Part shown: positions 1 through 64,000 of the stretch, piece by piece
Position numbering within the stretch: the first letter of the stretch is position 1
How the letters are laid out: each line of letters opens with the position of its first letter
NCBI RefSeq assembly: GCF_009914755.1
Contig: NC_060928.1
Source of the DNA: the human T2T-CHM13v2.0 reference genome, Homo sapiens
Direction: 5' to 3' (one strand)
DNA: 64,000 bases
Notes under the pieces: model-generated
Database searches by the model: none
What the model was told of the DNA's origin: nothing
The model's input: only the letters and a program-made list of their open reading frames with translations
Translations under genes and position numbers: made by a program

Positions 1-1070
1 TGTTAGTGTGCTCTGGTGTTGGGTGCATATATAGTTATAATTGTTACATATTCTACTATAGTGATCATTTTATCATTATATTATGTTCTTCTTTGACTAT
101 TTTTTTTTTTTAGATGGAGTTTCACTCTTGTTGCCCAGGCTGGAGTGCAGTGTTGTGATGTCGGGTCACTGAAACCTCTGCCTCCTGGGTTCAAGTGATT
201 CTCCTGCCTCAGCCTCCTGAGTAGCTGGGATTACAGGCACCTGCCACCATGCCTGGCTATTTTTTATTTTTATTTTTAGTAGAGATGGGGTTTCGCCATG
301 CTGGCCAGGCTGGTCTCAAACTCCTGATCTCAGGTCATCCACCTGCCTCTGCCTCCCAAAGTGCTGGGATTACAGGCATGAGTCACTGTGCCCAGCCCTT
401 CTTTGACTCTTATAACAGATTTGAATCAAAGTCTATTTTGTCTTGCGTAAGTATAGCTACTCCTGCTCTATTCTGGTTACCATTTTCATAGAATATCTTT
501 TTCTATACCTTTATTAATAGCCTATATGTATCTTTAAATGTAAAGTAAGCTTTCTTGTAGACAGCATGCAGTTGGGTCTTTTTTTTCTTTAAGAAACTAT
601 TGAGACACTCTTTGTCTAGAGCAAACGCAGTGAAGTAGTGATTTTAATCCACTTGCATTTAAGGTAATTATTGACAAGCAAGGATTTACTATAGCCATTT
701 TATTAGTTGTTTGCTGTTAAACTTATCTTTCATCTGTGTTTTTATCTATTGTTGTTTTCCTTGTTTTTGGTGACATTTTATATTGATGTGCTGTGATTCC
801 TTTCTCCTTTCTTCAGTGTAATTTATATATATATATATAGTGGTTACCTTGGGCTTACTTAAACTATCTTATTATAACAGTCTATTTTTAGTTGCTAACA
901 ATTAGTTTCATTGCATTTAAAGACTCTATACTTTAACTACCCCCATACACTTTTTGTTATTGGTATTATAATTTACATATATTCATACATGTATCTGTAA
1001 CATACTTTTTGATTATAGTTATATTTAATATATTTGTGTTTAAACATTTTATTAGAATTAAAAGAGCTTT
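1..1070 (-). mobile_element. Old L1M fragment (ORF1/ORF2 junction and endonuclease region), interrupted by an Alu
   Basis: Diverged L1 antisense motifs: ggtgttgggtgcatatata, aagtctattttgtct, gtagacagcat..gttgggtctt, tttaaggtaattattga. Confidence 0.7.
99..397 (-). mobile_element. AluS, full length
   Basis: Poly-T followed by agatggagtttcactcttgttgcccaggctggagtgcag ... gtgcccagcc. Confidence 0.95.
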
Positions 1071-1076
1071 AACCAG

Positions 1077-1119
1077 GGCCGGTGCGGTGGCTCATGCCGG
1101 TAATTCCAGCACTTTGGGA
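1077..1119 (+). mobile_element. Alu 5' stub (3' part missing)
   Basis: ggccggtgcggtggctcatgccggtaattccagcactttggga, then an abrupt end. Confidence 0.85.
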
Positions 1120-1648
1120 ATCTATTTTTTCTATTTTTCCTTCCAACCTCAGATGAACTACTTCTCCACTCCTAATCTTGGTCTCCACATCTGTTAAATG
1201 AGGAGAATGATCTATACCAGTTTTATGGGCCTGCTCAGCACTAATGCATTCCACTCCAGAATAAAATTTTGGAAAATGTGTTTATCTGTCTTTCCAACCA
1301 CAACAAATTACTTCCATGTACTCTCTGCCGATTGACTTCTTAAAGCAAACTCCAGTATCAGATCCCTTCTGAATGGCTTCAGTGAGTTATTTGGGTCATT
1401 CCAGCTTTGGGAAGAATTCCAATAAATCATCAGCAAAATTCCACATGCCATGGGGGTAAAAAGCAACTTCTTTCCCTCCTTCCTGGCCTGGGTTTTTGGA
1501 AGTGACTCTCTCCACTCTGTCCGTGTGCATTCAGTAGGAATGCATTTGGATGGAAAGTATCCTGGGCTAGACCCTCATTCATTACCACACCCTCCCTTGG
1601 ACTCTTGCACCAGTGCCCTTGCTGGTCTCCCCAACCCCAGGTTACTAG

Positions 1649-1785
1649 GAGTAGTTCACCAACTTTAGTATGTACAAGAATGACTCAGGGAGCAGACTTA
1701 AAGTGCATATTTTCAGGTTTCACCTTGGGCATTTCTGTTTCAGTAGGAAGACAGTAGCCCCAGGACCATACTTTGAGAAACACTG
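1649..1785. mobile_element. MER5-like hAT-Charlie MITE
   Basis: Starts gtagttcaccaacttt and ends ggaccatactttgagaaacactg. Confidence 0.6.
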
Positions 1786-3696
1786 AACTACAGCACAGGG
1801 TGCTTGTAGGGAATGCACATTAAGGCCAGGGAGGACAGGGCCAAATCACTGGGGGCCTTCAATACCAGGATTAGTAATCAGGGTCTTGGACTTTCTGTGC
1901 TAAGTGATTAATGGAAAGGCAAGTTAGGCTCTATGGACTAGGGTAGAAGCAACATGAGAATTTTGGTCTGGTGGGAGCATTTACCTGGTGAGAAATTTTA
2001 AGGGAAGAAATGATGCACACCTTGTATTGGCCTAACTAATAGGGTGGTGCTATGGAAGGAAACTGGCAGACATTACAGAGAAAACCTGATTCATGTGCTC
2101 CATAGCGAAATCCTCAGGGCTTCTGGAGAATTCGTCAACTGAAATTGTTTTCTTTGACAGTACAAGTAAGCTTATTTAAAGACAGAACTAACCTCTTCTC
2201 TAGCTGCCTGCTAGTCAGTTTCCTTACCTTCCTACCAATGTGTGAACACTATTCAGTCTTCCCAGATTTTGTTTTCTGCAGAAATTCTTTCCTCTCTCAC
2301 CTGTCTCTTATATAAGAGTCTTGTTTTTATTTTTGTTCCTTTACTCTTCTAACCAACAGACACCCTCAGAGGCAATTAAATCCTCTGTTTATAAAATAAC
2401 TAAATGTCCTTAAGTCATTCTTTGCCAGTTTATTTCTGGAAGATCCATAGAAGTGTTGTTCACCTGGATCTATCATAGCAGATATATAATTGGATAGGGA
2501 AAGGGTTTCTGTAACATTCTTCATCAAGATATTTTAAAAACTCTTCAGTATCTTCTCACAAATCAACATAATCCTACTAGTCAGAGATAGCCACTTCAAC
2601 ATTTGGCACAAAGACTCCCAGATTTATTTGTTTGTTTATTTATACATACCAAAACAAGATCATAACATATGTGTTGTTTTGCAAACTGCCTTAGATGCCT
2701 GGATTTGTTTTTAAACTTAACAATGTATTGTAGGTATGTTTCCATATCAACAAAGGGAGAGCTTTTTTCATCATTTAAAAAAGCTGTGTGGTATAACATT
2801 ATATAGATAAATATTTATTTAGTTGATTGCAACTGTTGGAAATTTAGGTTGTTTCAAGTTTTTACTTTTATAAACCATGTTTACATGACTATCCTTAAAC
2901 AAACATGTATGGAAAGTTCTTCATGCTCTGTCTCCTTCCTGCCTCTCTAGTCTCATTTATTGTACTTCCCCACCTGTTCTTTATATGCATATCATAATGA
3001 ACTACAATTCCTTTTAGGTACCATGCATTCTCCTCCCTCTGAGCATTTGCACGTTATTCCATTTCCTCAGAATACTCTTCCTAATCTCTCACTGCCAGGC
3101 TAATCTTTACTCTACTTAGATCCTTTCCTCTGGGAAATTTGTTGGATTCTTTGAGTTACACTAGCTAATGGTGTAACTACATACTGCAGGAGAACCCTGA
3201 CCTACCTAGGCGTCATTATAACTGAATATGTAGCCCAAAGTCTCTTCTTGCTTGTAACTCCATGAGAGCTGAGGATGGGGAGCACAGCATTTTTTTTTCA
3301 CTGCTGATCCCCCACATCTACAGCCATGCATGGCATATAGAAGGTTCTTGAAAGTATGTATTGAACAAAATGGAGACATTTATTAATTTGTTGTGTGCTT
3401 AGGATACATTGCCAGAAGAAAAGTTGCTGGGATAGGGAATGCTTAAGACTTTTGTTATGTTACATCAAATTGCCTCCAAATAGAAGCACAAGTTTCTCTA
3501 CATCTTGGCATATATTGAGTGTTATTTTATGTTTTGCCAACCTGATATACAGAATTATTATCTCATTATTTGATTTACATTTCTTTTTTGGTGAATTACT
3601 ATTAATGTCATTTTCCAATTTGTATTGGGGTATTTATCACATTTTTATTAATTTGTAAGGAATATTTATATATTAAGGTATTTACATATTACTATT

Positions 3697-3735
3697 TCTT
3701 TTTTTTTTGGAGATGGAGTCTTGCTGTCTCCCAGG
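3697..3735 (-). mobile_element. Very short 5'-truncated Alu
   Basis: Poly-T plus ggagatggagtcttgctgtctcccagg. Confidence 0.7.
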
Positions 3736-4011
3736 CACAATGCCATTATTTCCTTTCAAGCCTTTTGTCTTCACCAAACTGTTATAATCATTACCTCATT
3801 TGGGGTTGGGAGATTGGGAAAAACTTAGCTCCTCTTATCCTGCTTTTTTTCTCATTTTTTTTTTATCTCTATCTTAGGTCATTTCCATTCTCAATTCTTC
3901 AGCTTTTGAAACACAAAAGCCAAGAGAAGAATTTCTTTTACCACTGTTTCAATTACAATATCCCTTCCTGAGATATGGGGCTTAGAATAGCATAATTTGC
4001 TTAATGGGGGA

Positions 4012-6560
4012 AGGTCTAAGTCTCTTTGTAGGTCTCTAAGGACTTGCTTTATGAATCTGGGTGCTCCTGTATTGGGTGCATATATATTTAGGATAGTTAG
4101 GTCTTCTTGGTGAATTGATCCCTTTACCATTATGTAATGGCCTTCTTTGTCTCTTTTGATCTTTGTTGGTTTAAAGTCTGTTTTATCAGAGACTAGAATT
4201 GCAACCCCTGCTTTTTTTTTTTTTTTTTTTTTTTTGCTTTCCATTGCTTGGTAGATCTTCCTCCATCCCTTTATTTTGAGCCTATGTGTGTCTCTGCACG
4301 TGAGATGAGTCTCCTGAATACAGCACACTGATGGGTCTTGACTCTTTATCCAATTTGCAAGTCTGTGTCTTTTAATTGGTGCATTTAGCCCATTTACATT
4401 TAAGGTTAATATTGTTAGGTGTGAATCTGATCCTTTCATTTTGATGTTAGCTGGTTATTTTGCTCATTAGTTGATGCAGTTTCTTCCTAGCATCAGTGGT
4501 CTTTACAGTTTGGCATGTTTATACAATGGCTGGTACTGGTTGTTCCTTTCCATGTTTAGCTCTTTCTTCTGGAGCTCTTGTAAGGCAGGCCTGGTGGTGA
4601 CAAAATCTCTCAGTATTTGTCTGTAAAGGATTTTATTTCTCCTTCACTTATGAAACTTAGTTTGACTGGATATGAAATTCTGGGTTGAAAATTCTTTCTT
4701 TAAGAATGTAGAATATTGGCCCCCACTCTCTTCTGGCTTGAAGAGTTTCTGCTGAGAGATCAGCTGTTAGTCTGATGGGCTTCCCTTCATAGGTAACCCG
4801 ACCTTTCTCTCTGGCTGCCCTTAACATTTTTTCTTTCATTTCAACCTTGGTGAATCTTACAATTATGTGTCTAGGCATTCCTCTTCTCAAGGAGTATCTT
4901 TGTGGTGTCCTCTGTATTTCCTGAATTTGAATGTTGGCTTGCCTTGCTAGGTTGGGGAGGTTTTCCTGGATAATATCCTGAAGAGTGTTTTTCCAGTTTG
5001 GTTCCATTCTCCCCATCACTTTCAGGTATGCCAATCAAAAGTAGATTTGGTCTTTTCACATAGTCCCATATTTCTTGGAGGCTTTATTCATTTCTTTTTA
5101 CTCTTTTTTCTCTAATCTTCTCTTCTCACTTCATTTCATTAATGTGATCTTCAATTGCTGATACCCTTTCTTCCACTTGATTGAATCAGTTACTGAAGCT
5201 TGTGCATGTATCACGTAGTTCTCATGCCATGGTTTTCGGTTCCATCAGGTCATGTAAGCTCTTCTTTACACTGTTTATTCTAGTTAGCCATTCATCTAAT
5301 CTTTTTTCAAGGTTTTTAGCTTACTTGCAATGGGTTTGAATTACCTCCTTTAGCTTGGAGAAGTTTGTTATTACCTACCTTCTGAAGCCTACTTTTGCCA
5401 ACTCATCAAAGTCATTCTCTGTCCAGCTTTGTTCTGTTGCTGGCAAGGAACTGCGATCCTTTGGAGGAGAAGTGGCACCCTGGTTTTTAGAATTTTCAGC
5501 TTTTCTGCTCTGGTTTCTCCCCATCTTTGTGGTTTTTATCTACCTTTGGTCTTTGATGATGGTGACCTACAGATGTGGTTTTGGTGTGGATGTCCTTTTT
5601 GTTGATGTTGATGCTATTCCTTTCTGTTTGTTAGTTTTCCTTCTAATAGTCAGGTCCCTCAGATGCAGGTCTATTGGAATTTGCTGGAGGTCCACTCCAG
5701 ACCCTGTTTGCCTGAATATCACCAGTGGAGACTGCAGAGCAGCAAATATTGCAGAACAGCAAATATTGCTGCCTGGTCCTTCTTCTGGAAGCTTCGTCTC
5801 AGAGGGGCATGTGGCTGTATGAGGTGTCAGTCGGCCCCTACTGGGAGGTGTCTCCCAGTTAGGCTACTGGGGCTCAGGGACCCACTTGAGGAGGCAGTCT
5901 GTCTGTTCTCAGAGCTCACACACAGTGCTGGGAGAACCACTGCTCTCTTCAGAGGTGTCAGACAGGGATGTTTATATCTGCAGAAGTTTCTGCTGCCTTT
6001 TGTTCAGCTATGCCCTTCCCCCAGAGATGGAGTCTACAGAGGCAGGTGGGCCTTGTTGAGCTGCAGTGGGCTCCAACCAGTTTGAGCTTCCAGGCTGCTT
6101 TGTTTACCCCCTCAAGCCTCAGCAATGGTGGATGGCCCTCCTGCAGCCAGGCTGCCACCTAGCAGTTCAATCTTGGACTGCTGCGCTAGCATTGAGCAAG
6201 GCTCCGTGGGTGTGGGACCCTCTGAGCCAGGCATGGAATATAATCTCCTGGTGTGCTGTTTGCTAAGACCATTGGAAAAGCACAGTATTTAGGTGGCAGT
6301 GTCCCGATTTTCCCAGTACAGTCTATCATGGCTTCCCTCAGCTAGGAAAGGGAAATCCCTGGACTGCTTGTGCTTCCTGGGTGAGGCGATGGCCCACCCT
6401 GCTTTGGCTTGCCCTCCATGGGCTACACCCACTGTTCAACCAGTCCCAATGTGGTGAACCAGGTATCTCAGTTGGAAATGCAGAAATCACCCATCTTCTG
6501 CGTCAATCATGCTGGGAGCTGCAGACCAGAGCTGTTCCTATTCCACCATCTTGGAATAGA
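4012..6560 (-). mobile_element. L1PA 5' portion (5'UTR, ORF1, start of ORF2 endonuclease); 3' end missing
   Basis: ORF track: ORF1 peptide (NTLQDIIQENLPNLARQANIQIQEIQR) and ORF2 peptide (LTLNVNGLNAPIKRHRLANWIK). L1 similarity stops after ...RDLQRDLD at ~4012. Confidence 0.95.
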
Positions 6561-6736
6561 TCCCCTCATTTATCTTAGTTTTAAAAATTCTTCTTTTACT
6601 AAGCAAAGTGGACAGACTAAAAATGTAAATAAAATATATATAACTCACTTGAATATATGTATATAAATCTTTTTAATGAAACAGGATTTCCTTTTTTTTT
6701 GCCTTAAAAAGGAAAGGCTAAACCACTTAAATTTAC

Positions 6737-6820
6737 CTTAATACAAACTCCCCCAGCCTTTAGAGGCTCAACTTGCATTTCTTCAATTGAAAGAGAACTG
6801 GCTGCCTGGCATGTGGTTGT
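6737..6820 (-). pseudogene. Relic ADH exon 2 (class VI/Adh6a-like), TTTCQAASSLSIEEMQVEPLKAGGVCIK
   Basis: Minus strand reads ctgcag|ACA ACC ACA TGC ... TGT ATT AAG|gtaaat. Both splice sites and phase 0/0 match ADH1A exon 2 ([34 protein letters not shown]). It is 84 nt versus 102 nt, an 18-nt in-frame deletion. Confidence 0.85.
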
Positions 6821-6868
6821 CTGCAGATACAAGGAAAACGAAATGACATTATTTAACAATAACATTTA

Positions 6869-7285
6869 TGTATTAGTTCATTCTTACAGTGCTATAAAGA
6901 AATACCTGAGACCGAGTAATTTATAAAGAAGAGAGGTTTAATTAGCTCACAGTTCTTCAGGCTGAATAGCAAGCATAGTGGCTTCTGCTTGGCTTCTGGA
7001 GAGGGCTCAGGGAACTTACAATCATGGTGGAGGCAAATAGGAAGCAGGAACATCTTACATGCCTGGAGTAGGAGGAAGGGAGTGAGGGGGGAGGTGATAC
7101 AAACTTTTAAACAAACAGATCTCATGAGAACTCTGTCATGAGAGCAGCACCAAAGTGATGGTGCTAAACCACTGATGAAAGATCCACTCCTGTGAGCTAA
7201 TCTCTTCTCATCAGGTCCTACCTCCAACACTGGAGATTACAATTCAACATGAGTTATGGGTAGGAACAAAAATCGAGACCATATT
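6869..7285 (-). mobile_element. MaLR solo LTR (MSTA/MSTB-like)
   Basis: tgtattagttcattct...gctataaagaaatacctgagac...aattcaacatgag...accatatt. Confidence 0.85.
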
Positions 7286-7484
7286 AATTTATCTTTTTTT
7301 CTGATTACTCAAATGACTGTTACTTGTTATAATTTGTAAAAATGCAAAAAAAATCATTAAAAAAGATCACATGCAATTTCAGGTGCAAGCTGCTGAAATT
7401 TTAGCATATTTCCTTCCAGTCTTTCAGTGTAATTTTTATATAGTTGAGATGTCATACAAGCAATTTTATATTCTGCTTATTAAA

Positions 7485-8900
7485 AAATTTTTTTAATTTT
7501 AGCTTTTGTGAGTACATAGTAGGTGTATATTTTTATGAGAATGTTAGCTGTTTTGTATAACCATGCAATGCATAATAATCAAATCATGTAAGTGGGGTAT
7601 CCGTCTTCTAAAACATTTATCCTTTGTGTTGCAAGCTATGCATTTATACCTTTTTATTTATTTTAAAATGTGCAATCAAATTATTATTGACTATAGTCAC
7701 CCTGTTGGGCTATCAAATACTAGGTCTTATTCTTTCTAACTACTTTTTTTGTACCGATTAACACTTGCCAGCTTCCCTCCCACCTCTGTACTCCCTTTGC
7801 CAGCCTCTGATAACCATCCTTCTATTCTCTTTCTCCATAAGTTCAATTGTTTTGATTTTCAGATTCCACAAATAAATGAGAACATGTAAAGTTTCTCTTT
7901 CTGTGCCTGGCTTATATCAGTTAGCATAAGGACCTCCAGTTCCATCCATGTTGCTGCAAATGACAGGATATCATTCCTTTTTTTATGGCTGAATAGTACT
8001 CCATTGTGTATAAGTACCATATTTTCTTTTTTCAGTCATCTGTTCATGGACACTTAGGTTGCCACCAAATTTTTGCTATTGTGAACAGTGCTGCAACAAA
8101 CATGGGAGTGCAGATATTTCTTTGATTCACTCATTTCCTTTCTTTTGTGTATATACCCAGCAGTGGGATTGCTGGATTATGTGGTAGCTCTATTTTTGGT
8201 TTTTTGAGGAACCTCCAAATTGTTCTCTGTAGTGGTTGTACTAATTTACACTCCCATCAATAGTGTATGAAGTTTCCCTTTTTTCACATTCTTGCCAGCA
8301 TTTGTTATTGCCTGTCTTTTGGATATAAGCCAACTTAACTGGGGTGATATAATATCTCATTGTAGCTTTGATTTGCCTTTCTTTGATGATCAATGATGTT
8401 GAGAACCTTTACATATGCCTGTTTACCATTTGTATATCTTCCTTTGAGAAATGTTTATTAAAATAGTTTGCCCATTTTTAAATTGGATAATTAGAGTTTT
8501 TTTCCTATAGGGTTGTTTGAGCTCCTTATATATTTTGGTTATTAATTCATTGTCAGATGGGTAGTTTGCAAATATTTTCTCCCATTCTGTGGGTTGTCTC
8601 TTCACTTTGTTGACTGTTTGTTTTACTATACAGAAGCTCTTGAACTTCATGTGATCTCATTTGTCCATGTTTGCTTTGGTTGTCTGTGCTTGTAGGGTAT
8701 TAATTAGGAAATTTTTGCCCAGACCAATGTGCCAGAGAGTTTCCACAATGTTTTCTTTTAGTAGTTTAATAGTTTGAGGTCTTAGATTTAAGTCATTAAT
8801 CCATTTTGATTTGATTTTTGTATATGATGAGAGACAGAGGTCAAGCTTCATTCTTCTGCTTATGGATATACAGTTATCCTAACACCATGTATTGAAGAGA
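7485..8900 (-). mobile_element. L1MA-type 3' fragment
   Basis: L1MA-type 3'UTR and ORF2 C-terminal peptides ([36 protein letters not shown]). Confidence 0.85.
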
Positions 8901-9041
8901 TCTTTTTTTATACTCTATTTTTTTGCTAATAACAGTCACCATTTATTGAACAGTTACCGTTTACTTGTTCATATGAATTTTCTCATGACTTTGAAATGCT
9001 TTCTAATCATAATTGTAAATGGCTACTTTTAGTACTCTATC

Positions 9042-12000
9042 TTTTTTTATTATACTTTAAGTTCTGGCATACATGTGCAGAACATGCAGGTTTGTTACAT
9101 AGGTATACACGTTCCATGGTGGTTTGCTGCACCCATCAACCTGTCATCTACATTAAGTATTTCTCTTAATGCTATTCTTCCCCTTGCCCTTCACTCCCCA
9201 ACGGGCCCTGGTGTGTGATGTTCCCCTCCCTTTGTCCATGTAGTTCTCATTCTTCAACTACCAATTATGAGTGAGAACATGTGGTGTTTGGTTTTCTGTT
9301 CCTGTGTTAGTTTGCTGAGAATGATGGTTTCCAGCTTCACACATGTCCCTGCAAAGGACGTGAACTCATTTTTTTATGGCTGCATAGTATTCCATGGTGT
9401 ATATGTGCCACATTTTCTTTATCCCGTCTATCATTGATGGGCATTTGGGTTGGTTCCAAGTCTTTGCTATTGTGAATAGTACTGCAATAAACATATGTGT
9501 GAATGTGTCTTTATAGTAGAATGGTTTATAATCCTTTGGATAGATACCCAGTAATGGGATTGCTGGCTGAAATGATATTTCTGGTCCTAGATCCTTGAGG
9601 GATTGCCACACGGTCTTCTGCAATGTTTGAACTAATTTACACTCCCACCAACAGCATAAAATCATTCCTATTTCTCCACATTCTCACCAGCATCTGTTGT
9701 TTGCTGACTTTTTAATGATTGCCATTCTAACTGGTGTGAGATGGTAATTTGCTGTGGTTTTGACTTGCATTTCTCTAATGACCAGTGATGATGAGCTTTT
9801 TTTCATGTTTTTTGGCTGCGTAAATGTATTCTTTTGAGAAGTGTCTGTTCATATCCTTTGCCTACTTTTTGATGGGGTTGTTTGTTTTTTTTTCTTGTAA
9901 ATTTGTTTAAGTTCCTTGTAGATTCTGAATATTAGACCTTTGTCAGATGGATAGATTGCAAAATTTTCTCCCATTCTGTAGGTTGCCTGTTCATTCTGAT
10001 AATAGTTTCTTTGCTGTGAAGAAGCTCTTTAGTTTAATTAGATCCCATTAGTCAATGTTGGCTTTTGTTGCAATTGTTTTTGGTGTTTTAGTCATGAAGT
10101 CTTTGCCCATGCCTATGTCCTGAATGGTATTGCCTAGGTTTTCTTCTAAGGTTTTTATGGTTTTAGGTTTTACATTTAAGTATTAAATTCATCTCAAGTT
10201 AATTTTTGTATAAGGTGTAAGTAAGGGGTCCAGTTTCAGTTTTCTGCATATGGCTAGCCAGTTTTTTCAGCACCCTTTATTAAATAGGGAATCCTTTCCC
10301 CATTGCTTGTTTTTGTCAGGTTTGTTGATGATCAGATGGTTGTAGATGTGTGGTGTTATTTCTGAGGTCTCTTTTCTGTTCCATTGGTCTATATGTCTGT
10401 TTTGGTACCAGTACCATGCTGTTTTGGTTGCTGTAGCCTTGTAGTATAGTTCGAAGTCAGGTAGCATGATGCCTCCAGCTTTGTTCTTTGTGCTTAGGAT
10501 TGTCTTGGCTATACAGACTCTTTTGTGGTTCCATATAAAATTTAAGGTAGTTTTTCTAATTCTGTGAAGAAAGTCAGTGGAGCTTGATGGGAATAGCATT
10601 GAATCTATATATTACTTTGGGCAGTATGACCATTTTCATGATATTGATTCTTCCTATCCATGAGCACAGAATGTTTTTCTATTTGTTTGTGTATTCTCCT
10701 ATTTCCTTGAGCAGTGATTTGTAGTTCTCCTTGAAGAGGTTCTTCACATCCCCTTTAAGTTGTATTCATAGGTATTTTATTCTGTTTGTAGCAATTGTGA
10801 ATGGGAGTTCACCCATGATTTGGCTCTTTGTTTGTCTGATATTGATGTATAGGAATGCTTGTGATTTTTGCACAATGATTTTGTATCCAGAAACTTTGCT
10901 GAAGTTGCTTATCAGCTTAAGGAGGTTTTGGGCTGAGATGATGGGGCTTTCTAAATATACAATCATGTCATCTGCAAACAGAGACAATTTGACTTCCTTT
11001 CTTCCTATTTGAATACATTTTATTTCTTTCTCTTGCCTGATTGCCCTGGCCAGAACTTCCAATACTATGTTAAATAGGAGTGGTGAGAGAGGGCATCCTT
11101 GTCCTATGCTGAATTTCAAAGGGAATGCTTCCAGCTTTTGCCCATTCAGTATGATATTGGCTGTGGGTTTGTCATAAATATCTCCTATTTTTTGAGATAT
11201 ATTGTGTTAATATCTAGTTTTTTGAGTGTTTTTAGCATGAAGCGGTGTTGAATTTTATCGAAAGTCTTTTCTGCATCTATTGAGATAATCATGTGGTTTT
11301 TGTCATTGGTTCTGTTTATGTGATGGATTACGTTTGTTGATTGGTGTATGTTGAACCAGACTTGCATCCCAGGGATGAAGCTGACTTGATTGTGGTAGAT
11401 AAGCCTTTTGATGTGTTGCTGGATTTGGTTTGCCAGTATTTTATTGAAGATTTTCACATCGATATTCATCAGGGATATTGGCCTGATATTTTCTTTTTTT
11501 TGTTGTTGTGTTTCTGCCAGGTTTTGGTATTAGGATGATGCTGGCCTCATAAGATGAGTTATGGAGGACTCCCTCTTTTTCTATTGTTTGGAATAGTTTT
11601 AGAAGGAATGGTATAAGCTTCTCTTTGTACCTCTGGTAGAATTAGGCTGTGAATCTATCTGGACCTGGGTTTTTTTTTGGTTGGTAGAGTATTAATTCCT
11701 GCCTCAATTTCTGAAGTTGTTATTGGTCTATTCAGGGATTCAACTTCTTCCTGGTTTAGTGTTTAGGGAGTGTATGTATCCAGGAATGTATCCATTTCTT
11801 CCAGGTTTTCTAGTTTATTTGTGTGGTGGTGTTTATATATTCTCTGATGGTAGTTTCTATTTCTGTGGGATCAGTGGTGATTTTCCCTTTATCATTTTTT
11901 ATCGTGTCTATTGATTCTTCTCTCTTTTCTTCTTTATTAGTCTGGCTGGTGGTCTATCTATTTTGTTGATCTTTTCAAAAAACCAACTCCTGGATTCATT

Positions 12001-15000
12001 GATTTTTGGAAGGGTTTTTGGTGTCTCTATCTCCTTCAATTCTGCTTTGATCTTAGTTATTTCTTGTCTTCTGCTACGTTTCGAATTTTTTTGCTCTTGC
12101 TTCTCTAGTTCTTTTAATTGTGATGATAGGGTGTCATTTTAGATCTTTCCTACTTTCTGCTGTGGGGATTTAGTGCTATAAATTTTCCTCTAAACACTGC
12201 TTTAGCTGTATCCCAGAGATTCTGGTATATTGTGTGTTTGCTCTCATTGTTTTTAAAGAACTTATTTATTTCTGCCTTAATTTCATTATTTATCCAGCAG
12301 TCATTCAGGAGCAGGTTGTTCAGTTTCCATGTAGTTGTGAGTTCTGAGTGAGTTTCTTAATCCTGAGCTCTAATTTGATTGCACTGTGATCTGAGAGACT
12401 GTTATGATTTCTGTTCATTTACATTTGCTGAGGAGTGTTTTACTTCCAATTATGTGGTCAGTTTTAGAATAAGTGCTATGAGGTGCTGAGAAAAACGTAT
12501 ATTTTGTTGTTTTGGGGTGGAGAGTTCTGTAGATGTCTATTAGGTTTGCTTGGTCCAGAGCTGAGTTCAAGTCTGAATATCCTTGTCAATTTTCTGTCTT
12601 GTTGATCTGTGTAATATTGATAGTGAGGTGTTAAAATCTCCCAATATTATTGTGTGGGAGTCTAAGTCTCTTTGTAGGTTTGTAAGAACTTGTTTTATGA
12701 AACTGGGTGCTCTTATATTGGGTGCATATATATTTAGGATAGTTAGCTCTTCTTGTTGCATTGATCCGTTTACCATTATGTAATGGCCTTCTTTGTCTTT
12801 TTTGATCTTTCTTGTTTTAAAGTCTGTCTTATCGGAGACTAGGATGGCAACCCATGCCTTTTTTGTTTGCTTTCCATTTGCTTGGTAAGTTGTCCTCCAT
12901 CCCTTTGTTTTGAGCCTATGTCTGTGTTTGCACATGAGATAGGTCTCCTGAATACAGCACACCAATGGGTCTTCACTCTTTATCCAATTTGCCAGTCTGT
13001 GTCTTTGAACTGGGAGCATTTAACCTATTTACATTTAAGGTTAATATTATTATGTGTGAGTTTGATCCTGTCATCATGATTCTAGCTGGTTATTTTCCAC
13101 ATTAGTTCATGCAGTTTTGTTCGTCTTTATATTTTGGTATGTTTTTACAGTGGCTGGTACCAGTTTTTCCTTTCTATATTTAGTGCTTTCTTCAGGAGTT
13201 CTCGTAAGGCAGGCCTGGTGGTGACAAAACCCCTCAGCATTTTCTTGTCTGTAAAGGATTTTATTTTCTTTTGCTTATGAAACTTATTTTGGCTGGATAT
13301 GAAATTGTGGGTTGAAAATTGTTTTCTTTAAGAATGTTGAATATTGTCCCCCACTCTCTTCTGGCTTCTGCAGAGAGATCTGCTGTTAGTCTGATGGGCT
13401 TCCCTTTGTGGGTAACCTGACCTTTCTCTCTGGCTGCCCTTAACATTTTTTCCTTCATTTCAACCTTGGAGAGTCTGATGATTATGTGTCTTGGGGTTGC
13501 TCTTCTCGAGGAGTATCTTAGTGGTGTTCTCTGTGTTTCCTGAATTTGAATGTTGGCCAGTCTTGCTAGGTTGGGGAAGTTCTCCTGGATAATATCCTGA
13601 AGTGTGTTTTTCAACTTGGTTCCATGCTCCCCTTCACTTTCAGGTGTACCAATCTGTCATAGGTTTGGTCTTTTCACATAGTCCCATATTTCTTGGAGGA
13701 TTTGTTATTTCCTTTTCCTTCTTTTTTTTCTCTAATCTTGTCTTCATGCTTTATTTCATTAAGTTGATCTTCAATCTCTGATATCCTTTTTTCTGCTTGA
13801 TTGATTCAGCTATTGATACTTGTGTATGCTTCACGAAGTTCTCATGCTGTGTTTTTCAGCTCTATTAGGTCATTTCTGTTCTTCTCTAAACTGGTTATTC
13901 TAGTGTGCAGTTCCCGTAACCTTTTATCCAGGTTCTTACCTTCCTTTCTTTGGGGCAGAACATGCTTATTTAGCTTGGAGGCGTTTGTTATTACCTACTT
14001 TCTGTAGTGTACTTCTGTTCAATTCATCAAACTCATTTTCCATCCAGTTTTGTTCCCTTTCTGGTGAGGAGTTGTGGTCCTTTGGAGGAGAAGAGGCATT
14101 CTGGTTTTTGAAATTTTCAGCATTTTTGTGCTTTTTTCCCCTCAGCTTTGTGGATTTATGTACCTTTGATCTTTGATGCTGAGGCACTTTGGATGGGGTT
14201 TTTCTGTGGGCATACTTTTCTTTTGATGCTGATGTTTTTGTTTTCTCTTTGTTAGTTTTCCTTCTGTCAGGCCTCTCTGGTGCAGGTCTGCTGGAGTTTG
14301 CTGGAGGTCCACTTTAGACACTGTTTGCCTGGATATCACCAGTGGAGGCTGCAGAACAGCAAAGATTGCTGCTTGCTCCTTCCTCTGGAAGATTTGTCCC
14401 AGAAGGACACCCACCAGATGCCAGCTGGAGCTCTCCTGTATGAGATGTCTGTCGGCCCCTGCTGGGAGGTGTCTCCTAGTTAGGAGGCACGGGGGTCAGG
14501 GACCCATTTAAGGAGTCAGTCTGTTCCTTAGCAGAGCTTGAGCACTGTGCTGGGAGATCTGCTGCTCTCTTCAGAGCCAGTAGGCAGCAATGTTTAAGTC
14601 TGCTGAAGCTGCTCCCACAGTTGCCCCTCCCCCCAGCTGCTGTGTCCCAGAGAGATGGGAGTTTTTTCTATAAGCCCCTGACTGGGCCTGCTGCCTTTCT
14701 TTCAGAGATGCCCTGCCCATAGAGGTAGTCTGGCTACAGTGGCTTTGCTGTGCTGTGGTGCAGTGGGCTCTGCCCAGTCCGAACTTCCTGGCAGCTTTGT
14801 TTACAATGTGAGGGAAAAACCACCTACTCAAGCCTCAGTAATGGCGGACGACCCTCCCCCGACCAAGCTTGAGTGTCCCAGGTTGACTTCAGACTGCTTT
14901 CCTGGCAGCAAGAATTTCCAGCCAGTGGATCTTAGCTTGCTGGGCTCCGTGGGAGTGGGACCTGCTAAGCCAGACCACTTGGCTCCCTGGTTTCAGACCC

Positions 15001-15483
15001 CACGGTTTGTTCCAGGGGAGTGAACGGTTCTGTCTGGCTGGGGTTCCAGGCACCATTGGGTTATGAAAAAAAATCTCCTGCAGCTAGCTCGGTGTCTGCC
15101 AAATGGCCACCCAGTTTTGTGCTTGAAACCCAGGGCCCTGGTTGTGTAGGCACCTGAGAAAATCTTCTGGTCTGTGGTTTGCAAAAACCATGGGAAAAGC
15201 GTAATGTCTGGGCTGGATAGCACTGTCCCTCATGGCACAGTCCCTCATGGCTTCCCTTGGCTAGGGGAAGGAGTTCTCTGACCCCTTGTGCTTCTCCTTG
15301 AGGTGACACCCCACCCTGCTTCTGCTGGCCTTCTGTGGGCTGGACCCACTCTCTAACCAGTCCCAATGAGTTGAACTGGGTACCTCAGTTGGAAATCCAG
15401 AAATCACCTGCCTTCTGTGTTTGTCTCGCTGGGAGCTGCAGACGGGAACTGTTCCTATTCGGCCATCTTGCCCAGCTCTCCCC
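9042..15483 (-). mobile_element. Near full-length (~6.4 kb) decayed L1PA7/8-like element
   Basis: 3' end ttattatactttaagttct, fragmented ORF2 and ORF1 peptides, 5' end ...ggccatcttgcccagctctcccc. Confidence 0.95.
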
Positions 15484-15819
15484 TGCAGTCTATCATTTGA
15501 ATGTGTTCTGATTTGCTTAATCAGTAATTACCTAGACATAGAATTATTTCTATTGTTTTGGCTATTATAAATTATATTGTGATGAACACTCTTGTTCATA
15601 ATTTTTACTTGCTTGGTTTCCTTGAGAATTACTTGGGAAAGGATAAAGACATTATTTGGGTTAAATTGACTTCCATACCTCTTTACAGAAAGGCTGAATC
15701 ATTTGGCATGCTGCCTAGAAGTAAAATAGAATGTCTATATCATTATTTACTCCACCCACATTAGCACTGACTGTAGCTATTAAACACAAAATATCTTGAC
15801 AGGCATAAAAAGCTAACTA

Positions 15820-15891
15820 TTACGTTGGTGCAAAAGTGATTGCAGTTTTTGCCATTAAAAGTAATGGCAAATAACTTTTGCACCAACCTAA
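15820..15891. mobile_element. MADE1 (Hsmar1 mariner MITE)
   Basis: Inverted ends ttacgttggtgcaaaagt ... acttttgcaccaacctaa, flanked by TA on both sides. Confidence 0.9.
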
Positions 15892-15916
15892 TATTTCTTT
15901 TCATTAGTATTTCTTT

Positions 15917-16230
<314 letters not shown>

Positions 16231-16597
16231 TTTCGTTAGTATTTCTTTCAGCGCTAGTGATGTTGAATATTTTCTATGTTTGTTTTAGTCATTTGTATTT
16301 TCTCCTTTTGTGAAGTATTTGATCATATAGTTTGTGTAAGTATCTACTAGCAACTTGGTGTTTTTCTGATTAATGCATTTGAGTTCTTTATATGTTAAAG
16401 GAGTGACCTATTATTGTCACATTGTCAGACATGTTTTTCCTTTGTTAATTTTTGACCTTTAATTTTGTATGAAGTTATATATATATATGTTTAAAAATTT
16501 TGGTTCATAAAAATATCTTTTTCTTTGTTATTGTTTCCATTCTTTGAAAATTCTCTTCATATAGAGACCAAATACATTTTCTATCTTTCTTTCTAAA

Positions 16598-16903
16598 TTT
16601 TTTTTGTTTCTGTTTTGAGACAGAGTTTTGCTCTAGTCATCCAGTCTGGAGTGCAATGGCGCAATCTCGGCTTACTGCAACCTATGCCTCCCGGGTTCAA
16701 ACGATTCTCCCTCCTCAGGCTCCTGAGTAGCTGGGATTACAGCTGAGTACCTGCCACCATGCCCATCTAATTTTTGTATTTTTAGTAGAGACAGGGTTTC
16801 ACCATGTTAGCTAGGCTGGTCTCAAACTCCTGACCTCAGGCGATCTGCCTGCCTCAGCCTCCCTAAATGCTGGGATTATAGGCATGAGCCATCGCACTTG
16901 GCC
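16598..16903 (-). mobile_element. AluS
   Basis: Full Alu, flanked by ttcta(a/g)atttt. Confidence 0.9.
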
Positions 16904-17454
16904 CCTTCTAGATTTTTATAGTTTGATTTTTAAACATTCAACTCTTAAATTCAGCTGAAAATTATTTTGTGTGAAGTAAGAAGCTAAACAAATTGTCCCA
17001 GCATGAACTGGTGATTAGTTGTTTCTTTTTCTATGTTAATTAGCACCTTCGGTAAGAAGTTCTTATATTTACAGTTTCTTTCTTGGAGACTGTGTCTATT
17101 GTTCTGTGTGTCTTTCTGTCTGTTCTTGCAGCAGCACCTCAATGATTTAAATGCTTTATCTTTTCCATATACCTTAATATATGGTGATACTAATTCTCTT
17201 CATAATTTATTTATGTTCCATTTGCAGGGTATTATTGTTGCACTAGTAATTGTAAAGTATACTGAGCTGAGAAAATCTGTTGTGTTATCAAGAAATTCAG
17301 ACTCCAATGGAGGAGATAATACATGTCTTGCCATACAAGAAAAAGGGACAAATGTCACAAGAGAAGTTCAAATAAAATGATAAAGAAAATATTACTTGTT
17401 TCTGAGGATAAAATAGTTTTGATTTCACCTGCCAAGCTCATATAAAAAATATGC

Positions 17455-17820
17455 TTCATGTTGAACTCATGGAGGTGGAGAGTAGAATGATGGTTACCAG
17501 AGACTGGAAAGGGTGGTGAGGGGATTGGGGGAATTGGGGTTGGTTAATGCATACAAAAGATAGTTAGAATGAATAAGATCTAGTATTTGATAATACAACA
17601 GGGTGATTATAATCAATGATAATTAAATTGTACATTTTAAAATAACTAAAGGAGTATAATTGGATTGTAGGTAAAACAAAGGATAAATGCTTGAGGGAAT
17701 GGATACCCCATTTACCCTGATGTGATTATTGTGCATCATATGACTGTATCAAAATATCTATGTACCACATAAGTATATGCAGCTATTATATACTTATATA
17801 AATTAAAAATAAAAATATAA
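17455..17820 (+). mobile_element. L1MA 3' end
   Basis: gaactcatggaggtggagagtagaatgatggttaccagag... followed by an A-rich tail. Confidence 0.85.
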
Positions 17821-18050
17821 AATGTATACCTGAAAAAAAATTTCATGAAAAAATTTTCCTAATTTCAAAAATAGTACACACTCAACACAAAAATCTTAGA
17901 AAACTCAGAGAAATGTAAAGGGAAATCAACTGTGACAAAAGGCATCCACCTATTATCACTGTTAACAATTCAGGATGAGTCCTTCCAGTCAACATGCATG
18001 TTTATGTGTGTCAGTATGATCATACTGAGCGTGCTGTTTTACAGCCTGTT

Positions 18051-18426
18051 TGTATTAGTTCATTCTTCCACTTCTGTAAAGAAATACCTGAGACTGGGTA
18101 ATTTATAGAGACTGGGTAATTTAATTAGCTCATGGTTCCTCAGGCTGTACAGTAAGCATGGCTGGGGAAGCCTCAGAAAACTTTCAATCATGGAGGAAGG
18201 TGAAGGGGAAGCAGGCATGTCTTATACGACTGGAGCAGGAGGAAGGGGGTGGGGGAAGTGCTACATGTTTTTAAACAACCAGATCTTGTGATAACTCATT
18301 ATCAAGAGAATAACACAAAAGAGGAAATCTGCCTCATGATCCAATCACCTCCCACCAGACCCCACCTCCAACATTGGGGATTACAATTTGACATGAGATT
18401 TGGGGACATAGACCCAAACCATATCA
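18051..18426 (-). mobile_element. MaLR solo LTR (MSTA/B-like)
   Basis: tgtattagtt...aaatacctgagactggg...ccaaaccatatca. Confidence 0.85.
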
Positions 18427-18610
18427 TTGTTCTTCTACTTAACATTATGAATGCATTGCAAGTAATTTGTTAAGATCACTTGGGATTTTATTGGCTAATA
18501 TATCATATTTTATTTAATCAGTTTACTAGTACTTGTCATATATTGCTTTCAGTGTTCTTTTCTTAAAAATAATGCTACAGTTAATCTGTTTATAAAAATA
18601 TACATAATTA

Positions 18611-19002
18611 CAAATGCTCCTCCATACAATGGAGTTATGTCCTGATAAACCCATTGCAAGTTGAAAATGGATTTAATACACCTAACCTATGAAACATCAT
18701 AGCTGAGCCTAGCCTTCCTTAAACGTGCTCAGAACATTTATATTACCCTATATTTGGATAAAATCATCTTGCAATACAGTACATTGTAAAGTCCTGGCTG
18801 TTTACCCTTGCGTGGCTGACTGGGAGCTGCTCTGGCTGCTGGTGCCTAGCATTGCAAGAGAGTATCATACTGCATACAACTAGCCCAGGAAAAGATCAAA
18901 TTTCAAAATTTGAAGTATGATTTCTACTGAATGCATACACCTTTTGCACCATTGTAAAGTCAAAAGATTGTAGGTTGGACCATCTTAAGTTGGGGATGTC
19001 TG
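18611..19002. mobile_element. MER47A-like Tigger MITE
   Basis: caaatgctcc...gataaacccattgcaagttgaaaat...catcttaagttggggatgtctg. Confidence 0.75.
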
Positions 19003-20324
19003 CATTTTGTTGGATAAATTTTCAGGTCACATTTTTGAGGCTTTTGTTACAATATTGTCACTTTGCCCCAATTCGCCTCATTAGACATCATTTGTCTAGC
19101 ATCCTTCACAGCCTCCACGGAGGGAGACAGTGAAGCAGTTTCTCTGCTGAGGACTGTCACCTTCACAGTTTACAGCTACTGTAAGGGGAGGGTAGTTTGG
19201 GAAGGAGGGGGTGAGATAGTAATTTGGGACAAGGTTCAGCAATTGCAGGCCTCTACATTTGGAGCTTTTCTGGCAACAGCAATCCCTTAGTCAGTTGTTT
19301 ACATTTCATGTGAAGGATTTTATATCTGCAGGTAATTCAGTAAGTCTCTCAGGGTCCTGGCCCCTTACACTGCTTCTGTCTTAGCATACGGTATGGGGAC
19401 CTGCTCTTTCTCTTAGGACTTTTTCAGACTTTTGCTTTAAGACTTGAATCAGAACCTGGGCTAGGGTGAAGAGACTTGCCTCAGTTGTTCTGAAATCTGG
19501 CCAAGAGAATGCATTTAGGAGGCATCCCAGATAATTATGCTTTATATAGCAATGTATTACATTTATGGGCAAGATGGTTTAAGAAGATGGGTACTTGGAT
19601 GGGGCTAAAGGGACTGAGGCCTGTTCATTCCTCTCGCTCCTTAGGTAACCTTCTCCCGCAGTATCCTGGTTCCCATGCTTTCTGTACCCACGTGCCTACT
19701 CTTGCAATCTATACATTGTTCCTGTTCAGCAGAGTTTGGATGAATACCCAACAGCCTGAGGAGACTGACTGTTACTTGAAATGAAGGAGTGTTCTTGTTT
19801 GAACGATCCTGCTCAGAAGGACCAGCCTGGGCTTGCATCTCTTGTAGTATTTTACTAAACCCTGCAACAGTAGCCACTTTTTTTCCCTGCCAAGTTATCT
19901 AAATGTAGAGCTTCCTGTGGTCTGAGTTTTAAGAGATTACAGGTGATAATTAACTAATTATTTGCTTTACTATAGAATCTATGTATAGGTGGAATCGAAG
20001 GTGGTGGAATCTTTACTGATTCCCTGACCCACTTCACTCAGTGAGTTACATATTTGAGGGATATCAGTGAAGTGTATCACTATGGTCTACTTGTTTGCAA
20101 CTTACAAAAACCCAACATGAATAACCTTGGTATCCATGGGCTCTTGCTTCCAAGTTACAAAAACCTAGCATGCATAACCTTAGAGAAAAAAGGGAAAATT
20201 TTGACTGATAGAAACCATGAAATGAGCGAAAAACAAAACAAAGAAAGTGGGCAGAAATACAACTGGGAGCAGAAACTTGAAACCATTCAACTTAAAGAAG
20301 ACTTTCCCTCTCTCTTATGTGAAG

Positions 20325-20590
20325 TGGTGTATGTAGCATAGTGGTTAAGAGCAGAGATGCTAGCCCTAATAGATCTGGGTTCAAATCTTAGCTTTATTTC
20401 TCTTCTGTGACATAAGGCAAGAAGCCCAAAACTTCTGTGCCCCAGTTTACCTATCAATAAGGTATGATAATAGTAGTACCCACCTCATACATTTATTATG
20501 AGCATTAAGAGAGTTATCATATGACAAACGTTTGAATTTGTGCCTAGCACATAGCGGGACCTATGTATAAGTGCTACCTGTTATTATTAT
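20325..20590 (+). mobile_element. MIR
   Basis: gcatagtggttaagagc...ctgggttcaaatc...ataatagtagtacccacctcata. Confidence 0.8.
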
Positions 20591-20916
20591 GGTATCTCTG
20601 AGAACATTGATTTCAGTTGTTCACCATTGACTTGCTTTTGTTATAGAGTTAGGAAATATGGCCAATAAAAATGTTTGATTCGTAAGTCTAACTGCAACAG
20701 GAGAATTCTGATCTTTCCCTCATCTTAAGTCCAAAGATGTAAGGGAGGCTCTCTTTGCTAGCATGAGTCTGGTGCTCACTCCTCAGCCAATGAAATCTCA
20801 CCAAATTTGTGGAGTTTGGGAAGAGTTTGACAGCTACTATGGCAGTCATGTGGACATCCTTGAGCAGCTGAAGGTGGGTGGGGAAAGTCACAGGGCAGAT
20901 TGGTTCCATTGTATAT

Positions 20917-21238
20917 ACAGTGTCTCTTGGAACCTGAGGGATTTGTTCCAGAACCCCTGCAGACACCAAAATCTGCAGATGCGCAAGTCCCTGATATAAA
21001 TTGCATAGTATTTGCATATAATCTATGCACACCCTCCTGTATATTTTAAATAATCTCTAGATTACTTATAATACCTAGTAAAATATAAATGCTATGTAAA
21101 TAGTTGTTACACTGTATTTTAAAATTTGTATTTTTTAAATGTTGTATTTTTTAAATTTTTTAAAAAATATTTTTGATTCATAGTTGATTGAGTCCATGGA
21201 TGCAGAACCCCAGAACCTGCAGATATGGAGGACTGACT
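20917..21238. mobile_element. MER2 Tigger MITE, apparently inside an MLT1-like fragment
   Basis: gttccagaacccctgcagacaccaaaatctgcagatgcgcaagtccctgatataaa ... gcagatatggaggactgact. Confidence 0.8.
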
Positions 21239-21802
21239 ATACTTGATCAGTAAGATCAAATGAAGCCTCAACATTGCCTGGCAATCCAATGACATTTTCC
21301 TAGCCAGCTTGCTGCCCAGTTTCCTGAAATAGCTATCTTAATCTTTGAACACTCATGTCAAACCTCTGAACATCATCATCCTATTTTCCTCCATCTCCTT
21401 TGCCTCAGGTGATGAACTTACTGTACACAGAAAATTCACCCTCTAGAGAAAAGTCTTTCCCCTCTCCATGTCCAATTCATTAAGAAGCCCTGCCAGCTTT
21501 GCCTCCAAAGTATATCTTAAAGTTTTTAGTGCTTAATGTCTAAATGCCTTCTCTAGAATTGAATTTCTATGAGAGTAGGGACCTTAGGTCTCTTATTTTT
21601 CTCTACCTTAAGTGCTTGATACATAGTAGAAAGTCAGTAAGTATTGAATAAATAAATTACAATAGAAGGTAGACAGAAACTCCCTCAGCTTCCTATTACT
21701 TCAGCACCCACACTCATTCTACCCTCCTTCTCCATCATCTACATCTCTTAAGGAAACTCACTGTTATTTATTTTTGCTTCTTCACAATATGATTTGTGAG
21801 CT

Positions 21803-22497
21803 TTCTTTTTTAAATTATACTTTAAGTTCTGGGATACATTTGCAGAACCTGCAGGTTTGTTACATAGGTATACACATGCAGGGTTTTTACATAGGTATAC
21901 ACGTGCCATGGTGGTTTGCTGCACCCATCAACCCGTCATCTACATTAGGTATTTCTACTAATGCTATCTCTCCCCTAGCTCCCCACCCCCTGACAGGCCC
22001 CAGTGTGTGATGTACCCCTCCCTGTGTCCATGTGTTCTCATTGTTCAACTCCCACTTATGAGTAAGAACATGTGGTTTTTGGTTTTCTGTTCCTGTGTTA
22101 GTTTGCTGAGAATGATGGTTTCCAGCATCATCCATGTCCCTGCAAAGGACATGAACTCATCCTTTTTTGTGGCTGCATAGTATTCCATGGTGTATATGTG
22201 CCACATTTTCTTTATCCAGTTTATAATTGATGGGCATTTGGGTTGGTTCCAAGTCTTTGCTATTGTGAATAGTTCTGCAATAAACATACGTGTGCATGTG
22301 TCTTTATAGTAGAATGATTTATAATCCTTTGGGTATATACCTAGTAATGGGATTGCTGGGTCAAATGGTATTTCTGGTTCTAGATCCTTGAGGAATTGCC
22401 ACACTGTCTTCTGCAATGTTTGAACTAATTTACACTCCCACCAACAGTATAAAAGCCTTCCTATTTCTCCACATCCTTTCCAGCATCTGCTGTTTCC
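21803..22497 (-). mobile_element. L1PA 3' end (copy 1)
   Basis: 3'UTR plus ORF2 C-terminus (TWNQPKCPS...YTMEYYAA). Confidence 0.9.
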
Positions 22498-23331
22498 TTT
22501 TTTTTTCTTAACACATTAAGTTCTGCAGTACATGTGCAGAACATGCAGGTTTGTTACACAGGTATACACGTGCCATGGTGATTTGCGGCAACCCATCAAC
22601 CTGTCATCTACATTAGGTATCTCTCCTAATGCCATCCCTCCCCTAGCCCCCAACCCCTTGACAGGCCCTGGTGTGTGATGTTCCCTTCCCTGTGTCCATG
22701 TGTTCTCATTGTTCATCTCCCACTTATGAGTGAGAACATGCAGTGTCTGGTTTTCTGTTCTTTTGTTAGTTTGCTGAAAATGATGGTTTCCAGCTTCATC
22801 CATGTACCTGCAAAGGAAATGAACTCATCCCTTATTATGGCTGCATAGTATTCCATGGTGTATGTGTGCCATATTTTCTTTATCCAGTCTATCACTGATG
22901 AGCATTCGGGTTGGTTCCAAGTCTTTGCTATTGTGAATAAAGCCGCAATAAACATACATGTGCATGTGTCTTTATATAGAATGATTTGTAATCCGTTAGG
23001 TATATATCCATTAATGGGATTGCTGGCTTAAATGGTATTTCTGGTTCTAGATCCTTGATGAATCTCCACACTGTCTTTCACAATGTTTGAATTAATTTAC
23101 ACTCCCACCAACAGTGTAAAAGTGTTCCTATTTCTCCACATCCTCTCCAGCATCTTTTGTTTCCTGACTTTTTAATGATCACCATTCTAACTGGCGTTAG
23201 AATGTGGTATCTCATTGTAGTTTTTATTTGCATTTCTCTAATGACCAGTGATGATGAGCCTTTTTTCATATGTTCGTTGGCTGCATAAATGTCTTCTTTT
23301 GAGAAGTTTCTGTTCATATCTTTGGCCCACT
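22498..23331 (-). mobile_element. L1PA 3' end (copy 2), abutting copy 1
   Basis: Second poly-T and 3'UTR plus ORF2 C-terminus. Confidence 0.9.
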
Positions 23332-23409
23332 TTTTTTTTTTTGTGGGGACTAAATGTTTTAATATATGGACAATAAGCGGGTTATCACATTTATAAACAA
23401 AACAATTTA

Positions 23410-24262
23410 AGAGCATAAGTACTCTAAAGGAAACAAACAGAAAGCTGGAGCAAAGAGCAATGAGTGAGACGTCTTTTTGATAGAATTTTCCGGTAAGAGC
23501 TCTCAAAAGAAATTATATTTAAACTGAGACTGAAGGATTCACATTAAAAGCTTAGTGCAAATTTTGAAGAGTGAGGAGTTGAGTATACCAGAATGAATGG
23601 AAAAAAATATAAAGGCCTTAAAGAAAGAAAGAACTGAGCATGTTTAAGGAACAGGAAGAAGACAAGTAAGTGTAAGTTACGTGAGCAAGGGGGTGGGTAG
23701 GTGGTATTTCATCCATTCCTTCATTCATCCATTCAACAAAAAAAACAACTAAACACAAACACATAAATAACATGTGTGCATGCACACAGGCACTCACATA
23801 CATACATAGAGACAGAAAGAGAAGCTACTATGTGTGCCAAGCACTGTTCTTTGCTTTGGGAATACATGAACAAATAAAAATGTCTCCAGACTCATGAAGT
23901 TTTATATTATTGAGGAAGGGACTTAAACCATAAATATAAACCATATAGTATTTTTTAAAATAAAAGCAATAGTAAGATATATAAGGAGAAATAGGTTAGG
24001 AGCCTCCATTTTAATTAGGATGATTTAAAATTTTCTACATATGTGAATATGTAGGAAAATAATATTCCAGGCAAAGGCACTAAGATAAAAGAATGAGAAA
24101 TGTATTTGAAGAATACCAGGGAAGCCAGTGTGATTGGAGAGGAGGGAGCAAAATAGAAGAAAGCATCAGATGAGCTGAGAGAGGAATGGGGGCCAGATTG
24201 TTCAGGTACTTCTAGATCATTGCAGGACAGATTGTGCAGGTACTTCTAGACCATTGTAAGGG
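23410..24262. mobile_element. L2 fragments
   Basis: cattcatccattcaacaa, tactatgtgtgccaagcactgttct, gggaagccagtgtgattggag, ccattgtaagg motifs. Confidence 0.6.
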
Positions 24263-24263
24263 C

Positions 24264-31083
<6,820 letters not shown>

Positions 31084-31659
31084 GCTGTCGATTTGTCATC
31101 TTTTTAACATATTCATCTCTCTCTTATTAAAAAGGAAAACATAGAAACCAACAACAAACTCCCCATTGCCCCACATCTTTCCAACTACCGTTGGGAGAGT
31201 CAAGAGGGATATTTACATGCTCTCTGAATTGAGGGTTGAGAGCTCTAGGCCAAATACTACCTCTAGTGTACTAGAAGTAGTAATACCACTTCTAGGCCAA
31301 ATTTGGGCTTCCATTGATGGGCCTTGAGAAATTGTAATATCCTGAAGTAATTGGGATTTTGTAATTTGACTAACTTATAAATTGACTTACAAATGGGAAT
31401 AATTTGAATTTGACTTTATAATTTGAGTCAAGGGCCAATATATATTTTGATTTTGTAATTGGGATTTTGTAGCTTCTGGAAGTTTCAAGAGATGTCTGGC
31501 TGTGACTGCAAAGCCAGCAATAAACCAGGGTCATATTGTTTAAGAAAAGACACAGTTTAAGAAAAGATCCTTTATACTCATTGCATCCTTTTCCTCACCT
31601 CCCTCTCACTTCTCCATGCTGCCATTCTATTAGACACCTCCAGCCCTTCATTGAAACAT

Positions 31660-31777
31660 CTGCTGACTCCTTCACTTTGGGCTTCTAGCCTCCAGAACTG
31701 TCAAAGAATAAATTTCTGTTGTTTTAAGCCACTCAGTCTATGGTAATTTGTTACAGTAGCACTAGAAAACAAATACA
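31660..31777 (+). mobile_element. MLT1 LTR 3' end
   Basis: ttctagcctccagaactg...aataaatttctgttgttttaagccactcagt...aaaacaaataca. Confidence 0.8.
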
Positions 31778-32051
31778 GAATCTGTGTTTATCATTCCCTG
31801 TATCTTCCCATTTCCTTGATTCTCTTCTCTCTCCTGACTTAGTGGGAGTGCTTCTTCTCCACTCTTTATGTGTCTACTCCACTGTCCTTTAGCTCTCTCT
31901 CCACATTACTAATGTGGTGCTTCTTGTTTATGTAACTCATTTGGAACTTAGCATGCACATCCTGTTTTGTTCTCTGTTTTATATGCAGAGACTGCTTTCT
32001 AGGTTAGATTTGAGTCAAGAAATGCAGAAGTCAAAATTGAAGAGTGAAGCT

Positions 32052-32263
32052 TTCTTCTTTTTTTTTCTTCTCTTTCTCTTCTCTCCCAAGTAGCTGGGAT
32101 TACAGGGGCATGCCACCATGCCTGGCTAATTTTTGCAATTTTAGTAGAGATGGGGTTTTTCCATGTTGGCCAGGCTGGTCTTTAACTCCTGACCTCAGGT
32201 GATCCACCCTCCTTGGCCTCCCAGAGTGCTGGGATTATGGGCATGACCCACCACGCCTAGCCG
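32052..32263 (-). mobile_element. Alu with an internal deletion
   Basis: T/C-rich tail joined directly to ctcccaagtagctgggattacagg...cctagcc. Confidence 0.85.
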
Positions 32264-32539
32264 GTTTTGAATCTTTACCTCAGCATCTTAATAGTTATTC
32301 TTAGGAATTAAATTCACTAATATATTTTTAGTCTTGATTTCAGTGCTGAATTACATTGGTGTTGATTCATATCAATTTCTATTTCACTGTTGTAAAGTAC
32401 TGCCAATCAAAACATTTTGATAGTGAAATTGACATACACTAAAATATGCTAAGACATATTCAATTGAAATGCATTTTTTTTACAATTCATTTTTATAATA
32501 TAGCCTTCAGTGTTTTCCCTGTCATATACATTGGAAATA

Positions 32540-32850
32540 ATAAAAATAATCATAAGTCTTATTTTATAGATGAAAAGACTGAGGCTTAGAATGAATGAGC
32601 AATTTTCCCATGATCACATGGCTGATAATTTACAGATCTGAGATAGAATTCAGCATTATCTCGATCCAAAGTTCTATTATTTCCTTTATCCCATGATCTG
32701 TTTAAACACTGTATTGAAAAGTTAAATAATAATGACAATGCTAATAGCTAACGTTTATTTATCTCTTACAATATGCCAAGCACCTTATGCTTTATTCTAT
32801 TCAATCATTTAATCCTCATAGTAACTCTATGAGTTATTATTAACTTTTGA
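32540..32850 (-). mobile_element. MIR fragments
   Basis: attttatagatgaaaagactgaggcttaga; tcatttaatcctcatagtaactctatgag. Confidence 0.75.
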
Positions 32851-34058
32851 AGGAGTAGAGGCCTTGTGAAGGCAAGCAGTTATGAAAGGGTTAAACAAAG
32901 ATTACTAATGTCTGATGCGGTTTATAGGTGGGGAGGATTTAGCACCTATTTATTCCTCTGTTCTCCTTATCAACATTTATGCTTAACCTTTTTTAGTTCT
33001 TTATTGATACTTTTTTCATCTAGGCTTTGGTGTGTTTAGTTTTTCTTTTTGCCAGTTATTTTTCTACCTCATTTGGAATTCACTAGTCAACTATAAATGC
33101 TAATCAGCAATGAATACTTAAATAGAGTTGGAATAAAACAATTGAAAACTGGTCACTTGTTAGCTATTTCTAACTACCTTGCTGTGCCTTTGTGTCTGCT
33201 TAAAAACTATAGGAACTCTTTGACTTGAATTGTTATTGCTATGTGATCAACTTTCAATACAACAAATATACTAGAAAGAGCTTCAAGGCTCTTGGAGCTT
33301 AGTAACATATTTTATTAATTGAATGTGTATAATCTATGTACGTGTGTAGCTATATATTTTATAAGTACCTGTCTACATGAAATTGAAGCATATGTTTTTA
33401 ATGCTAATAAGTTTTCAAAATTGTATTACTATTCACATGCTATAAGAACTATGATGACTTTTAAGAATGAGAATATTGCTATATATATATAAGTTCTGTG
33501 GAAATTTTATTAACTACGTTAAAATATGTGTAATAAAACTTTTTATACTTATTTGGCTTACTTAATTATGCCATTTCTAATGCTTTGATTTGTTGTGCTT
33601 TAGTAATTTGATATGAAATTTTGGAGAAATAATTCAAAGCCCTCTGATTCTAAGTCCTTATATAAAACCATTTGTCAGTTTGAACTTTCAGGTGTATAAG
33701 ACCTCAAACTATAGTTCTTGTAAATTTCAACTTCTTCATATAAAGATAAATTCATGATTAGAGACTTTAATAATCTTAGATTTACCAGGACAGTTATATT
33801 TAATTTATTCCATAAACATGCAATATTAATTTATTGCATAAACCCACAATAAAATTATTTTTATAGACACAGAAGAAAGATGATGATAAGAAGCCATACA
33901 TTGTAAGACATTTAGGTAAGCTTTTTTACCAAAATAAGTCAACATAATATGTGTTATTTCTTACTTAAATAAAAATATTAAGCCATTCTTTAACTCTGTA
34001 TTACTTTATCTGTTACACTTATGGAGAATATTATTCCACATGAAACTCTTGCATGTAC

Positions 34059-34076
34059 TTTTCCTGCTGCACATAT
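34059..34076 (-). pseudogene. Relic ADH exon 1 coding part, start codon lost
   Basis: ATA TGT GCA GCA GGA AAA|gtacat versus ADH1A ATG AGC ACA GCA GGA AAA|gtaagc. Confidence 0.85.
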
Positions 34077-35135
34077 GTGATTTAGTTCCTCTCTGCATTC
34101 CAGGAGATTTCAATGAATTATTTGCCTTGATCAGCAAAGCAGAAATATTACTTATTTCTACACATGTTATCTGGAGTCTTTAAACCACATACATCATGTA
34201 TTATTCAATCAACATCATTTCAGAATGAATGGGCACTAAATCAGCACTTGAAATCTGGACATTGTTTGCAAATTACCAATTTCAGATAATATCTTGATTA
34301 GATTAAATATTTCCCAATATATAAATTTTAATCTCTCTTTTTTTACTTGCTAGACTTTCTATGTGTCTTTCAGGCTCACTCAGGTCATTCACAGTTCTGT
34401 TTTTCCTTTGACTGGACTAAGCTCCAGCTTTGAATCCAAGTGGTGCAGTTAACAAGGAGGAGCAAGAAAGCAGGACAAATAAAGCAGAGAGCTAGTCACC
34501 AGAGGGATGTGTTTGATCCAGCACACCCCTTCTCTTCATAGCAGAGAATCGACACCCAATCAATCACAGCAAAGGTGCTCACTGTGCCTGACATTTCTAT
34601 TCTACCTAAAATTAATCAGCATTGACTGAGCATCTCCCTAGGTCAGGTACTAAGCTGGGTCCAGTGGAGTGGCAGTTATAAGATATGACCTCTACCCATG
34701 CCAGAAGCAGTATGGGGCTGTGGTGATGGCATGACTTTTGGGACCTGGCAGACCCTATTCCTTACTAGTTCTGTGTGCTTGCACTTATTATTTCATTGTT
34801 TTTTTTTTTCCTTAGTTTCTTCATCTGTAAGATGAAGAGGAATAACAGCACCATTTTAAAGGACTGTTTAGTGAATAAATGAAATAATTCATTTAGAGTA
34901 CTGATCACAGAGTTTAGCAGGTAGAAGCACCCTCCTAAATGTTAGCTACAATTATTATTCACAAAAGGAAGCTCACTGTCTCTGAAGAAAAGACACACAG
35001 GCAGTCAAGTCTACCTATCAGCCTGGCTGGGAAGTGTCCTATCACAGGGGTCAGTTAGTGCTTTAAGAGTAGAGACAGAGGTGCTATTTGGAATGAAGGA
35101 CTTGGGGAGGCATGGTAGAGGAACAGGCATAAAAC

Positions 35136-35578
35136 TTGTTTTGTCTTTCACAAAAACTGGATCATATAATACAAATTACTGTGTAGCTTGCTTTTTATAG
35201 TTAGTGATTTATGATATTAATACTGCCAGGTTTTAAGATATAATTTTTTTTTTAAGACAGGGTCTTTCTCTGTTGCCCAAGCTGGAGTGCAGTGCACAAT
35301 CATGGCTCCGTGCAACCTCTGCTTCCTGGGATCCAGTGATTCTCCCACCTCAGCTTCCCAAATAGCTGGGACTACAGTCACATGCCACTATGCCTGGCTA
35401 ATTTTGTACAGACGACTTTTTGCCATGCTGCCCAGGCTGGTCTTGAATTCCTGAGCTAAGTCAGTCCTCACACAGTGGCCTCCCAAAGTGATGGGATTAC
35501 AGGCATGAGCCACCACACCCAGCCCCCTGTTTTTAAAGAAAGATCCACTTAGCATTCAAAATAGGGAGTTATCTTTCC
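35136..35578. repeat. Duplicated segment copy A (old-L1-like flank, AluJ at ~35243-35524, flank)
   Basis: Same unique flanks on both sides of the Alu as 37980-38447. Confidence 0.9.
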
Positions 35579-37541
35579 ATCAGTAGCTCTTTTAGGGCAG
35601 GCCTGGTGGTGACAAAATCTCTCAGCGTTGGCTTTTCTGTAAAGTATTTTATTTCTCCTTCACTTATGAAGCTTAGTTTGGCTGGATATGAAATTCTGGG
35701 TTGAAAATTCTTTTCTTTAAGAACGTTGAATATTGGCCCCCACTCTCTTCTGGCTTGTAGAGTTTCTGCCGAGAGATCAGCTGTTAGTCTGATGGGCTTC
35801 CCTTTGTGGGTAACCTGACCGTTCTCTCTGGCTGCGCTTAACATTTTTTCCTTCATTTCAACTTTGGTGAATCTGACAATTATGTGTCTTGGAGTTGCTC
35901 TTCTCGAGGAGTATCTTTGTAGCATTCTCTGTATTTCCTGCATTTGAATGTTGGCCTGTCTTGCTAGGTTGGGGAAGTTCTCCTGGATAATATCCTGCAG
36001 CGTGTTTTCCAACTTGGTTCCATTCTCCCTGTCACTTTCAGGTACACCAATCAGATGTAGATTTGGTCTTTTCACATAGTCCCATATTTCTTGGAGGCTT
36101 TGTTCATTTCTTTTTACTCTTTTTTCATTAAACTTGTCTTCTCACTTCATTTCATTCATTTGATCTTCCATCACTGATACCCTTTCTTCCAGTTGATCAA
36201 ATTGGCTACTGAAGCTTGTGCATCCGTCATGTAGTTCTCATGCCATGGGTTTCAGCTCCATCAGGTCATTTAAGGCCTTCTCTATAGTCTTTATTCTAGT
36301 TAGCCATTCATCTAATCTTTTTTCAAGGTTTTTAGCTTCTTTGTGATGGGTTCAAACATCCTCCTTTAGCTTGGAGAAATTTGTTGTTACAGATCATCTG
36401 AAACCGTCTTCTCTCATCTTGTCAAAGTCATTCTCCATCCAGCTTTGTTCCATTGCGGGTGAGGAGCTCTGTTCCTTTGGAGGAGAAGAGGCATTCTGAT
36501 TTTTAGAATTTTCAGCTTTTCTGCTCTGGTTTCTCCCCATCTTTGTGGTTTTATCTACCTTTGGTCTTTTGTCATGGTGACATACAGATGGGGTTTTGGT
36601 GTGGATGTCCTTTCTGTCTGTTAGTTTTCCTTCTAACAGTAAGGACCCTCAGCTGCAGGTCTGTTGGACTTTGCCGGAGGTCCACTCCAGACCCTGTTTG
36701 CTTGGGTATCACCAGTGGAGGCTGCAGAACAGCGAATATTGCAGAACAGGAAAGTTGCTGCCTGATTCTTCCTCTGGAAGCTTCATCTCAGAGGGGCACA
36801 TGGCTGTATGAGGTGTCAGTCGGCTCCTACTGGGAGGTGTCTCCCAGATAGGCTACTCAGGGGTCAGGTACCCACTTGAGGAGGCAGTCTCTCTGTTCTC
36901 AGATCTCAAACTCCATGCTGGGAGAACCACTACTCTCTTCAAAGCTATCAGACAGGGACGTTTAAGTCTGCAGAAGTTTCTGCTGCCTTTTGTTCAGCTA
37001 TGTCCAGCCCCCAGAGGTGGAGTCTACAGAGTCAGGCAGGGCTCCTTGAGCTGCGTTGGGCTCCACCCAGTTCAAGCTCCCTGGCCACTTTGTTTACCTA
37101 CTCAAGCCTCAGCAATGGCAGGTGCCCCTCCCCCAGCCTCGCTGCTGCCTTGCAGTTCGATCTCAGACTGTTGTGCTAGCAATGAGTGAGGCTCCGTTGG
37201 CATGGGACCCTCCAAGCCATGTGCGGGATATAATCTCCTGGTGTGCCATTTGCTAAGACCATTGGAAAAGCGCAGTATTAGGGTGGGAGTGTCCCGATTT
37301 TCCAGGTACCATCTGTCACAGCTTCCCTTGGCTAGGAAAGGGAATTCCCCAACCCCTTGTGCTTCCCTGGTGAGGCGATGCCCCACCCTGCTCCATGGGC
37401 TGCACCCACTGTCTGACAAGCCCCAGTGAGATGAACCCGGTACCTCAGTTGGAAATGCAGAAATCACCCATTTTCTGCGTCACTCACGCTGCGAGCTGTA
37501 GATTGGAGCTGTTCCTATTTGGCCATCTTGGAACCTCCTCC
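35575..37541 (-). mobile_element. L1PA 5'UTR and ORF1 only; ORF2 and 3' end missing
   Basis: ORF1 peptide ends ...TTRPALKELL and then becomes non-L1. 5' end ggccatcttggaacctcctcc. Confidence 0.95.
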
Positions 37542-37979
37542 AGAAGTTTTTTAAAGTAATTAAAATCTCAATTATAGTACCTTTAAATTATTTCACAATT
37601 ACATATACATGTTGGCAGCTCGAATCTTTCATTACAATTTTTTATAAGGTAAAAAAGTAATAAAATCATAAATCTCATCATAACTGACAATCTCGATTTC
37701 AGGTTTCTATAAATTGTTAAAGAATGTGATTGGCATTGTTGAAGAAATTATTAAATAAATTTGATTTTCCTGCCTCTATTCAAGACTTTCAAGAATAGTA
37801 TGTAAAGAAATTACATAATGTTAGTTTGAAACAGTTATGGTTCAAAAATTAACTTTAGTTCTTCAACTCTTTTCAGATCCAGGTTTCTGAGGTGAACAGC
37901 CTGTTTTGTACATTTCTATATCTTTCTCTATGCTCATATCGACCTATATACCAATAAATAAGAATTTTAATTTGTTTCA

Positions 37980-38447
<468 letters not shown>

Positions 38448-38848
38448 TATTCTGTCAATCAAACAGATAGTTTAAAAATTTTTGTTTCTTCTACAAGTAA
38501 GGCTGCGGTAAGTAGCCTTGTTTCTGTATCCTTTCACATAGATACTTATAATTATGGAGTTGATTCCCAAGTGTGATATTGCTTGGGACATGCATTTTGT
38601 AAATTTTAATAAATATCACAAATTTCTTGTCAGAAACCTAGGACAGTGCACATTTCTACCAACAGTGTAAGCTAATAGGTAAGCAGTAATATCTCATTTT
38701 GCTTTATTTTGTATTTTTTGACCACTACCAAGGCTCAATGGCATTTAATATGCTTTTTGGCCATTTTAATTTCTCCTCCTATGAATTTCCATCATTGTTC
38801 ATTTTCTCTTTGAGTCGTCTATTTTTAAATAGAAAAGCATTAGGATTT

Positions 38849-39165
<317 letters not shown>

Positions 39166-39169
39166 TTAG

Positions 39170-39630
<461 letters not shown>

Positions 39631-39985
39631 TATTTGTATTTATATATCATGAAAACTCAAAGAATCAAAGCAATATATTCTCACAACCATGCACATTTTC
39701 TCCCTGTCCTCTTCAGCCCTGTGTCTGTCACTCCCATAATCCTGTTTCAGCAACTATGAAGGCACTTCTGTGGAATACTTGATTACAGACCTATATATAT
39801 ATACACATTCACTTAACTTTATAAACCACTTGCCCCATAGTAAAAATTTCTTTACCTAATATTTGTTAAAGTCTTGAATAGAGGCAGGACAATCAAATTT
39901 CTTTAATAACTCTTTAAAGAATGTCAATTACATTCTTTAATAATTTATAGGAATTTGACATTGAGAGCTTCCTCATGAATTCTAT

Positions 39986-40875
39986 TGTCATGTTGTGTTT
40001 GTATTCCACCAAAATTCACATGTTGAACTCTAATTCCCAATGTGATGGTATCTGGAGGTGGGGCTTTTGGGAGGTGATTCCACCCTCATGAATGGGGTTA
40101 GTGCCCTTATAAGAAGAGACACAAGGTGATCATTCAGTCAGTCATGTGAAGATACAGAGGGAAGGCATCTGTCTACAGGCCAGGAAGTTGGCCTTCACCA
40201 GCCACCAGTTCTTTTGGCCCCTTGGTCTTGTACTCTCCAGCCTCCATAATGGTGAGAAATAAATGTCTGTTGTTTAAGCCACCCAGTCTGTTATGTTTAG
40301 TATAGCAGCCCAAACTTATTGAAACATGATGGTAGACAGAATTCTAAGCTGACTCCCAAGATTCCAGCTCCCTGGTATACATGCCTTATATGATCCCTTA
40401 TGCTTAAATGAGTATGAAACCTTTGAATATGATGGGAAAGCCACTCCATGGATTAGGTTGTGTTACAGAACAAGTGCTGATGGAATAGTCACATTTGTGA
40501 TTATCTGACATTATATAAGACTCTGTTGTGTTAGACTTGAGGGGTTTGTGAGTCAATATGTTGGGAGCATGAGAGGGTGTGCTGAGGGAGCCATGCTGAG
40601 ATTGTTCCCAGGTTGACGGTCAGCAAAAAACCAGAAGCCTCAGTCCCACAGCTACTGGGAACTGAATTCTGGCAACAGCAATGTGAGCCAGAAAGAGGGC
40701 CCCAAGCTCCAGAAAGGAACACAGGCCAGCTAATACTGTTGACACTCCAGTTGGAGCAACTAGTTCAGCTGTTTCCAGATTTTTGACCTGTAGAAACTGT
40801 GAGAGAATAAATGGTGTTCATTCAAGCCAATAATTGTGTGGTAGTTTGTTACTCAGAAATAGAAAGCTAACATAC
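39986..40875 (+). mobile_element. Two adjacent MLT1-type MaLR LTRs
   Basis: caaaattcacatgttgaa...gcccttataagaagagacac...aataaatgtctgttgtttaagccacccagt. The second starts tgatggtagacagaattctaag and ends gaaatagaaagctaaca. Confidence 0.75.
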
Positions 40876-41567
40876 GTGTGAAGAAATGTTTTATACAATT
40901 AACTCCCTTCAACTGTGTTTATATTTTCAAGTACATTTCACAAATTTGGAGTAAACTTTTATGTGTACTCAAGGGAGATGTTTAGAAAGGGTTATCTTCG
41001 AAGAGACGCTTCAGAAAGGAGAGAGAATTTGGGGAACCTTTTCCATGATTTGAAGAAGACGGGTGAGTAGAGATGGGAATGTCACTTGGGATAAGATTTT
41101 GACTTGTAGGAAGGCATGGAAGAAACTGAAAATGTGATACTACATGCTAAAATTATTTAAAAATGAACAATTCAGTTTCAAATCGAAAAGATTATAGAAT
41201 AGAAACAAGGTCTAGCATAATTTATGAAAGATTATGATGTATCATTTAAACATGGTATAATATAATTTAAAAAGTCCTATATACCAGATATTGCCTAAAA
41301 TTATGTTTATTTCTACTCCGGATATGAACATTAAGGAGTTTTAAGTAGAAAATTTAACCAACAGTTATGGCAGTTATGAAAAGTTAACAAAGAGACTGTA
41401 AGAACTCCATTATTAATTGGCATCACATATCTTTGTTCCACAAAGATGACTAAGCATTGGTCCTGCAACAATTGTACCTCCCATTTTTAGCTCCAGACTG
41501 TATAAACAACTGCATTTGAAAATCCTAGAGGAACTTCAAACTCAAGTCCATTTTCCTACTTAACCAT

Positions 41568-41912
41568 TGCTATGGCTTGAATGTCTTTCTCCTTCAAAAC
41601 TCATGTTGAAATTTGGTTGCCATTGTAATAGTATTAAGAGGTGGAACAACTTAAGAAAGAAGTAGGCCAGGAGGCTCTACCATTATGGGTGGGGTTAATT
41701 ACATTGCAAAAAGATGAATTCAGCCTCTTTTTGTTCTCTCTCTTATCTTCTACAATGTGATGATGTAGCAAGAAGCCTCTCAACACATGTTGGCACCTCC
41801 ATATTGAAATTCCCAGCGTCCAGAACTGTGAACTAATAAATTTCTTCATTGTAAATCACCCAGTCTCAGTCTCAGGCATTCTGTTATAGCAGCACAAAAC
41901 GGAATAAGTCAA
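41568..41912 (+). mobile_element. MaLR LTR (MSTC/D-like)
   Basis: tgctatggcttgaatgt...caaaactcatgttgaaattt...ctgttatagcagcacaaaacgga. Confidence 0.75.
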
Positions 41913-42028
41913 CCATCTTCACCACAAATACCTGATAATGTCTAGAGATCACAAGTTGGTGAAAGGACCAACCATCCACACCAAGTTGTCAGGCCAACAT
42001 TTTGGAATTAGCCTCCTCCCTATCCCTT

Positions 42029-42121
42029 GTCTCTCTCTCTCTCTCTCTCTGTCTCTTTTTTTATCTGAGACGGAGTTTCGCTCTGTTGCCCAGGCTGGAG
42101 TGTGGTGGCGCGATTTTGGCT
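42029..42121 (-). mobile_element. 5'-truncated Alu with (CT)n tail
   Basis: gagacggagtttcgctctgttgcccaggctggagtg. Confidence 0.8.
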
Positions 42122-43190
42122 ATTTTACTTTATATCTAAGGTCTTTCATAATATGAAATAGAATGTAGATATTGCAACAAGTAGCATTTTTGGAGACAGC
42201 TGTAACTCCTTTACCAGGAATAACCTTTGCATGTCACATTTAGAGATAAAGCTCAAAATGCAAATCTTTCCCCTGAGAGTGGGAAAGCATTAACAAATAG
42301 GCACCACAAGTCTTTACATATTCAAAATATTAAACTAATTCTAGGATTGTATACTTGATTTAAGACATGGTAGTTAATAGAAAAGTTCTAGACTGAAAAC
42401 AATTTTGCAAAAATATACATTTGTATATGTGTGTATATATATGTCTATATGTCTATCTACTAGGAAAATATATTGCTTAAGGTGTTTGTGCCATTTCTTA
42501 GTTACCAATTTTACATTCTGTGTTCACAGCTTTTGCCATCCCATCTCTACACTTAAAGCCACCATATTATTTTGAATCACTTTATACCCATTTTCAATTA
42601 TCTAAATAATCGTTTATAGCCATAAACTAATACTGTTTAGCCAATGAAGCACTTTCATGAGCAAAAATTATAGATTTTTTGAACATAATTCCAGGAATAG
42701 TTCAGTTTTTGCAATTAGTAATTGTACCTTAGTCATATGAAGCATGAAATCAGCTATTATTTTTAAAAATCAATTGTATATTGACCATAAAGACATAGTA
42801 TAAATGTCAGAAAAACATTCTCCTTCACTGTAAGAAAACATGTGACATTTTATTTGAGTTCCTAAGAAATTTCCTGGATTTACAACTCTTGGACTTTCAC
42901 CACTTGTAAATATGAGTATATCCTTTACCCTACTACAGCTTTTACCCTAGGAATTCGGTATATTTTATTAAAAAAAAAAAAGGCGAAAATGCCGACAGTG
43001 AAAATTGAGATAGATGCAGGAGACTACAAGCACAATAGCCCAGCATGTGTATATTCAGGGCAAGTGAAGGGTCCCCTCCACTGGGATTCCATGACTAAAG
43101 ATTATGAAGATACCAAAAATGCAGGAAGTCATAGGAAATAGCTTTTCTCAATGGCAAAGATGACACAAGTAGAATGGTTAAGAAGGAAGG

Positions 43191-43321
43191 TTTATTGGCT
43201 TCAATTCCCCAGCTGATGTTCAACACTTTATTTAGTTCTCATTTGGATTTTAAACATTTGCTTGAAAAATAATTTTACATCAATTTCCATTTCTTTGGAA
43301 AGCCCCCAAATGTAATTTATT
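43191..43321 (-). terminator. ADH1A: ADH1A candidate polyadenylation signals (AATAAA x3)
   Basis: tttatt on the + strand at 43191-43196, 43227-43232 and 43316-43321, downstream of the stop codon. Confidence 0.7.
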
Positions 43322-43429
43322 GATAAAATCTGTGATGAGCAGAATTAATGATATTTCCCAGCTGTTGCTCCAGATCATGTAGGGTAGAGGAGGCTGAAGA
43401 CTGCCACAAGGGAAAACATCTGTATTGTC

Positions 43430-43454
43430 TCAAAACATCAGAATGGTACGGATA
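43430..43454 (-). CDS. ADH1A: ADH1A exon 9 coding part (S-IRTILMF*)
   Basis: ttgcag|T ATC CGT ACC ATT CTG ATG TTT TGA. Confidence 0.97.
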
Positions 43455-44249
43455 CTGCAATAGGAAAGAAGAGACATTGTATTAGCATTTAGACATGCTT
43501 CCATGTGAGAGTCCAAGGAGCATTTGAAATGACTTAGTGAAAATCTGTCTGTTCTCAGCCACTCTAATCCCACCCCCATGCATTCGGGTCAAGTGAAGTC
43601 AAAGGAAAGCTCATCTTTTTTGGTTTTCTCTTGTGTTTTCTTCAACTTTAAGCTCACTCACAACATTCTGAGTATGCCTGTCATTTAGACTTCAATACTA
43701 CGTTAGCAACTTCAAAAAATCATTGTTGTGTGCCCACGTTCCTGTTATAATAAGGAATATAAAACAACAATGGATAATAACTTGTGATAAGTTTTTGCTA
43801 TTTGTCACATTCTTCATGCATTTTCTGTCTTAAACTTCAACCTAAACATCAACACTAGGAGGTAGATTTTCATATTATTTTGATTTTAGAGATTATAAAC
43901 ACTGAGACTTAGAAAGATTTGTAACTTGGTCTGGTCGCATATCTAGTATAGAGTTTTGGGATTAAAACTCAAATACAAATTTGCACAAATTATAAGATGA
44001 TAAATAACTTGCCTGAAAGAACTGATAATTTAACAAAGTTAAAACCATGCTGGAAGTTTAAAAGACCTTTGATACAGATATGTTTAAGGATTTTTAGAAG
44101 TAGAGAATAAAGTCGATTTGTATTAATTCTAAGATACTTCATTCTTGTGAAGATTACAAATGGAACATTTACACTAGAACTAATGCCCTTTCTATAAACC
44201 AACTTCTCATGAATAAATATTTTTAGAAAATGATGGTCTTTGTGACTCT

Positions 44250-44900
44250 TTAATAATTTTTAAAATATATATGTATTTGCATATGCATATATAAGAAAAA
44301 TATATGCACATAATTCAGAGAATACAAGACAGCAGAAAGAAGAAAGTAAAGGTAATCCATAATCCCCCAACCTAGAAACAATCATTCTCAATGTTTACTT
44401 GAATTTCTATCAACTTCTTACTAGGCATATGTACAAGTTTTACTGCTGTTGTTGAAAATGTGCGATATTGTATATAAAATTTATATTCTTTATTATATGA
44501 GCCTAAATTATATCATGAGAATTTCCCAATAATGTCATTTCTTTTTGATGGCTTCATTCATTTCTAATAGATGATTGGAATTTATTAAATCATTTTCCTC
44601 ATGTTGAAATTTAGAATGTTTCTAATGTTTGATATTACAGAAACAAGTAAACATGCTGAAACACATATGTGTGTTTGAATAGTTGATTATTTCTGTAGAA
44701 TAGATTTCTAGAAATGGAATTGCTGGAACAAAAGATCCATTTTTTTTAAGGGTTTCTGATACATATTACCAAATTGCTTTCCCAAAAGGATGTATCAATT
44801 ACTACTGAAAGTACATGAAAGTGCCTAGTCACCTTAGTCTTACCAATATTGAGTGTTACAATTTTTAATCTTATTGATAGGATTAATTATATTTACATAT
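44250..44900 (-). mobile_element. Old L1M fragment in intron 8
   Basis: tagatttctagaaatggaattgctgg...ccaaattgctttcccaaaagga. Confidence 0.6.
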
Positions 44901-45021
44901 GCATATTACTATATGACATTCTCATAAAGTGAATTTAGGCATGCTTCATGACTTCTTATGTTGCTCAACACTATCTTCTGGTTTTGTTCATCTCTATATT
45001 TGCCATCATCTTTTCAATCCT

Positions 45022-45075
45022 ATGATGATGATGATGATCACGATGATGATGTCAATGATAATGATGACAATGATA
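45022..45075. repeat. Imperfect (ATG)n microsatellite
   Basis: atgatgatgatgatgatcacgatgatgat... Confidence 0.85.
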
Positions 45076-46230
45076 ACTAACCTTTGATGGCTACTGTGTT
45101 CCATATATCCATGCGCTCTTGAGGGGCGGTGTGGTTTAATAGAAGTGAGATATTTGCTAACAACAAGATCTACCTTTGAATTCTGGCTCTCCTTCCTACC
45201 ATCTGATGATTTTGACCAAGTCATGCCTTCTCTGAGTCTCAGTTTTCTCTTCTCTAAGATAGTGAGATTGAGACTGACACCGAGCATTGCCTGGGAATCA
45301 CATAAGATAATGCAGGTAAGACACTTAGTAGAACAGCTGGTGCTCTGTGGGTGCTAGTTTCTTTCCCTCCTCAAGAATGTTGTCGGTTAAAGTATCTACT
45401 ATAATAATTTTGTGAGTGCCAAAGAAACACTATTAAAAGTTGAAAATCTCGTGAAAATAAGAATGGGATAGCAGAAAAGTCTCAGACTCTGGAGCTAGAA
45501 GGCAGAAGTTAGATATAACTGCCTGTTTCCAGTTGTGCCTCATGTAAATGCAGGTGACAAAATTCATTTTATTAGCTGGTTGTGAGAGTTAAGTGTTAGA
45601 GACAGGAAATAGAATTGGCTTAGTTTTCTAAGCTTCAGACAAAAAGTAAGCCAAACATTTACAATAGTGTTTAGTATACTTCTCTTTTATAATAACTTTT
45701 ATTGATAAAAAAATTTTTGTAAACTGCAAAAGAAAAAAAAGGAAAAAGAAAAAACTAGTAATATCTACTTAGAAAACAAACTAAATATAGTTTCACATAC
45801 TCCAATAATGAAAATGTTGAGGATGTCCTGAAAATTATTTAAATATACAGCCACCTAATGTCAGTTTTATATAGGTGGTAGGCAGAGGCTTCAATGACAC
45901 CATGTTATAATTATGGTTATTTAAAAAGACTTTTTTTTTTTTGGCAAAGGTGATTGTTCTCTTTTAAAGAAGGCTGAGTGTCTCTGATCATTCGGATTTG
46001 CTGTAATCAACATAATTTGGCTTCAGCACAATAGGAAATGCAAAGCAACTGTTTTTAGCATCTCACAGAGGTTTTAAACTTCTCTTACAAGCTCTCCATG
46101 TAAAGACTGAACTGGTAATGGAAGAACCAAGGCACTCTAATTTTTCTCATCCTTCCACCTTTTCATTTTCTGCTAGACAATCCCCTATGGTAGAAAAAAA
46201 AGCAAAACAGAAAACTAACTAAAAAATCTA

Positions 46231-46491
<261 letters not shown>

Positions 46492-46944
46492 TTAATAAGA
46501 GATACAGTACCTCAATAAGCTTTTACAGGCTCAGACTTAAAAAAAAATCACAGATAAACAAGGGTCCCTGGTTATTCTCTCTCCCACAGAGAAATCATAG
46601 TACAGATGTTATGCCCAAAGGAACAAGTTTAACAGTTGTCTAAATTTGGGTGTAGATATGAAATATTGTTGTAGATTTCTGTGTCTTACTAGAAATTCCC
46701 ATGCCTTACACAGTTACAAGTACGAAAACAGATGAAGAGGAACAGACTTTGTTAATGGTGGCATCAGAAATGTCGATTTTGGGACCTTCTGCCTGCATTA
46801 GTTCCATATCTAGTTGATTTGGAGACTGTAGATAGAAAAGGAATTTTAATTTGTTTTTGATCTGCTTTTCAAAACCTTGCCTTGTCACTTGTAAAAGGGG
46901 AGATATGCTGAGGTTAATGAGAATTTGGCTCTGAAGCCTAACTA

Positions 46945-47103
<159 letters not shown>

Positions 47104-48264
47104 TTAGCATTCTTAACATGGAGTCGCATAGTTCCTATTCATAATGCACAATATCATGTAATAGGCTTAACTGGATTGTGAGTGTGTAGAGGGAAGAGAT
47201 TATGTCTTTTGCTCCTTCAGTCCCCTTTTTTGCACGGGATAGTGCTGTGGATTTAGGAAATGCCCAGAAAACGGTTTTTTAATGAAAGAATGGATGAATA
47301 AATTGGAGTGCACTTAATTTTTCCTAATAAAGGAATAAAGTGGTAGATATCATCACAAATATATATTAAGTCCAGTTCCTTATATAAGCATACAATTTCA
47401 TCATCACATAATTCTTAGGCAATCTGTGAGTTGGTTAATTCATTTTTCATTGATTTATTACATAGGTATTTTGAACCCATTACTTTCAACCACATATTTT
47501 AATGGGAAACAAGATAAATGATTATATCACCAAAGTAGTCTCTTGTCCACTTGATGGTCTCCTTTTGTAATGGATTCCTGTTCTACTGTCCATTTCTCAA
47601 ATGGACATGTTTTAAACATTGTTTTTATCTCCCCAAATATATATAGGTTTTACATTAAAATACCCTGATTATTAGGGAACCTCAAAAGACCGTTCAGAAA
47701 GTCTTTTCCAGTGAGCTTTCTGAACATGTTCTATAGTTAGAAAATGGTTTAGGATTGCCCCAAGATATGTAATGATTAGTTCTTTGATTTTGGATTCTGA
47801 CCTTTGGGAGACCAGACATCCTCAGAACATGTGGCTGTCAGATATTTGGTATCTTGAGATAAGGTACACTCCCGTTCCACATGAGAAAATGGAGGAAGAT
47901 ACAGGAAAAGAACATTAGGAGAAAAGCTATAGCCCTGGAAAAAGTGGAATCTCTTGACACTTCATTCATCTGTGGCATTTGTCCCAGGGCAAGGCTGCTG
48001 AGAGCATTGATCTCAGGGTGCTGCTCCCCATTACCCACACTGCTGGACCTTCTAGAAAATCTCGGCAATGGAAACGTGTTGGTCTCTGGAGACTTTTTCA
48101 GTAGGATTCTAGAGAATTCTGGGTAGGTGAAATATAGCTAGAGATGTGTTTCCCATTGCCTTTGATATTTGTAACTGTTTGAAAGCAATATCATGTAATA
48201 AGCCAAAGATGATGTAAGTACTGCAAGATTGGAAATAGTATTTCATATCAATAACGCCAACTGA

Positions 48265-48420
48265 GGCCGGGCGTGGTAGCTCGTTCCTATATTCTCAGCA
48301 TTTTTGGAGGGTGAGGTAGGAGATTTGCTTGAGCCCAGGAGGTTGAGGCTGTAGTGAGTTATAATTATGCCACTGTACTTCAGCCTAAGTGACAGAGTGA
48401 GACCCTGTCTCAAATAAAAA
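48265..48420 (+). mobile_element. Alu monomer (FRAM/FAM-like)
   Basis: Single ~155 nt arm with a short A tail. Confidence 0.8.
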
Positions 48421-48995
48421 GAAGACATTTATTGGGAGCTTACCATATGACAGGCTGCACTGTGCTAAGTATATTACATGCATTGTCTCATGCAATCTAT
48501 AAACAATGCCATGAGTATATAGCTTTGAAATTTGGGGGGTGATAAAAATCTGTTGACTTTTCAAAGTATTCAGTCCTACTAGTATTGGGCTCTAGTTTTG
48601 TGCCAGGTACTGTCCAGTTTCTGTGATAAAATATAGTAATGCATTTGAGCTTCACTTTCCTTAGGGCATGTTTTTGTTAATAAAACAATAGTTGGCCTAA
48701 AATTGCTTACTTCTTTTGGCCAAATACTAATACGTTTAAAAAAATTGGAATTTATTAAGAACATATGCAAAATTATTAAATCATTTTTGTTAAGAATGTG
48801 GCAGAAAAATAAAACATTCCAATTTGAGAACAGAACTTGTATTATTTATGTTTACTTTAACTTACAGTTTTTAACTAAAAATTAACAAAGTAATCTATTA
48901 TCACTCAGTTAAGAAAAACAAGCCCTTTGCTTTTCCTCTAGAGGAAATATGACTTGAGACACGTTTGCATAGTTGATAGAATAAAAGATTCCTCA

Positions 48996-49451
<456 letters not shown>

Positions 49452-49572
49452 TTATAAAGTGCCATGCTTAGTGTTTATCAAAAGCTGCTCAAACTCTTCT
49501 GTTCAATCTGTTATCAAAACCTCTTTTGGCTTCAGTTGCTTTATTTTTAAATTCATGGAGTTGAACTAGTTG

Positions 49573-49730
49573 AGTGGTTCTCAAACTGCTGCATATTGGA
49601 TTCATCTGGGCAGGTTTAAAAATATCCCACTGTCCAGGTCACAGCCCATGCCAATTAAATGAGAAGCTCTGCAGGTGGAACTTAGTCCCCAGGTGACTCC
49701 AATGGGAAGGTCAGGCTGGGAACCAGGCGA
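49573..49730. mobile_element. MER5A-like MITE
   Basis: agtggttctcaaact...ccccaggtgactccaat...tgggaacca. Confidence 0.7.
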
Positions 49731-51063
49731 CTGGATGATCTTTGAGATCCAGATGGCAGTGATTACAATCTTGAAGGGACTCTCGATTGCTGAAATCCCT
49801 TGATAGCCAGCTTCAGTAACTCATATATACACAAAGGCAATATTTGGAAAACAAAATAAGTGGAAAAGGCTACTCCAGGAGACTGAAAAATATTCCACTT
49901 AAACCCTCAGTAATGAACTCCTTGGTTCATTTATGTTCAGTAGTCATGACCAGTATATCCCTGCTTTAAAAAATACACTAGTGAATAACACAGTAATGAA
50001 ACATTAGTCTATATTTTAATAATAAAATCTATTGTTATGAGTATCCTCATCTTCTGTTCTTGGGTAGGCTCACTTAGATCACCTGTTAAAATAGACGAGG
50101 CAATTGAACAAGGGACTAAGAGCTAAAGTCACAGAAATTTGGAAAAGATGCCATCTACATTTTTTTAATTGGCCAGGGGATATTTATTAAACCTAGTCTC
50201 CCATAGTCCGCCTTCATTTTGCGTAACATGCTCTTCCTGTTCCAAATAATCTCATTCTTATATTCCCTTAAGGGTGTCTATTCATTCATTCATTCATTCA
50301 TTCACCAAGTGGTATGCAATACTATGGGGGACAACACCATTTTCTAACTTACTTAGAAAAATACAAGGCTTGTGACTGTGATTTAAAAGTGCTAATAATT
50401 ATGTATCATGATCTAAGATTCAGCAGGAGATTAGTAAAAGATATTTTAGTCTCAGCTCTCATATTAACCAGCAGTGAGACTTTGGGCAAATATCTTTATA
50501 TCTCTGGGCCTCGGTTTCATAAAATAAAGCATACTACTAGATTTTCAGCCTACTCAGATAAGAAGCCTTTAAAGAATTTCTGCTTGAAATTTACCACTTC
50601 TGAATATATGTGTGTGTTCATGCCAGGGGAGTTAGTTTTAGCAGTGAAATGTCATAATGAGTGAATTACGCATCACTGAAGCGTCATTACTTTCAGTCTA
50701 AGAATCCACAGAGTGGGTGAGCCTTGGTTTGGAGGTGCATCAGGTAAGGTTTTGGACTCTACTGTTGTTGATCCTAATTCTGGGAGTAGAGGATCCACAG
50801 ACTAGCTGCTCCTCAAGGGCAAACGCTTCATTTCATTTACTTTTGCTGTCAGAGCCTAGCAGAACCTATGGTGCCTGAAGCATGTGTAGGTGCTCTCTAA
50901 TTGTAGAATGAATTACTAAATGAGTTCTCAGGCCTAATATTTCATGAGCTCATAAAGAGCAAATACAGAAGAGTAATTATTGAAAATGAAATCTTTACAT
51001 TTTCTAAACTCTCAACAACTTTTTAATCTGATAAACAGGTGAAACTTCTAGCATGTGCTCTCA

Positions 51064-51486
<423 letters not shown>

Positions 51487-51520
51487 TCAATGTCTGCGCA
51501 GGGAGAGCATCAGAAACCTA

Positions 51521-51634
<114 letters not shown>

Positions 51635-52336
51635 TTACAATTTCTATCCAGGTATTAATAGAGCAAAAACATAAAGCTCACATGTCTTTAAAACATTAGA
51701 AACATGTGTCTTTAAAAGTCTCCAAGAAATACAGTCCAATCACAAATATGTCATTTGTCATTGCCTGCCACAGCCTTGTTTCCAGTTTGGGTTTATAAGT
51801 GCCTGAAGATTCCTAAAGAGGACATGCAAATATGGGAAACAACATGGATTAGAAAAATTGCTTCCACTGTATTAACAGTTACTTTCATGTGGTGTACCAA
51901 TTTCTCCTGGAGGCTTTACAAACATTTAATTTAATCCTTAACTATATAAATCTTACTGTAAGTATAAATATAAATTTTAGTTGAAAGTAGGGTATAATAG
52001 TTCCACTAGATGTTGGTAAGACCTGTTTTTTGTTATAGTTTGATTTACAATAAAAATGAGAATTTTGAACTAATTCTTTTCAAAGTAACTAGGTTTATCT
52101 TTATTATGAAATGAATGCTTTTAAAATGATCTCAGTTCTTTTTTTGAGGAAAACTATCAAAAATGGGACAAAGAACAATTCCAGAAATTCCTCTGGAAAT
52201 TTCAACCCTCCACAATAAGTTAGGCACTTTTAGGATAAGAACTGACTTTGAAATGTTTTTAGCTGATAATTTGTGAATTATCTACTTTTCCTGTTACAGT
52301 GGAGGGAGCATGGGTAAAAAGTAAGGGTGTCATTTT

Positions 52337-52447
52337 GTTATTAACTTATTACTAACTAATTAGTTATTATTAGTATTATTTAGTAGTTATTATTAGTAGT
52401 TTAGTAGTTATTAGTTATTATTCAGTAGTTATTAATTTATTACTACT
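52337..52447. repeat. Low-complexity (TTA/TAG)n tract
   Basis: tagttattattagtattatttagtagttattattagtag... Confidence 0.75.
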
Positions 52448-52568
52448 AAAGAAATTAGTAGGATCTGAAACCCAAATTGGACAGTTCATTTTATTTTTCT
52501 GTTCACAGTTCAAATAAGTATTTGGTAAAGTGGCAGGTCCAATCTAGTGCCTAAAGTGATTTTTTAGA

Positions 52569-52890
<322 letters not shown>

Positions 52891-53619
52891 TTACCTATGC
52901 TGTCTATTCCACAAGACCAAGAAAAATGGTTGGCCCATAACATTTTATAGGTAAAATTTATGTGAAAATGATAGTATGGAAGTGTCCTAGTTATTCTCCC
53001 TTTATAATTAGTAATCCGTAACCAGTTACATTTAAGCATGGCTGAAAGTAATAAGGCAGACATTGTTGATGGTGGATGGCTCTTTCTATGTTTCTTTCAT
53101 TTCCTTTCACCTAGTCTGCTTCATTGATTCCTTGCTCAGGAAGAGAGACCACGTTGCAAGAGGAAATTGGTGAAGGGGCTGCATAGGTCACCTAAGAAAA
53201 GGTCATGCTCATTCAGCCGTAGCCATGTAGCCTCCATTTTGTGAACTCAGCACAGAACAATGTCCATACTTATGTTTTTTCCCTCCTCCCATTTCTAGGT
53301 GTCTGGGCCCTGACAGAAGACCGTGTTCACCAACACTAACACGGAAGTTACTAGATTATGAATGCCACACTAGTAGGCACTGTGTCCCTTTTGATCCTCA
53401 CATATCTCCAGGCTCCAACCTGGTGACTGGCATCTAGCAGATGCTCAGTACATAATTGTTGAAGGGTAGAATACATGCGTGCCTAAAGACATACATGCTT
53501 GAGTCAGGCAGGAAGAGAGGGAAAGAGGAAATCCCTGAAGTCCTGGCTGCGCGGTGACCTTGGTCAAGCCCTTTCGTCCCTCTTTGCCTCTGTTTCCTCA
53601 TTCAGGCTGGGAAATCTTA

Positions 53620-53799
<180 letters not shown>

Positions 53800-54341
53800 C
53801 TACAGAGTGAAGAGAAGATGTTTATAAAAGATTGTGAGTCTCAGGTGAATTTAAAAATCCCAGTTCCCTGAAATTGCGCTTCCAAAATGTTTTCAAGGGT
53901 TTTGCTAATAATCCCTACTATCCCAAGTATGAAAGATTCAGTTTATCCTCAAGGTTGACCAGGCTGAAACCCTCCTCTACCTTCCATTCTTGAAGTAAAC
54001 AGTTTAGAATAATCTGTGAAGTAACTGATCCTGAAATAGTTAAGTCTTAAATAATATAAAAGAATGCATGCCTTTAAAAAATAGAAGTAGAAGTTGCAAA
54101 TTAATACATAAAAATATCTAATGCTAATTGATTTTGAAGTCTTGATATATATCACTTTGAAATTTTCTTTCTGTACAAACACATAAATTCTTTTGTATTT
54201 TACTGGAATTACACTGTGTGCACTTTTTTAAAATTTAAAAATTTATATTTATACCTTTCCTTGACAACAAGTATATTCTATTTTCTGGATGATCATATAA
54301 AAATTTGGTTGTTTCCGTTTTTTAACTTTTCTGAGTTTTTA

Positions 54342-54476
<135 letters not shown>

Positions 54477-55147
54477 CTAGAAAAGCAAACAGAGAGATGG
54501 CACCAGTGTTCTCCCACGCTTGCAGTCAGATATTGTGTCATTTCATCTTTGTACATACAACATCTAATCCCATGTCTGGTACCTAACAAGTGCTCTATAG
54601 AAATGATCACCTCTGATTTATAAAGAGAAAAAAATATATTTTAAAAAAGCAATAACATAAGGAAAGATAAACAGTTAACTATAACAACACACTGAGATAA
54701 AATGGAATATATTCATTAAGGCCATCCTTATGTTGTTGTTGTTTTTCTCCAAAGTTGTTTAATCCTGACATTTCCTAATGCTATGCTGAAAATGTCTCTT
54801 CACCCACAATTATTGGCTGGTACATCAAATTCTAAGTCACCTTCGTTTTGCTGACAGAGTCAGTGTCTGTTCACATAAAATACACTGTTTTCTTTCTCAA
54901 TTTTCTGCTTAGGCCAAAAGGATCTGAGTTTATAAGGATATATTTACCTTCCTGCCTGGGATGACATCTCTTTCTCTCTCTTTTCCTATTCTCCTCTTTT
55001 AATTTTCTCTCTCCACCACTTCTGTGTGTTACTTGTTCCAACACCCATTTGCAACTTAGCTTTGAGAGGCTGTACTGTTATCTGATCTATGTGTAGAGAC
55101 TCCTTCCAGCTTTGATTTGAGCCCCAAATTACAAAGGTTAGAGTTGG

Positions 55148-55178
<31 letters not shown>

Positions 55179-55185
55179 TGTGTGT
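55148..55185. repeat. (TG)n microsatellite in intron 1
   Basis: Read directly. Confidence 0.95.
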
Positions 55186-55624
55186 ATACACTCAGACCTA
55201 CACATACATATTTCAAAATTGGAGACACTGTGTGTTTGAATTTCTAGCTAGCAGATCTTATCCATAGATGTTCTTAAAAATAAAAGATGTACACATAATT
55301 TCCAGTGCTTGGCAGTGAACTGTAATATCTGTCTTCATTGTGGTTAAGCATGTACAATTCACAAAACTCTTTCCAGAGAGAATCAACAAAATTGCAATTA
55401 TGATAAAAATTCAATTGAAATTTGTTCTTCTGATAATTCGTTGTCATTATTTATTTGTCAAATTATTCAACTTTGCAGGATGTTCAACATGATCAATGCC
55501 AAATAAATATCAGAATACTTGGAAGTAAAGTACTAATAGTAGGAGTTCCTGATTATCAGGTGCCTATGATGTGACAGGCACATTGTGGCCTGTGCTCGGT
55601 GAGTTATTTGCATTATATTTATTT

Positions 55625-56090
55625 ATAAAATTTATTTTTAATTTCAATAGTTTTTGGGGTGCAGGTGTTTTCTGGTTACCTGGGTAAGTTCTTTAGTGGT
55701 GATTTCTGAGATTTTGGTGCACCCTTCACTCAAGCAGTGTACATTGCACCCAATATGTAGTCTTTTATCCCTCACCTCCCCTTTCAACCTTCCCCCTCGA
55801 GTTCCCAAAGTTCATGATATCATTCTCATGCCTTTGCATCCTCATAGCCTAACTCTCTCTTATAAATGAGAACATATGATGTTTGGTTTTCCATTTCTGA
55901 ATTACTTAGAATAATGGTCTCCAGCTCCATCCAAGTTGCTGCAAAGGCCATTATTTTATTTTATTCTGTTTAATGGCTGAGTAGTATTCCATGGTATATG
56001 CACACCATATTTTCTTTATCTACTCGTTTGTCGATGGGCATTTAGGTCAGTTCTGTATTTTGTAATTGCAAATTGTGCTGCTATAAACAA
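55625..56090 (-). mobile_element. L1PB-like 3' end
   Basis: ttttaatttcaatagttttggggtgcaggtg...taagttctttagtggtgatttctgagatttt. Confidence 0.85.
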
Positions 56091-57709
56091 CATGCATTAT
56101 TTTAAAATCTCATAAGGATGCTACCAGGACAGTACTATTGAATTATTGGCTTTATTTTACAGCTGAAATAATTGAGGATCCATTGACTCAGTGATTAACT
56201 AATTTCTCTAAAGTCTCAAAGCTGGCTTTCCAGAGAATAAAGATGAATCTAGCCTTATGTTTTCACTACTCGGTGTCAGTAAAAAGTTAGCAAAAAGTTA
56301 AATAGCAACAATAATAATAGTGGCTAATAGTTATTGACTTATTTCTACATCCCAAATACAATTTTAAGTTCTTTATAGTATTCATTTATTGAATTATCAC
56401 AACACAACTACTTTATGAAATAGATGTTAGTATTGTCACTATTTAGCATTTGAGGAAAATATAATGCAGGATGTATAAACATAAATGAAATGCTGACAAC
56501 AAGCTAAGTTATTGATGTTGTGCCCAAGAGGGGAGGCAATTGTCTATTTCATCAGTTATTATTTTCATTAATATGATTGGTTTATACTTTTGCTGTAGGA
56601 ACTCATTATTTCTTTTAAGTTGAGTTTGGTAAATTTAATTTTTTTGCTAATTGTTTTCTATGTGGAATGTACATATTAATCAGTAATGAATGAAAGTAAA
56701 GTGAGGTGGAATAAGAACAGTAACAATGGGCCACCCATGTGATTTCCAACCAGTCTTATTGATATGAACCTGTTTTGTCACAGAGTGTATAGAGAAGCCT
56801 CAGAGCCTTTAAACTGAGTTATCATAGTGAGATATTTTACTGTGTAATACACTCCTAACACAAAAAAGGACTGGAAATAGTTGCACAAATTTTTGTAATT
56901 AGGCAATTAAAATATCAATTGATTATATTGTATTACCACATGTATTTTTGTGCACCTATAAACACATTGAACAATTAAGATATTTATGGAAGGCAAAACC
57001 AAATATCTGTGTTCCTAGTGCTAATAAGTGATTCAAATTGTATTATTAATTTTCTGTAAAACCATATTGACTTTTATATGGGGAAGATACTGTTCCATAG
57101 GATTACTCTGGAAATTGCCTGAATTGTGTCCTACTAGACCCTTTTAAATCAGAATTTGAATGTTGATGTTGTCTTGATTAACCTTGATGATTCTAATGCT
57201 GTGAGACCAATGAGCATTTTGTAAACTATTTTATGTTAAGGTTAAAAGGGTATTTCAAAGTCTTCTAAATCAAATCCTCTCATAAAACTTTCATCAGACT
57301 TAACTTTCTTGTATTCACAAAAAATATAAATACAAATAGTAATACATTTAAATTATGGTACCTTAATATAAAGAAAACTTCTTGATGAAAGACATTTCTA
57401 ACTTTGGCTTTACAAATTAATCATGATTAGCTTGGAATAAACTATCGCTTTACCGCAAATGTCTTTAATGTGGGAAATAAACACTTCATAGATACAGATT
57501 CTATACATTCTTTTTGAAGGTATTTAGGAATAGCTTATTTCCACTGTAGTTCAGTATACATTACATATTATAGCATATATTGCATATCATATTTCAGTGT
57601 ATCATTTCTAATTTAGATATGAATTTTAAATGATTCATCAAATACTGTATTACTTTCTTTGTTATATTGATGAGAATATAGTTCCAACAGTAATATATTT
57701 TTTGCTTAC

Positions 57710-57727
57710 TTTTCCTGCTGTGCTCAT
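57710..57727 (-). CDS. ADH1A: ADH1A exon 1 coding part (MSTAGK)
   Basis: aacATG AGC ACA GCA GGA AAA|gtaagc. The nine exons total 1128 nt, i.e. 375 aa plus stop. Confidence 0.98.
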
Positions 57728-57799
57728 GTTGATTCTGTCTTCTCTGCAGACCAGGAGACTGGTGAGTCCTTGTGGATTTCTTCCCTGCTCAAGTGCATA

Positions 57800-58010
57800 A
57801 AGCAGGTGTATTGCATAGGTATTTATTTTTTTTTTTTGCTTGAATAACACCCAATTCCAGTTCCACACATGATCTAGGTCTTTAAGCCACACCCATTAGA
57901 TTATTCACAGACTGTCAAATCATAAAGAAGAGGGCAATGAACCAGCAATCAATACATTGATTTTTCCAATTTCAAATAAGATTTTGTTTTCATTAGGTTA
58001 AATATTAAGT
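57800..58010 (-). promoter_or_regulatory. ADH1A: ADH1A proximal promoter
   Basis: TATA-like AAATAAATA at ~57820 next to an A tract; E-box CACATG 57866-57871; GGGTGTGGC GT-box 57886-57894; HNF1-like GGTTAAATATTAAG 57996-58009. Confidence 0.8.
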
Positions 58011-58558
58011 TAAAGTGATAAAGCTTAATCATTTTCTCTTCTCCTCACTTTATTCCTCATCTGTCAAATTTCTTGTTTCTCCTCTCTTAGTCCCACAGTG
58101 GTCATTCAAAGTTCTGTTTTCCCTTTATCTGCATTAAGCTCCAGCTTTGAATCCAAACGGTGCAGTTAGGAAGGAGGAAGAGCAAAGAAGCCGGGCAAAT
58201 AAAGATGACAGCCAGGAGCCAGAGGAATGTGTTTGGCTCAGGACTCCCCTTCTCTTCATAGAGAATCAGATACTCAATCACAGCAAAGGTGCTCACCCTG
58301 CTAAGCATTTTTGCTCCACCTCAAACCAATCAGCATTGACTGAGCCCCTCTGTGTGTCAGGCACTAAGCTGGGTCCAGTGGATGGCAGTGATAAATAAGA
58401 CATTACCTCTATCTGTACCAGAGGCAGTATGGGGCAAAGGTGATGGCATGCTTTTTGGGACCTGGCAGACCCTATTCCTTACTAGCTCTGTGTACTGGCA
58501 CTTATTATTTCACTTTTTTTTTTGCCTTAGTTTGTTTACCTGTAAGATGAAGAAGAAT

Positions 58559-58653
58559 AATACCATTTTAAATGACTGTTTAGTGAATATAGCACCATTT
58601 TAAAGGACTGTTTAGTGAATATAGCACCATTTTAAAGGACTGTTTAGTGAATA
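58559..58653. repeat. 32-bp tandem repeat, three copies
   Basis: Unit agcaccattttaaaggactgtttagtgaatat. Confidence 0.95.
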
Positions 58654-60124
58654 AATGATATAATCTATGTAAAGCACTCATCATAGAGTTTAACAGGTAG
58701 GAGCACCCTACTAAATGCTAGCTACAATTATTATTCATAAAAGGAAGCTCACAGTCTATGGGGAAAAGATACACAGGCAGCCAAGTCTACATATCAGCCT
58801 GGCTGGGAAGTGCGCTATCACAGGGATCAGTTAGTGCTTTGGGGACAGAGACAGAGGTACTATTCAGAATGAAGGCCTCAGGGGAGGCATTATAGATGAA
58901 CAGGTATTTGAGGTAGATTTTAAATAATTGTGGGAAATTCAGACAAATCCTCACTGGATCATTTCTATTGCCCTTTGATCAATGTAACTAGTCTACACAT
59001 GGCTGTCCAAGATTATGAGTTTAATTTTTCTTTTATCCACACTTGGAGGCATTGCACAGGCAGCTGTTTAATCAGATGCAGTCTGTCAACATGAACATGT
59101 CAACATAAAGGACATATCTCTCTAGAATTGTAAAGGGAACATTTCAGTAAGCTTTAACTACGTAGGCACTGAGACTCACACCAAGACTGAGAAACATTCA
59201 CCCAATAGAGAAGCAAGGAAGGTCCTACGATTTCAGTTGCTTCTGAAATGTATCAAGGTAAGAATATAGCCCCAGATCTGATGTTCAGCATTCAAGGCTT
59301 CGTAATATGGCTTCAACCTTCTCATCTATCTACTCCTCCCCATTCTCCAATACAGGGCGTATGTGCTTTAGAAGCTTGTATCTCCCTGGTCCCCCAAAGA
59401 GGAATCTATTTAACATTCAAGCCCTTGCTCATCATGCTCTTTCTCTTCTTTTCTGTCCCTCTGGCCCATTCAAATCCTACCCAAAATTTGAGATGCAGGA
59501 CAAGGTCACCCTTGTGGAGGTATATTAACTCCATCTCACTGTTGTGCTTTATGTCTCTGCATCCCTGTCATGCTAGCATCTCTCCTGTGGTTTTGGGTCT
59601 GTTCCCTTTTGTCGCCCTCTATATTTAGTGTAGAGATCAGTCTCCTAATTTCTACTGGAAATTTCTAGTCAGGGATGTTCTTAAATTTCATTTATATCAT
59701 CAACTATACCTAGCTCCATGTATACTGTAGGTGTTTAATGAGTGATTGTTGAATTCTTATGCTCATTTATGTTAGGACAGGCACTGTTCTATGAGCAGTC
59801 CCATAATCCAGAAGATCCGGTGTCTCCTCTTTAAGGTTTTACAGATTAGCAGTGGGATTGGCTGTGGTCAGGTAGACAAGACAGAGAACCCTCCTGTGAA
59901 GCAGGAAGTGGTCGTGCCAGGAGAAGAGTTCAACGTGGAATTCAAAGGAGGAAGATCCTACTCCATCTTTTCATTATGGATTCTCAGCTCTTAACTCAAT
60001 GTCTGGCACAGAGTGAGTGCTCAGATATTTGTTGATTAAATTAAAGAAATGACTTCTACTTTTAGGGTGAGGAAACCTTGAAAGAAAGGTATTTTATTAA
60101 GATGTATCAAGAAAAATGGGTCAT

Positions 60125-63100
60125 CAGGAGGCAAAATGGAGGAGGATAGGAGGCAGGACTAACTTGCACCTGCTACTTGGATGAACAGAGCAGTTCATGG
60201 AGACCCACATTGTGAACTTTTGCTCCAAGAACTACTGCAGGGACATACCAGGAAAGCAGAGAGAATCCACAGACCCTTTGAAGGCGGTGGACTGCTGCTC
60301 CAGCCTCTGTGGGACAGCAGAAGAAACGTGAGCCAGCTTGCTTTCTCAGTTGCGGGGCTTATAGCCTGGGGCAATTTCTCAGCTCTGCTCACCAGCTGAC
60401 TGGAAGGAAATAAACACATTTTTGTTGAGGGCTCATGGTGGGAGTGAGACCGGCCCTCAGACTCTGGGCTGCATGGGAGCTGTGTGAGGCCTGTGGCTGC
60501 CAGCTTTCCCCCACTCCCCTGATGACCTGTGTGACACGGCAGAGACAGCTGTAATCCCACTGGGAACATAACTCCATTGGCCTGGGAACTACACCCTCAT
60601 CTCCCAAATCAGCCACAGCAAGCCCTGACCAAGGAGAGTCTAAGCTCAGACATGTCTAGCCCTGCCCCTAGTTGATGGTCTTTCTCTACCCAGCCTGGTA
60701 GCTGAAGAAAAGGACATAATCTATTGGGGGTGCTATGGTCCTGCCCACGACCTGATCCTCCCTAGACTACCGTAGCTGAGGTGCTCTTGAAATCGTCACC
60801 TCCTGGCTGGAGGCCAACGAACACAAAACCAGCACGCTTAACAAAAATACATCCAAGGACCCTCACAGAATCCACTCCACTCTCCTGCTACCTCCACTGG
60901 AGAAGGTGCTGGTATCCATGGCCAAGAAACCTGAAGATGGATCACATCACAGGACTCTGAATACACTCCCCAGTACCAGTCCAAAGCCAGGTAGCTCCAC
61001 TGGGTTGCTAGATCTAGAAGAGAAAAAGCAATAACTACAGTTCAGCTCTCAGGAAGCTCCATCTCTTGGGAAAAGGGGAGAGCACCACATCAAGGGAGCA
61101 TCCTATAGGACAAAAGAATTTGAACAGCAGCCCTTGAGTCCTAGATCTTCCCTCTGATGTAATCTACCTAAATGAAAAGAAACCAGAAAAACAATTCTGG
61201 TAATATGACAAAATAAGATTCTTCAACACCCCCAAAAGATCCCGCTAGATTACCAGCCGTGGATCCAAACCAAGATGAAATCTCTGAATTGCCATAAAAA
61301 GAAATCAGAAGGTTGATTATCAAACCAATCAAGGAGGCACCAGAGAAAGGTGAAGTCCAACTTATAGTAATCAAAAAAACAATACAGGGTGTGAATGAGA
61401 AAATATCTAGTGAAATAGATAACATAAGAGAAAAACAATCAAAACTTCTGAAAACGAAGGACAGAGAGAATTGCAAAATGCATTGGAAAGTCTCAGCAAT
61501 AGAGTCAAACAAGTAGAAAAAAGAACTTCTAAAAAACAAGGCTTTTAAATTAACACAATTAAACAAATACAAAGAAAAAAGAATATTTAAAAAAGGACAA
61601 AGCCTGCATGAAATTTGTGATTATGTTAAATGACCAAACCTCAGAATAATTGGTGTTACTGGAGAAGAAGAGAAATCTAAAAGTTGCAAAACATATTTGA
61701 GGGAATAAACAAGAGAAACGTCCCTGGCCTTGCTAGAGACCTAGATATCCAAATATCAGAAGCTCAAAGAACACCTGAGAAATTCATCACAAAAAGATCA
61801 CCGCCTAGGCACATAGTCATCAGGTTATCTAAAGTCAAGACAAAGGGAAGAATCGTAAGAGCCGTGAGGCAAAAGCATCAAGTAACCTATGAAGGAAAAC
61901 CTGTCAGATTAACAGCAGATTTCTCAGCAGAAACCCTACAAGCTAGAAGGGATTGGGGTCCTTTCTTTAGTCTCCTTAAACAAAACAATTACCAGCCAAG
62001 AATTTTGTGTCCAGCAAAACTAAGCTTCATAAATGAAGGAAAGTTACAGTCTTTTTCAGACAAATGCTGAGAGAATTCATCATTATTAAGCCAGCACTAA
62101 AAGAACTGCTAAAAGGAGCTCCAAATCTTGAAACAAATCCTGGAAACACATTAAAACAGAACCTCTTTAAAGCATAAATCTTACAGGACCTATACAACAA
62201 CAACACAATGAAAAAAAAAACAAAGTATACAGGCAACAATGGCACGATGAATAGAATTGCGCCTCACATCTGAATACTAACGTTGAATGTAAATGGCCTA
62301 AATACTCCACTTAAAATATATAGAATGGCAGAATGGATAAGAATTCACCAACAAAGTACCTACTGTCTTCAAGAGACTCACCTGACACATAAGGACTCAC
62401 ATAAACTTAAGGTAAAGGGGTGGAAAAAGATATTCCATGCAAATGAAAACCAAAAGCAAGCAAGAGTAGCTATTCTTATATCAGACAAAACAAACTTGAA
62501 AGCAACAGAAGTTAAAAAAGACAAGGAGGTACATTATATAATGATAAAAGAAAGAACTATTTCAACAGGAAAATATCACAATCCTAAATATATAAGCACC
62601 TAACGCTGGAGGTCCCAAATTTACAAAACAATTACTACTAGACCTAAGAAATGAGATAGACAGCAATACAACAATAGTAGGAGACTTCAATACTCCACTG
62701 ACAGCACTAGACAGGTCATCAAGACAGAAAGTCAACAAAGAACCAATGGATTTAAACTACAGCCTACAACAAATGGACTTACCAGATATTTATAGAACAT
62801 TCTACCCAACAACTGCAGAATATACATTCTGTTCATCAGCACATGGAACATTCTCTAAGGTAGACCATACGATAGGTGAAAAAACAAGTCTCAATAAATT
62901 TAAGAAAATTGAAATTATGGCAAGTACTCTCTCAGACCACAGTGGAATAAAATTTGAAATAAACTCCAAAAGGAACCCTCAAAACCACGCAAATACATGA
63001 AAATTAAATTATCTGCTCCTGAATGGTCACTGGGCCAACAGTGAAATCAAGATGGAAATTAAAAAGTTATTTGAACTGAATGATAATAGTGTTACAACCT

Positions 63101-64000
63101 ATCACAACCTCTGGGATACAGCAAAGTGATACCAGGAGGAAAGTTCATAGCATTCATTAAATGTCCACATCAAAAAGATTGAAAGAGCACAAATAGACAG
63201 ACAATCTCAAGTCACACCTCAAGGAGCTAGAGAAACAGTAACAAACCAAACCCAAACCCAGCAGAAAAGAAATAACCAAGATCAGAGCAGAACTAAATGA
63301 AATTGAAACAAAAAAATACAAAAGATAAATTTTAAAAAGCTGTTTCTTTGAAAAATAATATTGATAGACCATTGACAAGATTAACCATGAAAAGAAGATG
63401 GACGATCCAAATAAGCTCAATTAGAAATGAAATGGGAAAAATTACAACCAATACCACAAAAATACAAAAGATCATTCAAGGCTACTATGAACAAGTTTTT
63501 GTGCATAAACTAGGAAACCTAGAGGAGATGGATAAATTCTTGGAAAGATACACCTGGCCTAGATTAAACCAGGAAGTAATAGAAACTCTGAAGAGACCAA
63601 TAACAGCCCTGGACCAGACGGATTCACAGCTGAATTCTATGAAACATTCAAAGAAGAATTGGTACCAATCCTATCGACACTATTCCAAATGATAGAGAAA
63701 GAGAGAATCTTCCTTAAGTCATTCTATGAAGCCAGTGTCACCCTAATACCAAACCAGGAAAGGACATAACAAAAAAAGAAAACTACAGACCAGTATCTCT
63801 GATGAACATAGATACAAAAATTCTCAAAAAAATACTAGTGACGTGAATCCAACAGTATATCCAAAAGATAATCCACCATGAAAAGTGGGTTTCATACCAG
63901 GGACGCAGGGAAGGTTTAACATATACAAGTCAATAAATGTGAGACCAGTCATAAACAGAATTAAAAACAAAAATCACATGATCATGTCAATAGATGCAGA
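60125..64000 (+). mobile_element. L1PB-like element (5'UTR, ORF1, ORF2 to the window edge), decayed
   Basis: 5' end ggataggaggcaggactaacttgca; ORF1 peptide (PRHIVIRLSKV...LQARRDWGP); ORF2 peptide (NVNGLNTPLK...LQETHLTHKD). Confidence 0.93.

What the first reader, a model, noticed from the sequence alone, without database searches (positions are those of the whole stretch)
31778..35130. Unnamed decayed copy of the ADH1 promoter, exon 1 and intron 1
Seen: colinear anchors with the ADH1A 5' region include catttg(g/c)aacttagc (~31938 vs ~55046), taatcag(c/t)aatgaat (~33101 vs ~56677), ttctaatgct (~33575 vs ~57191), tcatgattag (~33752 vs ~57421), taagctccagctttgaatccaa (~34418 vs ~58135), gggacctggcagaccctattccttactag (~34740 vs ~58457) and tatcagcctggctgggaagtg (~35016 vs ~58792). 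Exon 1 reads ATA TGT GCA GCA GGA AAA|gtacat: the start codon is lost, the donor is weakened, and there is an out-of-frame ATG at 34074. The TATA region is shortened and the GT-box and HNF1 sites have decayed. Inference: the 5' stump of an extra class I-related gene. It is either a separate relic or the first exon of the gene that owns the exon at 6737, which would make that gene a class I-promoter/class VI-body chimera.
Basis: partly seen in the sequence, partly recalled or inferred. Interest (0 to 1): 0.75.

Follow-up and report, generated by a model that had tools for sequence, protein, structure and literature searches.

The report
Dead ADH gene stump beside ADH1A

Summary
Window 31840-35130 (minus strand) is colinear with the promoter, exon 1 and about 85% of intron 1 of ADH1A, ADH1B and ADH1C.

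It is not a uniformly decayed ADH1 copy but a mosaic. The distal promoter block (34383-35130) is as close to ADH1A/1B as they are to each other (K2P 0.14-0.15). The core promoter, exon 1 and intron 1 are about four times more diverged (K2P 0.42-0.66, against 0.11-0.18 among ADH1A/B/C).

Directly upstream lie a 446-bp fourth copy of the ADH1 3' flank, with the same Alu, and a 3'-truncated L1. I read these as the scar of the fourth ADH1 paralogue that the literature calls entirely deleted in humans. The stump lies downstream of that scar, so it belonged to the next, older gene.

ADH1C's far upstream differs from that of ADH1A/1B by the same old distance (K2P 0.52-0.60). This fits unequal crossing-over between ADH1 and this older neighbour having started the primate ADH1 expansion. 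The neighbour is most likely the class VI ADH gene lost in primates. That is inferred from position and literature and was not testable here.

The stump is non-functional DNA, of moderate, specialist interest.

The parts
34383..35130 (-). Distal promoter block B, about -0.3 to -1.1 kb from the relic exon 1. Its similarity to the same block of ADH1A and ADH1B is of ADH1-expansion age.
   Evidence: Identity is 77-79% to ADH1A/1B and 76% to ADH1C. In 413 reliable columns (34641-35130), relic-1A p is 0.13, relic-1B 0.13 and 1A-1B 0.11, while ADH1C is at 0.26-0.28 to all three. The ML branch of the relic is 0.083, against 0.079 and 0.092 for 1A and 1B.
34136..34382 (-). Old core/proximal promoter relic. 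The TATA box and the adjacent factor site are missing.
   Evidence: ADH1A 57820-57852 aligns to a gap at relic ~34151. With exon 1 (297 columns), relic-ADH1 p is 0.32-0.35, against 0.14-0.16 among the ADH1 genes.
34059..34135 (-). Exon 1 relic. The 18-nt coding part is 34059-34076 and reads ATA TGT GCA GCA GGA AAA. The donor is GTACAT at 34058-34053.
   Evidence: It aligns to ADH1A exon 1 (57710-57798): 46 of 89 positions identical with a 12-base gap. In the coding part 14 of 18 are identical, and ATG has become ATA.
31840..34058 (-). Old intron 1 relic, matching ADH1A 54954-57709 (about 85% of intron 1). It carries a relic-specific Alu-like fragment at 32083-32276.
   Evidence: nhmmer gives colinear hits with E from 1e-11 to 1e-25. 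In 1186 reliable columns p is 0.41-0.43 (K2P 0.62-0.66), against 0.10-0.14 among the ADH1 genes. A reversed-sequence control gives p 0.53-0.55. The Alu-like copies are seen.
31642..31779 (+). Old interspersed repeat that abuts the end of the intron-1 homology. I recall it as the 3' end of a MaLR/MLT1-type LTR; this was not classified by any tool.
   Evidence: Copies lie at 41774-41899, 40211-40312, 98605-98728 and 96380-96485, and in ADH6 and ADH7 introns. Sequence read.
35133..35578 (-). F': a fourth copy of a segment of the ADH1 3' flank, with the same Alu (35244-35535) at the same site. I read it as the remnant of a lost fourth ADH1 unit.
   Evidence: It is colinear with the flanks of ADH1A (37980-38446), ADH1B (70760-71170 plus 71504-71529) and ADH1C (94240-94506 plus 95056-95210). 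In 421 columns, K2P from F' to the others is 0.24; 1A-1B is 0.15 and 1A-1C is 0.23. The junction with block B is sharp, at 35130|35131.
35575..37542 (-). The 5'-terminal ~2 kb of an L1. Its 5' end lies at 37542, next to the end of the ADH1A 3' flank at 37547. The 3' ~4.5 kb is missing, which marks a deletion.
   Evidence: Genomic copies are 89-91% identical over q445-2412. It aligns to the 5' part (28772-31077) of the full-length L1 at 24270-31087. The terminal sequence was read.
6737..6820 (-). Exon 2 relic that may belong to the same dead gene: 84 nt, open frame, AG acceptor and GT donor kept, 18-nt deletion.
   Evidence: tblastn E 1.8-2.5. nhmmer against exon 2 of ADH1A/B/C gives E from 8e-6 to 1e-4. 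Identity is 56 of 84 to ADH1A/1B and 52-55 of 84 to ADH1C, ADH4, ADH5, ADH6 and ADH7.

Best explanation
The segment is the dead 5' end of the gene that used to lie immediately downstream of the class I ADH gene. It comprises a distal promoter block, the core promoter, exon 1 and the first ~2.2 kb of intron 1. That gene was an old tandem paralogue of ADH1, most likely the class VI ADH gene that primates lost.

The stump now marks the downstream edge of the ADH1C-ADH1B-ADH1A array. It does nothing today:
- The start codon is ATA.
- The TATA region is deleted.
- The splice donor is weakened.
- The intron breaks off at ~31840.
- The nearest possible exon 2 is 25 kb away, behind L1 insertions.

Proposed history (inferred):
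1. An old tandem duplication made ADH1 and this neighbour. Each had its own homologous upstream region.
2. In early anthropoid primates, unequal crossing-over between the two 5' regions, at about -0.3 to -0.6 kb, produced the extra ADH1 copies. ADH1B, ADH1A and a fourth copy therefore carry the neighbour's upstream DNA. ADH1C keeps the original ADH1 upstream, and the stump keeps the parental arrangement.
3. The neighbour's body was lost.
4. In the lineage to humans, a deletion that also cut an L1 removed the fourth ADH1 unit, leaving 446 bp of its 3' flank next to the stump.

Shown here: the homology, the lesions, the two age classes, the fourth flank copy and the truncated L1. Inferred: the crossing-over mechanism, the class VI identity and the link to the published fourth paralogue.
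For: 1. Real and unique homology.

2. Two age classes within one colinear alignment.
- Intron 1, 1186 columns: relic-ADH1 K2P 0.62-0.66, against 0.11-0.15 among ADH1A/B/C.
- Exon 1 plus core promoter, 297 columns: 0.42-0.49, against 0.15-0.18.
- Distal block 34641-35130, 413 columns: 0.14-0.15, against 0.12 for 1A-1B.
- The ML branch of the relic is 0.56 in the proximal part and 0.083 in the distal part.

3. Structural markers agree.
- The ~0.5-kb L1 fragment shared by intron 1 of ADH1A/B/C has no counterpart in the stump. There the flanking homologous blocks, 32374-32502 and 32549-33156, are 46 bp apart.
- F' shares an Alu insertion with all three ADH1 3' flanks.

4. A mirror pattern in the living genes. 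Upstream of block B, ADH1C differs from ADH1A/1B by K2P 0.52-0.60 (300 and 571 columns), while 1A-1B differ by 0.13-0.15. The raw distance is the same as for stump versus ADH1 (p 0.40 in both; reversed-sequence controls give 0.53-0.56). In -300..+90, ADH1C is only 0.18-0.19 from 1A/1B.

5. F' and the 3'-truncated L1 lie between the stump and the ADH1A flank. The stump is therefore downstream of a lost ADH1 unit, not part of it.

6. Carrigan et al. 2012 (PMC3409193, passages read) place a fourth paralogue (Mac_ADH1.0 / Cal_ADH1.1) between the class V gene and the ADH1A orthologue, and say it was lost in humans.

7. [quoted passage not shown]

8. The 5' regions of ADH4, ADH5, ADH6 and ADH7 share nothing with the stump except repeats.
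Against: - No non-human mammalian genome could be searched. Orthology to a class VI 5' region, and presence of the stump downstream of ADH1.0 in macaque or marmoset, are untested.
- Within block B, ADH1C is less diverged from the other copies (K2P 0.22-0.28 in 34383-34640; 0.33-0.37 in 34641-35130) than the 0.5-0.6 seen further upstream. The crossover model needs constraint or later conversion to explain this.
- The ML tree of block B groups relic with ADH1A against ADH1B with ADH1C (200 bootstrap replicates, support 100, internal branch 0.021). The simplest scenario predicts 1A with 1B.
- The ~5.2 kb of unique DNA that lies between the 3' flank and block B in the ADH1A and ADH1B units is missing at the F'|B junction. 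A second deletion must be assumed.
- At p ~0.40 the alignments are not far above the noise floor of 0.53-0.56, so the old distances are rough.
- Class IV also derives from ADH1, yet it shows no non-coding similarity. If class VI is equally old, the alignable intron is unexpected.
- The exon-2 relic is about equally far from all human classes and does not identify the class.
Confidence: 0.55

Rival explanations
1. The stump is the 5' end of an old ADH1-like tandem duplicate that is not class VI. It could be an otherwise unrecorded early-mammalian paralogue, or a partial duplicate that never was a complete gene. The array-edge history is otherwise as in the best explanation.
For: The old part aligns to ADH1 non-coding DNA, while no other human class does. 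That could mean it is younger than the class-level splits. The exon-2 relic cannot be assigned to a class or tied to the stump.
Against: Papers place class VI genes between Adh1 and Adh4 in rodents (PMC8369952 passage; the exact order next to Adh1 is recalled). They say primates lost class VI. A second unknown gene at the same spot is less economical.
Confidence: 0.2
2. The stump is an old gene's 5' end, but block B resembles ADH1A/1B because gene conversion copied ADH1 sequence into the stump. On this reading the ADH1A/1B upstream regions are native ADH1 DNA.
For: Gene conversion is frequent among ADH1 paralogues (Carrigan 2012, passages read). The tract would end where homology ends, at 35130. 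The signal within block B is mixed.
Against: It leaves unexplained why ADH1C is the outlier in block B (78 singleton differences, against 16-24 for the others). It also leaves unexplained why ADH1C differs from ADH1A/1B by K2P 0.52-0.60 over several kb upstream, while its proximal promoter differs by only 0.18-0.19.
Confidence: 0.12
3. The stump is what is left of the fourth anthropoid ADH1 paralogue itself (the human orthologue of Mac_ADH1.0 / Cal_ADH1.1), decayed after its body was deleted.
For: The location, between ADH6 and ADH1A, matches the published position. Mac_ADH1.0 was reported to have no recognisable exon 1. Block B and F' are of expansion age. The relic is nearest to ADH1A, then 1B, then 1C, the same order as Mac_ADH1.0.
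Against: The published intron distances of Mac_ADH1.0 to human ADH1A/B/C are 0.134-0.155. The stump's intron 1 is at 0.62-0.66. It lacks the L1 fragment common to all three ADH1 introns 1. The extra 3'-flank copy F' lies upstream of the stump, so the lost unit ended before the stump begins.
Confidence: 0.07
4. The similarity is chance, or comes from shared dispersed repeats.
For: Parts of the surrounding DNA are Alu, L1 and LTR copies.
Against: E values reach 0 for an 818-column alignment. Seven of 7 anchors are exact. Only the ADH1 loci match genome-wide. The match includes exon 1.
Confidence: 0.01

Closest known systems
Fourth anthropoid ADH1 paralogue (Mac_ADH1.0 pseudogene / Cal_ADH1.1; Carrigan et al. 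2012, PMC3409193)
   Same: Same interval of the cluster, between the class V gene and the ADH1A orthologue. It is class-I related, and is dead or lost in catarrhines. The 446-bp flank copy F' and the cut L1 beside the stump fit its reported loss in humans.
   Different: The stump's exon 1 and intron 1 are about four times more diverged from ADH1A/B/C than Mac_ADH1.0's introns are reported to be. The stump lies downstream of the remnant 3' flank. The paper says the human copy was 'deleted entirely'; here a 446-bp piece of its flank appears to survive.
Class VI ADH genes of non-primate mammals (e.g. rodent Adh6a/Adh6b)
   Same: By literature they are derived from amniote ADH1, absent from primates, and located between Adh1 and Adh4. 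The stump is an old ADH1 relative at the corresponding place, with a possible exon 2 that is equidistant from all human classes.
   Different: No class VI sequence was available, so no residue or orthology test was possible. Only 6 + 28 codons of the dead gene survive.
Mouse Adh6-ps1 (class V pseudogene lacking several exons) and other unprocessed pseudogene fragments in tandem clusters
   Same: It is an unprocessed relic of a cluster member that keeps intron and promoter sequence and has lost exons by deletion.
   Different: Here only the 5' end survives. It sits exactly at the edge of a younger tandem array, and that array appears to have copied the stump's upstream DNA.

Membership tests
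Unprocessed pseudogene fragment of the vertebrate MDR-ADH cluster (class-I-like 5' end) | Colinear homology to the promoter, exon 1 and intron 1 of a parent gene (intron retained) | tested here: met
   The chain runs from 31840 to 35131 against ADH1A 54954-58908 and the ADH1B/1C equivalents.
Unprocessed pseudogene fragment of the vertebrate MDR-ADH cluster (class-I-like 5' end) | Disabling lesions or missing parts | tested here: met
   ATG has become ATA, the TATA region is deleted and the donor is GTACAT. No exons 2-9 within 25 kb.
Fourth anthropoid ADH1 paralogue (ADH1.0 clade) | Lies between the class V gene (human ADH6) and ADH1A | tested here: met
   Hub annotation, plus coordinates and the published position.
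Fourth anthropoid ADH1 paralogue (ADH1.0 clade) | Intron divergence from ADH1A/B/C at expansion level (published 0.134-0.155) | tested here: not met
   Intron 1 K2P is 0.62-0.66 over 1186 columns. The best BLAST blocks are still only 69-73% identical.
Fourth anthropoid ADH1 paralogue (ADH1.0 clade) | Carries insertions that predate the expansion (the L1 fragment in intron 1 common to ADH1A/B/C) | tested here: not met
   The fragment is at ADH1A ~55627-56205, ADH1B ~86835-87136 and ADH1C ~117032-117570. It is absent from the stump.
Fourth anthropoid ADH1 paralogue (ADH1.0 clade) | Orthology to Mac_ADH1.0 / Cal_ADH1.1 sequence | not testable with these tools
   No macaque or marmoset genome is held. 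The supplements with per-intron tables were not readable.
Class VI ADH gene | Position next to ADH1 on the class V side of the cluster | tested here: inconclusive
   The stump's position is shown. The position of class VI in other mammals comes from paper passages and from recall of the mouse order.
Class VI ADH gene | Class-specific residues or an HMM match | not testable with these tools
   Only exon 1 and a possible exon 2 survive. The published diagnostic residues start at position 49. No class VI sequence was at hand.
Class VI ADH gene | Orthology of promoter and intron 1 to class VI genes of non-primates | not testable with these tools
   No non-human mammalian genome is held.
Dispersed repeat (MIR/L2/LTR) shared by chance | Many copies genome-wide | tested here: not met
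   only the ADH1 loci match, apart from two ~85-bp matches.

The most novel reading that the evidence does not exclude
ADH1A and ADH1B (and the lost fourth copy) are promoter hybrids. Everything upstream of about -0.3 to -0.6 kb, at least 5.5 kb, descends from the upstream region of the neighbouring class VI gene. It was captured when unequal crossing-over between the class I and class VI 5' ends started the primate ADH1 expansion. Only ADH1C keeps the ancestral class I upstream region. The stump is the surviving parental class VI promoter. It gives a physical link between the loss of class VI and the ADH1 duplications, and an internal outgroup for rooting the ADH1 tree.
Probability: 0.35. Interest if true: 0.6.

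Novelty: new member of a known kind. Interest (0 to 1): 0.42.

Why it matters
The history of the primate ADH1 triplication, including its root, the role of gene conversion and the fate of a fourth copy, has been argued over for decades.

- The stump, the extra flank copy and the cut L1 give fixed landmarks for the edge of the array and for the loss of the fourth copy.
- The mirrored old/young pattern suggests that ADH1A/1B and ADH1C have upstream regulatory DNA of different origin. That could bear on their different expression.
- It would also give the first physical trace of the class VI gene in a primate genome.

All of this can be tested with existing primate and mammalian assemblies. The stump itself has no sign of function, so the interest is evolutionary and specialist.

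Tried and rejected
- Treating the relic as one evenly aged copy: a single 1003-column distance hid the mosaic. Binned analysis replaced it.
- Remnant of ADH1.0's own 5' end: rejected on divergence, the missing L1 fragment and the position of F'.
- Similarity to the 5' regions of ADH4, ADH5, ADH6 and ADH7: only Alu and LTR copies match.
- Further ADH exon relics between ADH6 and the stump: tblastn with the ADH1A protein and nhmmer with ADH1A/B/C pieces found only the exon-2 relic. A weak exon-8-like hit at 6621-6562 (E 16) was taken as chance.
- A search of the same interval with an ADH6 protein was not done (see the field kept for the operators), so class-V-like relics could have been missed.
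- The global MAFFT alignment of 32042-32700 was too messy to read indels from. Local hits were used instead.
- My first exon-2 coordinates were off by 9 bases and were corrected.
- Reading class VI sequences or per-intron tables from supplements failed: the files were unreadable or held no hits.
- Oota et al. 2007 is not held.
- Five literature searches returned no paper whose title or abstract start points to the stump, the flank remnant or hybrid ADH1A/1B upstream regions. Of the listed papers, only passages of five were read. Subscription journals are mostly outside that library, including Cheung et al. 1999 and Höög & Östberg 2011, which I know only through citing passages.
Full report
**Observation.**
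- BLASTN of 30000-37000 against 40001-64000 gives a colinear same-strand chain. Its best block is 34383-35130 vs 58100-58907 (77.0% of 818 columns, E 0). A second block, 33950-34107 vs 57598-57758 (72.4% of 163), spans ADH1A exon 1 and the start of intron 1.
- With looser scoring and with nhmmer, the chain runs almost without break from 31840 to 35131. It matches ADH1A 54954-58908 and the equivalent parts of ADH1B and ADH1C.
- ADH1A is on the minus strand, so the relic is too.
- Its exon 1 reads ATA TGT GCA GCA GGA AAA|GTACAT. ADH1A reads ATG AGC ACA GCA GGA AAA|GTAAGC. The out-of-frame ATG is at 34074.
- The annotated TATA box and the neighbouring binding site of ADH1A fall in a gap of the relic. 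Two other annotated sites keep 5 of 12 and 24 of 38 bases.
- I take the names GT box, C/EBP and HNF1 for these sites from memory, not from a call.

**Not a repeat.** A search of the whole genome with 34383-35130 found 7 places: itself, the upstream regions of ADH1A (77%), ADH1B (79%) and ADH1C (76% and 72%, split by an insertion), and two ~85-bp matches elsewhere.
- A search with 33200-34382 found only itself and ADH1A exon 1/intron 1.

**The relic is a mosaic.** In a four-way alignment I kept only columns lying in ungapped runs of 15 or more. Distances then fall into two classes.

| Region | Columns | Relic to ADH1 genes | Among ADH1A/B/C |
|---|---|---|---|
| Intron 1 (31840-34058) | 1186 | p 0.41-0.43 (K2P 0.62-0.66) | p 0.10-0.14 |
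| Exon 1 + core promoter (34059-34382) | 297 | p 0.32-0.35 | p 0.14-0.16 |
| Distal block 34641-35130 | 413 | 0.13 to 1A, 0.13 to 1B | 1A-1B 0.11; ADH1C 0.26-0.28 to all three |

- In 34383-34640 (185 columns) all four copies are about equally far apart, and the relic has the fewest private changes (8, against 7-24).
- Sliding windows place the switch at about 34340-34450.
- ML branch lengths say the same: the relic's branch is 0.56 in the proximal part and 0.083 in the distal part.
- A control with the relic reversed gives p 0.53-0.55. The value of 0.40 is therefore real homology, but it is not far above the floor and the old distances are rough.
- The best local BLAST blocks in the old part are 69-73% identical.

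**Independent markers.** Intron 1 of ADH1A, ADH1B and ADH1C shares an L1 3' fragment of about 0.5 kb. Its best genomic copies are 80-83% identical.
- In the stump, the blocks that flank that position (32374-32502 and 32549-33156) are 46 bp apart and no L1 is there.
- The old part therefore did not come from the same round of copying as ADH1A/B/C, unless it lost the fragment later.

**A fourth flank copy and a deletion scar.** Directly upstream of the distal block, 35133-35578 is a fourth copy of a segment of the ADH1 3' flank.
- It corresponds to ADH1A 37980-38446, ADH1B 70760-71170 plus 71504-71529, and ADH1C 94240-94506 plus 95056-95210.
- It includes the same Alu at the same site with the same flanks.
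- Over 421 columns it is K2P 0.24 from each of the others. 1A-1B is 0.15 and 1A-1C is 0.23.
- Its junction with the distal block is sharp, at 35130|35131.
- About 5.2 kb of mostly unique DNA separates flank and block in the ADH1A and ADH1B units. That DNA is missing here.
- On the other side, 35575-37542 is the 5'-terminal ~2 kb of an L1. Its 5' end sits 4 bp from the end of the ADH1A 3' flank.
- L1 copies are normally truncated at the 5' end. A copy that keeps the 5' end and lacks the 3' 4.5 kb implies a later deletion (established L1 biology).
- Its best genomic copies are 89-91% identical. By recalled calibrations that is roughly the time of the ape/Old World monkey split.

**Link to the literature.** I read passages and one section of Carrigan et al. 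2012.
- They infer four ADH1 paralogues before the catarrhine-platyrrhine split.
- The fourth (Mac_ADH1.0 pseudogene, Cal_ADH1.1) lies between the class V gene and the ADH1A orthologue. [quoted passage not shown]
- The extra flank copy and the cut L1 sit exactly there, and I read them as the scar of that loss.
- The stump lies downstream of the scar. Its intron is far more diverged than the published Mac_ADH1.0 intron distances to human ADH1A/B/C (0.134-0.155). It is therefore not that gene's 5' end.

**A mirror pattern in the living genes.** nhmmer shows that ADH1C's upstream region is colinear with the upstream regions of ADH1A/1B well beyond the distal block.
- The distance there is old: 1C to 1A/1B is p 0.36-0.40, K2P 0.52-0.60, over 300 and 571 columns. 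1A-1B in the same columns is K2P 0.13-0.15.
- In -300..+90, ADH1C is only 0.18-0.19 from the others.
- Going upstream, ADH1C turns from young to old relative to ADH1A/1B. The stump turns from old to young in the same few hundred bases.
- The two old comparisons have the same raw distance (p 0.40 in both).

**Proposed history.** The simplest account involves two events.
- An old tandem pair existed: ADH1 and a downstream neighbour, each with a homologous upstream region.
- Later, unequal crossing-over between their 5' ends put the neighbour's upstream DNA in front of the new ADH1 copies.
- ADH1C and the stump are then the two parental arrangements, and ADH1A and ADH1B are the recombinants.
- Any alternative in which the stump is the recombinant also needs ADH1C to be one.

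**Which gene was the neighbour?** Evidence from papers:
- Passages in two papers say class VI is absent from primates.
- One of them adds that class VI derives from amniote ADH1 and was lost in primates 'simultaneously or close to ADH1 duplications' (PMC4028059).
- A third paper places the rodent Adh6a/Adh6b/Adh6-ps1 genes between Adh1 and Adh4. That Adh6a is the immediate neighbour of Adh1 is my recollection.

Evidence from the sequence:
- The stump shares nothing but repeats with the 5' regions of ADH4, ADH5, ADH6 and ADH7.
- The only other ADH relic between ADH6 and the stump is an exon 2 at 6737-6820. It is 84 nt, open, with its splice sites kept and an 18-nt deletion.
- It is 56 of 84 identical to ADH1A/1B and 52-55 of 84 to the other human ADH genes. 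It is therefore not a young ADH1 exon, and its class cannot be told.
- At least 76% of the 25 kb between it and the stump has other copies in the cluster, mainly L1. These include a full-length L1 at 24270-31087.
- The last ~480 bp of intron 1 was found next to neither piece.

Class VI is my favoured identity, at about 0.55. It is inferred, not shown.

**Points that do not fit neatly.**
- Within the distal block, ADH1C is less diverged (K2P 0.22-0.37) than further upstream (0.52-0.60).
- The ML tree of the block pairs the relic with ADH1A (support 100 of 200 replicates, internal branch 0.021) rather than pairing 1A with 1B.
- A second deletion is needed to explain the missing 5.2 kb at the F'|B junction.
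- Later conversion or constraint on this promoter region could account for the first two points, but I did not test that.

**Function.** I see no basis for present function. There is no start codon, no TATA region, a weakened donor, a truncated intron, and no annotated element in the hub table. Its value is as a historical marker.

**Novelty.** Five full-text searches returned no paper whose title or abstract start points to the stump, the flank remnant or a hybrid origin of the ADH1A/1B upstream regions. Of the listed papers I read passages of five only.
- Cheung et al. 1999 reported that the 5' flank evolves differently from the gene body. I know this only through a passage in Carrigan et al..
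- Key older papers are not in the library.

**Verdict.** This is an unannotated relic of a known kind, with a moderately interesting evolutionary reading that existing assemblies can test.

Noticed in passing
window 35133-37542: A 446-bp fourth copy of the ADH1 3' flank, with the same Alu as the other three, lies next to an L1 that keeps its 5' end but lacks its 3' 4.5 kb. This is probably the scar of the fourth ADH1 paralogue, which the literature says is entirely deleted in humans.
   Followed up: yes
window 58908-60121 and 66283-70333; L008/L017 (window 89215-93955); L010/L019 (window 123557-126308): The far upstream regions of ADH1A and ADH1B are K2P 0.13-0.15 apart. ADH1C's colinear upstream is K2P 0.52-0.60 from both, although its proximal promoter is only 0.18-0.19 away. 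The three genes appear to have upstream DNA of two different ages.
   Followed up: yes
window 6737-6820 (minus): An ADH exon 2 relic: 84 nt, open frame, AG and GT splice sites kept, 18-nt deletion. It is 52-56 of 84 identical to exon 2 of every human ADH gene. A weak exon-8-like match sits about 100 bp downstream at 6621-6562 (E 16).
   Followed up: partly
window 55627-56205; ADH1B ~86835-87136; ADH1C ~117032-117570: An L1 3' fragment shared by intron 1 of all three ADH1 genes. It was inserted before their duplication and is absent from the stump. Best genomic copies are 80-83% identical.
   Followed up: partly
window 31840-34058 vs ADH1A/B/C intron 1: With the stump as outgroup, 21 sites group stump+ADH1A against ADH1B+ADH1C, compared with 7 and 9 for the other two splits. 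In intron 1 this would place ADH1A outside ADH1B+ADH1C, unlike the usual tree.
   Followed up: no
window 24270-31087 (minus): A full-length L1 of about 6.8 kb in gene orientation, with a T-run at 24270-24284 and its 5' end at ~31087. Best genomic copies are 84-86% identical. Several further L1s fill the ADH6-ADH1A interval.
   Followed up: partly
L012 (window -10120 to -8859) vs L009 (window 114871-116130): A 1.26-kb stretch upstream of ADH6 is 96% identical to a stretch inside ADH1C intron 1. That is far closer than the other copies of the same L1-like element (86-89%).
   Followed up: no
L009/L010 (window 120281-123374): A ~3.1-kb insertion splits the distal promoter block of ADH1C. Its nature was not examined.
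   Followed up: no
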